Assembly (NCBI GenBank): GCA_963820525.1
Contig: CAWGAA010000002.1
Location: 654,535 to 718,534, forward strand
DNA: 64,000 nt
Origin: an uncultured Spirochaetota bacterium
Lineage (GTDB): Bacteria > Spirochaetota > Spirochaetia > SZUA-6 > Fen-1364
Direction of reading: 5' to 3'
The position numbers and the translations under genes were made by a program. The notes beneath the pieces are model-generated. The model saw nothing but the letters and a program-made list of their open reading frames with translations, did not search any database and had not been told where the DNA came from. Every line of letters begins with the position of its first letter. Positions within the stretch are counted from its first letter, which is position 1. Below are positions 1 through 64,000 of the stretch, piece by piece.

Positions 1-17
1 AGGATGAATAGCTTCAC
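1..17 (-). CDS. 5' end of a gene running off the left edge (MKLFI...), controlled by the yybP-ykoY riboswitch; probably a Mn2+ exporter/transport protein
   Basis: Minus strand reads GGAGGatcacc GTG AAG CTA TTC ATC (SD + GTG at 17). Only 5 codons are visible; the product is inferred from the riboswitch alone. Confidence 0.5.
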
Positions 18-45
18 GGTGATCCTCCAAGATCCGAGGCGTTTT

Positions 46-151
46 GCTACGGTCTTGCCTATCCGTGGTGGATTGGAACAGCCGGAAACCCTTGGGTTCC
101 GTGTTGACGACTTGTTCTTCCGCTTTGGGCGGCAGGCTACTCCCCGCTGGC
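46..151 (-). promoter_or_regulatory. yybP-ykoY (manganese-sensing) riboswitch
   Basis: Minus strand carries the family motifs in order: GGGGAGTAGC (145-136), AGTCGTCAACAC (112-101), hairpin GGAACCC-AA-GGGTTTCC, CCGGCTGTT, GGCAAGACC (59-51). It lies directly upstream of an SD and start codon. Confidence 0.85.
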
Positions 152-156
152 ACCCG

Positions 157-185
157 ACGATACCACGCCTCGGCGCACGCCGCAA
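157..185 (-). promoter_or_regulatory. sigma70-type promoter for the riboswitch transcript
   Basis: TTGCGG-17 bp-TATCGT with an extended -10 TG; the predicted start site (~151) coincides with the riboswitch 5' end. Confidence 0.55.
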
Positions 186-308
186 GGGATTCGGATGATA
201 GTGTCCGGGAGCGGAGATCAAGCTCTATCCGTTGGACGTTATCGACAGGATCGCGGCCCAAGCGGGATTGGCGGTCAGGTCGGGCAACTTGATTCCGGGT
301 TATGATCT

Positions 309-1562
309 TTAATCCATCGGTATCCGAGCCTCAACGACAACGCCCGTCTCCACCGTGAAACCGGCGTCGCCGGAAGGCGCATTTTCATCCATGTCGCTTC
401 GGGCGAGGCGGACGTGCTTTTCCTTTTCCAGTGCGGCCAGCAGCTCCGGCTTCGGTATGCCGGCCCACTGATCCCTCTGGATCGTGGATGCCATCGCCCA
501 TGCGCCGTCAGGAAGGAGGCTCTCGACGAAGCTCCTGGGCGTGGCGTTCTCGCTTCCGTGGTGCCCGATCTTGTAGAACCGGGTTTGTTTTAAAATATCC
601 GCCCATCTTGGGTCTTTCATCGCGGTTGTCCACGTTCCCCATTGCGCATCGCCTGCGAAGAGCAGGTGCGTGCCCGCCATTTCCAGAACGAGCATAAGGC
701 TCGTCCCGTTGACGGCCTGATCGAGCGCCACCACGGCTTCGAGGTCCGAGAATTGCGTGGAGCTTCTGATTTTTTGCCTGTCCTCCTCGGGAAAGGATGC
801 ACCCGAAGGCTCTCCGTGCTCGATGAACTGTTCCGCGAATGGGGCCCTGGGCTTGCCCGTCTCGTCGAGCGCGGCGGCATTGAGCCGCAGGTAGGTTTCC
901 CCCTTCGGAGGCAGCATGTCGCGAATCACGTCCTTGTTCCGGGAAGGGCCCAGCGCGTGAATCGTAACGCCGGGAAGGGCCTTTGATTCAAAGCTGCGCT
1001 CCGCTGGATCCTCGGCCGGGAGGAATCGCCTCCGCGCGCGGCCCTTGAACCCCGAATGAAGGGTGCGCATCGCCTTCTCGTTGGTGAGCGCGTTGCTCAC
1101 CATCTCGGCAAACGCAGCCTCCACGGGATTTCCCGCCGCTGCTTTCGCCTGGAGAGAGGCGCTCAAGGCGAGGGCAAGCCTGCTCTGAGTCTCGCGGATC
1201 TCCCGCGCCTGCGGATCCGTCGGATCCTCGGTCCACGGAAGCCAGACCTCGCCTACCTCAACGCTTGCCCAGATGCCTTCCTCGAAACCCGAGACGTGGT
1301 CGCGATGCCGATGGGTGACCACCACGACGTCGATGCGAGGGACCCCGTCCGTCGAGGTGGCGTCCTTCACTATCCTGCTCACAACCTCGGACAGATTCCG
1401 TCCGGGAGCCGGGGCGATTGTCCCGCAGTCGAAGAGGATCCGTTTCACCCCGTCATCCGCCGGGACGGTGACCAGGAATGCATCGCCGAAGCCGACATTG
1501 TACATTCGTACCGAGACGTGACGGGAATCTGCGCCATGGGCTGAAATCGAATGTTTTGACAT
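309..1562 (-). CDS. MBL-fold metallo-hydrolase (ComEC/Rec2-like, stand-alone, cytoplasmic)
   Basis: VGFGDAFL start, THRHRDH (HxHxDH), NGTSL, GDAQ and KIGHHGSENAT motifs; no signal peptide; long helical insertion after HxHxDH. Confidence 0.85.
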   Translation of the reverse strand: MSKHSISAHGADSRHVSVRMYNVGFGDAFLVTVPADDGVKRILFDCGTIAPAPGRNLSEVVSRIVKDATSTDGVPRIDVVVVTHRHRDHVSGFEEGIWASVEVGEVWLPWTEDPTDPQAREIRETQSRLALALSASLQAKAAAGNPVEAAFAEMVSNALTNEKAMRTLHSGFKGRARRRFLPAEDPAERSFESKALPGVTIHALGPSRNKDVIRDMLPPKGETYLRLNAAALDETGKPRAPFAEQFIEHGEPSGASFPEEDRQKIRSSTQFSDLEAVVALDQAVNGTSLMLVLEMAGTHLLFAGDAQWGTWTTAMKDPRWADILKQTRFYKIGHHGSENATPRSFVESLLPDGAWAMASTIQRDQWAGIPKPELLAALEKEKHVRLARSDMDENAPSGDAGFTVETGVVVEARIPMD

Positions 1563-1564
1563 GG

Positions 1565-3433
1565 CTATCCTCGGTGCAGCGCGGAGAAGTTGGCGAGCGC
1601 CGCGATGCGGTTTGAGTGTTCATCCGGGCTCATGTAAGGGGTGTTCGCGTTCATCGCATCGGCCATGGCGACGAAACGCCGCTGCCGGCAGTATCTCGCG
1701 TCCGCGGCTTGAGCCATCTGGGCAATGCCGGAGCGATCGAAGGGCTTGGTGATCACGTAGCGGACCATGCCCTCGGCCGATGCAATGATGGTTGCTCCGC
1801 CCCGGAACGGCACACCGCCGAACCTCTGCCGCTCGCCGGCGTCCTGTTGGGCGAACTGCGCCACAAGCTCTATCAGCAGCCGGCCGTTGGGCGCCACGCG
1901 GAACACGGGATGGAATCCGCGAACCTGGATCTTTCGAGGCGGCGTGGGGTCGAACCCGAGCGCCTGTGCGTTCGCTTGAGCGTACTGGGCGAGCTGACGC
2001 GCGAACTCCTCGTTCAAGTCGAGCTGGAATTCCTCTCCCTGGTCCTCCGAGGTGTACTGTGCGGGTGAGGCGAGCGCGGAGGGAAGCGTGTAGCTGGACG
2101 GAGATTCCCACCCGCCCGTATCGAATGATCTGATGGCCTGGAAAAAAACGTCTTGGAGAAGGGCCACCGCCTCCGTTCCGATGGGTGGAAGAGGAGGGGA
2201 AGGAGTGGGCCAGAGCAGGGACTCCTCGGCCAGGGACGATACCCCATCGGGATAGATGCCGCGAAGGCGGAATGCCTCGATCATGGCGTCGCGCAGGTCG
2301 GGATCGTCCTGGATCAGCTCGTAATCCGCGGTGACAAGGGCGCGCAGGAAGTCTCCAAAGGTGACGTCCACGGGCGGCAGATACTCGAAGGCACGGATGC
2401 ACATATCCACCACGCGCTGGGCCGTCTTCGCCGCCTCGGAGGCGATCCTGTTCACGAGATCGGGATGGAGGTCACCTGAGGGAAGCTGGCCGGTGCCGCC
2501 GGTGGCGATGCGGATGAGGTCGTAGATCCGCTTCTGGTACGCCTTGTGATAGCCGTCGAACACCGCAGCCACAAGGACGGAGCCCCTGTCGTGCGGCTCC
2601 AGAAGCGAATCTGAAAGCTTCGTGCCGGGGGCATCGAGTGCGGAGCGCAGCGCCTTGCCGCTTCCTGTCGCGTAGCCGAACTGGCGGGCCAGCTCGATCA
2701 GAGGCTTCGCGGTTCTGATGTCGCTTCGCGTCCTCTGGATATGCTCGCGCAGGATGTCGGGGTAGGAGAAGTGCTGGAACAGGGCCACGATATCGGCGAA
2801 TCCCTCATGGAAGGCCAGGACATCCTCGTTGGTCGGCTCGAGGAAGAGCGGCCGCAGGCGGTCCACCAGGGCATGGGTCATCTCGTGGGTGATAATGTCG
2901 TGCGAGAGGCAGGTGAACACGGTCTGGCCCGGGAGGTTGGCCCCGGGATTGGCGGCGTCGGCATGGAAGTAGCCGAAGAGGATGGCGTTGAGGTCCCGCG
3001 AGTAGAAAGCGTTCGCCCCATAGAATGCATGGGGCAGGAGCCGCAGCTTCCTGTAGGATGAGGCTCTGCGGCCGACTCCGCTCATCCGCGTGGGATGGCC
3101 GAGGGCGCGATCGAAGTTCTCCAGCGTCTTCATCGCCACGGCGTATACCATCTGCTGGTGGAACCTCGGATCCGACTCCGAAGGCTCGAGGCCGCCCTGC
3201 ATGAGAACGGCGGCGTTGTTCAGGTCCACGGACTGGTAGAAGCAGTCGCGGGCCCCGTCGTAGTCGATGACCTCCAGCCGGGGGCCAACCGGCCCGGGCA
3301 CGAGGTTCTCGTTGGCCACGTCGATATGGGCGCGGTTTCCGTACGTGCGGCCGAGAAGGGGATCCGATGCGAAAATTTTAAGCGGGCGTCGGACGGCCTG
3401 GGCTACTCCCTGGATCGGGACCGGTCGCTGCAT
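1565..3433 (-). CDS. gluzincin zinc metallopeptidase (M4/thermolysin-like), no signal peptide
   Basis: NAFY, HEMTH (HExxH), downstream HEGFAD third ligand, EPHDRG; SD AAAGGAGG; stop codon is 2 nt from the MBL ATG. Confidence 0.8.
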   Translation of the reverse strand: MQRPVPIQGVAQAVRRPLKIFASDPLLGRTYGNRAHIDVANENLVPGPVGPRLEVIDYDGARDCFYQSVDLNNAAVLMQGGLEPSESDPRFHQQMVYAVAMKTLENFDRALGHPTRMSGVGRRASSYRKLRLLPHAFYGANAFYSRDLNAILFGYFHADAANPGANLPGQTVFTCLSHDIITHEMTHALVDRLRPLFLEPTNEDVLAFHEGFADIVALFQHFSYPDILREHIQRTRSDIRTAKPLIELARQFGYATGSGKALRSALDAPGTKLSDSLLEPHDRGSVLVAAVFDGYHKAYQKRIYDLIRIATGGTGQLPSGDLHPDLVNRIASEAAKTAQRVVDMCIRAFEYLPPVDVTFGDFLRALVTADYELIQDDPDLRDAMIEAFRLRGIYPDGVSSLAEESLLWPTPSPPLPPIGTEAVALLQDVFFQAIRSFDTGGWESPSSYTLPSALASPAQYTSEDQGEEFQLDLNEEFARQLAQYAQANAQALGFDPTPPRKIQVRGFHPVFRVAPNGRLLIELVAQFAQQDAGERQRFGGVPFRGGATIIASAEGMVRYVITKPFDRSGIAQMAQAADARYCRQRRFVAMADAMNANTPYMSPDEHSNRIAALANFSALHRG

Positions 3434-3577
3434 GGCCGTGCCTCCTTTAAACCTTTTCTATCGAACTTTCGCTCGGAGCATACCAACAAACGGGAAAAAG
3501 CGAAAGAGGCCATGAGTGAATTGAGGGATCTGCCGCCGCCTGGTATACTCCCCCGGTGTGAAAGCGGGGTGAATGCC

Positions 3578-4219
3578 ATGAAAAACGGTCTCAAACGTTT
3601 ATTCGCTTCAGGCGTGCTCCAGACGGGATGGATCAACGCAGCAGCCTGCGTCGTGCTTGCCGTCGGCGTATATTTCTCCAGCACGATCTATACGGGGCTG
3701 AACCATGGCCCGGCCGTGCTCCACCTTCAAACGGCCATCGACAGGGCTCTTCCCGTGGTACCCATCTTCGTCATTCCCTACGTCTCCCTGGAGCCCTATA
3801 TCTATTTCAGCCTTGTTGTATTTCTCATATTCCGCACGCGAACCTTTCAATCAGCGTGCCTGGCCATGATCGTGACATTCTTCGTAAGCTACTTCTTCTA
3901 CTACTTCCTCCAGACCGAGGTGATTCGACCGGTCTTGACCGCCAACGATATGCTCACCCGCATGATCCGGGACGTGTATGCCGGGGACAACCCGTTCAAC
4001 GATTTTCCCAGCCTCCATACCTCGACATCCACGATCATCGCCATCCACTGGTTCCGCCTGGACCGGCGTCTGGGCATCGTGGCCGCCGCGTGGACTGCGC
4101 TCATCGTGGCCTCCACGGTTCTCGTCAAGCAGCATTACATCGCGGACCTCGGAGCCGGCCTCCTGCTCGCCTTTGCCGCTTCGCTTCTTTTCATGAGGCT
4201 GCTGCCGCAGAAGCGCTGA
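3578..4219 (+). CDS. PAP2-superfamily membrane phosphatase/phosphotransferase (Aur1/IPC synthase-like)
   Basis: Several TM segments, NDFPSLH and STVLVKQHYIAD motifs. Start trimmed to ATG 3578 because the upstream part of the ORF overlaps the peptidase. Confidence 0.8.
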   Translation: MKNGLKRLFASGVLQTGWINAAACVVLAVGVYFSSTIYTGLNHGPAVLHLQTAIDRALPVVPIFVIPYVSLEPYIYFSLVVFLIFRTRTFQSACLAMIVTFFVSYFFYYFLQTEVIRPVLTANDMLTRMIRDVYAGDNPFNDFPSLHTSTSTIIAIHWFRLDRRLGIVAAAWTALIVASTVLVKQHYIADLGAGLLLAFAASLLFMRLLPQKR

Positions 4220-4374
4220 GCGCCGCGCGCTCGAAACGCGCTCGTTTCGACGGCGGGCGGCTCCGCGCACCTGGAGCGCGCCCTTTCTAGCCGCGCCCGC
4301 GCCCCTGGGCGCGAGGGCTCCAACCTCGTTTGCCTTCCCATCCCGCCATGGGTACCTTGTTCACGGAGGAACCA

Positions 4375-4920
4375 ATGAGAGCATACTCTTCTGTTGCGGC
4401 GGATACGGCTGAAAAACCGTCCACGACATTCTATGATTTTTCCCTATACGACATCGATGGCAAACCCGTTTCGCTGGCCCACTATCGGGGCAAGGTGCTC
4501 CTTGTCGTCAACGTTGCCAGCAAGTGCGGGTTCACGTATCAATACGCGGCCCTCGAGGAGCTGTACAAAAAATACCGCGGGAGCGGGTTCGAGGTTCTGG
4601 GCTTCCCCTCCAACGACTTCCTCGGCCAGGAACCGGGGAGCAACGAGCAGATCAAGGAGTTCTGCAGCCTTTCCTTCGGAGTGAGCTTTCCCCTGTTCGC
4701 CAAGATCTCGGTCCGGGGAAGAAAGATCCATCCCTTCTATCGATTTCTCACGGATAAGAAGGAGAACCCGGGCTTCGGCGGGCCGATAAGCTGGAACTTC
4801 AACAAGTTCCTCATCGACCGCGACGGGCGGATAGTTGCCCGCTTCGGCAGCCGTGACGAACCCATGAGCGAGAAAGTCACGGCGATGGTTGAGCAGTCCC
4901 TGGAACCGGAGATCGGCTGA
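4375..4920 (+). CDS. glutathione peroxidase family protein (Cys type)
   Basis: VNVASKCGFT, LGFPSNDF and WNFNKFL motifs; SD GGAGGA before ATG 4375. Confidence 0.92.
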   Translation: MRAYSSVAADTAEKPSTTFYDFSLYDIDGKPVSLAHYRGKVLLVVNVASKCGFTYQYAALEELYKKYRGSGFEVLGFPSNDFLGQEPGSNEQIKEFCSLSFGVSFPLFAKISVRGRKIHPFYRFLTDKKENPGFGGPISWNFNKFLIDRDGRIVARFGSRDEPMSEKVTAMVEQSLEPEIG

Positions 4921-4922
4921 TC

Positions 4923-5858
4923 ATGGCCAAAGACACAATGAAGGCAATCCGTTTCCACGAGTATGGGGGGCCCGAGAAGCTCGTTCTTGATGATATCGAG
5001 CGCCCTCACCCGAAGACGAATGAAGTTCTGGTCAGGATGAAGTCCGCCGGAGTCAATCCGGCGGACTGGAAGATTCGCGCGGGCTACATGAAGGCCTTCC
5101 GCCCTGTGGCGCTTCCCTGGATTCCGGGGCTCGACGGCGCGGGAGTCGTGGAGGAAGCGGGCCCCGACGTGACGGCTTTCAAGCGCGGCCAGGGGGTTTT
5201 CGGCGTGATAACGGGGAGCTATGCCGAGTATGCCATCGCCCAGGCAAGCGACCTGGTTGAAAAGCCTCTCGATATCTCCTTCGACCAGGGGGCGGCAGTC
5301 CCCATTGGCGCGCTCACGGCCTGGAATGCAGTCGTGGAAGTGGCGAAGCCGCAGCCCGGCCAACGCGTGCTGGTCCTCGGAGCGGCGGGCGGCGTCGGGC
5401 TTTTCGCCGTCCAGCTTGCGCGCTGGCTTGGTGCGCATGTCATCGGCACTTCTTCCAAGGTGAACCTGGAGTTCATCCGTTCCCTGGGCGCCGAAACGGC
5501 GATCGACTACCAGGAGGCTCCCCTGGAAAAGCAGGCTCGGGAGATCGACGTGGTGATCGACACCGTCGGGGGAGAGAGCTTCGAGAGATCCTGGCTGACG
5601 CTGAAAAAGGGCGGGCTTGCGGTCACCGTCGTTGCCCAGATCCCGGAGGAGAAGGCGGGAGAGCTTGGCATTCGCGCCCAGAGGGCCGGAAGGGCATCGC
5701 CGGAGAACCTGGCGAAGATCGCCGAGCTCATTGGGACGAAGACCATCCGGCCCGTCGTAGGCCGCGTGCTCCGGGGCTTGGAGCAGGCCAGGAGCGCCCA
5801 CGAGCTCAGCCAGTCCGGGCACGGCCGCGGGAGGATCGTTCTCCACATCGCCGATTAG
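4923..5858 (+). CDS. NADP-dependent oxidoreductase (quinone oxidoreductase/zeta-crystallin MDR family)
   Basis: GVNPADWKIR, GAAGGVG nucleotide-binding motif, C-terminal GHGRGRIVL. Confidence 0.9.
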   Translation: MAKDTMKAIRFHEYGGPEKLVLDDIERPHPKTNEVLVRMKSAGVNPADWKIRAGYMKAFRPVALPWIPGLDGAGVVEEAGPDVTAFKRGQGVFGVITGSYAEYAIAQASDLVEKPLDISFDQGAAVPIGALTAWNAVVEVAKPQPGQRVLVLGAAGGVGLFAVQLARWLGAHVIGTSSKVNLEFIRSLGAETAIDYQEAPLEKQAREIDVVIDTVGGESFERSWLTLKKGGLAVTVVAQIPEEKAGELGIRAQRAGRASPENLAKIAELIGTKTIRPVVGRVLRGLEQARSAHELSQSGHGRGRIVLHIAD

Positions 5859-5913
5859 GGACGAGCCCCTTCTTCGGGAGGCGACGCGAGCGGACGCGTG
5901 AAACGCGCCCGGC

Positions 5914-7089
5914 CTACCCCTTGCCGTTGAGGAAGGTTTCAGTGAACTTCTCCAGGGAGAAGTGCCGCTCGAAAAGCTCCTCGATCTCCGCGATTTTCCC
6001 CGTGTCGTAGATCTGGAGCTTTGTGTTCTCGAAGATATCGAGGATCTTTTGCTCGGCCGATGCCGTGTCGTCCTTGACCAGGACGGTGGGAAGCCCCGCC
6101 TCCAGGATTTCTTTTCTCACCCCGGCGTCCACGACGTCGGTCTTGCCGCAGGTGAGCACGAGCCCCCCGATGGCGATCCGTTTCTCGGCCCTCACGTAGG
6201 CTTCAATGATCATCCTTGCCCGCCTGCGCGAGCTTGCAGCCAGGATCACCACGTCACCGGCGCGCAGGTAGTCCTCGATCTTGAAGGCGTGGGCGTCCAT
6301 CGAGATTATCCGGGTCTGGCCGCAGGGTATCTCCCAGGCCGGGGAATCGGTTTTCTCCAGCGGCTCCGCCCCGCGGTACTTTTCCGCGATCGCACGCATG
6401 GAAGGCTTTCCCAGGTCTTCGATTTCCGGCAGGAACCCCAGGATCCGAAGCGGGCCGCCAAAAGCCCCATACTTGCTGTTGAGAAGGTCCTCCGTGACGA
6501 GATCTTCCATGCTCTTGATCTTGTCCGGGATGACCTTGTTGAAGATGATTCCCCGTACCCTGCTCTTCTTGAAGAGGAAGTAGGAGAGATCTACCTCCAG
6601 CATGTCCAGCGCCTTGCCGAGCCCTCCGCCCGAAAGGAAGATCACGCTCGCGTTCATCAGGTTGGCCACATCCGCGTTGGAAAGCCCCACGATGCCCCCG
6701 ACTCCCGGGTGGCCGGTCCCCTCGGCGATGATCACCTCCTTGTTCGAGAGGCTTTCCAGGCAGGAGAGGATGTCGTCCTGCAGCTTGCGCGTTTCGCGCC
6801 TGTGGTCGTCGGATCTGAGGTATTCCTGGGTGAACCCGGAGCCGAGCTTCACGGGAGAGACGGCCCGGGGGTCGAGGTCGGGAATGCCGGAGAACTTCCT
6901 GAGGATGTTGGCGTCCTTGTCCACGAGGGTTCCGTCGGGCATCGTCACAAGCTCGTGGCCCACAGGTTTGATGTAACCGATGCGGGAGGGGTCGATGAGC
7001 TTTCGGAGGCGGGAGATGATGCCGAGGCTGGTCACCGTCTTCCCTGCGTGCTGGCGGAAGCCCGTGATGTAGATGACGGTCGGTGCCAT
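5914..7089 (-). CDS. stand-alone BioD-like (AAA_26) + DRTGG protein, homologous to the N-terminal part of class II phosphotransacetylase
   Basis: ITGFRQHAGKT P-loop, IGYIKPVG, AEGTGHPGVG, GIIFNKV and a DRTGG-like C-terminal region; 1 nt downstream of the cimA stop. Confidence 0.8.
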   Translation of the reverse strand: MAPTVIYITGFRQHAGKTVTSLGIISRLRKLIDPSRIGYIKPVGHELVTMPDGTLVDKDANILRKFSGIPDLDPRAVSPVKLGSGFTQEYLRSDDHRRETRKLQDDILSCLESLSNKEVIIAEGTGHPGVGGIVGLSNADVANLMNASVIFLSGGGLGKALDMLEVDLSYFLFKKSRVRGIIFNKVIPDKIKSMEDLVTEDLLNSKYGAFGGPLRILGFLPEIEDLGKPSMRAIAEKYRGAEPLEKTDSPAWEIPCGQTRIISMDAHAFKIEDYLRAGDVVILAASSRRRARMIIEAYVRAEKRIAIGGLVLTCGKTDVVDAGVRKEILEAGLPTVLVKDDTASAEQKILDIFENTKLQIYDTGKIAEIEELFERHFSLEKFTETFLNGKG

Positions 7090-7090
7090 G

Positions 7091-8680
7091 CTATCTCCGC
7101 TTGGTCTCCTTGGGGTCGACCTTGTTGTTGAAGTAATACTCGCTCCCGTCGACCAGTGCCTGCCAGGAGGCCTCGATGATGTTCTCCGAAACCCCGACCG
7201 TGTCCCATGTCTCCTCGCCGTCCGAGGTCGTGATGAATACCCGTACCTTGGCCGCCGTGGCCTTTTCCGGGTTGAGAACGCGCACGCGGTAATCTGTGAG
7301 CTTGATCTTCTTGAGGAACGGGTGCAGCGGGAGCAGGGCGTCGCGCAGGGCCCCGTTGAGGGTGTCCACGGGACCGTCCCCGACGGCCGCGCCCATCAGA
7401 ACGTCCCCGTTGACGCGGATGAAGATCCTCCCCACCGTCTTTGCCGGCGTGTCTCCGGACTTGTAGTTCTCCAGATGGTAGTTGCTGAGGTTCAAAAGCG
7501 GTTTGTACAGCCCCAGGGCTTTTCTGATGATTAAGTCGAAGGATGCCTCCGCCGCCTCGTACTCGTAGCCCTCGGCCTCCAGGCGCTTCAGCTCCGCCAG
7601 GAGCCGGGAGACGACCTCCGAGGACTTGTCGAAATCACCGTACTTGGAAAGCTTCTTCACGATCGTCGACTTTCCGGCGAGCTCCGAGAGCAGGATCTTG
7701 CGCTCGTTGCCCACGAGGGCGCCGTCGATGTGCTCCATGAGATGCGGCGCCTTGCTTATCACGTCGGCGTGCTGGCCAGCCTTGTGGGAGAAGGCGGCGT
7801 CGCCCACGTAGGGCTGACGCTTGTCCGGGATGATGTTCGCCTTCTCCGCAACGAAGCGGGAGAGGGAGGTGAGGTGCTTGAGGTTGGGCGCGGCGAAGAT
7901 GGGGCGCTTCTGCTTGAGGCTGATGTTGGGGATGAGAACGCAGAGGTTGGCATTTCCGCAGCGCTCTCCCCAGCCATTGACGGTGCCCTGGACGTGAATG
8001 GCGCCGCAGTCGATTGCGGTGAGCGAATTGGCCACGGCGGTGCCGCAGTCGTTGTGGAAGTGGACTCCCAGGGGCCCCAGCTTCTGGCGCGGAAGCTCTC
8101 CGATGATCCGCGACACCTCAGAGGGGAGGGTTCCGCCGTTGGTGTCGCACAGAACGAGGCAGTCGGCGCCCGCTTCGGTGCCTACCTGGAGCACCTTCCT
8201 CGCGTACGCGGGATCTTCCCTGTAGCCGTCGAAGAAGTGCTCCAGGTCGAAGATCACCTCGCGTCCCGCTTTTTTCAGGGCGGTGATGCTGTCGAAGATC
8301 ATGGTGAGGTTCTCGTCCGGCGTCGTCGCAAGGACATCCCGCACGTGGGCGGTCCACGACTTGCCCACAACGGCCACGGCGGGCGTTTCGGCTTCAAGAA
8401 GCGCCAGCACCTGGGGATCGTTGGCAGCCGTGCCGCCGGGCCTGCGGGTGGATCCGAAGGCGGCGATCCGCGCATGGCGCAGGCTCTCCTTGCGCAGCCT
8501 CTGGAAGAACTCGGCCTCCTTCCTGTTGGACAGGGGGAACCCCCCCTCGATGTAGTCGATGCCGAACTCATCCATCGTCAAGGCGATCTGGATCTTGTCG
8601 TCCAGAGTGTAGTTGATGTCCTGGCCCTGCATCCCGTCCCGGAGTGTCGTGTCGTAGATGATGATCCGCTCGCCGCTCAT
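7091..8680 (-). CDS. cimA: (R)-citramalate synthase
   Basis: YDTTLRDGMQ, FDLEHFFDGY, HFHND, GERCGN, AFSHKAG and TVGVSENII motifs; real start MSGERII at 8680 overlaps the leuD stop (ATGA). Confidence 0.9.
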   Translation of the reverse strand: MSGERIIIYDTTLRDGMQGQDINYTLDDKIQIALTMDEFGIDYIEGGFPLSNRKEAEFFQRLRKESLRHARIAAFGSTRRPGGTAANDPQVLALLEAETPAVAVVGKSWTAHVRDVLATTPDENLTMIFDSITALKKAGREVIFDLEHFFDGYREDPAYARKVLQVGTEAGADCLVLCDTNGGTLPSEVSRIIGELPRQKLGPLGVHFHNDCGTAVANSLTAIDCGAIHVQGTVNGWGERCGNANLCVLIPNISLKQKRPIFAAPNLKHLTSLSRFVAEKANIIPDKRQPYVGDAAFSHKAGQHADVISKAPHLMEHIDGALVGNERKILLSELAGKSTIVKKLSKYGDFDKSSEVVSRLLAELKRLEAEGYEYEAAEASFDLIIRKALGLYKPLLNLSNYHLENYKSGDTPAKTVGRIFIRVNGDVLMGAAVGDGPVDTLNGALRDALLPLHPFLKKIKLTDYRVRVLNPEKATAAKVRVFITTSDGEETWDTVGVSENIIEASWQALVDGSEYYFNNKVDPKETKRR

Positions 8681-9276
8681 GGCATGCCCACCCTTCGGCC
8701 CGCGGCGGATGTTGAGCTGGCCGTGCCCCCGGTGGATGCATCGGCGCCCGCGGGGGATGCGGGCGTGCTCGCGGATGGAGTGCCGGCAAAGCCGTATTTG
8801 GCCTTCAGGTAAGGTATCCATCCGCCATTGCGCACGATCTCCTCCATGAAGGCGGGAAACGGCGTCACCTCGAGCTTCTCGCCTGAAGCGAGTGTGATGA
8901 AGCCTTCTTTTAGATTCACGTCGATGCGCTCTCCTTCCTTCACTTTCGAAGATATTCCCCGGCATTCCACGATGGGAAGCCCGATGTTGATGGCATTGCG
9001 GAAGAAGATGCGGGCAAAACTTTCCGCGATCACGCAGGAAATGCCCGCAGCCTTTATGGCGATGGGAGCGTGCTCCCGCGAGGAGCCGCAGCCGAAGTTC
9101 CTGCCCGCCGCCATGATGCCGCCCTTCTGGACGTTCTTGCCGAAGCCCGCCCGCACGTCCTCCATGAGGTTGGCGGCAAGCACCGCCGGGTCCGTGGTGT
9201 TGAGGTAGCGCGCGGCGATGATCTCGTCCGTGTTCACGTCGTTTCCAAAGAGATATACCGTTCCTTCGTATCGCAT
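8677..9276 (-). CDS. leuD: 3-isopropylmalate dehydratase small subunit
   Basis: DVNTDEII, NFGCGSSREHA, SFARIFFRN. Confidence 0.95.
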   Translation of the reverse strand: MRYEGTVYLFGNDVNTDEIIAARYLNTTDPAVLAANLMEDVRAGFGKNVQKGGIMAAGRNFGCGSSREHAPIAIKAAGISCVIAESFARIFFRNAINIGLPIVECRGISSKVKEGERIDVNLKEGFITLASGEKLEVTPFPAFMEEIVRNGGWIPYLKAKYGFAGTPSASTPASPAGADASTGGTASSTSAAGRRVGMP

Positions 9277-9280
9277 CCCT

Positions 9281-10567
9281 CTAGCTTCCTTTCCTGCCGG
9301 TGGATCCCGCGATTTCCTGCGGGCCGGCGATTCTTCCCATCACGGCGCTCGCCGCGGCCGTGGCGGGGGAGGCGAGGAAGACCTCGCTCGACTTGTGGCC
9401 CATGCGGCCCACGAAATTCCTGTTGGTCGTGGAGACGCAGCGCTCCCCGGAGGCGAGGATCCCCATGTGCCCCCCCAGGCAGGGCCCGCACGTGGGCGGG
9501 GAGATGACGGCGCCCGCGTCGAGGAAGACTTCGAAGAGGCCCTCGTCCAGTGCCTGGCGGTAGACGCCGACCGTCGCCGGAATCACCAGGCAGCGCACTC
9601 CCTTGGCAACCTTTCTGCCCTTGAGGATCTTTGCCGCAAGCCTCAGGTCCTCGATCCTTCCGTTGGTGCAGCTTCCGATGACAACCTGGTCTATGCACAC
9701 CTCGGGAGTCGAGGATGCGGGGCGGACCTTCTCCGGAAGGTGGGGGTGCGCCACCACGGGGGTGAGGCCCGTCACGTCGATCTCCACGGTCCGCTCGTAG
9801 ACCGCGTCGGCATCCGGGGCCACGTGCTCCCAGCGCCGATCCGTTCTGCCCTTGAGGAACTTCGCCACCTTCGCGTCCGAGGCGAAGATGCCGTTCTTCG
9901 CCCCCGCCTCGATTGCCATGTTCGCCATGGTGAGGCGTCCTTCAACGGAAAGCGCTTCGATGGCCGGCCCGGCGAACTCCAGGGCGCGATAGGTGGCCCC
10001 GGAGACCGAGATCCTTCCGATGAGCTCGAGAATAAGGTCCTTGCCCGTGACCCAGGGGCCGAGCTTGCCCGTGAAAACGACTCGGATTGTAGGCGGGACG
10101 CGCAGCCACGCCTTTCCCGTGAGGAGGAATCCGGCGAGGTCTGTGGAGCCGACACCCGTCGAGAAGGCGCCCAAGGCGCCGTAGGTGCAGGTGTGAGAGT
10201 CCGCCCCGATGACGAGCATCCCCGGAACGACTGCTCCGATCTCGGGAAGGAGGGCGTGCTCAACCCCGACCTCTCCCTGCTCGAAGAAATGGACCCCCGC
10301 GTGAGCGCGGCTGAAGTCCCGCAGGACCTTGGCCTGCTGGGCGGACAGGATGTCCTTGTTCGGCGTGAAATGGTCCGCCACGAGGAAGACCCGCTCGGGG
10401 AAGCGGACCTTGGAGGCGCCTGCCCTGGTGAACTCCTCGATCGCGAAGGGCGCCGTGATGTCGTTCGCCAGCCCCAGGTCCGGCTCGATTTCAAGAAACT
10501 CTCCGGCCCTCACCCGGTCCCTGCCGGCTTTTACCGCGAGGATCTTCTCAGTGAGCGTCATCCCCAT
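9281..10567 (-). CDS. leuC: 3-isopropylmalate dehydratase large subunit
   Basis: DSHTCTYGA, IGSCTNGR, CGPCLGGH, STTNRNFVGRMG. Confidence 0.95.
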   Translation of the reverse strand: MGMTLTEKILAVKAGRDRVRAGEFLEIEPDLGLANDITAPFAIEEFTRAGASKVRFPERVFLVADHFTPNKDILSAQQAKVLRDFSRAHAGVHFFEQGEVGVEHALLPEIGAVVPGMLVIGADSHTCTYGALGAFSTGVGSTDLAGFLLTGKAWLRVPPTIRVVFTGKLGPWVTGKDLILELIGRISVSGATYRALEFAGPAIEALSVEGRLTMANMAIEAGAKNGIFASDAKVAKFLKGRTDRRWEHVAPDADAVYERTVEIDVTGLTPVVAHPHLPEKVRPASSTPEVCIDQVVIGSCTNGRIEDLRLAAKILKGRKVAKGVRCLVIPATVGVYRQALDEGLFEVFLDAGAVISPPTCGPCLGGHMGILASGERCVSTTNRNFVGRMGHKSSEVFLASPATAAASAVMGRIAGPQEIAGSTGRKGS

Positions 10568-12152
10568 TACCGCTTCCTCCCTTTCGTGCCGACTGGTATG
10601 CCTTCCAGCGGTTGATTGCGTTTACGTATGCCTGCGCGCTCGCCTCCAGGATGTCGGTCGAGGCGCCGCGGCCGACGAACTTTCTGCCCTCGATTTCCAC
10701 TGATATGCTGACCTCGCCCAGGGCCTGCTTGCCCGGGGTGACGGCCTGCACCACGTATTCCAGGAGATTCGTCGACAGGCCGATGGCGCGGTCGATGGCG
10801 TTGAAGATCGCGTCCACCGGACCGTCTCCCGTGGCGGCCTCTTCGAAAGTCTGCGCCTCCTCGCCGCCGGCGCCTGAGCCGGCAGCAGCCTTGCCGCTCT
10901 TTGTCGATGCCTCTCCGCTTCGAATCCTTACCGTGGCGGTCGGGACCGCCATATTGCCGGACTGGATGTTGAAGTAGTCCAGCGTGTACGTTTCCGTGTC
11001 GTGGCCGAGCTGGTCCGAGATTATGACGTACAGATCGTCGTCGAACACCTCCTTTTTCCTGTCCGCGATCTCCAGGAAACGATCGTATGCCTTCTTGAGG
11101 TCGGCATCGGACAGCGAGAACCCCAGCTCCCCCAGCCGGGTCTTGAAGCCGTGCAGCCCCGAGTGGCGGCCGAGGACGAGCTTGCTGGAATCCCGTCCCA
11201 CGGACTCGGGGGTCATGATCTCGTAGGTCTCTCTCTTCTTGATCATGCCGTCCTGGTGGATGCCCGATTCGTGGGCAAAGGCGTTCTCTCCAACGACAGG
11301 CTTGTTGCGCGGTAGGGCGAACCCGATGGTGTTGGAGAGCAGGCGGGAGGTGCGGTAGATCTGGCGGGTCTGGATTCCCGTGGTGAAAGGCAGGAAGTCG
11401 CGGCGAACCGAGAGGGCCATGACGAACTCCTCGAGGGAGGCGTTGCCCGCCCGCTCGCCGATGCCGTTCACGGTGACCTCCACCTGCCGGGCGCCCGCCT
11501 GGAGCGCAGCGATCGAGTTGGCCACGGCCATTCCCAGGTCGTTGTGGCAGTGAACCGAGAGCACCGCCTTGTCCATGTTGGGCGTTCCCTCGCGGATGGC
11601 CTTGAGGAACTCCGTGAACTCCGCGGGAACGGCGTAGCCCACCGTGTCGGGGATGTTGATGACGCTGGCACCCGCGTCGATCACCCGCTCGATGATCCGG
11701 CAGAGGAAAGGGATCTCGCTTCGCGTGCCGTCCTCAGGGGAGAACTCCACCTCCGCCACTTTGCCTCGCGCGTACTTCACGGCGTGAACGGCCATTTCCA
11801 CAACCTCGTCGGGTGTTTTCTTCAGCTTGTGCTCCATGTGAATTGGGGAGGTGGCGAGGAAAGTATGGATGCGGGGCCGCTCGGAGCCTTTGAGCGACTC
11901 AGCGGCGCTGTCGATGTCCTTTTCAACCGCCCTCGCCAGGGCCGCGATCGTGGGGCCTTTCACCTCCTTGGCGATGAGCTTGCACCCCTCGAACTGCTGG
12001 GGCGATGAAATGGGAAAGCCCGCCTCGATCACGTCGACCCCGAGCCGGGCGAGCTGAACGGCGATCTCGTATTTCTGCTCCACGCTCATTGAGGCGCCGG
12101 GAGACTGCTCGCCATCCCTCAGTGTCGTATCGAAGATCCATACCCGCTGCAT
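10548..12152 (-). CDS. leuA: 2-isopropylmalate synthase
   Basis: [37 protein letters not shown] and a regulatory domain; start MQRVWIF at 12152 after SD AAAGGAG. Confidence 0.95.
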
Positions 12153-12181
12153 GTCGTTCTCCTTTCTCCTGTCCATTTTTC

Positions 12182-12730
12182 TCATTTTCCGCCCGCTGAG
12201 TTGCCGTTCGAGCGGGCCGGCTGCGCGCCCTGCCCGCCGGAGGCCTTGGGGCTCTTTTTCCCCCGCTCGACGCAGACCAGGCCGCTCCTGGCCGTCTCCA
12301 CCACGCCGTAGGGTGAAACCAGGTCGATGAAGTCGTCGATCTTTTCGGGAGACCCGGTGATCTCCAGCGTCATCGTGTCGTGGCCCACGTCCATCACCTC
12401 GGCTTTGAAGACCTCGGCCACCTCGAAGATCTCGCCCCTGCTTCGCGTCTTGGTGCTCACCTTCACGAGGGCAAGCTCCCGATTGAGGGCGGGAACCCCG
12501 GTGAGGTCGTAGACCTTGATGACGTCGATGAGGCGGTTGAGCTGCTTCTTGATCTGCTCCACCACCGAATCGTCCCCTCCGCACACCAGGGTGAGGCGCG
12601 ACACGCCGGGGTCCGGCGTCACGCCGACCGTGATGCTCTCGAGGTTGTACCCCCTCCCCGAGAAAAGGCCTGCGATCCGCGCGAGCACCCCCTGATGATT
12701 TTCAACAAGCATCGAAAGTATATGCTTCAT
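12182..12730 (-). CDS. ilvN: acetolactate synthase small (regulatory) subunit
   Basis: LVENHQGVLARIAGLFSGRGYNLESI ACT domain; QIKKQLNRLIDV. Confidence 0.95.
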   Translation of the reverse strand: MKHILSMLVENHQGVLARIAGLFSGRGYNLESITVGVTPDPGVSRLTLVCGGDDSVVEQIKKQLNRLIDVIKVYDLTGVPALNRELALVKVSTKTRSRGEIFEVAEVFKAEVMDVGHDTMTLEITGSPEKIDDFIDLVSPYGVVETARSGLVCVERGKKSPKASGGQGAQPARSNGNSAGGK

Positions 12731-12751
12731 GCCGCTTGCCTCCTTCCCGTT

Positions 12752-14476
12752 TCAGGCGTTCATCATCTCGTCGTTTCCGGCGCCGGCCGGAACCATGGGC
12801 CACACGTTGGCCTCCCGCTCCACGATGAAGTCGATGAAGATGGGCCGATCCGTGACGCGCTTCGCCTCCGCGAGGGCCGCGTCGATTTCAGACTCTTTGC
12901 GAACCCGGATGCCCACGGCGTCGTAGGCCTGGGCCAGCTTGACGAAGTCCGGCACGTAGGGCGGGCACTTCTCTCCCGGCCTCGAGCACAGGCGCGGGCA
13001 GCTGCCGTTCCGCATGAGGCAGGTGGAGGAATAATGGCGGTCGTAGAAGACCTCCTGCCACTGGCGGACCATGCCGAGGAAGCCGTTGTTGAGGATGGCG
13101 ACGATCACGGGAAGTCCTTCCGAGACCGCCGTGGCCAGCTCCTGGATGTTCATCTGGATTGAGCCGTCGCCGGCGATGTCGATCACGCGCCTGCCTGGGT
13201 TTCCTATCTGAGCGCCGATGGCGGCGGGAAACCCGTAGCCCATGGTGCCCAGGCCGCCCGAGGTGAGGAAGGTGCGCGGCTCGCGGAACTGGTAGTAGAG
13301 GGCCGTCCACATCTGATTCTGGCCCACCTCTGTCGTGATGATGGCATCGGGGAACGCCTGGTTGAGCTTTTTGATCACGACCGAGGGGGAGAGACAGCTG
13401 TTGGCGGCGATCTCGGTCAGGGGCCGCGACTTTTTCCACTCCTCGGTCTGACGGATCCACTCGTCGATGGGGGAGCGCTGGAGGTGAGGGTAGAGCTCTT
13501 CCAGGATGAGCCGCGCGTCCCCGACGATCGGCACCTCGACGGCGACGTTTCGGGAGATGGAGGCGGGATCGATGTCGATGTGCACGACCGTAGCGTTGGG
13601 GGCGAACTTCTGGAGGTTCCCCGTGGCGCGGTCGTCGAATCGCGTTCCGATCGCGAACAGCAGGTCTGAGTTCTGCACGGCCGTGTTCGCCGCGAATGTG
13701 CCGTGCATCCCCAGCATTCCCAGGTTTCGGGGATGGTCGCTGGGGATGACGCTGATGCCCAGGAGGGAGGAGATGACGGGCACGTCCACCTTGTCTACGA
13801 TCTTTCTGAAGATCTCCGCTCCGTTGGAGATGACCAGGCCGCCTCCGATGTAGAACAGGGGCTTCTTGGCCTTGGCCAGCACGTGGGCCGCTTTCTTGAT
13901 CTGCATGGGATGGCCCTTGGTGACGGGGTTGTAGCCACGGATCGAGACGCTCTCGGGCAGGGGCTCGGAGGATTGCTCCTGGAGGATGTCCTTGGGAAGG
14001 TCCACCAGCACGGGACCGGGCCGGCCGCTTCCGGCGATGTAGAACGCCTCGCGGAGTATCCTGCCGAGATCCTTCCTGTCCGTGACGAGGTAGTTGTGCT
14101 TCGTCACCGAGCGGGAAATGCCCACGATATCGGCTTCCTGGAAGGCGTCGTTTCCGATCATATTTCTGGTGACCTGGCCGGTGAGCACCACGAGGGGTAC
14201 GGAGTCGAAGTTCGCCGTGGCGAGGCCTGTCACGGTGTTCGTCGCTCCCGGGCCGCTCGTCACGAGGCACACCCCCGTCCTGCCCGTCGAACGGGCAAAC
14301 CCGTCGGCGGCGTGTACGGCGCCCTGCTCGTGGCGGGTGAGCACCACGCGGATCGATTTCTCCGCGTACAGGGCGTCGAACAGGGGAAGGACGACCCCGC
14401 CGGGAAAGCCGAAGAGTATGTCCACTTTTTCGGCCTTCAAAGCTTCAACCACCATCTCGGCTCCGGTGCACTTCAT
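12752..14476 (-). CDS. ilvB: acetolactate synthase large subunit
   Basis: FGFPGG, RHEQGA, TSGPGATN and the GDGS...NN TPP motif. Confidence 0.95.
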   Translation of the reverse strand: MKCTGAEMVVEALKAEKVDILFGFPGGVVLPLFDALYAEKSIRVVLTRHEQGAVHAADGFARSTGRTGVCLVTSGPGATNTVTGLATANFDSVPLVVLTGQVTRNMIGNDAFQEADIVGISRSVTKHNYLVTDRKDLGRILREAFYIAGSGRPGPVLVDLPKDILQEQSSEPLPESVSIRGYNPVTKGHPMQIKKAAHVLAKAKKPLFYIGGGLVISNGAEIFRKIVDKVDVPVISSLLGISVIPSDHPRNLGMLGMHGTFAANTAVQNSDLLFAIGTRFDDRATGNLQKFAPNATVVHIDIDPASISRNVAVEVPIVGDARLILEELYPHLQRSPIDEWIRQTEEWKKSRPLTEIAANSCLSPSVVIKKLNQAFPDAIITTEVGQNQMWTALYYQFREPRTFLTSGGLGTMGYGFPAAIGAQIGNPGRRVIDIAGDGSIQMNIQELATAVSEGLPVIVAILNNGFLGMVRQWQEVFYDRHYSSTCLMRNGSCPRLCSRPGEKCPPYVPDFVKLAQAYDAVGIRVRKESEIDAALAEAKRVTDRPIFIDFIVEREANVWPMVPAGAGNDEMMNA

Positions 14477-14500
14477 GTAGCCTCCTCTCGATCGAAGCGG

Positions 14501-14537
14501 AAAATAAAAAGGCCGTTCCCCGGAAGGAGAACGGCCT
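14501..14537 (-). terminator. attenuator intrinsic terminator upstream of ilvB
   Basis: AGGCCGTTCTCC-TTCC-GGGGAACGGCCT stem-loop followed by TTTTATTTT on the minus strand, upstream of the ilvB SD (GAGGAGG). Confidence 0.9.
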
Positions 14538-14564
14538 GCTCAACCACCTTGTGGTTACAGCCCT

Positions 14565-14651
14565 CTACCCCTCCGGGTGCCCGGGACGCTTGGTAAGGAG
14601 TACAATAATAAGGAGGCCAAGGACAGGAAGACGGCTGCTTGCGAATTCCAT
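14565..14651 (-). CDS. ilv/leu operon leader peptide (28 aa, MEFASSRLPVLGLLIIVLLTKRPGHPEG)
   Basis: ATG 14651 to TAG 14565; run of Leu/Ile/Val codons (LPVLGLLIIVLL) followed by antiterminator and terminator hairpins. Confidence 0.85.
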   Translation of the reverse strand: MEFASSRLPVLGLLIIVLLTKRPGHPEG

Positions 14652-14661
14652 GGTGTGCGAA

Positions 14662-14690
14662 TACATACGCTATCCGAGCGTTTTTGTCAA
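14662..14690 (-). promoter_or_regulatory. sigma70 promoter of the ilv-leu operon
   Basis: TTGACA-17 bp-TATGTA, preceded by an A-rich UP-like tract. Confidence 0.75.
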
Positions 14691-14780
14691 GTATGTTTTT
14701 ATTTTTTTCTTGGGATGGCGCAGGGCGGCGGGGCGAGCCGCGGCTCGCGAGAGGCGGGCTCGGCCCAACGGGCGCCGGCT

Positions 14781-16277
14781 TCAGTCCCCCCTGAGCTTCG
14801 CCTGCCGCGCCTCGAATGACGCCTTGACGCTCTTGGCCACCTTCATCAGCTGATCCTCGCTCTTGATGCCGAAATCGCTCAAGACGGGCTTCTCGATCTG
14901 GACATAGGAGATGAGTCCCCGCTCCAAGTCGCAGATCACGTTGGCGAGGTAGACGCAGTAGACGATGTCCTTGGAGGCAAGGCTCGCGAACAGCGGCTCG
15001 TGGTGGTACTGGATTCCCTCCACCAGCACGTCGGGGAAGTTCCATTTCCTGGCCATCATCGCGCCGATGTCCGCGTGGTTCATGCCGAAGGAGAAGCGCT
15101 CGAGGATCCTCGGGGGGATGTTCTTCTCCCTGCAGAACTTGCGCATCTTCTCGTGCAGCTCGGGATGGAGGGAGATGGTGATGATGAGCCCCAGGTCGTG
15201 CAGGATTCCCGCCACGTACACGTCGTCCAGGATGTCGCGCTGGCGCTTCAGGCGCCTGGCGATGTGAAAGGCATAGAAGGCGGTGCGGTACGAGTGATCC
15301 CAGAGGGACCTCATCTCTGCGTACCGGTCTCCCAGGATTTTTTGGGAGCCGTAGGAATAGAGAATGGAGCGCAGTCCCTTCAATCCCACCAGCTTCACGG
15401 CCTGGGGGATGCTGTTCACGCGGGTGGGAAGCATGTAGTAGGCGGAGTTGACGTGCTTGATGAGGTCCGCCGTCAGTGTGGGGTCCGTGGAGATTCTCGC
15501 CGCGATGTCGGAGATCGTCGAATCCGGGTCGGAACAGAGCGTTATCAGCTCCATGACGTTCTCCGGGAAGTGGGGAAGGGAATCGATGTCGCGCACCAGG
15601 GCGTCCATGAGGATCTTCACCTTTTCCAGGTGCACTTCCGAGGTGGGGATCTTGATGGATGCAACGGTCTGGCGGTCCTGCACCTCGATGGAGAACGACT
15701 CCTCACCGAGGCCGATGCGCTTGAGAAACTGCAGCAGGATCATGAGGCCGAGCCCGGCGCCTTCGGTGTCATCGAGGGGCGCGGTGAGGGCCTCGAAGAA
15801 CGAGTTGAAGGCGCGCGCCCTGGCAACCCTGTCGTAGATGCGGGCCTGCTCCTTCACCGTGAGCTCCGCCGTGTTCTTTACGGCTACCGTGAGGGCTCCG
15901 CCCGAGGTATGGAAGGCCACTTCTATGGAGAGGTTCTTCTCCCGCAGCTTGGTCAGGAAATGGCTGATGTTCTCCACATACTCCCTCAGGAAGCTCTTCA
16001 TCCCCTTGTCGTAATCCTCTTCGCGGGAGATATCCAGCTCATGCTCCTCGAAATACACCCGCTTGCCGTTCGCCTTCTGGGCGTTGACGATGAGCTCCTT
16101 CAGGCAATAGGAGAGGGGCTCCAGGATCTTCTCCTGGCCGAGCTCGGTGAGGTAGATCTCCAGAATCCTGTCCAGCAGGGCGTGAGACTCGAAGGGGAGG
16201 CTCGTGAGCTTGAAGGTGAGGGGAATGGAATCCTGGGCAGCCCTCTGAATCTCTGAGATATCTATCTTCGTTGACAT
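14781..16277 (-). CDS. HDOD-domain protein with N-terminal HATPase-like (anti-sigma-type) domain
   Basis: ELIVNAQKAN and GAGLGL GHKL-like motifs; DPTLTADLIKHVNSAYY, LHDLG, HHEP. Promoter TTGGGT-17-TATACT sits just upstream of ATG 16277. Confidence 0.8.
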   Translation of the reverse strand: MSTKIDISEIQRAAQDSIPLTFKLTSLPFESHALLDRILEIYLTELGQEKILEPLSYCLKELIVNAQKANGKRVYFEEHELDISREEDYDKGMKSFLREYVENISHFLTKLREKNLSIEVAFHTSGGALTVAVKNTAELTVKEQARIYDRVARARAFNSFFEALTAPLDDTEGAGLGLMILLQFLKRIGLGEESFSIEVQDRQTVASIKIPTSEVHLEKVKILMDALVRDIDSLPHFPENVMELITLCSDPDSTISDIAARISTDPTLTADLIKHVNSAYYMLPTRVNSIPQAVKLVGLKGLRSILYSYGSQKILGDRYAEMRSLWDHSYRTAFYAFHIARRLKRQRDILDDVYVAGILHDLGLIITISLHPELHEKMRKFCREKNIPPRILERFSFGMNHADIGAMMARKWNFPDVLVEGIQYHHEPLFASLASKDIVYCVYLANVICDLERGLISYVQIEKPVLSDFGIKSEDQLMKVAKSVKASFEARQAKLRGD

Positions 16278-16358
16278 CCCGGCTCCGAGTATAGCAGGAA
16301 AAGGGGTGAAACCCAATAGGGAAAAAAGAAGAAAGCCGCCTCCATGGTTCGGCGGCGC

Positions 16359-18278
16359 TCAGGAGCGTTTCGCAGGCTCGCCGGCCTCCGCCGCCCTGTG
16401 CGGAGCCTGCCCCGCTTCGCGCGTCATGCCGCCGGGCTTTGGCCTGAGCAGATCGTCGATGCTCAAAGGGTGCTCCCGGAAGCTTTCAAGCATTCTGATG
16501 CGATTGAAGACTTCATGGTTCTCCACAAAGACGTCCACGATATCGGGGTCGAAGTGGGAGGCACGCTCGGAGCAGATGATCTTCATCGCCTCCTCATGGG
16601 TGAGGGAATCCTTGTACGACCTCTTGCTCGTCAGGGCATCGTAGACGTCCGCGAGGGCCACGATCCTGGCCGAGAGGGGGATCGCCTCGCCCCTTTTTCC
16701 CGCCGGATATCCGGTTCCGTCCCAACGCTCGTGATGGGAGAAGGCGATCTCCTTGCCGATCGTGAGGAAGGACTGGTCATTGATCTCCCTGTCCACGGAC
16801 CTGAGGGCTTCGCCGCCCAGCTCGGCGTGCTGTTTTATCCTCTCGAACTCCTGCAGGCTGAGCTTGCCTGGCTTCAGCAGTATGGCGTCCTCGATCCCGA
16901 CCTTTCCCACGTCGTGAAGCACCGAGGAGAGGCAGAGGTCATCGATGTATCCCGTGGTGATGTACTGGGAATATTTCGGCATCCGGGAAAGCCCCAGGGC
17001 GAGCACCCGCGTATATTCGCGGATTCTCTCCAGGTGCTTGCCCGTGTCCTTGTCCCTGTATTCGGTGAGCCGGGCGAATCCAAGGATCGCCGCCGATTGC
17101 GTGCTCTTGATCTTCTGGAAGGATTCCTGGAGCTTCTTCTCCAGCCTGACCCTTTCGGTCAGGTCCTTTTCCATTATGGAGTAGGCGAGGGTCTCTCCGA
17201 GGGTGCTGGTAAGCGCCGCGTAGGAGGCATGGGTGAACTTGATTGTGCCGTCCTTGCACCGGCGGGGGATATCGGTCTGAACGAACCCGCCCTTGCTCTT
17301 TTTCACCCGCGCGATGATCTCAGAGATCGAGGGAACCCCGCCCTGGACCTGGAAGACCTCGCTGAAGTTTTTCCCGACAATCTCGGCCCACGTGTAGCCG
17401 TAGAGCTGCTCCGCGTAGTAGTTGCAGTTGAGGATGGCTCCGGCAGGGTCCACGATGATGATCGATGAAAGCATGGTGTCGAAGAGCAGCATGTAGTTGC
17501 GCTCCGAGATCTTGAGGCGCGCCTCCAGGCTCTTGATATAGGTGATGTCCTTCAAGTGGGACGTGTACCCTTTCACCGCGCCGGATTCGTCCCGGATAAC
17601 CCATGCCGTATCGAGAACACGTATCAGCTCCTTCGAGGGAGTGCGCAGGTGCGTCTCGTGGTTGGAGATCGTATCGGATTCGGTGAGCCTGAGGATTTTG
17701 TCTTCCAGCTCGGCCGAATACACGTAGAGCTCGGAAATATTGGGAAGCGATTCGCCCGGTTCAAGCCCGACCAGTCGGAAGAAGGAGGGATTGGCCGCCT
17801 TTATCCTGCCGGAGAGGTCCACCGTGAGCACCGGATCGCCGAGGTTGTTGAAGAGCTGCTCCCATTGGCGGGTTCGCTCGCCGTCCTCAGCATCCAATTC
17901 CTGGATCGCCTTGATCCGGACAAGGAGGTACTCTCCGTTCTCGCTTTCCACGGGGAGACTGAAGACGGTCAACCGTCGAACAACGCCGTTTCGATCCTCG
18001 ATCTCCTCCTCGTGCTCTCCCTGCTTGCCGTCGAACACCGCGAGATCCCTGAGGAACTCCGCCTCCCGAGAGAAAACGTCGGAAGCCCGAAGCCCGACTG
18101 TTTTCAAGAGGACCTCATTGAAAAAGACGATTTTCCGTTCCCCGTTTATAATGAGAAAGCCATCAGAGAACTCCTCGATGATCTTCAAGAGGATGTCGGT
18201 CAAGGGCTGTTCCTTTCCCTCAGAGTGTTTATGGACTGTTGGAACGGGACTGGAGGAAATGGTAGCATTGGAGTTCAT
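16359..18278 (-). CDS. multi-PAS + HD-GYP c-di-GMP phosphodiesterase
   Basis: PAS repeats; LHDVGK, HHERWDGTGYP, ADVYDAL. Start position uncertain. Confidence 0.88.
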   Translation of the reverse strand: MNSNATISSSPVPTVHKHSEGKEQPLTDILLKIIEEFSDGFLIINGERKIVFFNEVLLKTVGLRASDVFSREAEFLRDLAVFDGKQGEHEEEIEDRNGVVRRLTVFSLPVESENGEYLLVRIKAIQELDAEDGERTRQWEQLFNNLGDPVLTVDLSGRIKAANPSFFRLVGLEPGESLPNISELYVYSAELEDKILRLTESDTISNHETHLRTPSKELIRVLDTAWVIRDESGAVKGYTSHLKDITYIKSLEARLKISERNYMLLFDTMLSSIIIVDPAGAILNCNYYAEQLYGYTWAEIVGKNFSEVFQVQGGVPSISEIIARVKKSKGGFVQTDIPRRCKDGTIKFTHASYAALTSTLGETLAYSIMEKDLTERVRLEKKLQESFQKIKSTQSAAILGFARLTEYRDKDTGKHLERIREYTRVLALGLSRMPKYSQYITTGYIDDLCLSSVLHDVGKVGIEDAILLKPGKLSLQEFERIKQHAELGGEALRSVDREINDQSFLTIGKEIAFSHHERWDGTGYPAGKRGEAIPLSARIVALADVYDALTSKRSYKDSLTHEEAMKIICSERASHFDPDIVDVFVENHEVFNRIRMLESFREHPLSIDDLLRPKPGGMTREAGQAPHRAAEAGEPAKRS

Positions 18279-18377
18279 GGATGTCAATGTGGAACCGCCT
18301 CTGCCGTTGGGTTTCAAGGCCGACTTGGCTTTCACTCGATACGATTTCTCTATATAGTCGACCTCAAGGAGCGCGTG

Positions 18378-20021
18378 ATGAAGCAAAAGGTGACTATTTT
18401 TCTCGTTTTTTTAGCGCTTGCTGGTTGCATGGCATCCAGCGCGCCCGGTCAAAAGACGGAAGCTGCGCCAACCGGCACCACCATCGCGTCCGGCGCTCCT
18501 CTCGGCCGGCTTGCCGCCTTTACCGCCGCGGCCGGGGATCCTCCGCTTTCTGGCGGAGCGCCTATGGGGCTTATTGTCGGGGTGCAGCTTGAGTTTTTCG
18601 CGGGCATGCTGGCCATGCTGTTCGCGATCGGGCTCGCCGTCCTTTTCGCGCGGAGGAAATCGACGGCCATGCTGAATCTCTCACTCGCCCTTTTCGCCGC
18701 GGCGCTCGGGGAGCTGTCCCCCGTGTTTCTTTCTCCTCTCCTCCCGTTCCCCATCCTGGCAAAGATATCAGCAGTCCTCGGCTCCCTTTCGGCGATTTTC
18801 CTGGCGTCTTTCGGCCTGCAGCACTACAAGAGATCCTCCCTGCGGCTGTATCTCTCCCTTGCTTCCCCCCTGGCCGCTATTGCCGTTCTGATCCTTTTCG
18901 TTGGAAACCCGATCGCGATCCTCTTGGCGGAGGCGGTTCAGCGTGCAATCCTGGCCCTGGCGTTCGGCCTGCTTGCCATCATCGGCCTTCGCCTGGCGCG
19001 GCAGGGCGAGCTCTCGGAGAAGGCTCTTCCCGTGCTTTTTCTCCTGCTCTTCCTCTCCGACGCCTATCTGGCGGCCTCGGGAGCCTTTTTCCCGGCGCAT
19101 GCCCCTCTCACGGTCCTCCCCAATCTCACCCTCGCCTTCTGGGCGGGGATCTTCCTCTTCCTCGAGCTTCTCCGCTCGCGGGAGACATTCACCAGGGTGA
19201 GCGAAGAGCTCAGGCAGCGCATAGAGCTGGATAACGATATGGCGGAGCGCATCCGCGGCGGCAAGGGCCTGATGGAGAAGCGCAACGGCGAGATCATAAA
19301 CCTGTCCGGCAAGCTCCTTGAAAGCGCCCAGAAGCAGGCATTCACGATCGGCCAGCTCATCGTCTCCATCGAGAAGGGGGGAAACGCGGAGTCTCAGGTT
19401 GTCGCCAAGGAGAAGGATATCCTCGCTCGGACGGGAAAGGTGGATGGGCTTATCACGAGCTTCAACGTCCAGATCCAGGAAACTTTGCGCGAAATGGAAG
19501 AGCTGTACCAGAGATCGATCGTCATCAAGAAGGCCGTGAACCAGATCATCGGGATCGCGGAAAAGACTCACCTGCTCTCCCTGAATGCCTCAATCGAAGC
19601 CTCCAAGGCCGGCGAGGCGGGCAAGGGCTTTTCAGTGGTCGCGCATGAGATCAGGAAGCTTGCCGACCTCACCCGTACGGTTTCCGACAACGTCGCCGCC
19701 GTCATCAAGGAGACCAACAAGGGAGTGGAGAAGGGCGTGGCGAGGATCAAGGGGCTCGGGGCCGGCTTCTCGGAGATCGTGAACGCCAGCGAGGAGATCC
19801 GCACGATGATCTCGGACAATTCCAAGGCCCTGGAGGAGATGACCCGCGCCCACCGGGAGATCCAGGCCGGCCTGGCGGGGGTGGATCAGCTCATACGATC
19901 GATTCTCGAAGTGTCCCACGACCTTCGACTGATGACGGACCGCCTGGCCACCGCCTTCTCATGGTTCGACGAGACGCTGAAGCTCAAGGATGGCGCCGCG
20001 ACGCCCTTCGAGTCGCTCTAG
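18378..20021 (+). CDS. methyl-accepting chemotaxis protein with multi-TM sensor region
   Basis: IAEKTHLLSLNASIEASKAGEAGKGFSVVAHEIRKLA signalling hairpin; ~7 hydrophobic segments; SD AAGGAG. Confidence 0.88.
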   Translation: MKQKVTIFLVFLALAGCMASSAPGQKTEAAPTGTTIASGAPLGRLAAFTAAAGDPPLSGGAPMGLIVGVQLEFFAGMLAMLFAIGLAVLFARRKSTAMLNLSLALFAAALGELSPVFLSPLLPFPILAKISAVLGSLSAIFLASFGLQHYKRSSLRLYLSLASPLAAIAVLILFVGNPIAILLAEAVQRAILALAFGLLAIIGLRLARQGELSEKALPVLFLLLFLSDAYLAASGAFFPAHAPLTVLPNLTLAFWAGIFLFLELLRSRETFTRVSEELRQRIELDNDMAERIRGGKGLMEKRNGEIINLSGKLLESAQKQAFTIGQLIVSIEKGGNAESQVVAKEKDILARTGKVDGLITSFNVQIQETLREMEELYQRSIVIKKAVNQIIGIAEKTHLLSLNASIEASKAGEAGKGFSVVAHEIRKLADLTRTVSDNVAAVIKETNKGVEKGVARIKGLGAGFSEIVNASEEIRTMISDNSKALEEMTRAHREIQAGLAGVDQLIRSILEVSHDLRLMTDRLATAFSWFDETLKLKDGAATPFESL

Positions 20022-20089
20022 AGCGGCAAGCCGCGGCCGGACTGGGGCCTGCTCAGGTCCCGCGGGCCGCCTCCCGGAGCGGAGGACCC

Positions 20090-20509
20090 TCAGCCGCCTA
20101 CGAGGCACAGCCATTCGGCTTCCGCCGCCAGCTCCTCGCCCACGTACGCCTTGCCCGCCTGCCGGAGCATTTTAGGGCTCACCCGGAGGTTCGTGATCAC
20201 CATCCTCACTTCATCCCCCGGCTTCACCTGCCTGCGGAACTTGACCTTGTCCACCGTCGCGAGAAAGAACAGGGCGTTCCCGCCCGAAGAGGCATCCATC
20301 TCGCGGATTCCCGCCCCTCCGCACTGGGCCATTGTTTCCACGAGGATGACCCCCGGCACGACGGGATAGCCGGGGAAGTGGCCGGAGAAAAAGAAATCCT
20401 TGTCCGTGAACTTCCTGTAACCGACGATCTCTTCCTTATCAGCCTTTTCGATCCTATCCACGAAGAGGAAGGGCTCCCGATGGGGGAGAAGGGATTTGAT
20501 ATCTTTCAT
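20090..20509 (-). CDS. fabZ: 3-hydroxyacyl-ACP dehydratase
   Basis: LPHREPFLFVD, FFSGHFPGYPVVPGVILVE. Confidence 0.95.
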   Translation of the reverse strand: MKDIKSLLPHREPFLFVDRIEKADKEEIVGYRKFTDKDFFFSGHFPGYPVVPGVILVETMAQCGGAGIREMDASSGGNALFFLATVDKVKFRRQVKPGDEVRMVITNLRVSPKMLRQAGKAYVGEELAAEAEWLCLVGG

Positions 20510-20570
20510 GGGGCGGAGAGTAACATGGGAGCGCGCACCAGGGAAAGGCCGCGGCCTGAGGAGGCCTCAA

Positions 20571-20599
20571 TTGACACTGAAATGGTTCTATGGTAATTT
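20571..20599 (+). promoter_or_regulatory. sigma70 promoter of accBCDA (divergent from fabZ)
   Basis: TTGACA-17 bp-TAATTT with extended -10 TG. Confidence 0.65.
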
Positions 20600-20686
20600 C
20601 CGACAAAATTAGTAGGATTCCGGCAGGTCTTGGGATAGACAACGAAACCGCCGCTCAGGGCTATAAGAAAGCAGAAGGATGAAACG

Positions 20687-21166
20687 ATGGATCTCAAGGA
20701 ACTACAGACAATCATGGAAATGTTCGAGAAAAGCGGACTCTCCGAGATGACGCTAAAAAGAGACAAAGAGGAGATCTGCCTCAAGAAGCCTTTGCCCGGC
20801 TCTCAGCCCGTGACCTACATCGGCACGGTTCCCAGCCTCATCGCACCGGTTCCTCAGCCGGCTCATGCGGCGGGGAACGCCCCCGCACCCTCCGCTCAGC
20901 AGCCTGTTGTCGCCGCCGCCTCCGACGCGGAGGTGATCCGCGCTCCGCTTGTGGGAACCTTCTACAGGGCTCCGGCTCCCGACGCCGCCCCCTTCGTTGA
21001 AAAAGGGGACACGGTGAAAAAGGGCCAGACGCTCTGCATCCTGGAGGCCATGAAGCTCATGAACGAGTTCCAGGCCGAGTTCGACCTTGTGGTGGTCAAC
21101 ATCATGGTTGAGAACGGCAAGATGGTGGAGTTCGGCGCTCCGCTGTTCGAGGTGCGCAGGGTATGA
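20687..21166 (+). CDS. accB: acetyl-CoA carboxylase biotin carboxyl carrier protein
   Basis: EAMKLMNE biotinylation motif, PLVGTFY, Pro/Ala linker. Confidence 0.95.
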   Translation: MDLKELQTIMEMFEKSGLSEMTLKRDKEEICLKKPLPGSQPVTYIGTVPSLIAPVPQPAHAAGNAPAPSAQQPVVAAASDAEVIRAPLVGTFYRAPAPDAAPFVEKGDTVKKGQTLCILEAMKLMNEFQAEFDLVVVNIMVENGKMVEFGAPLFEVRRV

Positions 21167-22484
21167 TCCAGAGCCTGCTCATCGCCAACCGCGGTGAGAT
21201 CGCCGTCCGGGTCATCCGCACCTGTCGAGAGATGGGGATCCGCACGGTCATCGCCTATTCCCAGGCCGATAGGGACTCGATGCCCGTCAGGATGGCGGAC
21301 GAGCGGGTGTGCGTCGGGCCGCCCCCCGCGCGGGACAGCTATCTCAATGTGAGAAACCTGGTTACTGCCGGCGTTCTTTCCGGATGCGATGCCCTGCACC
21401 CCGGGGTTGGCTTCCTCGCTGAGAACTCCGGCTTCGCGCGCGAGGTGAGGGAAGCCGGCCTGATCTGGGTGGGGCCGGACCCGGAAGTGATCGATCTCCT
21501 CGGCGACAAGATCCGCGCCAAGCAATCCGCCCAGGAGCTTTCCATACCGGTCATCCCGGGAAGCGAGGGCTCCGTCGGCAACTTCGACGAGGCGCTGGAA
21601 GCGGCCAAGGGCATCGGCTTCCCCGTCATCGTGAAGGCCGCGGCGGGCGGGGGCGGCAAGGGCATGCGGATCGTGCGCGACCAGGCTGAGCTTTCAGACA
21701 TCCTGAAGATCGCGGCGCACGAGGCGGAGAGGGCTTTCTCGGACGGCACCCTCTACATGGAAAAGTACATGGAGAACCCCCGCCACGTGGAGATCCAGAT
21801 CGTCGCGGACGCCAAGGGAAATGTCGTTCACCTGGGTGAGCGCGATTGCACGGTCCAGCAGAACCATCAGAAGCTCATCGAGGAAAGCCCGTCTCCCGCC
21901 GTGAGTCCGGACCTCCGCGCCCGCATGGGAGAGGATGCCGTACGCCTCCTGCGCGGGCTGGGCTACACGGGGGCGGGAACGGTGGAGTTCCTCGTCAAGG
22001 ATGGAAGCCACTATTTCATGGAGGTCAACGCCCGCGTCCAGGTAGAGCATCCAGTGTCCGAGATGGTGACGGGAGTTGATATCATCCGGCAGCAGCTTCT
22101 CGCCGCGGGGGGGAAGGCCTCGATATCGCCCAGGAGGATATCCGCCTCGGAGCGTACGCCGTCGAGGCACGGATCAATGCCAAGTCGGCGGGCAAGGTCA
22201 CGGCCTTCATCCCCCCCGGGGGGTTCGGCGTCCGGGTCGATACCTTCCTCTACGCCGGCTACACGGTCCCTCCCTATTACGATCACCTCGTGGCAAAGCT
22301 CATCGTGGCGGGAAAGAGCCGGGCGGAGGGGCTCACGCGCATGTCGCGCGCCCTCTCCGAGTTCGTGATCGAGGGGATTGCCACGAACATCGCGATGCAG
22401 CAGAAGATCGTGGACCACCCGACGTTTCGCAAGGGAGTGTATGGGACCGGGTTTTTCGCCGAGATGCTCAAGGAGGGAAGCTAA
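21163..22484 (+). CDS. accC: biotin carboxylase; apparent frameshift (one G missing) in the G7 run at 22107-22113
   Basis: ANRGEIA, GGGGKG, MEVNARVQVEH. Adding one G restores ...EARINA...RVDT...PPYYD.LVAKLIV...GTGF to stop 22484. Confidence 0.9.
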
Positions 22485-22485
22485 A

Positions 22486-23358
22486 GTGATCGAGTTCAGA
22501 AGGATAGAGGGATGGATTCGAGGGCTCATCGAGCATCCCGTCACCCTCCGCAGGACAAAGGACGAGAGGAGCTTCGTGAGCCAGAAGCACTCCTGCCCCT
22601 CCTGCCAGCGCCATCTCTCCGGCGAGGAGCTGGAGGAGACGCTCTTCGTGTGCCCGCACTGCAGCCACCATTTCCGTCTCACGGCATGGGAGCGGATCCG
22701 CTACACGGCGGACGAGGGAGTCTTCCAGGAGTTTTCTTCCGAGATCGAGAGCATGAATCCGCTGGCGTTCCCCGAGTACGAGGAGAAGCTCGCCTCGGCA
22801 AAGTCGAAGACGGGAATCACGGAAGCCGTGGTTTGCGGGCTGTGCAAGATCAACGGGAGGGAAGTCGTCCTGGCGGTGATGGATTTCCGCTTCATCGGCG
22901 GGAGCATGGGCTCCGTGGTGGGAGAGAAGATCATGCGGGCGATGCTCGTCGGCGCCGAAAAGCGGGCCCCCGTGATCGTTTTTACCGCCTCGGGCGGAGC
23001 GCGCATGCAGGAGGGGATCCTCTCCCTCATGCAGATGGCCAAGACATCCGTGGCCACCCAGGCCCTCGAGAACAAGCACTGCCCGTACTTCGTGGTCCTC
23101 ACGGATCCCACCACGGCGGGAGTGCTCGCCTCCTTTGCGATGCTGGGAGACGTGATCCTGGCCGAGCCGGGGGCGCTGATGAGATTCACCGGGCCGAGGG
23201 TGGTGGCGGGAACGATCAAGGAAAAAGTGCCGGAGAATTTTCCCCTTTCGGAGTTTCATCAGGAAAGGGGCTTTGTGGACCTCGTCGTGGGACGGCAGGA
23301 GCTGAAGAAGGCCCTCTCGTTCCTTATTGAAACGCACAGAGGCCGCGAGAGGGGGTGA
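22486..23358 (+). CDS. accD: acetyl-CoA carboxylase carboxyltransferase beta subunit
   Basis: CPSC...CPHC zinc finger, GGSMGSVVGEK, SGGARMQEG; GTG start after SD AGGAGG. Confidence 0.93.
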   Translation: MIEFRRIEGWIRGLIEHPVTLRRTKDERSFVSQKHSCPSCQRHLSGEELEETLFVCPHCSHHFRLTAWERIRYTADEGVFQEFSSEIESMNPLAFPEYEEKLASAKSKTGITEAVVCGLCKINGREVVLAVMDFRFIGGSMGSVVGEKIMRAMLVGAEKRAPVIVFTASGGARMQEGILSLMQMAKTSVATQALENKHCPYFVVLTDPTTAGVLASFAMLGDVILAEPGALMRFTGPRVVAGTIKEKVPENFPLSEFHQERGFVDLVVGRQELKKALSFLIETHRGRERG

Positions 23359-23360
23359 CA

Positions 23361-24326
23361 GTGAGCCAGGATTCGATTCGCGCCAAGCTGGCGGAGCTGC
23401 GGGAGCTGGCCGACAGCTCCAGCATCGACATTTCCCGGGAGATCGAGGAGCTGGAGCGCAAGCTCGACATCAGCGGGCCCTCCAATGAGGCCTGGAAGAG
23501 GGTACAGCTGGCCAGGCATCCGTCCCGGCCGAACACCCTCGAGTACGCCAAGCTGCTCTTCGATGATTTTCTCGAGCTCCACGGCGACCGCGGCTTCGCC
23601 GACGACCCCGCCATGGTGGGCGGCATCGCAATGTATGGCGGCCTTCCCGTGACCTTCATCGGCCACCAGAAGGGCAAGAACATGAAGGACAACCTCAAGC
23701 GAAACTTCGGCATGGCGCACCCCGAAGGATACAGGAAGGCCCTTCGACTGGCCCGGCAGGCTGAAAAATTCGGCAGGCCAATCTTTACGTTCATCGACAC
23801 CCCGGGCGCCTATCCCGGCGTTGCGGCGGAGGAGCGGGGAGTCAGCCAGGCCATCGCGGAGAACATGAAGGTTTTCTCCATCCTGCGGGTTCCGATAATC
23901 GTCACCATCCTCGGCGAAGGAGGATCGGGAGGGGCAATCGGGATCGGGGTGGGAAATACCGTATTAATGATGGAAAACGCGTATTACTCCGTCATAACGC
24001 CGGAGGGCTGCGCCTCGATCCTCCTTCGAGATTCCAGCAGGGCGAGCTATTCGGCGGCGCTTCTCAAGCTCACGCCGAAGGACCTGCTCGCGCTGAAGGT
24101 TATCGACAGGATAGTGCCGGAGCCGGGCGGTGGAGCCCAGGAGGATCCCGTCTCCGCGGCATCCGCTCTGAAGGCGGCGATATCCGAGAGCCTGGCGGAG
24201 CTTTCCAAGAAGACCGTGGAAACGCTGATCGCTGAAAGGCAGGCCAAGTTCCTCAGCATGGGCGTCTTCCAGGAGAAGGAGCCCGAGCGCAGGGGCTTGC
24301 TGCAGAGACTGAGGGATTTCTTCTAG
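23361..24326 (+). CDS. accA: acetyl-CoA carboxylase carboxyltransferase alpha subunit
   Basis: ARHPSRP, PEGYRKALR, DTPGAYPG, GEGGSGGA; alternative GTG start at 23355. Confidence 0.93.
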   Translation: MSQDSIRAKLAELRELADSSSIDISREIEELERKLDISGPSNEAWKRVQLARHPSRPNTLEYAKLLFDDFLELHGDRGFADDPAMVGGIAMYGGLPVTFIGHQKGKNMKDNLKRNFGMAHPEGYRKALRLARQAEKFGRPIFTFIDTPGAYPGVAAEERGVSQAIAENMKVFSILRVPIIVTILGEGGSGGAIGIGVGNTVLMMENAYYSVITPEGCASILLRDSSRASYSAALLKLTPKDLLALKVIDRIVPEPGGGAQEDPVSAASALKAAISESLAELSKKTVETLIAERQAKFLSMGVFQEKEPERRGLLQRLRDFF

Positions 24327-24363
24327 GCCTAGCGTGTCGCGCAAAGCGGCAGCCGCTTGCGCT

Positions 24364-25561
24364 CTATATTATTCCCGCCTTCTTTCCCGTTTTTCCCGCA
24401 ACCTCGAGGATCTTGTCGAGATCGTCATCGGTATGGATGGCCATGTACGAGGTTCGGATGAGGCAGCTGTCGGGCGGAACGGCCGGGCTCAAGACGGGGT
24501 TCGTGAATACCCCGCCCTCGAAGAGGGCCCACCAGAACATGATCGTTTTTTCCATGTCTCCAATGATGAGCGGCACGATGGGGGTTTCTGACGGTCCCGA
24601 CGTTGAAGCCGAGGGACTTGAAACCCTTCACCATCTTGCGGCCTATCGCCTGGAGCCGGTGAACCCGCTCGGGCTCCTTCTCGATGATGTCCAGCGCGGC
24701 GGCGACGGAGGCGATTGTGGCGGGAGGCATGCTGGCCGCGAAGATCAACGGCCGGGAGAAGTGCTTGATGTACTCGATCACCTCGTTATCCCCGGCGAGA
24801 AACCCTCCCAGGGCGCCGAAGGACTTGGAAAAGGTGCACATCACGATGTCGGCCAGGGCCGTGCCGCTGTAGTACTCCTCCGTGCCCCGGCCCGTATCGC
24901 CGATCACCCCGATGGCGTGCGCGTCATCGAGATAGAGCCGCGCCTTGTACTTGTCGCACAGCTCGCGGAGGGTGGGAAGCTTGGCGATATCGCCCTCCAT
25001 GCTGAACACCCCGTCGGTGACAACCAGCTTCGGCTCGTCATCCGGCACGCCGGAGAGGAACTTCTCAAGGCTGGCGGGGTTGTTGTGCGTGTAGCGGTGT
25101 ACGCGGATGTTCCCCCGCAGCCCCGTGGAGAGGAAAATGCCGTCCATGATCGAAGCGTGATTGAGCTTGTCCGTGAAGACGTGCTCGCCCTTGCCCAGCA
25201 ATGCCGAAATACCCCCGAGGTTTGTCTGATAGCCCGTCGTGAAGCAGAGGGCCCGCTTCTTGCCCACGAAATGCGCAAGCCTGCCTTCGAGCTCCTCGTG
25301 GAGGGCGAGGGTCCCGTTCAGGAACCGGGAGCCCGAGCAGCTCGTTCCCCATTTCCGGGTCGCGGCAATGGCGGCTTCGATGACGCGGGGGTCCCAGGAA
25401 AGGCCGAGGTAGTTGTTCGACCCCGCCATGATGAGCTCCCTGCCCTTCATGACGACGCGAGTCCCGCGGCTTTCTTCTATTGGTATGAAGTAGGGGTACA
25501 GCCCCTTCTCCTGGACTTCCTTCGCCTCGCGCCATTCGTAGCATTTCTGGAAAATATCCAA
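24364..25561 (-). CDS. alpha-oxoamine synthase, serine palmitoyltransferase-like (AONS/KBL family); frameshift (one extra G) near 24596-24598
   Basis: TTG start after AAGGAGG; GLYPYF, GSNNYLGL, GSRFLNGT, DGVFSMEGD, DDAH, TFSKSFG (PLP Lys). Removing one G joins GFNVG-PSETPIVPLIIG to the C-terminal ORF 24364-24576. Confidence 0.82.
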
Positions 25562-25650
25562 AGCGCCCTCCTTGTTATGGGGTGTGGGTTCGGAAACAGG
25601 CGCTACAGTAATACTACGGGAAAGCGCGCTTTGTAAAGAAGAGCAGCCTT

Positions 25651-26190
25651 TTAATTCGCCTTGAGGAGCGTCTCGAAGAGGGCGAGGGTTTCCGGCGTGT
25701 CCCAATCCCTCCCGCCGACGGCGCGCCCGAGGATGCTTCCATCCTTGGCCACGATGTAGGTGACGGGGATTGCCTGGGCCCCGTAGGTTTGTCCAATCTC
25801 TCCCGTGGCGTCAAGAAGCACGGTAACGTCCATCTTGTTCGATTTCACGAAATCCGCGACCTTTGCCGTGTCTTCGGCAACGTCGACGGCGAGAACACGC
25901 AGGCCCTTCGCCTTGAGTTTTCCATAGAAGCTCTCCAGGGAAGGGATTTCTGCCCTGCACGGAGGGCACCAGGTGGCCCAGAAGTTGAGGAGAACCACGG
26001 ACCCGCGAAGTGAGCTGAGCTTCACCGCGCCGCCGTCGAGGCCCGGAAGCTGGAAGTCGGTCGAATCGATCCTGGACTTCGGAAGCTGGAAGCCGGCCTT
26101 CGCAAGCGTCGCGGAGATATCCGTTGCCGATTGCGCCGACGCAAAGGCCAGAGGCACGGTCATCACAAGGGCCAACATTAGCTTTCGCAT
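25651..26190 (-). CDS. TlpA/ResA-family thiol:disulfide oxidoreductase (exported)
   Basis: Signal peptide, LLNFWATWCPPC, IPVT. Confidence 0.9.
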   Translation of the reverse strand: MRKLMLALVMTVPLAFASAQSATDISATLAKAGFQLPKSRIDSTDFQLPGLDGGAVKLSSLRGSVVLLNFWATWCPPCRAEIPSLESFYGKLKAKGLRVLAVDVAEDTAKVADFVKSNKMDVTVLLDATGEIGQTYGAQAIPVTYIVAKDGSILGRAVGGRDWDTPETLALFETLLKAN

Positions 26191-26231
26191 ATATAGTCTC
26201 CCCGTTACTTCTCCATTAACGTACAAATTTC

Positions 26232-26921
26232 TCATGTCCTTGGCAACAGGTCCGTGCCGAAGAGGCTCACGCAGAAGACCGTGAAGTTGTACAAGGCATG
26301 GGCGATGGCGACAACGTGGAGATTTTTCACCCTCAGGAAGACAATGGCGAGATAGATGCCCTGGATCGCGGTTACCGCGATGCCCGCGATTCCTTCATAG
26401 ATGTGGCCGCTTGCGAAGAGAAGCGCCGTGGCCGCAACCGAGAGGGCGGCCGGAACCCCGAGCTGATCCATGCGCGTGAGCAGGTATGCGCGGAAAAAAA
26501 GCTCCTCCCTGTAGCCGGCCACCAGGCCAATCGCAAGGGCGAGGGGGAGCTGGGATGCCCGCTGTATGCCCCACCTGTACCCGCCGGTAAGAGCCTCACG
26601 GAAGGCGGGGGGAAGGGAGAGCGCGAGAAAGAATATCGGAACCAGGATGGCAAAAATCCCGAGGTACGCGGCGAGAATGCGCATCGGATCCTGTTTCGTG
26701 AAGCCGACGACGCCGAAATCCGCCAGTTTCGGCTCTCCCTGGATGCCGATGATGTAGAGCGTGAGCAGGATCTGGGGAATCCCCACGACTATGTAGGAAA
26801 TCGATACGGCATTGAAGTTGGCCAGCCTCGCGCCGAGATTCTCGGCCTGGCTCACGTAGCCGGAGAGGAAAAAAGTGCAAAAAAGGAGGGCCATTTCCAG
26901 GATGAGCCGGTTTCTCTTCAT
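26232..26921 (-). CDS. CPBP (CAAX/Abi) intramembrane metalloprotease
   Basis: EELFFR, FASGH, HALYN; multiple TM segments. Confidence 0.88.
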   Translation of the reverse strand: MKRNRLILEMALLFCTFFLSGYVSQAENLGARLANFNAVSISYIVVGIPQILLTLYIIGIQGEPKLADFGVVGFTKQDPMRILAAYLGIFAILVPIFFLALSLPPAFREALTGGYRWGIQRASQLPLALAIGLVAGYREELFFRAYLLTRMDQLGVPAALSVAATALLFASGHIYEGIAGIAVTAIQGIYLAIVFLRVKNLHVVAIAHALYNFTVFCVSLFGTDLLPRT

Positions 26922-26986
26922 CGATTAAATTTCCTCCGGTTGCTATGGAATTATAGGGTTTTCTGTTCGATAATTATAGCAGCGAC

Positions 26987-28066
26987 ATGATAATAGGGAT
27001 CATCCTTCTCGTCATAGTCTTTCTGGCGCTCCTCAGCGTCCTCCTCCTGCGCAGGGCGGGAGGGGGTCGTTTCCCCTGGATGCAGTTCTACCTCAAGGGA
27101 AGGGAATCGGGTTTCACCTTCCGCGAGATCAACCTCCTGCGCCGGGTTGCCGTGGAGGCCAAGCTGGAGAACCCGACCGCGCTCTTCTGGTCCATCAAGC
27201 AGCTGGACCGGTCCATGAAGGGAATCATCATCAAGTACCGGTCCCGCGATCAGGAGCAGAATCCCGAGTACAATACGCTTCTCGCCAAGCTCTTCGACCT
27301 TCGAAAACGCGTCGAATTCGATTTACCCAAATATCGCATGGGGATCAAGTCTTCGCGCAAGCTCACCAAAGGACAACGGATCCGCGTCACGCTGCCGGGA
27401 CTGGGCCCCTTCAATTCGATGGTCGTGGAGAATCTGCCCCGCTACATGGCCTGCTCCCATCCCCAGGGACCGAAGCTTCCGCTGGGCTTCTCCTGGAAGA
27501 ACCAGAAGATCGGCATCTACTTCTGGCGTCCCGAGGACGCTGGCTACTACTTCCAGGCCAAGGTGCTGGATGATTTCATCGACAAGCAATACCCCATCCT
27601 CCACATTCTCCACTCGGACAACCTCATCAGGAGCCAGAAGCGGCAGTCGATCAGGGTCGAGACCGATTTGCCGGCGGAGCTCTACCCCCTGCGCAGCATC
27701 GACGAGGCCAACGAGGAGACGGAGCACGCCCGGGGCCTGCGGTGCCGCATCGCGGACCTCTCCGAGGGCGGGGCCGCGATCCTCATCGGCGGAAAGGCGA
27801 AGGTCGGGCTCCCAATAAAGTTCCAGTTCACGATCACGGAGAGCCTCATCGTCATGGCGGGGGTGGTGAAGGGGGTGAACTTCGAACAGAAGAGAAACCG
27901 CTCCCTGGTCCACGTGCAGGCGCTCCCTCCGTCCATCGGGGTGAGAAACCGGCTGCTCATCTACGTCTACAACCTCTTCGCCGAACGCGAAACCCTCGTG
28001 CTGAAGAAGCCGCCCGCGCCTCCCAAGCCTCTGGGAACCAGGGACTCGACCATCGATTTGAAGTGA
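26987..28066 (+). CDS. membrane-anchored PilZ-domain (YcgR-like) c-di-GMP receptor
   Basis: N-terminal TM; QKRQSIR (RxxxR) and DLSEGG (DxSxxG). Confidence 0.82.
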   Translation: MIIGIILLVIVFLALLSVLLLRRAGGGRFPWMQFYLKGRESGFTFREINLLRRVAVEAKLENPTALFWSIKQLDRSMKGIIIKYRSRDQEQNPEYNTLLAKLFDLRKRVEFDLPKYRMGIKSSRKLTKGQRIRVTLPGLGPFNSMVVENLPRYMACSHPQGPKLPLGFSWKNQKIGIYFWRPEDAGYYFQAKVLDDFIDKQYPILHILHSDNLIRSQKRQSIRVETDLPAELYPLRSIDEANEETEHARGLRCRIADLSEGGAAILIGGKAKVGLPIKFQFTITESLIVMAGVVKGVNFEQKRNRSLVHVQALPPSIGVRNRLLIYVYNLFAERETLVLKKPPAPPKPLGTRDSTIDLK

Positions 28067-28074
28067 CGCGCGGC

Positions 28075-28103
28075 TTGAAATCGAGCCCGACTCCCTGTAC
28101 GAT
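28075..28103 (+). promoter_or_regulatory. sigma70 promoter
   Basis: TTGAAA-17 bp-TACGAT upstream of the HEAT-repeat gene. Confidence 0.55.
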
Positions 28104-28141
28104 GGGGAGTACACGCATCCCGCGCCAGGAGGATTAGGGGA

Positions 28142-29329
28142 ATGAGACGCACCGTCGCCATTTTCGGCCTACTCTGCATCGTCGCCCTCGTGTCCGAGGC
28201 ACAGGACTCTCAGAAGGTGCTGGACGCGTTCAAGCGCAACTTCGCCATCGCCAGCCTCGACGTGAAGATCCAGATCATCCAGGATGCCGCGGCCAGCAAG
28301 AGCGCCTCCGACATGGGGTCCCTGTACCATGCGGCGGTGGATTTCGTCATCGACAACGGCTCCCTCATCCCCACGGATTCCCGTTTCAACCAGCTTGCAT
28401 CCGTCGCGGCGGACCAGATCGCCGCCGCATCCTACCAGCCCGCCAAGTACTCCCTGTGGAAGCTGTTCCAGACCGACCCCGATACCATCCTTCGCGCCCA
28501 TATCGCCGCCGCCCTCGGAGTGGTGGGAGCGGGCGACGCCGAGATCGTCCAGGACCTCACCAAGTTCCTCGACGCGGCGAACTCCAGCTTCGCGGCCGGC
28601 GCCAAGCCGGACCTCCAGGTGATCGGCGCCGTCGTCGGGTCCCTGGGCAAGCTGGCGGATCCCTCGTCCTTCCCGATCCTCTTCACCGCGATGAATCTGG
28701 GCTACTCGGACCAGATATCGGCGGGGGCCAAGGACGCGCTTCTCGCCGTGAAAGGGGACATGAAGGACCTGTTCATCGGCATCATCAAGTCCGGGCCCAT
28801 ACCGGAGAAACAGAAGGCGCTCACCATGGCCCTGGGAATGGATCGGCTGTCCGCGGACCAGAAGGGGCAGGTTGCCGAGTACGCGCTGGACGTGGCGCTG
28901 CACACGGGCGCCGCGGACGCCCCGGGAAAGGGCGCCCTGCGCGGCATGCGCTTCACGGCGGCCCGGGCCCTGAAGGACATGAAGCGCTCCTCGGCCACGC
29001 CCCTTCTGATCGAGCACATCGACATGACCATCATGGAGTTCGATCGGGGCCTCACCGACAAGAGCAACCTGCTGGAAGCTATTGCTTCCCTGGGCGCGAT
29101 GGGAAGCCATGAGGCCGCCGTGCGGCTCACGCAGTACCTGGTCCTCATCAATTCGTACACGGAAAAGGGCAGGGGATACGACGAGCAGGTGGTGCTCACC
29201 GTGCTGGACAACCTGGGGAATCTCGGCGACAAGGTGGGATTCGACGACCTGATGTATACCCAATACCTCAACTATTCGGCCGCCGTAAAGAAGTCGGCCC
29301 GCTCCGCGCTGGAAAAGCTCAAATGGTAG
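28142..29329 (+). CDS. exported HEAT-repeat protein
   Basis: Signal peptide; recurring A..ALG..G helical repeats. Confidence 0.7.
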   Translation: MRRTVAIFGLLCIVALVSEAQDSQKVLDAFKRNFAIASLDVKIQIIQDAAASKSASDMGSLYHAAVDFVIDNGSLIPTDSRFNQLASVAADQIAAASYQPAKYSLWKLFQTDPDTILRAHIAAALGVVGAGDAEIVQDLTKFLDAANSSFAAGAKPDLQVIGAVVGSLGKLADPSSFPILFTAMNLGYSDQISAGAKDALLAVKGDMKDLFIGIIKSGPIPEKQKALTMALGMDRLSADQKGQVAEYALDVALHTGAADAPGKGALRGMRFTAARALKDMKRSSATPLLIEHIDMTIMEFDRGLTDKSNLLEAIASLGAMGSHEAAVRLTQYLVLINSYTEKGRGYDEQVVLTVLDNLGNLGDKVGFDDLMYTQYLNYSAAVKKSARSALEKLKW

Positions 29330-29372
29330 GAGGGGCGGCGCGCCGGCAATCGCGCGCCGGCTCTCCAAGGCG

Positions 29373-30863
29373 ATGATCCGCCGTCACGTTTCCGCAGCTC
29401 TGGTCGCTTTCACCGCCGTGCTGGCAACGTGCCTCGCCCGTCCCCTGTTTGCGGGCGCTCCCGAGCTCGTTCTCCTGCCGGCCGCCGCGGCCGCTTCCCT
29501 GGCCATCGTTCTCCTCGGATCCGAGCCCGAGAGGGTCAGGCGTGCGGGAGTCCTTGCTTTCGGCGCATGCGCGGGGCTTGTCCTTGGATTCGTGCTGCTT
29601 CAGCGCATGGAGATCGGGCAGCTTCGCTCTGCGCCCCCGATGAGCCTTTCGCAGATATCCCGCTTCGCCGGCTCCCTCAGGCAGGACAGCGTGCTTTCCC
29701 GCGATTCAAGGACGCTCCTTCGCGTTTCTCTCTCCAGCGCCTCCTCCCGGATGGGGGTGACAGCTTCCGCCCGCGGGAATGCCCTGGTTGTGATGGAAGG
29801 AGACTACCGCTTCTCCCTGGGGCAGGAACTGGAGTTCCACTCGACCCTGAAGCCGTTTTCCGGGGAGGGGAGCGAATCGTACGTTTCGTTCGTCAGGCGC
29901 GACGAGGTACGGTCCATGGGATATTCCCGTGCCCTCTGGGCCGGGCGCGCGCGTCTCCGGGAAGAGGCCCACAATGCCTTGAGCCGTCTCGGGTTTCCGG
30001 CTTCCGCCCTCCTGGAGGCGCTCCTGTTGGGAAGCAGGGAGGACATTCCGGCGGATCTCGCCGACGGATTCAGGAAAACGGGAAGTCTTCATATCCTGGC
30101 CCTCTCTGGTCTTCATGCGGGCATCGTCTACGCTTTTATCGCGTTCCTGCTCCGAGCTTTGAAAAACAGGACGGTGAAATTCCTCCTTGCAACCGCGGTC
30201 CTCGCCTTCTACCAGTTCCTTGCCGGGCCCATCCCATCGCTTGTACGCGCGACGCTGATGCTCGTGACGGCGGGCATCGCGCTTCTCCTGGACCGGGACG
30301 CGGAGCCGCTCAACCTCCTTTCCATTGCAGGATTGCTCATCCTCGTCATGGGCCCGTACCAGGCATGGAGCCTTTCCTTCCAGCTTTCGCTGCTCGCCAT
30401 GCTGGGGATCCTTGCGGTTTCACCGCTTCTCTCCAGGCCCTTTCAGGGGCGGCTGCCCCCGGTGCTTCTCTCGCCGCTCGCCATGGCGGCCTCGGCTCAG
30501 CTTGCCACGCTGCCCATTGCTGTCCTGGCCTTCGGCGTCTACTACCCATCGGGGCTTCTCGCGGGGCTCGCCCTCGTGCCCCTGACAACGATCCTGTTGT
30601 GGATAGGGCTTCTCTGGCTCGTTCTCTCGCCGATCTTCGGGCCGGCGCTTCAAGGCGCGGCGGGCTGGGCCGCCAACGGCGTGTACGCTCTCGTCTCTGA
30701 GACGGCGCGGTTCTTCTCCGCGGTTCCTGGAATCTCCGTGGCAGAGGATGCGGCGCCCTGGGTGGCGGGCATCTCCGCCCTGGCCCTGCTGGCTTTCTGC
30801 ATTTTTCCCCTGGCGCATGCGAGGAAACGCGCGGCAATCCGGCTGGAGCGCGCCGCATCGTGA
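29373..30863 (+). CDS. comEC: ComEC/Rec2 family competence membrane protein (no C-terminal MBL domain)
   Basis: ALLLG, HILALSGLH, SLVRATLM, SFQLS. Confidence 0.85.
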   Translation: MIRRHVSAALVAFTAVLATCLARPLFAGAPELVLLPAAAAASLAIVLLGSEPERVRRAGVLAFGACAGLVLGFVLLQRMEIGQLRSAPPMSLSQISRFAGSLRQDSVLSRDSRTLLRVSLSSASSRMGVTASARGNALVVMEGDYRFSLGQELEFHSTLKPFSGEGSESYVSFVRRDEVRSMGYSRALWAGRARLREEAHNALSRLGFPASALLEALLLGSREDIPADLADGFRKTGSLHILALSGLHAGIVYAFIAFLLRALKNRTVKFLLATAVLAFYQFLAGPIPSLVRATLMLVTAGIALLLDRDAEPLNLLSIAGLLILVMGPYQAWSLSFQLSLLAMLGILAVSPLLSRPFQGRLPPVLLSPLAMAASAQLATLPIAVLAFGVYYPSGLLAGLALVPLTTILLWIGLLWLVLSPIFGPALQGAAGWAANGVYALVSETARFFSAVPGISVAEDAAPWVAGISALALLAFCIFPLAHARKRAAIRLERAAS

Positions 30864-31717
30864 TCCGGATCAATCCCGATTCGCCCAATGCCATCCGCGA
30901 AGCCCTGGACTCGATGGGCATTGCGCTGAAAAAGCGGTGGGGACAGAACTTCCTGGTCAACCGCGGGGCGCGGGAAAGGATCCTGTCGGCCCTTGCGGCG
31001 GGCCCAAAAGACCTTGTCTGGGAGATCGGGCCCGGGCTCGGGGCAATGACGGAAGCCCTCCTGTCGCGGGGAAACCGGGTCGTGGCCTTCGAGATTGACA
31101 GGGGCCTGTGCCGCTACCTTCTGGAAGCCTTCCAGGGGGAAAAGGGTTTCACCCTCGTGCAGGGGGATTTCCTGAAGACCTGGAAGCCCGCCGCTGAATC
31201 AGGACGTCCCGACCGCATTCTGGGCAATCTTCCCTATAGGAGCGCTTCGCTGATGATCGCCTCTCTGGTCTCGGGGGGGCTTGGGGCGCGGAGCATGGTC
31301 TTCACCGTGCAGAAAGAGCTGGCACAGAGAATGGCCGCGCGGCCGGCAACCAAGGACTTCTCCTCGTTCACGGTCCTCTGCCGCGCCGGCTTCGAGGTGA
31401 TCGATCGGGGGGATTTGAAGGCGGGCAGCTTCTTCCCGGCGCCGCAGGTTGTCTCTTCCGTGATCGAGCTTGCGCCTCGCGCCGGCGGCCCCGCGGTCCG
31501 CGACTGGGCATTGCTCTCGGATCTGGCGCGGGCCCTGTTTGCCTCGCGCAGGAAGACACTGCGGAACAATCTCCTGGCGAGCCCCCTGTGCAGGCGCTAT
31601 CCCGCAGAGGCAGTGCTTTCCGCGCTGGCAAGGGAGGGCATCGATCCGGGGATGCGGGCCGAAGAGCTCGAGCCGGAAATATTCGTGAGAATCGCCCAAG
31701 GGCTGGCGGATCTCTAG
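30860..31717 (+). CDS. rsmA: 16S rRNA m6,2A dimethyltransferase
   Basis: KKRWGQNFL, EIGPGLG, GNLPY, RRKTLRNN. Confidence 0.95.
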   Translation: MIRINPDSPNAIREALDSMGIALKKRWGQNFLVNRGARERILSALAAGPKDLVWEIGPGLGAMTEALLSRGNRVVAFEIDRGLCRYLLEAFQGEKGFTLVQGDFLKTWKPAAESGRPDRILGNLPYRSASLMIASLVSGGLGARSMVFTVQKELAQRMAARPATKDFSSFTVLCRAGFEVIDRGDLKAGSFFPAPQVVSSVIELAPRAGGPAVRDWALLSDLARALFASRRKTLRNNLLASPLCRRYPAEAVLSALAREGIDPGMRAEELEPEIFVRIAQGLADL

Positions 31718-32592
31718 AGAATCGAAAGCTCCCTGAGCGTGGAAGCCAGAGACTCCCTGTTCTTCGGCGTCATGGGGCACATGGGAAGACGGTAGGATTC
31801 CGCCATCATCCCCTTCATGGCCATGGCGGCCTTGATGGGAATGGGGTTGGTTTCGATGAACAACGCCTTGAACAGGGGGAGAAGCTCGTAGTGCATCTTA
31901 CGGGCCGCTTCCCAGTCTCCCTTTCGCGCCGCGCCGACAAACCTCGCCATCCTGTCCGGCACGAGGTTGCTCGCCACCGAGATGACGCCTTCCCCGCCCA
32001 AGGCCATGAGGGAGAAAACCAGGTTGTCGTCGCCCGAGAGCACGACGAAGTTCTTCGGCCTGGCCCTGATGAGTTCCATGACCTGGCCGATGTCGCCGCT
32101 TGCTTCCTTGACGCCGGCGATGTTCTTGTGCTGCGCAAGCTGGAGCATCGTCGCGTTGTCGATGTTCTTGCCGGTACGGCTGGCGATGTTATAGACGATG
32201 AGCGGAATGTCCACCGCGTCAGCGATGGCGCGGAAGTGGCCCAGGAAGCCTTCGCTCGTCGGCTTGTTGTAGTAGGGCGCCACCTGGAGCGTCGCGTCGG
32301 CTCCAACCTCCTTGGCGTCCCTGCTGTATTCGATGGCTTCGCTCGTGCAGTTGGATCCCGCCCCCGCGACTACCGGGACCCGGCCGCGCGCCTGCTCGAC
32401 GACGATCTGGATGACCCTCTTGCACTCCTCTCCACTGAGGGTGGGGCTCTCTCCCGTAGTGCCGATGGGAACCAGGCCGTCCACGCCGCCGTCGATCTGG
32501 AAATCGACCAGCCGCCGCAGGGCCTTCTCGTCGACGGCGCCGGCTTCCGTCATTGGCGTGACGAGCGCCGTGAACACACCGTGAAGCTCCAT
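31714..32592 (-). CDS. dapA: 4-hydroxy-tetrahydrodipicolinate synthase
   Basis: GTTGES, PYYNKP, YNI..RT, GVKEASG, ETNPIPIK. Confidence 0.95.
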   Translation of the reverse strand: MELHGVFTALVTPMTEAGAVDEKALRRLVDFQIDGGVDGLVPIGTTGESPTLSGEECKRVIQIVVEQARGRVPVVAGAGSNCTSEAIEYSRDAKEVGADATLQVAPYYNKPTSEGFLGHFRAIADAVDIPLIVYNIASRTGKNIDNATMLQLAQHKNIAGVKEASGDIGQVMELIRARPKNFVVLSGDDNLVFSLMALGGEGVISVASNLVPDRMARFVGAARKGDWEAARKMHYELLPLFKALFIETNPIPIKAAMAMKGMMAESYRLPMCPMTPKNRESLASTLRELSIL

Positions 32593-33347
32593 TACTCACT
32601 CCTTCCGAGGATGTCCTTGATGAAGTCGCTCACTTCGAAGATCCCCTTCTTCGGGGCAAGCCATTCGGCTGCCCGCACGGCCCCGAGGGCGAACCCCCCC
32701 CGGCTCCGCGCCGTATGGGTGAGCTCGATGGTGTCATAGGTCGAATCGAAGAGGACCGTGTGGGTCCCGGGAAACTCCCCGCCGCGCACGGAGGCGAAGT
32801 GAAGCTCGTTTTCCTTGATCGCCCGGTCGAGCTTTTCCGTGACGAGATCCTTCTTCCGCGGGTGCTTGGCCCCGATGATCTTGGCGATCGACAGCGCGGT
32901 GCCCGACGGGGAATCCTTCTTGCGCTTGTGATGGATCTCGTAGCCCAGGACGTCGTATTCGGGCGAGGGGGCGGCCAGTTCGCAGGCGGCGGCCACCAGG
33001 GCGAAGTAGATGTGCGCTCCGATGGAGAAGTTGCTTCCATAGAGGTACCCGATTGGGGAGCCTTCGAGGAGGCGTTCGAGCTCGTCGAGCTTCCCGTACC
33101 AGCCTGTCGTGCCGTTGACGGCCGGCAGGCGGAAGCGGGCGTAGATTCCGGCGTTGGCCAGCACCGAGTCCGCCGTCGAAAACTCGATGGCGATGTCGGT
33201 TTTCCCCGCGATCTCTTTCGTGAGGGAAGGGGCGTCCGCTCCTCCTTGAACCGGGTCTATCCTGGCCGAAACGCCGTGCCCCCGCTGAAGGAGGATCTTC
33301 TCCACTTCCTTGCCCATGCCTCCATATCCGACGATAGCCACTCTCAT
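32592..33347 (-). CDS. dapB: 4-hydroxy-tetrahydrodipicolinate reductase
   Basis: GYGGMG, GTTG, EIHHKRKKDSPSGTA. Confidence 0.95.
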   Translation of the reverse strand: MRVAIVGYGGMGKEVEKILLQRGHGVSARIDPVQGGADAPSLTKEIAGKTDIAIEFSTADSVLANAGIYARFRLPAVNGTTGWYGKLDELERLLEGSPIGYLYGSNFSIGAHIYFALVAAACELAAPSPEYDVLGYEIHHKRKKDSPSGTALSIAKIIGAKHPRKKDLVTEKLDRAIKENELHFASVRGGEFPGTHTVLFDSTYDTIELTHTARSRGGFALGAVRAAEWLAPKKGIFEVSDFIKDILGRSE

Positions 33348-33355
33348 ACCTGGGG

Positions 33356-33384
33356 ATAATACGGGGAGTTGAAGGAAGGTTCAA
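33356..33384 (-). promoter_or_regulatory. sigma70 promoter of dapBA (leaderless-type)
   Basis: TTGAAC-17 bp-TATTAT, 8 nt before the dapB ATG. Confidence 0.65.
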
Positions 33385-33473
33385 GTATCTTTCTGCATGG
33401 CCTGCATATTTTTTCATTTTCAAAGCCTTTTCCCCCCGCCGGATTCAGGTTATGATGCCGGTAAGGAGGCTCC

Positions 33474-34190
33474 ATGGGCAGGGTCGTCTGCTTCTCACGA
33501 TCGACGGCTTTTCGCGAGCTTCTCGGAGGGCTGGGAGGCGACGAGGTCATCTTTCTGGAGAGCATGAGGGAGTTTGCCGCCGCCCTGGTGGAGGGCGGGG
33601 GCATCGTCTGCGCCCTTGTCCATCTGCGCACGCCGGATGACGCCTGGATCCGGCTCCTTTCCTCTGCCAAGGCCAGTTTCCCCTTTCTCGACATGGCGCT
33701 CGTTCTGGAAGAAGGGGGGATAACCGGGACGAGCTTCGCGTCTCTGTTTCGAGGAGACCCCGCCGAGGATAGGCTCTTCGGTGAGATCGTCCGGCATATC
33801 CAATCTCTGGAGTGCCGGGACAAGCGGGGCAAGCAGCGTTTCGACTGGCCTCTTGAAGGAACTCTCCATATCGTGGACGGATCGCAGGCGAGCTATAAGG
33901 TGCGCTCGATAAGCGCCAGCGGCGCCTTCCTGGAAGTATCCCAGGACCACCCGCGGCCGGGAATGAGGGGCATGCTCAGCATCAGGTTCCAGGACTTCTC
34001 GGTCTGGACGAGCGTGGAGATTCTCCCCGCCAGGTCGCAGACGGGAAGCCTGCCGGAGGGATTCGGCGTGAGGTTCATCGACCTCACGGAAGGCTCTCAG
34101 AGGGTGATCGACCGTCTCGTTCAAGACGAGCTCCTCCGCCAGCTCATCGAGCCGGATGGCCCGCTTCGGCCGCCGGCAATCGCCCCCTGA
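33474..34190 (+). CDS. PilZ-domain protein with degenerate receiver-like N-terminus
   Basis: KRGKQRF (RxxxR), SISASG, GFGVRF; SD AAGGAGG. Confidence 0.72.
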   Translation: MGRVVCFSRSTAFRELLGGLGGDEVIFLESMREFAAALVEGGGIVCALVHLRTPDDAWIRLLSSAKASFPFLDMALVLEEGGITGTSFASLFRGDPAEDRLFGEIVRHIQSLECRDKRGKQRFDWPLEGTLHIVDGSQASYKVRSISASGAFLEVSQDHPRPGMRGMLSIRFQDFSVWTSVEILPARSQTGSLPEGFGVRFIDLTEGSQRVIDRLVQDELLRQLIEPDGPLRPPAIAP

Positions 34191-34202
34191 GGCGTCTCGC
34201 GC

Positions 34203-35201
34203 TCACTGGGACTGCACGAGGGTGACGACGCAGGTGTTGACGATATCGTCGACGGAGGCGCCGCGGGAGAGGTCGCTCACCGGCTTGGCGAAGCCCTGGA
34301 GGAACGGGCCGTAGGCCTCGGCGCCCGCCAGTCTCTGGACGAGCTTGTAGCTGATGTTGCCGGACTGCAGGTCGGGGAAGACGAGGGTGTTCGCCTTTCC
34401 GCCGACGGGAGACCCCGGGGCCTTCTTCGCCGCGACGGAGGCGATGAGAGCGGCGTCGGCCTGCATCTCTCCGTCGACGATCAGCTTCGGGTCCTTCTCC
34501 CGCGCAATCTTCACGGCGCCCGCCACCTTATCCACCAGGGGATGAGAGGCGCTCCCCTTCGTTGAAAAGGACAGCATGGCCACGATCGGGTCCGTCTTGA
34601 GGAAGGTTCGGCAGGATTCCGCGGCCGACAGGGCGATCTCGGCGAGCTGCTCCGAGGTGGGGTCCGGCACGGTGGCGCAGTCGGAAAAAATCATGTGTCC
34701 ATCCACCCCCCATGATGTGCCTTTCAAGTACATCACGAAGCACGACGAGGCGGTCTTGATCCCCGGCCGCGTGCGGATGATCGTGAGCGCAGCGCGCAGG
34801 ACCTTTGCCGTCTCGCTGTCGGCCCCGGAAACCATGGCATCGGATCTGCCCTTCAGGAGCATCATTGCCCCCCAGTGCTGGGTGTCGGCCATGAAAACCT
34901 TCTCCGCTTCCTCCAGGGAGATTCCCTTGTATTTTCGAAGCTCGAAATAAGCTTTGATGTACTCGCTCTTCAAGGGGGAGGCGCCCGGCTCTTCGATCTC
35001 CAGGCCGTCGAGCTTCACTCCCTGCTTCTTCGCCTCTCCCTGGATTCTCTGGATCGACCCGAGGAGAGTCACGGAGCGCGCGAAGCCTTCATCCTTGAGG
35101 ATTCTGCCCGCCTTCATTGTCCTTGGCTCGTAGCCTTCCGGAAGAACGAGCTTCCGGGGATTCGATCGTGCCTTTTTTTTCATCTCTTCGATGAAGTTCA
35201 T
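34203..35201 (-). CDS. pta: phosphate acetyltransferase (short, class I)
   Basis: LVLPEG, FSDCA, SFSTKGSA, DGEMQADAA, DLSRG. Confidence 0.95.
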   Translation of the reverse strand: MNFIEEMKKKARSNPRKLVLPEGYEPRTMKAGRILKDEGFARSVTLLGSIQRIQGEAKKQGVKLDGLEIEEPGASPLKSEYIKAYFELRKYKGISLEEAEKVFMADTQHWGAMMLLKGRSDAMVSGADSETAKVLRAALTIIRTRPGIKTASSCFVMYLKGTSWGVDGHMIFSDCATVPDPTSEQLAEIALSAAESCRTFLKTDPIVAMLSFSTKGSASHPLVDKVAGAVKIAREKDPKLIVDGEMQADAALIASVAAKKAPGSPVGGKANTLVFPDLQSGNISYKLVQRLAGAEAYGPFLQGFAKPVSDLSRGASVDDIVNTCVVTLVQSQ

Positions 35202-35362
35202 CCCTTCAGTCCTTTCCGTGGAGCGCGGTTTCTGTGGTTTTCATGGTAGAGTATATCCCCTTTCCTGCGGCGCTGCAAAGCAATGGAGCTCCAGAGCCCC
35301 TCCCGGCGAGCCGTTCCCGCTCTCGTTGGTGCCTGAGGGGCGCCCGATCGGTGCGGCGAGCC

Positions 35363-35391
35363 TTGCCGCCGACGGCCAATACGGATAGGAT
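35363..35391 (+). promoter_or_regulatory. sigma70 promoter of the prephenate dehydrogenase gene
   Basis: TTGCCG-17 bp-TAGGAT, 6 nt before the ATG. Confidence 0.55.
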
Positions 35392-35397
35392 GCCGTC

Positions 35398-36120
35398 ATG
35401 ATCGTCGGCGTCTACGGACTGGGCAGGTTCGGAACGTTCTGGTCCAGCCTGCTCTCCCGATCGTGCGAGGTGAAGGCGGCCTCCAGGGACCCCGGCCGCG
35501 CGACCCCGGGCGGCGTGGAGCGCGTGAGCGAAGAGGAGCTCTTCAGCCTGCCCGTTGTGTTCCTCTGCGTCGCCATATCCGCGATGGAGGAAGTGCTCTC
35601 GCGCGCCGCGAAAATGACGGCTGCGGGCACGCTCGTCATGGACACGTGCTCGGTCAAGGTATACCCCGTGCAGCTCATGAAAAGCATCCTGCCGCGGGAG
35701 GTATCGATCCTGGGCACCCATCCGATGTTCGGCCCGGATTCGGCCCGGCAGGGGGTGGACGGCCTGCCCATGATCCTCTGCCCCGTGCGCATCGACGAGC
35801 CGGCGCTGCGTCTCTGGGAAAGCTTCTTCTCCTCTCTGGGGCTTTCCGTATCCGTGATGGCCGCCGCGGACCACGACAGGGAGGCCGCCTTCACTCAAGG
35901 GATCGCCCACTATATCGGCCGCGTCCTCAAGGACCTGGGGGTTCGTGAATCGGCCATTGCCACAATGGGATATCGAAAGCTTCTCGATATCGTCGAGCAG
36001 ACCTGCAACGACCCCTGGCAGCTGTTTCTCGACCTGCAGCGCTTCAACCCGTACACCCGTGAGATGCGCCTCAAGCTGAAGAAATCCCTCGATACGATCA
36101 TGGACGCGATAGAGTCGTGA
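35398..36120 (+). CDS. tyrA: prephenate/arogenate dehydrogenase
   Basis: GLGRFG, DTCSVK, HPMFGP, HDRE. Confidence 0.85.
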   Translation: MIVGVYGLGRFGTFWSSLLSRSCEVKAASRDPGRATPGGVERVSEEELFSLPVVFLCVAISAMEEVLSRAAKMTAAGTLVMDTCSVKVYPVQLMKSILPREVSILGTHPMFGPDSARQGVDGLPMILCPVRIDEPALRLWESFFSSLGLSVSVMAAADHDREAAFTQGIAHYIGRVLKDLGVRESAIATMGYRKLLDIVEQTCNDPWQLFLDLQRFNPYTREMRLKLKKSLDTIMDAIES

Positions 36121-36131
36121 TGCCGCCGCGC

Positions 36132-36160
36132 TTGACAGGCCGGCGGGCTCCAGATACGAT
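36132..36160 (+). promoter_or_regulatory. sigma70 promoter (bactofilin-TPR-mtaB)
   Basis: TTGACA-17 bp-TACGAT. Confidence 0.7.
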
Positions 36161-36184
36161 GAGCCGGACCTACGGGAGAGGGTT

Positions 36185-36670
36185 GTGGCCGAAGTACGAA
36201 TCAAGGACATCGACGAGCACGAGATAGATACCATCCTCGCGGAAGACATCGACTTCGAGGGGCAGCTCACGTTCAAAAAGCCCCTCATGATCAAGGGGAA
36301 GTTCAAGGGCGAGATTTCCTCCTCCAGCTCCCTCTATATCGGAGAGAAGGCCTACGTCGAGGCGAAGATCGAATCGGGGCTCGTCTCCTCCAAGGGCAAG
36401 ATCAAGGGCGACGTCGTCGGCCACTCGCGCGTCGAGCTTTTCTCGACGGCGCGTCTCGAGGGGGACGTCACGACTCCCGATATCGTGATGGAAAGCGGCT
36501 GCACCTTCAACGGATACTGCAACATGGGCGGAACTTCTCCACGGAAAGAGGCGCCTTCCCCCGCAGGCGGTCACCAGCCTGAGCGAGGCGCGGCCCAGCA
36601 GCCGGTTCCGCCAAGGACTCAGCCGCCGCAAGGAGGTGGCGCGGCGCCCCAGGGAGGGGCCCGCGCATGA
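36185..36670 (+). CDS. bactofilin (polymer-forming cytoskeletal protein)
   Basis: Beta-helix pattern (FEGQL...IKGKFKGEI...LEGDV...FNGYCNM) with a Pro/Gln/Gly-rich tail. Confidence 0.88.
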   Translation: MAEVRIKDIDEHEIDTILAEDIDFEGQLTFKKPLMIKGKFKGEISSSSSLYIGEKAYVEAKIESGLVSSKGKIKGDVVGHSRVELFSTARLEGDVTTPDIVMESGCTFNGYCNMGGTSPRKEAPSPAGGHQPERGAAQQPVPPRTQPPQGGGAAPQGGARA

Positions 36671-37299
36671 GACTGAGACCGGCGGTCGTCCTCATCCTCG
36701 CTCTCCTGCCGCTGTCGGCATTTGCCCAGGACAAGCCCGACGCGCTGGAGCTGTATCGAACGGGCCGGTACACGGAAGCGGTCACCGTCTGCCAGCAGGA
36801 GCTTCAGGAAACCCCGAAGAACGTCGACTCGCACGTCGTCCTCGCCTGGTGCTACCTGAAGCTGAAGAGATACCAGGAAGCCCTCGACGTGGGGCAGAAG
36901 GCTCTCGAGATCGCCCCCAATGATCCCCGCCTCATCCAGGTGCTGGGAGAAGCGGACGTCTTCCTCGGCAAGATCGACGAGGGCCTCAAGAACCTCGAGG
37001 AATACGTCGCCCTCAGGCCAGCGGGAGACAGGATCTCGCGCGTGTACTGGCTCATGGGGGAGTGCTACATAAGCCTCAGGGAATATCAGAACGCCGACAT
37101 CGCCATCTCCACCGCTCTGTACTTCGATCCCAACAACTCTGCAAGCGCCGCGTGGTGGGCGCGCCTGGGATACGCGCGGGAAATGGCAGGCGACCTCAAA
37201 CGCTCAGAGGAAGCCTACGCGCGGGCCCTCACCATAGATTCCAACCTGGCGGACGCTCTTCGGGGCAAGGAAAGGGTGGACAAGAAGCTCGGGCTCTGA
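36667..37299 (+). CDS. exported tetratricopeptide-repeat protein
   Basis: Signal peptide plus TPR consensus repeats. Confidence 0.85.
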   Translation: MRLRPAVVLILALLPLSAFAQDKPDALELYRTGRYTEAVTVCQQELQETPKNVDSHVVLAWCYLKLKRYQEALDVGQKALEIAPNDPRLIQVLGEADVFLGKIDEGLKNLEEYVALRPAGDRISRVYWLMGECYISLREYQNADIAISTALYFDPNNSASAAWWARLGYAREMAGDLKRSEEAYARALTIDSNLADALRGKERVDKKLGL

Positions 37300-38660
37300 T
37301 GCGGGTCGGATTCCACACCTTCGGGTGCAAGCTCAACCAGTACGAGACGGAAGCTTTGGCCGAACCGTTCCAGGAACGCGGCTTCACGGTTGTTCCCGCT
37401 TCCTCGGAAGCGGAGCTGTACCTCATCAATACATGCACCGTTACGACGAGGGCGGATCACAAGGCGCGCGCACTGATCCGCGGCCTCTCGCGCCGCCGGC
37501 CCGGCGCGCTGATTGTCGTCACCGGCTGCGGGGCCGAGCTGGAGGCCGACGAGCTCGCGGCCCTCGGGGCGAACGTCCTGGTGGTCGCTCAAAACAGGAA
37601 GGCTCTGCTCCTCGAGCTGCCCCGCTTGTTGGCGGAGGCCCGGGCCGGCGGCGCCGGGGCGGGAGGGGCCGGCTCCGTGCAGGCGCTCCTCGCCGGCAGC
37701 TTGAGCCGTGCGGCGCGTACGCCGGATCCTTTCGCCTTTCAGGCGCGACGCCTCAGCTTCCATACCCGGGCTTTCCTGAAGATCCAGGACGGCTGCGATT
37801 CACGCTGCTCGTACTGCAGGGTGCCGCTGGCAAGAGGCGCTTCACAGGCCCTCGATGCCGATCTGGTGATCGCCCGCGCGCGAGAGCTTGAAGCGCTGGG
37901 CCATCGCGAAATCGTCATCACGGGAGTGAACATCAGCTCCTACCTCTGCCGCGACGTCGACCTGTCACGACTGGTAAAGAATCTGCTTTCCCAAACGGCA
38001 CGGGTCCGTCTGCGGCTTTCTTCCCTCGAGCCGGAGCGAATAGGGGATGGGCTCTTGGAAGCCGCGGTGCATCCACGGGTCTGCTCGCATTTCCACATCG
38101 CCGTCCAATCCGGCTCCGACACGGTCCTCGCCCGGATGCGCCGACGATACACGAGCATGCGCGTGATGGATGCCGTTTCCCGGCTCCGCGAGGTGAAAGC
38201 CGATCCGTTCATCGCGGCCGACATTCTTGTCGGATTTCCCGGTGAAACGGGGGAGGATTTTGCCGGGACACGGGCGCTGGTGCGACAAGCCGGGTTCTCC
38301 GCGCTTCACGTTTTTCCGTTTTCTCCCCGGCCGGGAACTCCCGCGGCAGATTTTGCGGGTCAGGTCCCCGAGCGGATACGCGCGCAAAGGGCCGCCGAGC
38401 TGGGCGCGCTCTCCCGTGTTCTGGATGGAGAGTACGCCGCCCGTTGGATCGGGCGGGACGTCGAAGTTCTTCTACAAAAGAGGCGGCGGCTTGATTCCGG
38501 TGGACATACGGGAGTAACCTCCAATTACCTGAAAGTCAGGGTGGAAGGGCTTCCTCCCGGCCTCCATGGGGGCAGGATTGCCCGGGCGCGGATCATCTCC
38601 GCCGCCGACACGGGCTCGAAAGTACCAGGGAAAGCGGTTTTCCTCGCTTTTCAGGACTGA
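37299..38660 (+). CDS. mtaB: tRNA t6A37 methylthiotransferase (MiaB-like radical SAM)
   Basis: TFGCKLNQYE, NTCTVT, LKIQDGCDSRCSYC; ATG overlaps the TPR gene stop. Confidence 0.9.
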   Translation: MRVGFHTFGCKLNQYETEALAEPFQERGFTVVPASSEAELYLINTCTVTTRADHKARALIRGLSRRRPGALIVVTGCGAELEADELAALGANVLVVAQNRKALLLELPRLLAEARAGGAGAGGAGSVQALLAGSLSRAARTPDPFAFQARRLSFHTRAFLKIQDGCDSRCSYCRVPLARGASQALDADLVIARARELEALGHREIVITGVNISSYLCRDVDLSRLVKNLLSQTARVRLRLSSLEPERIGDGLLEAAVHPRVCSHFHIAVQSGSDTVLARMRRRYTSMRVMDAVSRLREVKADPFIAADILVGFPGETGEDFAGTRALVRQAGFSALHVFPFSPRPGTPAADFAGQVPERIRAQRAAELGALSRVLDGEYAARWIGRDVEVLLQKRRRLDSGGHTGVTSNYLKVRVEGLPPGLHGGRIARARIISAADTGSKVPGKAVFLAFQD

Positions 38661-38665
38661 GTTTT

Positions 38666-38694
38666 TTGTTTTTCTCGGTGTCACGAGCTATACT
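38666..38694 (+). promoter_or_regulatory. sigma70 promoter of the lipoprotein-barrel pair
   Basis: TTGTTT-17 bp-TATACT. Confidence 0.55.
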
Positions 38695-38746
38695 TTTGGG
38701 CGTTGCATTGGTGTGCATGCGCTTTGAAGGGTAGTGGAGGAATCGT

Positions 38747-39565
38747 ATGGGGAAACTGAAGACTTTCGCGCTGCCTCTCCTGGCGGTTCTCCTGCTCGCC
38801 GGGTGTTCGGGATTCTTCGAGTTCAACATGTTCAAAGGCATGGACACGGTTACTCCGCCGAGCGCCGCGGACTACAAGGGAGACCAGGGGCTGGACAAGC
38901 TCATCGAAGACCTCACCTCTCCAGCCGTCGTGGAAGCCCTGAAAAACGATCCCGAAACCACCGCGGAGATCGAGAAGATGTTGATGGACGACTATCTGAA
39001 GGACGGCGTTTCGGGAGAAGAGGACCAGAAGGCCGCGCTCGCGTATGCCGAGCTCAATCTCGCCACCACGTCGGGCGAAGAACTTGTGAACAACATCGTT
39101 GACACCCTGGCTGACGGCATTCCCACCTCGGGGACGGTCACCGACTTCCTCAAGAAGATCATTCCCCCCGATGTCCAGGGAAACCCCACCGCTTTCGCTG
39201 CGATGCTCAAGGGACTCGTCGATGCGAACAACGCCTATGTGATGTTCGGCGAGAGCATCGTGGACGTGAACGGCAATGGCCAGATCGACAAGGGCGAAGG
39301 GGTGCCTCCCGGAACGAATATGGGGGACGTCGCGCAGAAGGCCATCGTCGCGTACGTCGTGTCCGCTGCGGTCGAGCTGATCTGTTCCACCTACGCGCTG
39401 TCGGAAGATGCCGCCATCGCGCAGCTGTATTATCTTCTCTACGATCCGACGAATCCTGCTCTGGTGATCGAGGATCCTCCAGCTTCGGATCCGTACGTGA
39501 CGCAGCCCCCGTATTTGTTGAACATTTTCGCCGCGGCGGGCCTGCCGTTCACGTCACAGTTTTGA
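38747..39565 (+). CDS. acidic helical lipoprotein of unknown function
   Basis: Lipobox LAGC (Cys20); DVNGNGQID Ca-binding-like loop; SD GGAGG. Confidence 0.75.
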   Translation: MGKLKTFALPLLAVLLLAGCSGFFEFNMFKGMDTVTPPSAADYKGDQGLDKLIEDLTSPAVVEALKNDPETTAEIEKMLMDDYLKDGVSGEEDQKAALAYAELNLATTSGEELVNNIVDTLADGIPTSGTVTDFLKKIIPPDVQGNPTAFAAMLKGLVDANNAYVMFGESIVDVNGNGQIDKGEGVPPGTNMGDVAQKAIVAYVVSAAVELICSTYALSEDAAIAQLYYLLYDPTNPALVIEDPPASDPYVTQPPYLLNIFAAAGLPFTSQF

Positions 39566-39584
39566 GCTGGGGAGGGACATCGAC

Positions 39585-40748
39585 ATGAAGAAGACGGTAC
39601 TTGTTCTGCTTGCAGCTCTCAGCTTCACTGCTCTTGCCTTTGCCGTCGACGAGCCTCCCTTCATGCCGATGGCGCCCGAGATCATGGGAGAGGGCGGAGC
39701 TTTGACCGCCTCCGCGCACGGGTTCGCCTCCTTCTTTACAAACCCCGCGGGCTTCTCCCGATCTCCCGGGGATTTCACCTTCACGGCGACGACGTGGATG
39801 TATGCGCGGCCCGACAAAGTTTATGATCTCATTACCTGCCCGGGAGGAGCCTCCGGCTCTTCGAATCTGCTCAGCTTCATCAACGGAGAGGTCACCAAGG
39901 GAGGATTCGGCCTCGGCGGCTTGACCGGGATCGGGTGGGCCGGGAATGGGATCGGGCTCGGGGCTTTCTTTCTCGTCGACTCCTACCTCTATGGCCCCAC
40001 GCTTCTCGGCATATCGGGGGACCTCACGGGAACCGTGGCCTTGATCGGCGGGTATTCGCTTCCCATCCAGCTCGGCGGCCTGAAGCTGAACATCGGAGGC
40101 GACATCAGGCCCATGATCAGGATTCATACCCTGGTTGACAGCAGTGTTGCCATCAATACGATCTATTCGCTCGCCAACCAGGGCGACATCATGTTCGCTC
40201 TCAATTCGGCGGACGCGCTGCATGGGGCGGGGATAGCCCTGGACCTTGGGGCGATCGCCGAGCTCGGCTGGTTCTCCTTCGGCCTTTCCATCCGTGACGT
40301 GGGGGGGACCCTTTTCAACTACAACGAATCGTCCTTTGGAACGGTGATCAATTCGCTCTCTTCGAGCTTCAGTCTCCCTTCCAACGGCGCCTCGCCATCG
40401 GCCACGTACACCATTCCCATGGACGTGAGCGCGGGCGTGGCTTTCCACCCCGATTTCGGCATCAAATGGCTTGTCGATCCGACCATCCACCTCGATTGTC
40501 AGGATATCGTCGGGGTCATTGTGGATGAGAGGTCTCCATGGACTCTCCTGCACATCGGAGCTGAAGCGCGGCTGTTCACGGTTTTCCAGGTGCAGGTAGG
40601 CCTCAACCAGGGATACCTGACTGCGGGCGGTGGAGTCCACCTCCTGTTCCTCGACGCCTACTTCGCGCTCTTTACCCGGGAGCTGGGGAAGCACCTGGGA
40701 GACAGGCCCAGCTCAGGGGCGAGCTTCGAGTTCGCCGTTCGGTTCTGA
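39585..40748 (+). CDS. outer-membrane beta-barrel (FadL/TraF/PorV-like)
   Basis: Signal peptide, FTNPAG motif, alternating amphipathic strands, C-terminal FEFAVRF beta-signal. Confidence 0.72.
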   Translation: MKKTVLVLLAALSFTALAFAVDEPPFMPMAPEIMGEGGALTASAHGFASFFTNPAGFSRSPGDFTFTATTWMYARPDKVYDLITCPGGASGSSNLLSFINGEVTKGGFGLGGLTGIGWAGNGIGLGAFFLVDSYLYGPTLLGISGDLTGTVALIGGYSLPIQLGGLKLNIGGDIRPMIRIHTLVDSSVAINTIYSLANQGDIMFALNSADALHGAGIALDLGAIAELGWFSFGLSIRDVGGTLFNYNESSFGTVINSLSSSFSLPSNGASPSATYTIPMDVSAGVAFHPDFGIKWLVDPTIHLDCQDIVGVIVDERSPWTLLHIGAEARLFTVFQVQVGLNQGYLTAGGGVHLLFLDAYFALFTRELGKHLGDRPSSGASFEFAVRF

Positions 40749-40830
40749 AAGAGCACGCTGGATCTCGTTCACGCTTCGAAACTCATTGCACATCAGCGGG
40801 CCGCGCGCGGAGTCGGGCCGCCGGCCGAGA

Positions 40831-40860
40831 TTGACAAAGGGACGCTCCAGCGGCTACAGT
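40831..40860 (+). promoter_or_regulatory. promoter of tRNA-Lys
   Basis: TTGACA-18 bp-TACAGT. Confidence 0.6.
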
Positions 40861-40873
40861 AGCCGCGCTCGGA

Positions 40874-40946
40874 GGGCCGCTAGCTCAGGTGGCAGAGCAA
40901 CAGCCTTTTAAGCTGTGGGTCGCCGGTTCGAGTCCGGCGCGGCTCA
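40874..40946 (+). tRNA. tRNA-Lys (anticodon TTT), CCA not encoded
   Basis: Acceptor GGGCCGC/GCGGCTC, D arm GCTC/GAGC, anticodon loop CTTTTAA, T arm GGTTCGAGTCC. Confidence 0.95.
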
Positions 40947-41069
40947 AGATAAATAGAAAAAGTTGGACAATCCTCCTTCCGTGGACCGGCCTCGAGGAAT
41001 TCTCCCCTCGACAAACATCCCGTACACGCTTATCCTTCACTCTTGAAGAAAGTCTTCCGGGGAGGCCTC

Positions 41070-43448
41070 ATGAAAAAACATTCGAGATTCCTGTCGCGCA
41101 TTTTTCTCCGCAGGGCATGGCCGCAGACGACCGGCGAGATCAAGGGGCTCCCGCTTCTGGGAAAGGTCGAGGTCATGCGGGACCGGTGGGGGATCCCCCA
41201 CATCTATGCCGAGAGCATGCACGATCTTCTGCTCGCGCAGGGTTTCGTGCACGCGCAGGACCGGCTGTGGCAGATGGAATCCCTGCGGCGGCTATCAGAG
41301 GGCCGGCTGTCCGAGATCGCCGGCGAGCAGGCGGTCCTTCTCGACTACTTCTCGCGAATGATCGGCATGTCTTCCATGAAGCGACAGATGTTCCAGGCCG
41401 CGACGGAGGAGGAGCACGGGCTGCTCCAGGCCTATGCCGAAGGGGTGAACGCATACCTGGCAGGCAGGGGAAAGGACCTTCCCCTGGAGTTCGGCTCCAT
41501 GGGTATCGTGCCCGAACCGTGGTCCCCCATTGACGACCTGAGCCCCGTGCCCTACCTCGCGTGGTTCCTGCTGTCCTGCGCCTATTCGGAGAGGCTCCTT
41601 GCCCTTGCGCGGGGGAGCTCGCTCAGCCTTAGGGAATGGAACGACATGTTCCCGTGCCACCCCGGCGCCACGCTTCCGGCTGATTCCTACTTCGATACCC
41701 TCGCGCACCTGAGGATGGGCGCGCTGCATCCCGCCACGACCGCTATGCATCTGGGGCTCACCGGCAAGTACACGGCCTCCTCCCGGATGCAAGCGCTCCT
41801 CGCAAGCGCGGGCCCCGGCGCGGGGAGCAACAACTGGACCGTCGCAAAGGGAAGCGACGGCCTACCGCTGCTAGCCAACGATCCCCACCTCGGGGTTTCC
41901 CTGCCCGCGGTCTGGTACTTCTGCCACCTCTGCGTCCCCGGGGTGATAAACGTTGCCGGAACCTCCCTTGCGGGCGTTCCCGGCATCGTTATCGGAAGGA
42001 ACGAGCATGTGGCCTGGGGCCTGACGAACGTCATGCTGGACGCGGTGGACATCCTCGTGCTCAGGGTCGATCCGAAAAGCCCCACGCGATACAGGCGGGC
42101 CGGCCGGGAGCAGGAGATGCGCAGGGAAGAGGTTGTCATCGGGCTGCCGAAAGGGAAGTCGGTGACCCTGCCGCTCTACCGCACGGATCTCGGTCCCGTG
42201 ATCACCTCCGTCACGGAAGGTGTGGAAGCCGTCGCCGCCCTCAAGTGGGTCGGAACGCTCCCTGAGGGGATGCTCAAAGACCGTTCCTTTGGCGGGATCT
42301 ATGGGATGATGAAAGCCCGGAGCGCGGCGGAGGTTCTCGATGCCGGAAAGACATGGCTGTATGTAAGCCAGAATCTTGTCGCGGCGGATGACGGGGGACA
42401 TATCGGCTGGCACACCACCGGGGCTGTGCCGGTGCGAAACGGATACACGGGCAGGCTGCCCGCCGATGGAACCGCCGGGGATGACTGGACCGGGTTCCTT
42501 CCCTACGAATCGCTTCCGAGCCTGATGGATCCGCCGGAAGGCTGGATCGCGACGGCCAACTACCGGCCCCCCGGCCAGGAAAACGGCAGGCCCCTGAGCT
42601 ACTCGTGGTGCCCCCCCTACAGGTACCAGCGCATCGTCAATGCACTGGCCAGGATGCGCTCACCGGGAATAGAAGATTTCCGCCGGCTGCAGATGGACGT
42701 TCATTCCCTGCAGGCGGAGAGGATCCTGCTGAAGCTCCTCGCGTACTCGTTCAGCGATCGCAGGGCGGTCGAGGCGGCGCGAATCCTCGCCGGGTGGGAC
42801 CTCGAGGTCACCGCAGCGAGCCCGGGGGCAGCCGTATACGAGGTCTTTCTCATCCAGCTGGAGAGAGAGCTCCTCGAACGCGCGCTGGGCGATGACCTCG
42901 TGCTCTACTTCAACGCAAAAATGTACGGCATCGAGGATGAGATTCTGGAACGCCCGGATTCCCCGTTCTGGGGCGGCGGAAACCCGGCGGAGAGGCCGTC
43001 ACCGGCACCGAGGATCGAGAAGGCCCTTGTGCGCACCATGGAGTTCTGCGCGGGCCGTATGGGCCCGGATCCGCGGAAGTGGAGCTGGGGCAGGCTTCAT
43101 CGCCATGTATTCCGACACCCGGGCGCCACCAGCCCAATCACCGAGATGCTTCTCAATCCGCGGCCGTGTCCCGCATCCGGAGACGTGAACACGCTCAACG
43201 TCTCGTGGTCCGTGCCGGCCCTGGACTCCTATGACGTCACGACGGTCCCCTCGATGCGGATGATCACCTCCCTGGGAGACCAGGACAGCCTGCGGATTGT
43301 GGGCCCCCTGGGGCAGTCCGGGCAGCCGGGACACGCTCACTATGAGGACCTGAACCCCCTCTGGCTCAAGGGCGAGCAGGTGGCGATCCCCCTGGCCCGG
43401 CCGGCGGTGGAGAAAATGGCGAGGGACACGCTGACGCTCCTTCCGTGA
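41070..43448 (+). CDS. penicillin acylase family Ntn-hydrolase
   Basis: RDRWGIPHIYA, AQDRLWQM, GSNNW (nucleophile Ser), LANDPHL, GQSG; SD GGAGG. Confidence 0.9.
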   Translation: MKKHSRFLSRIFLRRAWPQTTGEIKGLPLLGKVEVMRDRWGIPHIYAESMHDLLLAQGFVHAQDRLWQMESLRRLSEGRLSEIAGEQAVLLDYFSRMIGMSSMKRQMFQAATEEEHGLLQAYAEGVNAYLAGRGKDLPLEFGSMGIVPEPWSPIDDLSPVPYLAWFLLSCAYSERLLALARGSSLSLREWNDMFPCHPGATLPADSYFDTLAHLRMGALHPATTAMHLGLTGKYTASSRMQALLASAGPGAGSNNWTVAKGSDGLPLLANDPHLGVSLPAVWYFCHLCVPGVINVAGTSLAGVPGIVIGRNEHVAWGLTNVMLDAVDILVLRVDPKSPTRYRRAGREQEMRREEVVIGLPKGKSVTLPLYRTDLGPVITSVTEGVEAVAALKWVGTLPEGMLKDRSFGGIYGMMKARSAAEVLDAGKTWLYVSQNLVAADDGGHIGWHTTGAVPVRNGYTGRLPADGTAGDDWTGFLPYESLPSLMDPPEGWIATANYRPPGQENGRPLSYSWCPPYRYQRIVNALARMRSPGIEDFRRLQMDVHSLQAERILLKLLAYSFSDRRAVEAARILAGWDLEVTAASPGAAVYEVFLIQLERELLERALGDDLVLYFNAKMYGIEDEILERPDSPFWGGGNPAERPSPAPRIEKALVRTMEFCAGRMGPDPRKWSWGRLHRHVFRHPGATSPITEMLLNPRPCPASGDVNTLNVSWSVPALDSYDVTTVPSMRMITSLGDQDSLRIVGPLGQSGQPGHAHYEDLNPLWLKGEQVAIPLARPAVEKMARDTLTLLP

Positions 43449-43562
43449 CCGCGCGCGAGAGGCTTGCGGACGACGGAATTCAGCTTTGCGTGTGCGGTAG
43501 CGGTTCGCGCCAGTCAGAAACAGGAGGGACTTATTTGGAGACGGGTCTGCGCGAATGCCTGG

Positions 43563-44711
43563 TTAGAAAATGAACTCCTTTGTCTCGGTTATGTCGCCTA
43601 AAAACCATGTCCCCTTGCTGTCGTTATACCCAGTCCGCGCGTTCACTTTGTAGTACCCCCCTGTGGCAAGGCCACCGAGATTCTTTCTCATTGGTTCCAA
43701 AGGGAAGGCCGCTTCAAGTGACGGGCCTTTCATGGCGTAGTTCCCGTATATCTGGTAGATCATCTCCCAATGTCCGCTGACCATCCTACCTATCTGGATA
43801 CGAAAGCGCGTGACCTGGGGGTTGGTATCAAATCTGACCTCAGGAATAACATGGTTCATTCCATACACCAAATCAAGGCCGTACGAGGAACTAAGACTTG
43901 TGTCAAAATTGTTCGGATGGAAAAAAGAGCTCGGGGTGACATCCATAATGTCTATTCTCATGTACAAGTTCTTTTCATCGACCGCGAGGGAAACCTTGTC
44001 AATCGCCAAGTTCCTTTTTCCGACCCGCCCTGCGTGAGAAAACGCGGGCAAAATACCGTTCCAATCATCGAAGTTGCCATCGATCTTTATTGAGGCTTCC
44101 GGCAGTCGATCTCCGTAGCTGAGCGTATCTTTGATAACGACTGTCGCAGGCGCACCAGCAGAGGGCGCTGCCTGTCCTTCCGCGGCGGCAGCCGGCTGAG
44201 AGGCGCTTTCCTTCGGCTGCTCGACGATCTTCGTGCCGGTTTCCTCTCCCACGAGCATCTTCCCGACGCGCTGCGCGATTTTCAAAGTGACCGAGGCCTT
44301 TCCCTCTTCCTCGTCCGATGCTTGGGAGGTGATTTCTCCCGTCTTTACATCGATCATTTTCGCTGAGATGAAGTAGGTGCCGGTGAGAAGGGAGACGCGT
44401 GCAACCACGACATAGGAGGCGCCAAGCCTTGTTCCAAGCTGCTCGCCGGCTCTGCGTATCTCCGCGTCGCTCACGAGCCCGGACAACTGGAACTCGATTT
44501 CCTTGAGGCTCTGACCGACCGTGGTCCTATCGAGCACGGTAAACTTGCCCGACCTCACCAGCTGCTCGCTGATCTTTTCGGTGATCCCGATGGCGACGTC
44601 CTTGTCCATCTTTTCGGGGAGAATGGTGTCGAGCACGGCTACCTTTGGCAGGGCAGAGAGCATCATGGAGAGGAAACAGCCGAAGGTAATCGCGAGCAAT
44701 TTCGGTTTCAC
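43563..44711 (-). CDS. exported protein: CsgG/HfaB-like N-terminal domain + Ala-rich linker + DOMON/CBM-like C-terminal domain
   Basis: Signal peptide; SGKFTVLDR..L.EI.FQLSG..GA.YVV..ISAKMIDVKTGEI; IKIDGNFDDW; GTG start after AAGGAG. Confidence 0.7.
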   Translation of the reverse strand: MKPKLLAITFGCFLSMMLSALPKVAVLDTILPEKMDKDVAIGITEKISEQLVRSGKFTVLDRTTVGQSLKEIEFQLSGLVSDAEIRRAGEQLGTRLGASYVVVARVSLLTGTYFISAKMIDVKTGEITSQASDEEEGKASVTLKIAQRVGKMLVGEETGTKIVEQPKESASQPAAAAEGQAAPSAGAPATVVIKDTLSYGDRLPEASIKIDGNFDDWNGILPAFSHAGRVGKRNLAIDKVSLAVDEKNLYMRIDIMDVTPSSFFHPNNFDTSLSSSYGLDLVYGMNHVIPEVRFDTNPQVTRFRIQIGRMVSGHWEMIYQIYGNYAMKGPSLEAAFPLEPMRKNLGGLATGGYYKVNARTGYNDSKGTWFLGDITETKEFIF

Positions 44712-44736
44712 TTTATTCTCCTTTATGAGGCTACCG

Positions 44737-44765
44737 ATTATAATCTCCTGTCAGGGCATCTTCAA
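44737..44765 (-). promoter_or_regulatory. sigma70 promoter of the CsgG-like gene
   Basis: TTGAAG-17 bp-TATAAT. Confidence 0.7.
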
Positions 44766-44954
44766 TACAGTCGGCGATACTGCTTGCTTATAGAACAATT
44801 CGTTTCCAGAGAGTGCCCTCTCTTGACAAGGCGGTACACCGCAGGATTATATGGTTTCGACCTCCGTAGCCTCGGGCGCAGCAGTCCGTCGCTGCATAGT
44901 GGATGGCGCAGGAACCTGTCCCGACCGCTCACCAGGAGAGTTGGTTTCGTGCGT

Positions 44955-45026
<72 letters not shown>

Positions 45027-45027
45027 A

Positions 45028-45066
45028 TGGGCTGGAAGCTGAAGATCGTTTCCAGCCCAGTTTTTT
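45028..45066 (+). terminator. intrinsic terminator after tRNA-Glu
   Basis: TGGGCTGGAAGC...GTTTCCAGCCCA followed by GTTTTTT. Confidence 0.8.
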
Positions 45067-45135
45067 AGAGGAGCGCGGTGAAGGCTCACGACGCGGTTTC
45101 CATCCGATCGGCCGGTTCCTCTTTCGAGGGCTCCA

Positions 45136-46581
45136 ATGCCTGAAGGGCTCTCCCTTCCATCCTCCCTCATCGGCTACGCTGTGCACCTTGTCGGGATCAA
45201 GGGCACCGGCATGGCGGCCCTCGCCGAAGTGCTTGCGGCGCGGGGCGCGCGGGTCACCGGCTCTGACACCACTGAAACCTTCTACACCGACGCCATTCTC
45301 CGCCGTCTCGGCATCCCCTTCGCGGAGGGGTTTCGAGAGTCCAACCTCCCCGCAGGCGCCCGGTTGGTAGTGCACTCCGCCGCTTACAGGCAGGACGAGA
45401 ATCCCGAGCTGATCGCCGCTCTCCGCCGGGGCATCCCCACGATCCTCTACCCCGAAGCCCTCGGACTTCTCTCGAAGGCTTCGGATTCCAGCGGCGTGAG
45501 CGGCGTCCACGGCAAATCGACGACAACCGCCCTCTGCGGCGTTCTGCTCAAGGAGTGGAAGCTCCCCGCCACGGTTCTTGTCGGAACCGAGGTCCCCGTT
45601 TTCGGCGGCAGGTCCACCCTCGTTCAGGGCGAAAGGTACCTCGTGGCCGAAACCTGCGAGTACAGGCGGCACTTCCTCCACTTTCATCCCCGGCGGATCG
45701 TCATCACGAGCATCGAGCCGGATCATCTCGACTACTTCCGCGATCTCGATGACATCCTCGACGCATTCCAGAGTTATGCCGAGACCCTTCCGCACGGCGG
45801 GACCGTCGTCTACTGCGCCGACGACCAGGGGGCCAGCGCTGTAGCCGAGCGGATCGCGCGGCGGCGCCCGGACCTTTCCCTGATTCCTTACGGCAGGACG
45901 GCTTCGGGGGACTTCCGCCTGACGAGCATCGAGGTGGGGCAGGGGGCAACGCGGTTCACGCTGGCGGGGTGCAAAAGGGCTTTCAGCCTCAAGGTGCCGG
46001 GTGAGCATACGGCGCTCAATTCAGCGGCAGCCTTCGCCCTCTGCCGGGAGCTGTGGCGGATGGAGAGGGGCGGAGCGGAGCCCGACCTCGACGCGGTGGA
46101 TGCGGCCTTCGCATCGTATACGGGCAGCCGCCGCAGGAGCGAGATCGTTGGGGAAGCGGGAGGGATCCTCTTCCTGGACGACTATGCCCACCATCCCACC
46201 GCCGTGGAAAAGACCCTTTCGGGCTTTCGCTCTTTCTACCCCGGGCGAAGGATCGTCGTGGATTTCATGTCTCACACATATTCGCGCACAAAGGCCCTGC
46301 TGGGCGGCTTTGGCCGGTGTTTCTCCGCGGCGGACGAGGTGATACTGCACAAGATCTATGCCTCGGCGCGTGAAAGCGGCGCCGGAAGCGTGAAGGGCAG
46401 GGACCTCTTCGCCGAGGTTGCGAAGAACCATCCCCGTGTCTCGTACTTCGAAGAGCCGGCCGAGGCTGAGCCGTACCTGAGAAAGGCTCTCGGCGCCGGA
46501 GACATTTTCGTCACCATGGGCGCGGGAGACAACTGGAAGCTGGGCCGCGAGCTGTTGAGGCACTTCGAGGGCACACAATGA
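45136..46581 (+). CDS. murC: UDP-N-acetylmuramate--L-alanine ligase
   Basis: GIKGTGM, GVHGKSTTT, DHLDYF, DDYAHHPT, MGAG. Confidence 0.93.
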   Translation: MPEGLSLPSSLIGYAVHLVGIKGTGMAALAEVLAARGARVTGSDTTETFYTDAILRRLGIPFAEGFRESNLPAGARLVVHSAAYRQDENPELIAALRRGIPTILYPEALGLLSKASDSSGVSGVHGKSTTTALCGVLLKEWKLPATVLVGTEVPVFGGRSTLVQGERYLVAETCEYRRHFLHFHPRRIVITSIEPDHLDYFRDLDDILDAFQSYAETLPHGGTVVYCADDQGASAVAERIARRRPDLSLIPYGRTASGDFRLTSIEVGQGATRFTLAGCKRAFSLKVPGEHTALNSAAAFALCRELWRMERGGAEPDLDAVDAAFASYTGSRRRSEIVGEAGGILFLDDYAHHPTAVEKTLSGFRSFYPGRRIVVDFMSHTYSRTKALLGGFGRCFSAADEVILHKIYASARESGAGSVKGRDLFAEVAKNHPRVSYFEEPAEAEPYLRKALGAGDIFVTMGAGDNWKLGRELLRHFEGTQ

Positions 46582-47444
46582 CGAGCATGACGGGCTTCGG
46601 GCATGGGGAGCTTCAGGACGGCCGCGTCCGCGCGACGCTGGAGCTCCGTTCCTACAACAACCGCTACCTCGATCTTTTTCTCAACCTTCCCGTGAGCCTC
46701 AAGGTCTTCGAGCCGCGGCTTCGGGAGTATCTCTCGGCGCGAATACAGCGGGGGAAGGTCGAGATGTACCTCGGCGTGTCGGAGCTGGAAGAGGATCTGG
46801 AGGTTACGGTAGACGCCGGCCGCGCCCGAGCCTACCTGGAAGCCCTGACGCGGCTGAAAAAGCTCGCGGGAATACGGGACAGGGTCCGCCTCTCGCACCT
46901 CGTGGAGTTGGAAGGGATACTCAAGACGGAGAGCCGCAGGGACCCCGAGACTCTCTGGACGCTCGTCCTGCCGCTCCTCGACAGGGTCTTCGAGGAGTTC
47001 CAGGAATCGCGCCGTGCCGAGGGAAAGAAGACGGAAGAGGATATCCATCGGCTCGCCCTGGAGATCCGCGATCGCGTTCGCTCCATTGAGGCAGTCGTGC
47101 CGAAGATCGAGGAGAAAATCGTCACGGCGCTTCGCGAGAGGTTCCGCCAGCTCCTGGGGGAAGGGGTGGAGGAATCCCGGATCCTGGCGGAAACGGCCGT
47201 AACGCTCATGAAGTTCGACATCAACGAGGAGATCCAGAGGATGAAGGCCCACCTGGAGAGCCTCTTCGAGGCCGTCGGCCGGGAAGGCGGCCACGGCAAG
47301 AGGCTCGATTTCGTCTGTCAGGAGCTTGGACGGGAGATCAACACGATCGGCTCGAAGAGCATGATGCTGGAGATTGACCAGGCTGTGATCGCCGTCAAGG
47401 ACGGCCTGGAGAAGATCCGGGAGCAGCTTCGCAATGTCGAGTAG
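46578..47444 (+). CDS. yicC: YicC/YloC family endoribonuclease
   Basis: SMTGFG, NNRYLD, RGKVE, GKRLDF..QELGREINTIGSK, REQLRNVE. Confidence 0.92.
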   Translation: MTSMTGFGHGELQDGRVRATLELRSYNNRYLDLFLNLPVSLKVFEPRLREYLSARIQRGKVEMYLGVSELEEDLEVTVDAGRARAYLEALTRLKKLAGIRDRVRLSHLVELEGILKTESRRDPETLWTLVLPLLDRVFEEFQESRRAEGKKTEEDIHRLALEIRDRVRSIEAVVPKIEEKIVTALRERFRQLLGEGVEESRILAETAVTLMKFDINEEIQRMKAHLESLFEAVGREGGHGKRLDFVCQELGREINTIGSKSMMLEIDQAVIAVKDGLEKIREQLRNVE

Positions 47445-47964
47445 CCTGCGGATCGCGATATCGGGAAAGAGCGGGTGCGGCAACACCACCGTCTCCCGGA
47501 TGGTGGCCTCCCGGCTCGGTCTTCGCGTGATCAACTATACCTTCAAAGACCTGGCGCGGGAAAAAGGGATGAGCTTCGAAGAGCTTGCCCGCAGGGCGGA
47601 GACGGACCCGCAATACGATATTTCCCTGGACAAGATGCAGGTGGAGATGGCCAGGGACGGCGGGTGCGTGCTGGGCTCGAGGCTGGCAATCTGGCTTCTG
47701 CGCGATTCCGCTTTCACCGTGTACCTGGAGGCCGCGCTGGCGGTGCGGGCCGGACGCATCGCGAAGCGGGAGGGCCAGGATCCGGCCACGGCCCTCTCCC
47801 TCACCGAGGCGCGCGACAGGAGGGACAGGGAGCGCTACCTCAGGCTCTACGGCTACGACGTGGACGACTACAGCTTCGCTTCCCTCGTGATAGACACGGA
47901 GAGCCTGGACGCCGAGGGGGTTTCGCGCCTCATCATAGAGAATGTCAATACGATCGGCGCCTGA
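47434..47964 (+). CDS. archaeal-type cytidylate kinase-like NMP kinase
   Basis: IAISGKSGCGNTT variant P-loop, GSRLA, RD..D..RY..LYG. Confidence 0.8.
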   Translation: MSSSLRIAISGKSGCGNTTVSRMVASRLGLRVINYTFKDLAREKGMSFEELARRAETDPQYDISLDKMQVEMARDGGCVLGSRLAIWLLRDSAFTVYLEAALAVRAGRIAKREGQDPATALSLTEARDRRDRERYLRLYGYDVDDYSFASLVIDTESLDAEGVSRLIIENVNTIGA

Positions 47965-47985
47965 GAAGCGGCGGAAAGACTCATC

Positions 47986-48014
47986 TTGATTCTCTATTGA
48001 AAAAACCCTATACT
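47986..48014 (+). promoter_or_regulatory. sigma70 promoter of rpoZ-miaA
   Basis: TTGATT-17 bp-TATACT, 9 nt before ATG 48024. Confidence 0.7.
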
Positions 48015-48023
48015 CATCATTCT

Positions 48024-48215
48024 ATGGTATTGCCACTGGACCTCTTGACAAGCTTTCAGGGAAACGTATACGCGCTCACCTGCGCGGCCATGAAGCGCAG
48101 CATCCAGATCAACCTCGCGGGAGACGAGGAGCTCGACCAGAACAGGGGAAAGGTCGTCTCCACGGCCCTCAAGCAGATCCTCACGGGGAAGGTCAAGTAT
48201 CGGCCGGAAGCCTGA
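48024..48215 (+). CDS. rpoZ: RNA polymerase omega subunit
   Basis: 63 aa; GNVYALTCAAMKR and KVVSTALKQI match the omega pattern; conserved position after yicC-kinase. Confidence 0.8.
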   Translation: MVLPLDLLTSFQGNVYALTCAAMKRSIQINLAGDEELDQNRGKVVSTALKQILTGKVKYRPEA

Positions 48216-49179
48216 GCCAGCGCGCGTCATTGTCCTCTTCGGCCCGACGGGGGTCGGAAAATCAGAAACGCTCCTTTCGCTGCTCGATGGTCGATTCGAG
48301 GTGATCAATGCAGATTCCATGCAGGCCTACCGGCACATGGATATCGGAACCGCGAAGCCGCCCGCCGAGGCGCTGGCGCGGCTGCCCCACCACCTCGTAT
48401 CGTTCCTCGATCCCTCTGACCAGTACAATGCCGGGCAGTTCGTCACGCGGGCCGAATCTCTTGCCGCCGACATCCTTTCGCGGGGGAAGATCCCCGTGAT
48501 CTGCGGCGGAACGGCCTTCTATATCCGGAGCTTCCTCTTCGGCCTGCCGGAGTCTCCGCAGGGCTCACCAGAAATCCGCGCGCGGTTCCGCGAGCGGGAA
48601 AGGCACGCGGGGCATCGCGTGCTCTACGAGGAGCTCACACGCCGCGACCCGGAGGCGGCGCGGCGCATCCCGCAGGATGATCGCTACCGCATCGTGCGCG
48701 CCCTTGAGATCCTCGAGGCGACGGGGCGTTCGATGTTCTCGTTCCGCTGGCCGCGAACGCTTCGCCCGGGATACGAGTTTCTGACAATCGGCCTGGACCG
48801 GCGACGGGATGAGCTGTACAGCCGGATCGATTCCCGCGTCGAGCGGATGTTCGAGGAAGGCCTCGTGGATGAGGTGCGCAGGCTGATCGCCATGGGGTAC
48901 GGGCCGATGGACCCGGGGATGCGGGGGATCGGGTATCGCGAGTTCTTCGAGATGCAGAGGGGCTGCCTCTCGCTCGCCGACGTGAAGCTTTCCATCCAGC
49001 GGAACTCCCGCAGGTATGCCAAGCGTCAGATCACTTTTTTCAAGCCCGTGCCGGGCGTTCGATGGGTGAGCCCTGAGGATCTCGCGGTCCTCCGCTCGCT
49101 CATCGAGTCGTTCATCGAGGGCGGTCCCGGCCTGCCTCATGCCGAGCTACTTGACCATGGGCAGGGAAACTCTGCATAG
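48199..49179 (+). CDS. miaA: tRNA dimethylallyltransferase (start non-canonical/uncertain)
   Basis: In-frame VLFGPTGVGKS upstream of ORF 48301, then ADSMQAY, IGTAKP, GGTAFY, YAKRQ. No ATG/GTG/TTG before the P-loop; ATC 48199 or ATT 48229 are candidate starts. Confidence 0.88.
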   Translation: MGRKPEPARVIVLFGPTGVGKSETLLSLLDGRFEVINADSMQAYRHMDIGTAKPPAEALARLPHHLVSFLDPSDQYNAGQFVTRAESLAADILSRGKIPVICGGTAFYIRSFLFGLPESPQGSPEIRARFRERERHAGHRVLYEELTRRDPEAARRIPQDDRYRIVRALEILEATGRSMFSFRWPRTLRPGYEFLTIGLDRRRDELYSRIDSRVERMFEEGLVDEVRRLIAMGYGPMDPGMRGIGYREFFEMQRGCLSLADVKLSIQRNSRRYAKRQITFFKPVPGVRWVSPEDLAVLRSLIESFIEGGPGLPHAELLDHGQGNSA

Positions 49180-49258
49180 TGGTGGTCAGGAAATATGTGC
49201 GCGGCCGGCAATCGTCAAGCGATCGCGCATCTCCATAACCCGAAAGGAGTAGGCACCA

Positions 49259-49354
49259 GTGCCCTGTGGTAGGAAGAGAAAGCGACATAAGATAGCCACG
49301 CATAAAAGGAAGAAGAAGCTTCGCGCCAATCGCCACAAGAAGAAGCTGCGGTAG
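49259..49354 (+). CDS. small basic ribosome-associated protein, bS22/AURKAIP1/COX24 (mS38)-like, 31 aa
   Basis: SD AAAGGAG then GTG: MPCGRKRKRHKIATHKRKKKLRANRHKKKLR; upstream TTGACC-18-CATAGT. Confidence 0.85.
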   Translation: MPCGRKRKRHKIATHKRKKKLRANRHKKKLR

Positions 49355-49379
49355 AGGCGGGTTCGGCGGAGGGCGTTCT

Positions 49380-50216
49380 GTGAAACCGCTCGTGATTCTT
49401 TCCTTTCTCTTGCTGTGGAGCGCGCCGCAGGCGCGCTCTGATAGCCTCTGGAGCCCGGACTTCAAGGGATATCTTTCCGGAGGAAAAGGCCTGGAAAAGG
49501 GAGACACGGTGGTGGTGGCAGTCGACTCGTCATCCGCACTCTCCTTTACGTCCACGAACAGCGATTCCAAGAGCCTCACCATCGAGTTCTCCGGAGGAGA
49601 AGGGGGGAACCTCTTTTCTTTTCTTCCGCAAGTGAAGACGGGAGGGACTCTCAGCGCAAAGGGCGGCGAGCAGTACAGCCTCCGCGCAGAGGTCCCCGCC
49701 ACGGTCACGCAGACAGACCAGACGGGTAGGGCACTGGTTTCCGGCACCCGATCCATCACCCTCGAAGGCAAGGAGCAGTCCATCAACCTCACGGGCTGGG
49801 TGAGCCCCAAGGATGTCGATCCCCGGGGACGAGTCGCCCTCTCGCGGCTGGCAGATGCCCGGCTGGTCTTCAAGACTTTCCTGGCGCCTTCCCAGCCCAT
49901 CCTCTCCGACAAGGATATCCAGACCATCATCGCCGCCGCGCCCGCTCCAGCGGCGCTCGCGACACCTGCCGCCCCCGCCGGGGGTCGTGCTCCCGCGCCC
50001 GCAGCGGCTGCAGGACAGCCCGGCGGCGCCCAGGCCCCGGCGCCTGCAGCTGCGGCACCTGCCGCCCCGGCCGTCGGGGCTGCCGCCGCGCAACCCGCAG
50101 GGGCCGCGCCGCCGCAGCCCGCCGCCGCACCGCAGCTCTCCCTCACGGACGCGAAGAAAAAGGAGCTTCTCCTCCTGTACCTCAACCGGCTGATCGATAT
50201 CCTGTTCTCCCAGTAG
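49380..50216 (+). CDS. FlgH (flagellar L-ring)-like protein with Pro/Ala-rich insertion
   Basis: Signal peptide, SLW, GDTVVV, ATVTQ...LVSGTRSITL...INLTGWVSPKDV...LADAR pattern. Confidence 0.65.
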   Translation: MKPLVILSFLLLWSAPQARSDSLWSPDFKGYLSGGKGLEKGDTVVVAVDSSSALSFTSTNSDSKSLTIEFSGGEGGNLFSFLPQVKTGGTLSAKGGEQYSLRAEVPATVTQTDQTGRALVSGTRSITLEGKEQSINLTGWVSPKDVDPRGRVALSRLADARLVFKTFLAPSQPILSDKDIQTIIAAAPAPAALATPAAPAGGRAPAPAAAAGQPGGAQAPAPAAAAPAAPAVGAAAAQPAGAAPPQPAAAPQLSLTDAKKKELLLLYLNRLIDILFSQ

Positions 50217-50231
50217 GGAGGCGAACAGATC

Positions 50232-52151
50232 ATGAGCGCGTCCTATCCCATCCTCTCACAGATAAACTCCCCGGAGGACCTCAGGGCCCTTCCCGCTTCC
50301 CTGCTCGAGCCGCTCGCGGGAGAGCTGCGCGCCATGATCATGGAGGCGGTCGCGGCCAACGGCGGCCACCTGGCGTCGAACCTCGGTGTGGTGGAGCTCA
50401 CCATCGCGCTGCACAGGGCATTCCGGTCCCCCCAGGACAAGATCGTCTGGGACGTCGGGCACCAATGCTACGCCCACAAGATCCTCACGGGGCGGCGGGA
50501 TTCCTTCAAGAGCCTGCGCACGCTGGGAGGCTTGAGCGGGTTTCCCAAGCGCTCGGAGAGCGAGCATGACATCGTGGATACGGGGCACGCCTCCACCTCC
50601 ATTTCCAGTTCCCTGGGAATCGCGATCGGGCAGGAACGCTCGGGAACCAGGGGGAAGGTGATTGCCGTGATCGGCGACGGGGCGCTCGGCGGCGGTCTCG
50701 CCCTGGCCGGCCTCAATCATGCCGGCCACATGCGCAAGAACATCATCATCATCCTCAACGACAACGCGATGTCCATCGGCCGCAACGTGGGCGCGATCTC
50801 CTCCTATCTCAGCGGGCTCACCACCTCACGGTTGTACCAGCTTTTCCGCAAGGAATTCGACAGGACCGTCGCCGGCCTGCCGGTGGTCGGCACCCAGATC
50901 ATCGGGATCATCTCGCGGCTGAAGAAGGGGATGAAGGCCGTCTTCTTCCGCGAATCCCTCTTCAGCGACCTCGGTTTCGAATACGTGGGGCCGATCGACG
51001 GCCATGACATCGCCCGCATGACCCGCATCTTCCGCAACCTGCGGAACCTCGAGGCGCCGGTGGTTGTGCACGTGACGACCCGCAAGGGAAAGGGCTATCC
51101 CTTCGCCGAAGAGAACCCGACGCGCTATCACGGAGTGGCGCCGTTCTCCCTGCTCAATGGAAAGTTCGAGAACTCCAGCAAGCTCACCTATTCGGAGGCT
51201 TTCTCCCAGGCCATCGTGCGCCTCGCAGCCGAAGATCCCCGCATTGTGGCCGTCACGGCCGCCATGGCTGACGGGACGGGCCTGCGGGCGCTGAAGGAGG
51301 CGAGCCCGGCCAAGGTCTTCGACGTGGGAATAGCCGAGGAGAACGCGGTCACCTTCGCGTCCGGCCTTGCCATCGCCGGGCTGCGCCCCGTTGTGGCCAT
51401 CTATTCCACGTTCCTCCAGCGGGCCGTGGACCAGGTGATCCATGATGTGGCACTACCCGGCCTGCCCGTGATTTTCGCGGTGGACCGTTCGGGAGTCGTG
51501 TCGGGAGACGGCGAGACGCATCAAGGGGTCTTCGACATCAGTCTCTTCGGTTCCGTGCCCGGACTCTCCATCATCTCTCCGGCGAGCCGCCAGGAGATGG
51601 AGCTCTGCCTCCGCTGGGCCCTGCTCCGCGGCGCTCCCGTCATGATCCGATACCCCAAGGCGGTGTGCGGACCCGACCTGGAGGAGCTCGCCTCCCCCCT
51701 GGAGGAAGGGAAAGGCGTTTTCGTGCGCCACCACCAGAGCGAGGTCCTCCTCATTGCCGTGGGCGGGATCCTCACCGAGGCGCTCAAGGCCGCGCACCTG
51801 CTGAATCTTCGAGGGATATCGGCGGATATCTACTCGATGAGGTTCGTCAAGCCGCTCGACGAGGCCTACCTCGAGAAGGTCCTCTCTTTGTACGGCTGCG
51901 CCGTGCTCGTCGAGGAGACCCTGACGCGCGGCGGGCTCGGGGAGCACGTTGGCCGCATGCTCCACGAGAGAGGATCCTCGGTCCGTTTCCGTTCCCTTGG
52001 CGTTGCGGACCTCTTCCTCCCCCATGGCTCCCGGGGAGAGCTCCTTCGCCTCGCCCGGCTCGACGGCGAATCCATCGCGCGCCGGGTGGAGGAGATCCTG
52101 GTGGAGACCGCGGGGGTCATCGTGCCTCACGGCGCCTTGCGGTTGCCATGA
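50232..52151 (+). CDS. dxs: 1-deoxy-D-xylulose-5-phosphate synthase
   Basis: GGHLASNLG, DVGHQCYAHK, GDGA...NDN, DRSG..DGETHQG. Confidence 0.95.
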   Translation: MSASYPILSQINSPEDLRALPASLLEPLAGELRAMIMEAVAANGGHLASNLGVVELTIALHRAFRSPQDKIVWDVGHQCYAHKILTGRRDSFKSLRTLGGLSGFPKRSESEHDIVDTGHASTSISSSLGIAIGQERSGTRGKVIAVIGDGALGGGLALAGLNHAGHMRKNIIIILNDNAMSIGRNVGAISSYLSGLTTSRLYQLFRKEFDRTVAGLPVVGTQIIGIISRLKKGMKAVFFRESLFSDLGFEYVGPIDGHDIARMTRIFRNLRNLEAPVVVHVTTRKGKGYPFAEENPTRYHGVAPFSLLNGKFENSSKLTYSEAFSQAIVRLAAEDPRIVAVTAAMADGTGLRALKEASPAKVFDVGIAEENAVTFASGLAIAGLRPVVAIYSTFLQRAVDQVIHDVALPGLPVIFAVDRSGVVSGDGETHQGVFDISLFGSVPGLSIISPASRQEMELCLRWALLRGAPVMIRYPKAVCGPDLEELASPLEEGKGVFVRHHQSEVLLIAVGGILTEALKAAHLLNLRGISADIYSMRFVKPLDEAYLEKVLSLYGCAVLVEETLTRGGLGEHVGRMLHERGSSVRFRSLGVADLFLPHGSRGELLRLARLDGESIARRVEEILVETAGVIVPHGALRLP

Positions 52152-52197
52152 CGAGCGCCCACGGCGCCGCCCGCGCTCTGCACGCGCATACCATTCC

Positions 52198-52227
52198 TTG
52201 ACATCGGCGGAAAGCCGTTGGTAGAAT
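52198..52227 (+). promoter_or_regulatory. sigma70 promoter of the folP-cdaA operon
   Basis: TTGACA-18 bp-TAGAAT with extended TG; 8 nt before GTG 52236. Confidence 0.7.
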
Positions 52228-52235
52228 CCCAAACC

Positions 52236-53459
52236 GTGGCGTCCATCCTCCACCGGGCTTCAGAAATCAATGCGCACCCCATCGACATCGCCACCGCGGC
52301 CGATTTGAAGCGGCACCTGAACGAGATCGATGTTCCGGACGAAGAGATCGAAAAGATCTCCGACAGCTTTCTCTACTGCACCCTCAAGCTGGAGAGCGTC
52401 GATACGCGGGCCGCCAACCTGCTGAAAAGCTCCATCGAAGCTCTCGGCGGCGGCATCGCCATGAGAAAGGAGGCGCGCGACTATACCGTGCGCGAGACGG
52501 ACGTCATGATCACAGGCAGCAGGCGGACCCTGGAGCTCCTGTCGCTGAAGCTGAAAGGGGAGCCCTTCGGTCTGGAGGCCATCGGGGCCGAGATCGCCGC
52601 CTGCCTGGCCTCCGGCAACAGGACGATGAGCTGGGGAGACCGCGTGCTGGATTTCACGCGCAAAACCTACGTCATGGGAATCCTCAACGCCACGCCCGAC
52701 TCCTTCTATCCTTCCAGCAGGAGCCCCACCATGAAGGAGGCGATGGCGGCGGTGTCCAAGATGATCGGCGCGGGAGCCGACATCATCGACGTGGGCGGCG
52801 AGTCCTCCCGGCCGGGGTCCGACTCGATTCCCCTGGAGGAGGAGGTGGGGCGCGTCATCCCCGTGGTCGAGGCCATCCGGGCGCAGAGCGACATCATGAT
52901 CTCGGTGGACACGCGGAAGAAGGAGGTCGCCGAACGGGCGCTGGACGCCGGGGCCGACATCATCAACGACATCTCGGCCCTCAAGGGGGATGCGGAGCTG
53001 GCCCGCCTCGTGGCCAGGCGCCGGGTGCCCATCGTCCTCATGCACATGCGGGGCACCCCCAAGACGATGCAGAAGAGCCCTTCCTACAAGAACACGATCA
53101 GCGAGATCCTTCGGGAGCTCGCGCCCTCCATCGCGTTCGCCATCGGGGCGGGGATCTCCCCGGAGATGATCATCGTGGATCCCGGCATCGGCTTCGGCAA
53201 GCGCACCCAGGACAACCTCGCGATCATCCGGGAGCTGGCCTCGATGAAGAGATTGAGCTTCCCCATCCTCATCGGGCTTTCGCGAAAAGGCTTCCTCGGT
53301 GAAATCCTCGACCGGCCCGTGGAGAACCGCCTCATCGGTACGATCACCGCCAACACGCTGGCCGTCATCAACGGCGCCAATATCATCCGCGTGCACGACG
53401 TCGGCGACGCCGTTGAAATGATCAAAATCATAGATTCCATCCGGCGAATCGGAGCATAG
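52236..53459 (+). CDS. folP: dihydropteroate synthase with N-terminal extension
   Basis: MGILNATPDSF, DVGGESSRPG, DPGIGFGK, SRK, RVHDV. Start set to GTG 52236 because TTG 52218 lies within the promoter. Confidence 0.9.
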   Translation: MASILHRASEINAHPIDIATAADLKRHLNEIDVPDEEIEKISDSFLYCTLKLESVDTRAANLLKSSIEALGGGIAMRKEARDYTVRETDVMITGSRRTLELLSLKLKGEPFGLEAIGAEIAACLASGNRTMSWGDRVLDFTRKTYVMGILNATPDSFYPSSRSPTMKEAMAAVSKMIGAGADIIDVGGESSRPGSDSIPLEEEVGRVIPVVEAIRAQSDIMISVDTRKKEVAERALDAGADIINDISALKGDAELARLVARRRVPIVLMHMRGTPKTMQKSPSYKNTISEILRELAPSIAFAIGAGISPEMIIVDPGIGFGKRTQDNLAIIRELASMKRLSFPILIGLSRKGFLGEILDRPVENRLIGTITANTLAVINGANIIRVHDVGDAVEMIKIIDSIRRIGA

Positions 53460-53471
53460 GAGCGCCGGCCC

Positions 53472-54263
53472 GTGGACCAGCTTCTGAATACCTGGGTGGT
53501 GCGGGAGTTCATCCGTCCCGTCCTCGATGTCTTGATGCTCTCCTACCTCCTGTACAAGAGCTACCGGATCCTCGTACAGACACGGGCCGTCCAGCTCATC
53601 AAGGGCACGGCCGTGATGGTGCTGATCTACGCCGTGAGCCTGTTCCTCCGGCTCACCACCCTCACCTGGATCCTCAACCTCCTGGTGCCCGGGCTCGTCA
53701 TCGCCATCGCCATTGTGTTCCAGCCCGAGCTTCGAAAGATCTTCACCCAGATCGGAAGCCGGGAGTGGTTCCGCATCGGCACCCGGCCCACCACCTCGCA
53801 CCTGGAGATCATCCTCTCCGCCCTCGAGCTCTTCTCGGCCCAGAGGAGGGGCGCCCTGTTCGTCTTTCCCCGCCGCGTGGGGCTTCGAAACATCATCCAG
53901 ACCGGGACCCCGCTTTCCGCCGAGCTCACCGCGAACCTGCTCACCACGATCTTCTTCGACGGCACGCCGCTGCACGACGGCGCCGTTGTGATCGAGGGAG
54001 ACCGCGTCACTGCGGCGGGCTGCTTCCTGCCGCTTTCGCAGCGGGAGGACGTGCAGAGCACCTTCGGCACGCGGCATCGCGCGGCGCTCGGCCTTGCCGA
54101 GGAGACCGACGCCGTGGTGGCCGTGGTCTCCGAGGAAAATGGGGCGCTCTCCCTCGCGTTCGACGGCAATATCCGCTACAAAATAACCCTCGCCGAGATC
54201 GAGGGACTGCTCAAGAGGCTCCTGCGCTTCGGCAAAAGTGAGGAGGACCCCGATGAAGCGTAG
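53472..54263 (+). CDS. cdaA: diadenylate cyclase
   Basis: Three N-terminal TM segments, FQPELR, PLHDGA, GTRHRAA. Confidence 0.93.
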   Translation: MDQLLNTWVVREFIRPVLDVLMLSYLLYKSYRILVQTRAVQLIKGTAVMVLIYAVSLFLRLTTLTWILNLLVPGLVIAIAIVFQPELRKIFTQIGSREWFRIGTRPTTSHLEIILSALELFSAQRRGALFVFPRRVGLRNIIQTGTPLSAELTANLLTTIFFDGTPLHDGAVVIEGDRVTAAGCFLPLSQREDVQSTFGTRHRAALGLAEETDAVVAVVSEENGALSLAFDGNIRYKITLAEIEGLLKRLLRFGKSEEDPDEA

Positions 54264-55203
54264 GGGCGTCTTCTCCCGCAGGCTCCTCGCCGATCTGCCC
54301 GCCAAGCTGATCTGCCTCACCGCCGCGGTGATCCTTTTCTTCTTTCACAGGGTCAACACCATGACGGAGCGCTTCTTCAGCGTCCCCATGCAGGTGGATG
54401 TTCCCGCCGGGCTCGCCGTGGCCTCCTCCTATCCCAAGAGCGTGCGCATCACCCTGCGCGGCGCCGAGGAGGCCATCTACCCCATTCTTGAAGAGGACAT
54501 CGAAGCGAGCGTCACCCTCGAGGGGCACAAGGCGCCGGGAGCGTTCCGGGAGCCGGTCCGGGTGGAAAGGAAGGGGACCGCGGCGAACGTGGAGCCGCTG
54601 GAGGTGCGGGTCGATCCACAGGAGATCACCTTCAAGCTCGATACCCTGATGGAGCGGCGGGTCAACGTGATCGCGGACATCCGCGGGGCCCCCGCCTACG
54701 GCTACGAGCTGGCGCAATACTCCGTCTCGCCGCAGACCGTCGTGATCCGCGGGGCGAAAAGCTTCGTGCAGGCGGTGAACGCCCTGTCAACGGAGGAGAT
54801 CGACCTGACGGGCAGAACGAGCCCCTTCACCATGCGGGTGAAGACCGTGCTCGCAAACCCGCTCCTTCGCGTGGCGGGGGACTCGACCGTGGAGTTCCGG
54901 GCCGCGATCCAGGAAACCGTTCTCTCCAAGACGTTCGACGGCGTCGAGATCGCGGGCCTCGACCTTTCGCCCCACCTGAAGCTCAAGGCCCAGCCTCCTC
55001 AGGGAAGCATCAGGGTGCAGGGACCCCAGCTCACGGTGGAAGCCTTCAAGCCGGACCAGCTCAGGCTGCTGGCTGATCTAACCGCAATCCGGAGACCCGG
55101 CGCGTATCAGCTGCGCGTCAGGCCGGAGGCGCCGTCCACCGCCGTCATCCTGGACTACGAGCCCAAGGAGATCGGAATAGAGCTTGTGCCGTCGGGGAAA
55201 TAG
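54253..55203 (+). CDS. cdaR: CdaR/YbbR-like regulator
   Basis: Single TM followed by YbbR-like repeats; immediately after cdaA; SD AGGAGG. Confidence 0.82.
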   Translation: MKRRGVFSRRLLADLPAKLICLTAAVILFFFHRVNTMTERFFSVPMQVDVPAGLAVASSYPKSVRITLRGAEEAIYPILEEDIEASVTLEGHKAPGAFREPVRVERKGTAANVEPLEVRVDPQEITFKLDTLMERRVNVIADIRGAPAYGYELAQYSVSPQTVVIRGAKSFVQAVNALSTEEIDLTGRTSPFTMRVKTVLANPLLRVAGDSTVEFRAAIQETVLSKTFDGVEIAGLDLSPHLKLKAQPPQGSIRVQGPQLTVEAFKPDQLRLLADLTAIRRPGAYQLRVRPEAPSTAVILDYEPKEIGIELVPSGK

Positions 55204-55216
55204 GAGGAGTTGAGAA

Positions 55217-55591
55217 GTGATCCTCGGGGTAGGAATCGACGTCGTGCACGTTGAGAGAATTCGCCGGTGGAAGGAGATCGAGGGGCTGTACGAGAGGTTC
55301 TTCCATCCCGAGGAGCTGGCGGGCGCCCTTCCCCGGGGGGAGGCCGGGATCCTTTCCCTTGCGGCACGCTTCGCGGCGAAAGAGGCGTTCGGCAAGGCGA
55401 TCGGCTCGGGGCTCCGGCATTTCGGCCTTCGGGAGATCGCCGTGCTCAACGACTCCAACGGCAAGCCCTTCATGGTTCTCACGGGAAGGGCTGAAGAGGC
55501 TTTCAACGATCTGGGCGGAAGGCGGATCGCGCTCTCCCTCTCCCACGAGAAGGACAACGCCCTCGCGATCGTCATAATCGAAGGGGATTGA
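55217..55591 (+). CDS. acpS: holo-ACP synthase
   Basis: GVGIDVV, ARFAAKEAFGKA, SLSHE. Confidence 0.95.
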   Translation: MILGVGIDVVHVERIRRWKEIEGLYERFFHPEELAGALPRGEAGILSLAARFAAKEAFGKAIGSGLRHFGLREIAVLNDSNGKPFMVLTGRAEEAFNDLGGRRIALSLSHEKDNALAIVIIEGD

Positions 55592-55593
55592 CA

Positions 55594-56487
55594 ATGGAAG
55601 AAGCTTCGAAAGTCACCTTTTTCGAGAGGCGCGCGACGGTCTGTCCCGTCTGCGAAGCGAAGTTTTACCGCGAGGATCTGCTGTCGGGGGGAGGGCGGCT
55701 GCTCGCCGGAGCGCTCACGGACGAGCTTCGGCGGCTCTACGAGCCCTCCCGCAGGTACGGCGAGGTCCATCCCCTGATCTATCCCGTGACGGTGTGCCCG
55801 GTCTGCTTCTACTCCGCCTACCCCCAGGATTTCCTCAGGATCCCCCCGGAGAGGATCAAGGAGGCGGAGGTGAATGCCGACGAGAGGCGTGACGACGTCG
55901 CCCTCCTGTTCCCCGAGCTCGATTTCACCTCCCCCCGGACGCTGAAGGAGGGGGTCGCAAGCTATTTCTTCGCGATGATCTGCTACGAGTTCTTCGACAA
56001 GACGAGCAATCCCACCTTCAAGGCGGGGCTTTCGGCCCTGCGGGGAGCCTGGCTCCTGGGAGATCTCCACGCCCACCTTCCCGGCAACAATTTCGATTTC
56101 ACGTCCAAGCTCTTTTACAGGAAGGCGCGCTCCTATTACCTGCTCACCCTGGAGAAGGAACAAAACGGCGAGGAACCCCTGGCAGGAGGGCTTCAATTCG
56201 GACCGGACCTCGACAAGAACTACGGGTATGACGGGTTGATCTACCTCACGAGCTACCTCGATTACAAGCACGGCGATGAGGGGAAGCCCGAGAGCCGCAT
56301 CGAGTCCCTGGAGTTCGCCAAGAGGATGATCGCCAAGGTATTCGGGGTGGGGAAGGCTTCCCGCTCCAAGCCCTCCACTCTCCTGGAGCAGGCCAAGAAG
56401 ATCTACGCGGCGATCGGCGAGGAGATTGCCCGGTTGAAGGGAGAAGAGGCTCCCGTCGCCGGAATGGAAGAGGAAACCGAGGCTTGA
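55594..56487 (+). CDS. DUF2225-family zinc-ribbon protein
   Basis: CPVC...CPVC; LRGAWL; position between acpS and truA. Confidence 0.75.
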   Translation: MEEASKVTFFERRATVCPVCEAKFYREDLLSGGGRLLAGALTDELRRLYEPSRRYGEVHPLIYPVTVCPVCFYSAYPQDFLRIPPERIKEAEVNADERRDDVALLFPELDFTSPRTLKEGVASYFFAMICYEFFDKTSNPTFKAGLSALRGAWLLGDLHAHLPGNNFDFTSKLFYRKARSYYLLTLEKEQNGEEPLAGGLQFGPDLDKNYGYDGLIYLTSYLDYKHGDEGKPESRIESLEFAKRMIAKVFGVGKASRSKPSTLLEQAKKIYAAIGEEIARLKGEEAPVAGMEEETEA

Positions 56488-57329
56488 GCGAGCCGAGAGA
56501 GACCGAGGCGGGCGCCGGCGCCCCGATGCGCGATCCTGAAGGGGGCGCGGCAGTCGCCGTCGTCGCGAAGCGCAACATCAAGCTCACGATCGCCTATGAC
56601 GGGAGCGAGTTCTGCGGCTGGCAGATCCAGAACGAGGACCGCACCATCCAGGGAGTGCTTCAGGAGGCCCTCGCGCGGATGCATGGGCATCCCGTGCGCG
56701 TCACGGCCGCGGGCCGAACCGACTCGGGAGTTCATGCAACGGGGCAGGTCGCCAACTTCTCCACGGAGCTGTCCTCCATCCCGGCCGAGCGCTTTCGGGA
56801 CGCGATCAACTCGTATCTTCCGCGGGATGTGCGGGTGCTCTCAAGCGAGGAGGTTCCCGAGCGTTTTCACGCGCGGCGCTGGGCAACGCTTCGGGTGTAT
56901 CGGTACTACATCCTCCAGGGCCCCGTCTGCCCGCCCCATCTGCGCGACTTCTGCCATTGGACGCGGCGCAGGCTCGACATGGTGAAGCTGAACGAGATGG
57001 CCTCTCTCCTCGAGGGGGAGCACGATTTCACAAGCTTCTCGTCGCGGGGAGACCGCAACAGGAGCAAGATCCGGCAGGTGCTCACGTCCTCCTTTCACGC
57101 CGAGGGGAGCTTTCTCGTGTATACGATCGCGGCCTCCTCGTTTCTCTGGAAGATGGTGCGCACCGTGATCGGCACTCTTCTCATGGTGGAGGAGGCCGGG
57201 CAGGGGGTCGAAGAGTTCCGCCGCATCCTGGAAGCCCGCTCCCGCTTCGAGGCGGGAGGGACGGCCCCGCCCCGCGGCTTGTTTCTGGAAAAGGTGGTTT
57301 ATGGAGAAGGACGCAGCAACACTCGTTGA
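56484..57329 (+). CDS. truA: tRNA pseudouridine(38-40) synthase
   Basis: AYDGS.F.GWQ, AGRTDSGVHA, FHAR, FLWKMVR. Confidence 0.95.
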   Translation: MSEPRETEAGAGAPMRDPEGGAAVAVVAKRNIKLTIAYDGSEFCGWQIQNEDRTIQGVLQEALARMHGHPVRVTAAGRTDSGVHATGQVANFSTELSSIPAERFRDAINSYLPRDVRVLSSEEVPERFHARRWATLRVYRYYILQGPVCPPHLRDFCHWTRRRLDMVKLNEMASLLEGEHDFTSFSSRGDRNRSKIRQVLTSSFHAEGSFLVYTIAASSFLWKMVRTVIGTLLMVEEAGQGVEEFRRILEARSRFEAGGTAPPRGLFLEKVVYGEGRSNTR

Positions 57330-58023
57330 GCTCTGGAACGCCGTGAACCTGATCGACGATTGGCTTTCCGGCGGATTCACTCGAGATCATGGCGGGCTCC
57401 AGATCGAGGAGGAGAAAACCCCCATTCTGGCCAGGGAAGCCGCATCGGCGGAGGCGGACCAGCGGGCCGACGCGGAGCGCGCCGCCCAGATCGCCCTGAT
57501 TGCCGGGGAAGTGGCCGGGTGCACGAAATGCGCCCTTTCGCTGAACCGGACGCGAACGGTGCCCGGGGAAGGGGCTCCGGATCCCCTGGTTCTCCTTGTC
57601 GGCGAAGGCCCCGGGGAAGAAGAGGACAAGACCGGCCGTCCTTTCGTGGGACGCGCGGGGCAGTACCTGGATACATGGCTGAAGCCTTTGGGGCTGGACC
57701 GAAAGAAGTGCTTCGTGGCCAACTGCGTAAAATGCAGGCCGCCCCAGAACCGGGAGCCGCATCCCGAGGAGATCTCCTCCTGCGCTCCATACCTGGAGCG
57801 CCAGATCGAGGCCTTGAAGCCCCGCGTCATCCTCTGCCTCGGGCGGATCGCCTCGCAGCACCTTCTTTCCACAACGGCGAGCCTCGCCGCTTCCCGCGGG
57901 AGGGTGCATTCCCGAAACGCCATCCCCCTCGTGGTCACCTATCACCCCAGCGCCGTGCTGCGCGATGAGACCCTCCGGCGGCCCGTGTGGGAGGACCTCA
58001 AGCTCTTGAAGACGCTGTTGTAG
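57301..58023 (+). CDS. uracil-DNA glycosylase family 4 (Fe-S)
   Basis: CTKC, GEGPG, PFVGRAG, KCRPPQNR, YHPS. Confidence 0.92.
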   Translation: MEKDAATLVELWNAVNLIDDWLSGGFTRDHGGLQIEEEKTPILAREAASAEADQRADAERAAQIALIAGEVAGCTKCALSLNRTRTVPGEGAPDPLVLLVGEGPGEEEDKTGRPFVGRAGQYLDTWLKPLGLDRKKCFVANCVKCRPPQNREPHPEEISSCAPYLERQIEALKPRVILCLGRIASQHLLSTTASLAASRGRVHSRNAIPLVVTYHPSAVLRDETLRRPVWEDLKLLKTLL

Positions 58024-58024
58024 A

Positions 58025-59971
58025 ATGAGCCGCTTCGTCGAGGTCGCCTTCAATCTCCCCATGAAAAAGTGCTTTACCTACCTCCTGCCCGACGGCATCG
58101 AGGCGCCGGTGGGAGTGCGCGTGGCCGCCCCGTTCGGAAGGAGGCGCCTCGCCGGCTGCGTGGTCGCCGAGCGGGACGCCCCGCCCGAGGGGGTGGGAGA
58201 GATCCGGGAGATCGGCCGCGCCATAGACAAGCGGACCATATTCGGTGATGACACCCTGGAGCTCGCGCGCTGGGTGTCGAGCATGTACATGTGCTCTCTG
58301 GGAGAGGCGCTCGCCGTGATCCTCCCCGGGGGAAGGCGGGAAGGGGAGGCCGAGGAGTTTCCCCTGGAGGAGGAGAGCCGGGAGTACCAGCTCGCCGATC
58401 AGCAGCTTCAAGCGATCTCCTCCATATCATCCCGCGGGGAAGGCTCGTTCTATCTCTTCGGAGTGACGGGCTCGGGGAAGACGGACGTGTACCTGCGCGT
58501 CGCAAAGCAGGTCGTGACCGGAGGAAGGGGGGTCATCTATCTCGTGCCCGAAATCTCGCTCACCCACCAGATCGTGCGGACCTTCCGCTCCGCCTTCAAG
58601 GAGAGGCTCGCTGTCCTCCATTCGGCCCTCACGCCGTCACAGAGGCTTCGGGAATGGCGGCGGGTGCGCGACGGGGAGGTGGACGTGGCAATCGGCGCGC
58701 GAAGCGCTGTTTTCGCTCCCTTCCCCCGGCTGGGCCTGATCGTCATCGACGAGGAGCACGAGGGCTCCTACAAGTCGAACTCCACCCCGCGCTACTCCGC
58801 GCGCCAGGTCGCCATGTACCGCGCGACAAAGGCGAACGCCATCCTCATCATGGGAAGCGCCACCCCCTCGGTCGAGGCGTATCACCGCATCAAAGAGGGG
58901 AAACTGGAATGCTTCCTCCTTCCCGACAGGCTTTCCGGCGGAAGGATGCCCGAGATCGAAGTTGTGGACATGCGCAAGCAGCACGGTCCGCTCTCCGCTC
59001 CGCTTCTCGAGGAGATTGCGCATGCCCACGCGGCGGGGCGCCAGACGATCCTCTTCCTCAACCGCCGGGGCTTTGCCTATTTCTTCCACTGCAAATCCTG
59101 CGGGTTTCAGATGACGTGCAAGCACTGCTCCGTGGCGCTCACCTACCATAAGGAGAGGGGCCGGATGGTCTGCCACTACTGCGGGTTCGCCGCCTCCCCA
59201 ATGGAGGCCTGCCCGCAGTGCGATTCACTTGATGTCGGCTACTCGGGGTTCGGCACGGAGGGCATCGAGGAGGAGCTTTCACGGACGTTTCCCGGCCTCG
59301 TGGTGCGGAGGATAGATACGGATACGGTGCGCAAGCGGGCGACGCTCCGCCAGGCTCTCACGCAGTTTCGAGACGGCCAGATCGACGTACTGATCGGAAC
59401 CCAGATGGTGGCCAAGGGCCTGAACTTCCCCGGAGTGAAGCTGGTGGGAATCGTCAATGCCGATACCGGTTTCCAGCTTCCCGACTTCCGAGCCGCCGAG
59501 AGGACCTTCGGGCTTCTTGTCCAGGTCTCCGGCAGGGCGGGGAGGAGTCTCCCCGACGGCAAGGTCCTGATCCAGACGTTCCAGCCCGAAAACCCGGCCA
59601 TTGTCTGCGCCCGGGAAGGGCGGCTGGACGCTTTCTACTCCCGCGAGATCGAGACCCGCCGCCAGCTCGGCTTTCCGCCTTTCAGCAGGCTCATCAGGAT
59701 CGTGGTTCGGGGAAGGAACAAGGCGAAGACGCAGGCAGCCATGGGAGAGCTGGCCCGTGTCCTGCTCGAGAGGCTGGGGAACGCGGGTGAGGTCCTGGGG
59801 CCGGCGGAGTGCCCAATCGCGCGAATCTCCGGCAACTTCAGATTCCAGCTCATCGTACGGACCGGCTCGTTTAAAGCGGCCCACCAGAGGGTGAGCGAAG
59901 CTTTCACGGACTTCCGCTTTCCATCCGGGATATACGGCGAAGCCGACGTCGATCCGCAGGCCCTCCTGTAG
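58025..59971 (+). CDS. priA: primosomal protein N'
   Basis: GVTGSGKT, VPEISLT, DEEH, SATPS, Cys-rich Zn motifs, QVSGRAGR. Confidence 0.95.
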   Translation: MSRFVEVAFNLPMKKCFTYLLPDGIEAPVGVRVAAPFGRRRLAGCVVAERDAPPEGVGEIREIGRAIDKRTIFGDDTLELARWVSSMYMCSLGEALAVILPGGRREGEAEEFPLEEESREYQLADQQLQAISSISSRGEGSFYLFGVTGSGKTDVYLRVAKQVVTGGRGVIYLVPEISLTHQIVRTFRSAFKERLAVLHSALTPSQRLREWRRVRDGEVDVAIGARSAVFAPFPRLGLIVIDEEHEGSYKSNSTPRYSARQVAMYRATKANAILIMGSATPSVEAYHRIKEGKLECFLLPDRLSGGRMPEIEVVDMRKQHGPLSAPLLEEIAHAHAAGRQTILFLNRRGFAYFFHCKSCGFQMTCKHCSVALTYHKERGRMVCHYCGFAASPMEACPQCDSLDVGYSGFGTEGIEEELSRTFPGLVVRRIDTDTVRKRATLRQALTQFRDGQIDVLIGTQMVAKGLNFPGVKLVGIVNADTGFQLPDFRAAERTFGLLVQVSGRAGRSLPDGKVLIQTFQPENPAIVCAREGRLDAFYSREIETRRQLGFPPFSRLIRIVVRGRNKAKTQAAMGELARVLLERLGNAGEVLGPAECPIARISGNFRFQLIVRTGSFKAAHQRVSEAFTDFRFPSGIYGEADVDPQALL

Positions 59972-59985
59972 GACTCGCCGGTTCG

Positions 59986-60014
59986 TTGACTTTGGCCGGG
60001 GCTTTGGCTACTAT
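59986..60014 (+). promoter_or_regulatory. sigma70 promoter of def-fmt
   Basis: TTGACT-17 bp-TACTAT. Confidence 0.65.
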
Positions 60015-60035
60015 TTTTGCGGGAATCGATTCACA

Positions 60036-60524
60036 ATGATGAACATCATCACACTGGGAGACCCGCTGCTGAAGAAGCATTCGGCGGTGGTGCCGGATAT
60101 AAACGGAGAGGTGAACAGGCTGGCGCAGGAGATGCTCGCCACCCTCGCTTCCGCCAAGGGGATCGGCCTGGCGGCGGTGCAGGTGGGAGAGCTGGTGCGG
60201 ATCTTCGTCACGCGCGTGGGCAAAGACTCTGCGCGGGTCTTCATCAACCCCGACATCCTGGAGACATCGATCGAGCAGGTCGAGCTCGAAGAGGGGTGTC
60301 TCAGCATTCCCGGAATCAACGCCGACGTGACGCGTTCCGAATCCGTCCGCGTGCAGGCGTGGAACGAGAAGGGGAAGCTTTTCACCCTGAGCGCGGATGG
60401 CCTCCTGGCCCGCGTCATCCAGCACGAGATCGACCACTTGAACGGCATCCTCTTCATCGACCGCGTGGGAGCCAAGAAAAAGAACCGGTTACTGGAAGCC
60501 TACGAGGAACGCGTGCAGCTGTAA
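60036..60524 (+). CDS. def: peptide deformylase
   Basis: GIGLAAVQ, EGCLS, QHEIDH. Confidence 0.95.
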   Translation: MMNIITLGDPLLKKHSAVVPDINGEVNRLAQEMLATLASAKGIGLAAVQVGELVRIFVTRVGKDSARVFINPDILETSIEQVELEEGCLSIPGINADVTRSESVRVQAWNEKGKLFTLSADGLLARVIQHEIDHLNGILFIDRVGAKKKNRLLEAYEERVQL

Positions 60525-61483
60525 TGCGCATCCTCTTCGCGGGCACCCCATCGATAGCGGTCCCGTCCCTGGAGCAGGCAAGCCGGAGGCATGAGGTCTG
60601 CGCGGTGCTCACGGGCGCTGACCAGGCCGCGGGCCGGGGCAAGAAGCTCGAGGCTTCTCCCGTCAAGCGGCGGGCAGGAGAGCTGGGGCTCACGGTGCTG
60701 GAGGCGCAGCGCATTAACGCGGAGGTCACCGCCGCCGTGAGGTCCATGGCGCCCCACCTCCTGGTCGTGGTGGCTTTCGGAAAGATTTTCAAAAAGAGCT
60801 TCATTGATCTGTTCCCCCGGGGAGGCATCAACCTCCACCCGTCGCTTCTTCCCCGCTACCGCGGGCCGTCTCCCATCGCGGCCGCAGTCCTCGGGGGAGA
60901 TGCTGAAACGGGCGTGACCGTCCAGAGGCTTGCCCTGAGGTTCGATTCCGGCGATATCCTTGCCCAGGAAAGGGTTCCGCTCAGCGGCGACGAAACCACG
61001 GGGGGGCTTTCCCAACGGCTGGGGGAGATTGGCGCCGGGCTCCTCTGCCGGGTATTGGAGAAGCTCGAGTCGGCAGAGATTCAAGGCACTCCCCAGAACG
61101 AGGAGGAGGCCACGTACTGCCGCCTCGTGAAAAAGGAAGAGGGCAGGATCGATTGGACCGAGAGCGCATCCCTTATCGAGCGGAAGGTCCGCGCCTTCGA
61201 CCCCTGGCCCCGGGCGGCGACCGTCTGGGAAGGCCGCACCCTTCTGGTCTTGAAATCCCGCGTCTCTCTCGATACCCTGGGCGAGATTTCCCCACCCCCG
61301 GACGGCGCCCTTGCCCCTCCGGGAACCGTGGTGGGCTGCCAGAGGGAGCAGGGACTCCTGGTTGCGACTGGCGCAGGGCTCCTCGCCGTGGAGCGCCTCC
61401 AGCTCGAGTTCAAGAAACCTTTGGACTGGCGGGCTTTTCTCAATGGCCACCCCCATGTGATCGGGGCCCGTTTCGGAGGATGA
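60524..61483 (+). CDS. fmt: methionyl-tRNA formyltransferase
   Basis: MRILFAGTP, NLHPSLLPRYRGPSP; ATG overlaps the def stop. Confidence 0.95.
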   Translation: MRILFAGTPSIAVPSLEQASRRHEVCAVLTGADQAAGRGKKLEASPVKRRAGELGLTVLEAQRINAEVTAAVRSMAPHLLVVVAFGKIFKKSFIDLFPRGGINLHPSLLPRYRGPSPIAAAVLGGDAETGVTVQRLALRFDSGDILAQERVPLSGDETTGGLSQRLGEIGAGLLCRVLEKLESAEIQGTPQNEEEATYCRLVKKEEGRIDWTESASLIERKVRAFDPWPRAATVWEGRTLLVLKSRVSLDTLGEISPPPDGALAPPGTVVGCQREQGLLVATGAGLLAVERLQLEFKKPLDWRAFLNGHPHVIGARFGG

Positions 61484-61484
61484 A

Positions 61485-62561
61485 ATGAGGGATTTCTTCT
61501 GGCGGATTCGAAGGCACGTGGAAAGCGCCCTGCGCTGGGGGCGCGCCCTGTTGTCGAAGACCCTGCCGAACCAGGCCGACACCCAGGAGGTCCGCGGCCT
61601 CAAGCTGACCGTTTCTCTTTTCGTCGGCATCATCGGCCTGATGATCATCATCAGCCTCCTCACCTTCGCCATTGCGGTCCGCGGCGGTGAGCAGACCCTC
61701 GTTCCCAACGTGAAGGGCAAGGACCTGGTGGCGGCCCTCCAGGACCTCCAGGCCAAGGGCCTGTACCCCACCGTCCAGGTCCAGTTCTCCAATGACCTCG
61801 AGAAGGACGTCGTAATGGACCAGAACCCGGCAGCCGGCACCCTGGTGAAAGCGGGCAAGCAGGTGAAGCTCAAGGTCAGCAAGGGCCCCGTCCTCGACAA
61901 GGTGGAGAATTACGTGGGTCAAAGCCTCGAGGAGGTGCGAAGCTACCTCCAGACCCTTTTCTCCACAAACAGCCCCAACCTCATCATCAAGGACCCGCCC
62001 ATCTACCGGTCCTCGAAGGGAGTGCCGCCGGGAACGATCATTGCCCAATCTCCCAAGCCGGGGACAAGGATATCGGGCCTCACGTATCTGGAGTTCGTCG
62101 TGAGCCAGGGAGAATCGGAGAGCCTGGCTCGGGTGGGAACCTATACCGGGATGAGCTTCCAGGAGGCGATGGTACAGCTCACGAAGGACGACACTCCCTT
62201 CGTGTTCAGCGTCCAGAAAATGAAGGCGGGTCAACAGCCGGGAATGGTGGTCTCCCAAAGCCCCCAGCCCGATTCCCAGCTCCCCTATGGGCAGCTTGTC
62301 CAGCTCGTGATGACGGTTCCCGCCCCCGTGGGTAAGGACAAGGTGTTCGGGGTCTTCAAGTATTCGCTGCCGGACTATCCCATCATGGTCGACGTCCGCC
62401 TGGACGTTGTATCGGACACGGGCACGGTGTCCATCCTGGCCATGAAGCATCCCGGCGGGCCCCTCTCCGTGCCCTACATCGTGCCCGAGGACAGCGAGCT
62501 CGTGCTTTCCGTGCTGGACAAGGAAGAGGTGCGGGAAAAGGCCTCCGCTTTCGGGTTCTAA
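61485..62561 (+). CDS. membrane-anchored PASTA-domain protein (no kinase domain)
   Basis: One TM followed by three PASTA-like repeats (VPNVKGK..Q.P..G..V). Confidence 0.85.
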   Translation: MRDFFWRIRRHVESALRWGRALLSKTLPNQADTQEVRGLKLTVSLFVGIIGLMIIISLLTFAIAVRGGEQTLVPNVKGKDLVAALQDLQAKGLYPTVQVQFSNDLEKDVVMDQNPAAGTLVKAGKQVKLKVSKGPVLDKVENYVGQSLEEVRSYLQTLFSTNSPNLIIKDPPIYRSSKGVPPGTIIAQSPKPGTRISGLTYLEFVVSQGESESLARVGTYTGMSFQEAMVQLTKDDTPFVFSVQKMKAGQQPGMVVSQSPQPDSQLPYGQLVQLVMTVPAPVGKDKVFGVFKYSLPDYPIMVDVRLDVVSDTGTVSILAMKHPGGPLSVPYIVPEDSELVLSVLDKEEVREKASAFGF

Positions 62562-62678
62562 CGGCTCGCCGGCGGAGAGCGCGGCCGGCCGGGCTGGTGC
62601 CGGTGGGAGCGCCGACGGCGTGCCTGGCAGGCGTGCCGGCGGCGCGGCGCGCTTGGCGCGCGTCAGCGGCGCAAACCG

Positions 62679-62707
62679 TTGACATACCGCACGGCCCCTG
62701 ATAATCT
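62679..62707 (+). promoter_or_regulatory. promoter of tRNA-Gly
   Basis: TTGACA-17 bp-TAATCT with extended TG. Confidence 0.6.
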
Positions 62708-62718
62708 TGGAACTTCAA

Positions 62719-62789
62719 GCGAGCGTCGTAAAATGGCATTACCCAAGCTTCCCAAGCTTGTGTCGGGGGTTCGATTCCCCTCGCTCGCT
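62719..62789 (+). tRNA. tRNA-Gly (anticodon CCC), CCA not encoded
   Basis: Acceptor GCGAGCG/CGCTCGC, anticodon arm CAAGC-TTCCCAA-GCTTG, T arm GGTTCGATTCC. Confidence 0.95.
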
Positions 62790-62831
62790 CTCCCGTGACG
62801 GCGCCCCGGCGCCGATTCCATATACGTCTTG

Positions 62832-62869
62832 AAGCCCTCCTGCCCCGGCATGGAGGGCTTTGCTTTTTT
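62832..62869 (+). terminator. intrinsic terminator after tRNA-Gly
   Basis: AAGCCCTCC...GGAGGGCTT stem followed by TGCTTTTTT. Confidence 0.75.
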
Positions 62870-62874
62870 GCGGC

Positions 62875-63252
62875 TCAGCGGCCCGCGGCGCTTGCGATGA
62901 GCAGCGCTCCACAAAGGATGTAGACGGGGCCCGCGATGTATTGTCCCCACACGAACGCCAGGATCGTGAGGCAGATCATGATGCTGCCGAATATCATGGA
63001 GAGGAAGGGCTTCATGTTCCTTGAAAGCGCGATGAAGCCCAGCGCCATGGCCGCGGCAAGGAGCGCGATCGAACCAATGAGCCTCGGAACAGTGAAGACG
63101 ATGTTCGCTCCGTTTCGGATGGCGAACCTCTGGAGGTCGAGCAGGAGCGAGTAGGGGCGCTTCTCCGGCCACAGATCGAGGATATCTCCCACCGCCCAAC
63201 CCGCGCCAATAAAACCGAAGAGGGTGAGCAGGATGCGTATTGTCAGTTTCAC
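62875..63252 (-). CDS. small integral membrane protein, unknown function
   Basis: About four hydrophobic segments; TATAAT 6 nt before the GTG. Confidence 0.6.
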   Translation of the reverse strand: MKLTIRILLTLFGFIGAGWAVGDILDLWPEKRPYSLLLDLQRFAIRNGANIVFTVPRLIGSIALLAAAMALGFIALSRNMKPFLSMIFGSIMICLTILAFVWGQYIAGPVYILCGALLIASAAGR

Positions 63253-63344
63253 CCCCCGATTATATGAAAAACAGTCCGAGACTCCATCCCTCGAGGCCCC
63301 CGTTCGCCTTGTTTTCCCATTCCGGCGCGGCTATACTTTCGGCA

Positions 63345-64000
63345 GTGAGAATGGTCCTCGCTTTCGTCGTCATGCTGTGCCTTGGGACGGGCATTTTTGC
63401 CGACGATATAAGCTTCGGCGCGGGCTTCAGCGGGGCTTACTCCATCTACGATCAGAGCGTATCCAACTCGGGCGGTTCCCTTGCGAACGTGGTTTCCACC
63501 TTTCCCATAGACGTGAAGGCGTTCGTGGATTTCGGGTTCCTGGAGCTCTCCCTGGGCTACCTCATGGCCTTTGGAGGGACGAACAGCGTCGTGCTCAACG
63601 GATCGTTTTCGGCCAACCAACACTATGGGCAGAGCTCCAGCGCCGTGAGCATTTCCCTTCTCTTGAAGATGCCGATCCCCGTGGGTTCCTTCACGCTCTT
63701 CCCCCTCTTCGGCTGGGAGGGAGACCTGAACATCACGCAAAGGGATTCGACGAGCGGCGCGGATCTGAAGCCCGCCATGACGGATGAGCAGCAGAGCGGG
63801 CTCAACGAAGTCTGGCTCAAGGCCGGATTCGGGACCGACTTTCCCCTGGGTCAGTTTTTTCTTCGCGCCGAGCTCCTGGCCGGGATCAAGATCAACAGCG
63901 ACTATGAGCTTCAATCCATGGAACTCTTTCAGAGCGCGGGAGTGAACGCCTACTTTCTCGGCTTCACCTTCGATCTGAATCTCCTCTTCGGGATGAAGCT
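63345..64000 (+). CDS. outer-membrane beta-barrel protein (3' end just beyond the window)
   Basis: Open frame from GTG 63345 (MRMVLAFVVMLCLGTGIFA-DDISFGAGF...) to ...GFTFDLNLLFGMK at the edge; signal peptide, alternating strands; promoter TTGTTT-17-TATACT. Not in the ORF track because no stop codon is in the window. Confidence 0.7.
   Translation, partial: MRMVLAFVVMLCLGTGIFADDISFGAGFSGAYSIYDQSVSNSGGSLANVVSTFPIDVKAFVDFGFLELSLGYLMAFGGTNSVVLNGSFSANQHYGQSSSAVSISLLLKMPIPVGSFTLFPLFGWEGDLNITQRDSTSGADLKPAMTDEQQSGLNEVWLKAGFGTDFPLGQFFLRAELLAGIKINSDYELQSMELFQSAGVNAYFLGFTFDLNLLFGMK

Follow-up and report, generated by a model that had tools for sequence, protein, structure and literature searches.

Proteases of the trypsin and caspase classes activate partner MBL pro-nucleases by cleaving inserts in the MBL, and the text of the two principal reports describes these gating inserts as disordered (PMC12799240, PMC12642450). 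The protease partners named in the sections of these reports covered here are trypsin, caspase, and subtilisin; in the proven cases the partner is a trypsin or a caspase, usually under the control of a sensor that is either fused to it or acts as its partner (PMC12799240, PMC12642450), and the LmuA-, Avs1a- and ComEC-type MBLs described there as tested so far cut DNA (PMC12642450). We found no zinc-protease partner of a gated MBL in the literature text covered. In the trypsin-MBL modules (HamMAB, Avs1a/Avs1b, VcMBL-Avs2, AtMBL-Avs4, Lamassu, and DRT variants), a ComEC-like MBL with two inserts is encoded by a separate gene beside that of the protease, with which it co-diverges, and the pair described here shares these traits, with inserts at the same positions. 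There, however, a serine protease shares its chain with a STAND, HamA, or SMC-system sensor and its gene follows that of the MBL, whereas here an unfused zinc gluzincin is encoded upstream. Canu (KaeCanABC; PMC12799240) is closer in layout: its protease bears an extra C-terminal domain and has a gene of its own, placed upstream of that of the gated MBL, but this protease is a caspase accompanied by CanB, whereas our pair comprises just two genes and P0001 lacks a caspase domain.

We consider it probable that the pair is a protease-gated DNase module for abortive defense. An unexported M36/M4-like zinc protease would cut both inserts of the downstream ComEC-like MBL, cleavage would turn the MBL into a predicted DNase, and the active DNase would leave the cell dead or arrested, with phage infection as the most likely occasion. 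Such a pair would add a protease class to the known protease-gated nuclease defenses.

The operon and its zinc peptidase

Both genes lie on the minus strand of the window (the whole 64,000-nucleotide stretch of DNA analyzed). P0001 (1565..3433) encodes a 622-aa gluzincin peptidase; P0002 (309..1562), which follows after a 2-nt gap, encodes a 417-aa ComEC-type MBL hydrolase predicted from profile and fold matches to be a gated nuclease. A Shine-Dalgarno-like AAGGAGG can be read at 3441..3447 (minus strand), 7 nt 5′ of the peptidase start; no notable repeats were found at the locus, where promoter and terminator counts are at the shuffle level. With PAP2, glutathione peroxidase, and Zn-dehydrogenase genes upstream and an ArsB/NhaD-type transporter gene downstream, coordinates and flanks both agree with the preliminary description of a two-gene operon amid unrelated housekeeping genes. 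As to an empty insertion site, the one close homolog examined for the flanking transporter (75%, in G004, one of four genomes with a match) has a different gene context and is therefore uninformative. The GC content of the locus is close to that of the host, and both proteins are acidic (pI 5.7-6.0).

The motifs NAFY (141), HEMTH (183), HEGFAD (209), and EPH (279) are all present in P0001, and N141, H183, E184, H187, E210, D214, and H281 are invariant in 106/106 aligned peptidases, bearing out the full thermolysin-like active site ascribed to this gene; HEMTH together with E210xxxD214 forms the zinc-site pattern (HExxH plus a downstream ExxxD) given as defining M4 and M36 in the text of PMC6117016. 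In the structural model (pLDDT 88, pTM 0.92), residues 16-405 (2219..3388, minus strand), which carry these motifs, adopt a mature M36/M4-like fold. The top 29 Foldseek rows belong to M4 or M36 without exception, and VIA-align superposed the model on M36 7qp3 with Z 27.0 (rmsd 3.9, 316 aligned) and on thermolysin 5a3y with Z 19.8 (rmsd 4.6, 278 aligned), the ranges being Z 26.7-27.0, rmsd 3.7-3.9, and 316-319 aligned for M36 chains overall and Z 18.4-20.4 for M4 chains. This refines the gluzincin of the preliminary description: at Z 27.0, M36 fungalysin matches the modeled fold more closely than M4 does at Z 19-20.

Fungalysin (M36) and thermolysin (M4) have the mature fold, HExxH, the ExxxD third ligand, NAFY, and the distal His in common with P0001, but they also carry a signal peptide and an N-terminal FTP/PepSY propeptide, neither of which is seen in P0001, which is 11-16% identical to them and has an extra C-terminal domain. 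Model residue 16 aligns with residue 1 of mature M36 chains, so the peptidase begins without an N-terminal propeptide; by a hydropathy proxy for export signals, none of 70 peptidases reached a mean Kyte-Doolittle value of 2.0 in an 11-residue window within the first 40 aa. Both absences had been read from the gene at the outset. The peptidase gave no match to Pfam, PADLOC, or NCBIfam profiles at E 0.1, and the best row of a PDB profile search was a neutral protease at only E 0.67. The family that these three collections miss is large, with 5,435 cluster representatives (50% identity) at E≤0.001, and the zinc site is intact in 149 of the 150 best representatives.

The MBL and its two inserts

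The MBL carries THRHRDH (83), GDAQ (304), and HHGS (334); H86, D88, H89, D305, H334, and H335 are invariant in 61/61 family members and H84 in 60. Its best matches are defense MBLs and ComEC: PADLOC assigns LmuA (PDLC03854, E 2.8e-18), NCBIfam Avs1a scores 43.1 bits, far under its cut-off of 420, and the model fits ComEC 9ic4 best (Z 23.0, rmsd 3.1, 254 aligned), with the phosphorylcholine esterase CbpE (2bib; Z 20.6, rmsd 3.4) as second to third fold match. The MBL of the pair falls in a clade separate from those of the trypsin-MBL modules. ComEC has the same metal motifs and a membrane Competence domain, which P0002 lacks while carrying ~140 extra residues in two inserts. By hydropathy P0002 is soluble (maximum 19-residue value 1.24), and by the export proxy 4/64 MBLs barely reach 2.0 (2.08-2.2).

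The inserts account for a DH-to-NxxS distance of 196 aa in P0002, as compared with 59 aa in eight ComEC domains, and the ComEC-type MBL with large insertions that had been proposed from the letters is thus confirmed; the distance is 188-262 aa across the family (n=47 measurable of 61), as compared with an insert span of 126-173 aa in the trypsin-MBL modules. Insert 1 (residues ~110-175; 1038..1235, minus strand), delimited by anchor distances, is modeled as a helical hairpin with conserved N157, N161, M165, and L168; the DH-to-strand-P distance that contains it has a family median of 119, as against 50 in ComEC and 83-103 in four LmuA/Avs1a-like MBLs. Insert 2 (residues ~207-284; 711..944, minus strand), likewise placed by anchor distances, is the least confident region of the model (pLDDT 54-69 over residues 221-270, <50 at 226-232) and conserves MDPP, Y/F/W-L225, and PF; here the P-to-N distance has a family median of 84, versus 9 in ComEC.

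The inserts occupy the two positions that gate HamM, Avs1a, and CanC, and the cleavage of the MBL insertion proposed in the preliminary description agrees with the mechanism demonstrated for trypsin- and caspase-paired MBL pro-nucleases (PMC12799240, PMC12642450). By homology, we infer that the MBL stays inactive, as a pro-nuclease, as long as it is intact and that its substrate is DNA. In modules of the HamM/Avs1a/LmuA type, each of the two inserts has a conserved Ile at which it is cleaved; when the family is aligned by profile with LmuA/Avs1a-like MBLs, the match inside the inserts is too loose for cut-site mapping.

Thermolysin prefers to cut before a hydrophobic residue, and candidate cut sites would therefore lie before L159 or M165 in insert 1 and before L225 in insert 2; L159 is present in 38/61 MBLs and L225 in 45/61.

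Counting against the gated-DNase reading, insert 1 is modeled as ordered helices (pLDDT ~90), unlike the disordered published gating inserts.

Linkage, companions, and distribution

The two genes are linked far above chance. The MBL directly follows the peptidase in 68/69 informative loci: among 78 peptidase loci, 68 have it directly downstream, nine end ≤236 nt from the peptidase, and L065 holds a truncated peptidase. Conversely, the peptidase directly precedes the MBL in 64/66 informative loci (80 MBL loci, of which 64 have it upstream, 63 by script and L144 by eye, while in 14 the sequence ahead of the MBL is too short), leaving two MBLs, at L104 and L110, without it; a draw of 400 genomes yielded five family MBLs, all with the peptidase upstream. 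Intergenic gaps lie between -10 and +25 nt in 60/68 loci, and in three of the best 150 peptidase representatives the two proteins form one chain. Peptidase and MBL co-diverge (Mantel rho 0.81 over 63 loci, reached by 0/500 permutations), which is also expected if the two genes share their ancestry within a co-transferred operon and hence does not imply contact. The gene-neighborhood check suggested for this pair thus came out in its favor in both directions.

Conservation this tight would also suit a toxin-antitoxin-like arrangement, in which the MBL is active as made, the protease continually destroys it, and its toxicity is freed when the protease is inhibited or lost, whether through a phage or upon plasmid loss: the protease comes first and the MBL second in a translationally coupled pair with no conserved sensor gene, an MBL without the peptidase is rare, and 34 of the 60 plasmid records with the peptidase are conjugative plasmids. 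We nevertheless hold this arrangement to be distinctly improbable, since the MBL inserts are large and sit at known gating positions, the L104 and L110 MBLs stand without a peptidase, and in Canu, which has the same gene order, the protease activates (PMC12799240, in the text covered).

The distribution of the pair is patchy. It occurs in 1/24 same-family genomes, where the MBL of this sole relative belongs to a different subclade, and in 0/36 other genomes of the order, and it spans many bacterial phyla; plasmid records include 60 with the peptidase and 35 with the MBL, the genes being side by side. Viral contigs gave only seven distant partial peptidase matches, without an MBL, and a viral fold search gave no match at E≤0.001. 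The preliminary description had asked about patchiness, which is borne out, and about enrichment in defense islands, for which the picture is mixed: defense-type neighbors are found in 5/6 hand-picked plasmid regions, a defense island in only one of three independent contexts in the drawn genome sample, and no defense-type neighbor in the 64-kb window, where the flanks are housekeeping genes. At L215 the neighbors are a HyoA-like NACHT gene and a caspase with an LmuA-like MBL, which groups apart from the gluzincin-paired MBLs in the tree; in the relative G014, the pair sits amid a sugar ABC cluster with one PDC-S01 candidate close by.

The 121 neighbors scanned are mostly housekeeping or unlabeled genes, and in three kin genomes the pair keeps a conserved position next to a cyclase-CRP-P450/DyP cluster. 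This fixed position, the housekeeping flanks at our locus and in many assemblies, and the host-like GC content could speak for an ordinary metabolic or processing operon that scavenges peptides and phosphoesters and has no role in conflict. Such an operon is very improbable, however, as the neighborhoods show no conserved transporter or pathway gene around a pair that is patchy, cross-phylum, and plasmid-borne and whose MBL is homologous to defense MBLs.

A frequent companion is a patatin lipase, loosely associated with 21/78 peptidase loci (16 of these 21 had built the profile) and 8/80 MBL loci. DUF2235/Tle1-like lipases adjoin the pair on three plasmids and at L060, and the peptidase is itself found fused to phosphoesterase, GDPD, TPR-S, or degenerate tandem copies. 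Protease gating could accordingly serve an MBL that attacks membrane lipids or another phosphoester in lipid-directed cassettes with patatin, PAP2, PLC-type, or GDPD enzymes, as the CbpE match (Z 20.6 vs 23.0 for ComEC) and the acidity of both proteins would allow. We judge a lipid target unlikely: the patatin gene varies in orientation and does not co-diverge with the pair (rho 0.15 and 0.07), for which reasons patatin was also rejected as a core third gene, and the closest profiles are those of LmuA/Avs1a and ComEC, groups in which the MBLs tested cut DNA in the account covered here (PMC12642450).

The housekeeping neighbors, the single defense island among the three drawn contexts, the CbpE fold match, and the recurring lipid and phosphoester enzymes (patatin, DUF2235/Tle1-like lipases, phosphoesterase, GDPD, and PAP2) do count against the gated-DNase reading.

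The C-terminal domain and the S8 fusions

The long C-terminal extension noticed in gene 1 proves in the model to be a conserved folded domain ending in FxxLH. It covers residues ~475-622 (1568..2011, minus strand), comprises one helix, a four-strand meander, and further helices, conserves Q529, G546, T548, and R580, and is a candidate cis-inhibitor or sensor; the linker ahead of it (444-464) has low model confidence and varies from 33 to 90 aa between anchors across the family. The terminal motif (F616-H620; 1574..1588, minus strand) recurs as [FLMAIV]xx[LVIMA][HD] within the last 20 aa of 237/256 proteins whose C-terminal region is complete (227 with H, 10 with D), against a background of 3.8% for the His form in internal 20-aa windows. 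The terminal His could be a fourth zinc ligand. The swap to Asp at 620 lends weak support to a metal-binding role, as nine of the ten rows that show it are from Actinomycetota, and no clear covarying site was found.

Fold searches are filled by matches to the catalytic domain. For the C-terminal domain, no PDB sequence matched below E 0.37, and the Atlas structure neighbors included three clusters of unnamed family that exceeded TM 0.5 and are regarded as the peptidase's own family, whereas the others reached at most 0.43, with no FTP/PepSY row among the matches listed. An FTP propeptide profile (PF07504) aligned colinearly with the domain over 68 columns (score 26.6, probability 37%; 40 shuffles ≤13.7); with a deeper alignment the score was 15.7 (probability 1.7%; 100 block shuffles ≤17.7), and 1/60 single family members matched (E 0.066). 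That the FTP likeness falls to the shuffle level in the deeper alignment counts against the gated-DNase reading.

What keeps a cytoplasmic thermolysin-like enzyme off, and what switches it on, are the questions that this pair raises. Perhaps its C-terminal domain restrains the protease, with the conserved terminal His possibly capping the zinc, until a trigger releases it; the lack of a conserved sensor gene would place sensing in the protease itself or in its fusions (S8, degenerate tandem copies, or TPR-S). At its fullest, this idea describes a sensor-less immune switch, an inverted zymogen with a C-terminal propeptide and a His zinc cap that is both lock and sensor and arms the gated DNase, and that forms the core of the subtilisin-MBL clade, S8 being a later addition and zinc proteases a fourth class; we offer this version tentatively and think it somewhat unlikely. 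A zinc-protease partner with no sensor gene would, if true, be a new catalytic class in gated immunity.

The S8 (subtilisin) fusions, 31 of the best 150 peptidase representatives, 20 of them with a recognizable GTSxAxP serine motif, bear on a different division of labor, in which the gluzincin would serve as a relay and be neither the direct activator nor the first step: the MBL would be cut by another protease (the fused S8 or a host or phage enzyme), or such a protease would start a cascade by cutting the gluzincin linker, and the trigger might be general stress instead of phage. The variable, low-confidence linker and the caspase, CHAT, and S9 genes near some loci fit such a relay. We find it quite unlikely, as 30 of the 31 fusions keep an intact zinc site, the fusions appear in the tree as a nested subclade, 85 of the 150 representatives stand alone, and tblastn of the fused S8 domains against the source genome gave nothing at E 1e-8.

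The gluzincin is the constant partner, and the S8 fusions look derived. A subtilisin-associated MBL "Clade 3" is named by Evans et al. in the text covered (PMC12642450), and S8 is indeed encoded directly before the MBL, fused to the gluzincin, at L066, L153, L154, L171, L175, and L212-L214, whereas the P0001/P0002 locus has no S8. As the S8 fusions nest inside the gluzincin family, the published clade may overlap it, and the gluzincin may replace S8 as the assigned activator of that clade.

Plasmid hit H32 is labeled "serine protease," which hinted at a fusion with trypsin, but its protein is a distant gluzincin and the fusion was rejected. Two S8-gluzincin fusion genes on plasmids are annotated as S8 peptidases only.

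Linkage and distribution of the peptidase–MBL pair

The gluzincin peptidase (622 aa; window 1565-3433, minus strand) and the ComEC-type MBL hydrolase directly downstream (417 aa; window 309-1562, minus strand) are, as the preliminary description had it, two ORFs with a 2-nt gap that carry all the motifs ascribed to them. A Shine-Dalgarno-like site lies upstream of the peptidase, and the surroundings are indeed housekeeping, with an ArsB/NhaD-type transporter on one flank and, on the other, a series of divergent genes for PAP2, a peroxidase, and a dehydrogenase. The proposed gene-neighborhood check found the linkage from both sides, in two scans whose patterns, built from the pair's own family, favor close relatives. 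The MBL lies directly downstream of the peptidase in 68 of 78 loci (from the best 80 of at least 597 stretches encoding a relative); nine of the remaining 10 end at most 236 nt from the peptidase, and one has a truncated peptidase. In the reverse scan, limited to the 80 best of 320 MBL matches in metagenomes, the peptidase is directly upstream in 64/80 loci and not in that position in two, with too little DNA in 14; its terminal motif is visible in five of six re-read loci from these 14. A tool-drawn set of 400 genomes holds the family MBL in five, all with the peptidase upstream. Across 63 loci, pairwise identities between peptidases track those between MBLs (rho 0.81, reached by none of 500 permutations), with a contribution from kinship; identities of a neighboring patatin correlate with those of the pair at 0.15 and 0.07, versus 0.72 for peptidase and MBL on the same 14 loci.

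Named hosts in the peptidase scan include Acidobacteriota, Pseudomonadota, Actinomycetota, Gemmatimonadota, Bacteroidota, Chloroflexota, and others. Patchiness, one of the points to be checked, is evident close to home: the peptidase is present in 1/24 same-family genomes and 0/36 other relatives of the window genome, many of them incomplete. The same-family relative's copy has different neighbors and belongs to a different subclade, which points to separate acquisitions. The pair is a genuine two-gene module that is mobile and almost obligate. In seven loci (L017, L023, L039, L048, L072, L077, and L181) one gene is frameshifted or stopped early, through assembly error or decay, and viral contigs (L163-L169) carry distant (25-31%) peptidase relatives with the MBL absent. 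Elsewhere in the window, the gene at 5914-7089, which from its motifs we take to be DRTGG/AAA-type and Pta-like, lies upstream of citramalate synthase and leuCD/leuA-like genes and belongs to ordinary metabolism.

The peptidase, its C-terminal domain, and fusions

The peptidase had been called thermolysin-like; its active-site motifs are present, but the fold is nearer to M36 than to M4. The predicted structure (pLDDT 88) best matches mature M36 fungalysin (Z 27.0, rmsd 3.9, 316 residues, model residues 16-405), followed by M4 enzymes (Z 18-20). A signal and an FTP prodomain, the thermolysin/fungalysin N-terminal propeptide, are M36 hallmarks according to the available part of PMC6117016; the peptidase, in contrast, has no signal peptide by a hydropathy proxy, and since the model begins at the start of mature M36/M4 enzymes, the N-terminal propeptide is absent, both as anticipated. 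The long C-terminal extension turns out to be a conserved domain that follows a variable linker, comprises one helix, four strands, and helices, and terminates in FxxL[H/D] in 237/256 proteins (about 4% of internal windows match). We consider it a new candidate regulatory domain. M4/M36 zymogens can have their zinc capped by the end of a propeptide. A profile of 49 FTP regions aligned colinearly to peptidase residues 482-566 with a score of 26.6, above all controls. When the alignment was made deeper and more diverse, the same stretch was matched at only 15.7, within the shuffle range; in the reverse search the maximum was 8.1 bits for true propeptides and 0.9 for reversed ones. The notion of a relocated propeptide is therefore a lead, not a result.

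Among the best 150 of 5,435 peptidase representatives, 85 are stand-alone proteins, 31 have a subtilisin-like (S8) domain at the N-terminus, 11 are tandem copies, and three form one chain with the MBL. A different N-terminal region (phosphoesterase, DUF2278, amidase, TPR-S, alpha/beta hydrolase, or unnamed) is found in 18, and two end in other C-terminal tails. The zinc site is intact in 149/150 and in 30/31 S8 fusions. Tandem forms often have a degenerate first copy. A second copy, upstream or tandem-fused (L027:8231-9964, L031:8152-9981, L040:8028-9992, L087:2359-4173, proteins P0123-P0131, and L138:2434-5988), is in many cases missing the terminal FxxLH or degenerate at the zinc site, and could serve as a decoy or sensor. 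One GenBank "serine protease" (L172:11980-13761) is a distant gluzincin with the C-terminal domain and adjoins a DUF1837 (Hachiman-type) gene pair.

The MBL and published protease-gated nucleases

The predicted MBL structure (pLDDT 89) upholds the ComEC-type assignment, with the ComEC nuclease domain as best match (Z 23.0, rmsd 3.1, 254 aligned), followed by the CbpE phosphorylcholine esterase (Z 20.6). The large insertions claimed between its catalytic motifs are two inserts relative to ComEC, one after the HxHxDH region, modeled as ordered helices, and one before NxxS, modeled with low confidence. The insert-bearing span measures 188-262 aa in 47 family members versus 59 in eight ComEC domains; four LmuA/Avs1a-like MBLs have their extra length in these two positions as well, with a shorter span (126-173 aa). 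Defense models match the MBL weakly (LmuA in the suggested PADLOC check, E 2.8e-18; NCBIfam Avs1a, 43.1 bits where the cut-off is 420). The peptidase has no match at E 0.1 in any of Pfam, PADLOC, and NCBIfam. In a quick, midpoint-rooted tree built on 55 rows selected by hand (25 of 61 aligned family MBLs plus others), 38 family MBLs, 36 adjoining the gluzincin and two without it, form one group (SH-aLRT 92; tool mark 95) separate from LmuA/Avs1a-like and caspase-adjacent MBLs; seven MBL partners of S8 fusions nest within it (support 86; tool mark 95).

In the accessible portion of PMC12799240, cuts by trypsin partners in two MBL inserts arm a DNase, activation of the Canu MBL depends on a caspase, and "other diverse families" of proteases are mentioned for Fig. 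4A and fig. S2; PMC12642450, as far as available, names MBL clades by protease (trypsin, caspase, S8). The pair is a member of neither the trypsin nor the caspase system. We lean toward the view that it would work like these protease-gated MBL nucleases. "Thermolysin" and "zincin" are absent from the main text of PMC12642450, three family motifs were not found in the first 400 characters per cell of its supplementary table, and the accessible parts of PMC13069673 and the Lipocone preprint do not describe a gluzincin–MBL pair; a literature search, covering few subscription papers, returned no paper describing one. The family could already be drawn as a clade in published figures or supplements (PMC12799240, PMC12642450). 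New here are a zinc-protease partner, the lack of a conserved sensor gene, and a candidate regulatory domain at the C-terminus, together with evidence that S8-labeled MBL partners carry the pair's gluzincin.

Genomic neighbors

The suggested look at enrichment in defense islands gave a mixed picture. Defense-type neighbors (restriction, NACHT, SIR2, TIR, DUF1837, HNH, ThiF, and ATPase plus S8) occur in five of six plasmids hand-picked from 60 records, the sixth having the pair among metabolic genes. The five hits in the 400-genome draw reduce to three settings: three kin genomes share a cyclase-CRP-P450/DyP cluster and have S8 fusions, one hit lies in a defense island, and one lies in a housekeeping region, where the MBL is frameshifted. 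Among 121 neighbor proteins, selected from the 142 closest genes and some additional genes, Pfam labeled 19 patatins and one each of CHAT, caspase, nSTAND1, NB-ARC-TPR, Tle1-like, and zeta-toxin-like proteins; the rest are mostly housekeeping or unlabeled. The pair is therefore mobile and self-contained, and in islands only sometimes.

In the kin genomes (L212-L214), the S8-gluzincin fusion and MBL are flanked by a CRP gene, a P450-DyP fusion of 1,408 aa, and an adenylate-cyclase-TPR gene. The defense island (L215:3171-17477, genome G457) contains a HyoA-like NACHT protein, the pair, a patatin, and an opposite-strand run resembling Canu (caspase, 446-aa protein, and LmuA-like MBL). A patatin of about 390 aa with intact GGGxR, SVSGG, and DGG adjoins the pair in 21/78 loci (L002:6696-7877, L005:3395-4558, L019:8750-9943, and 18 further loci), in any orientation and with no co-divergence. 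Immediately upstream of the peptidase in actinobacterial loci L045, L046, L049, L051, and L052 lies a protein of about 700 aa with a partial N-terminal patatin match (for example, L052:7737-9920).
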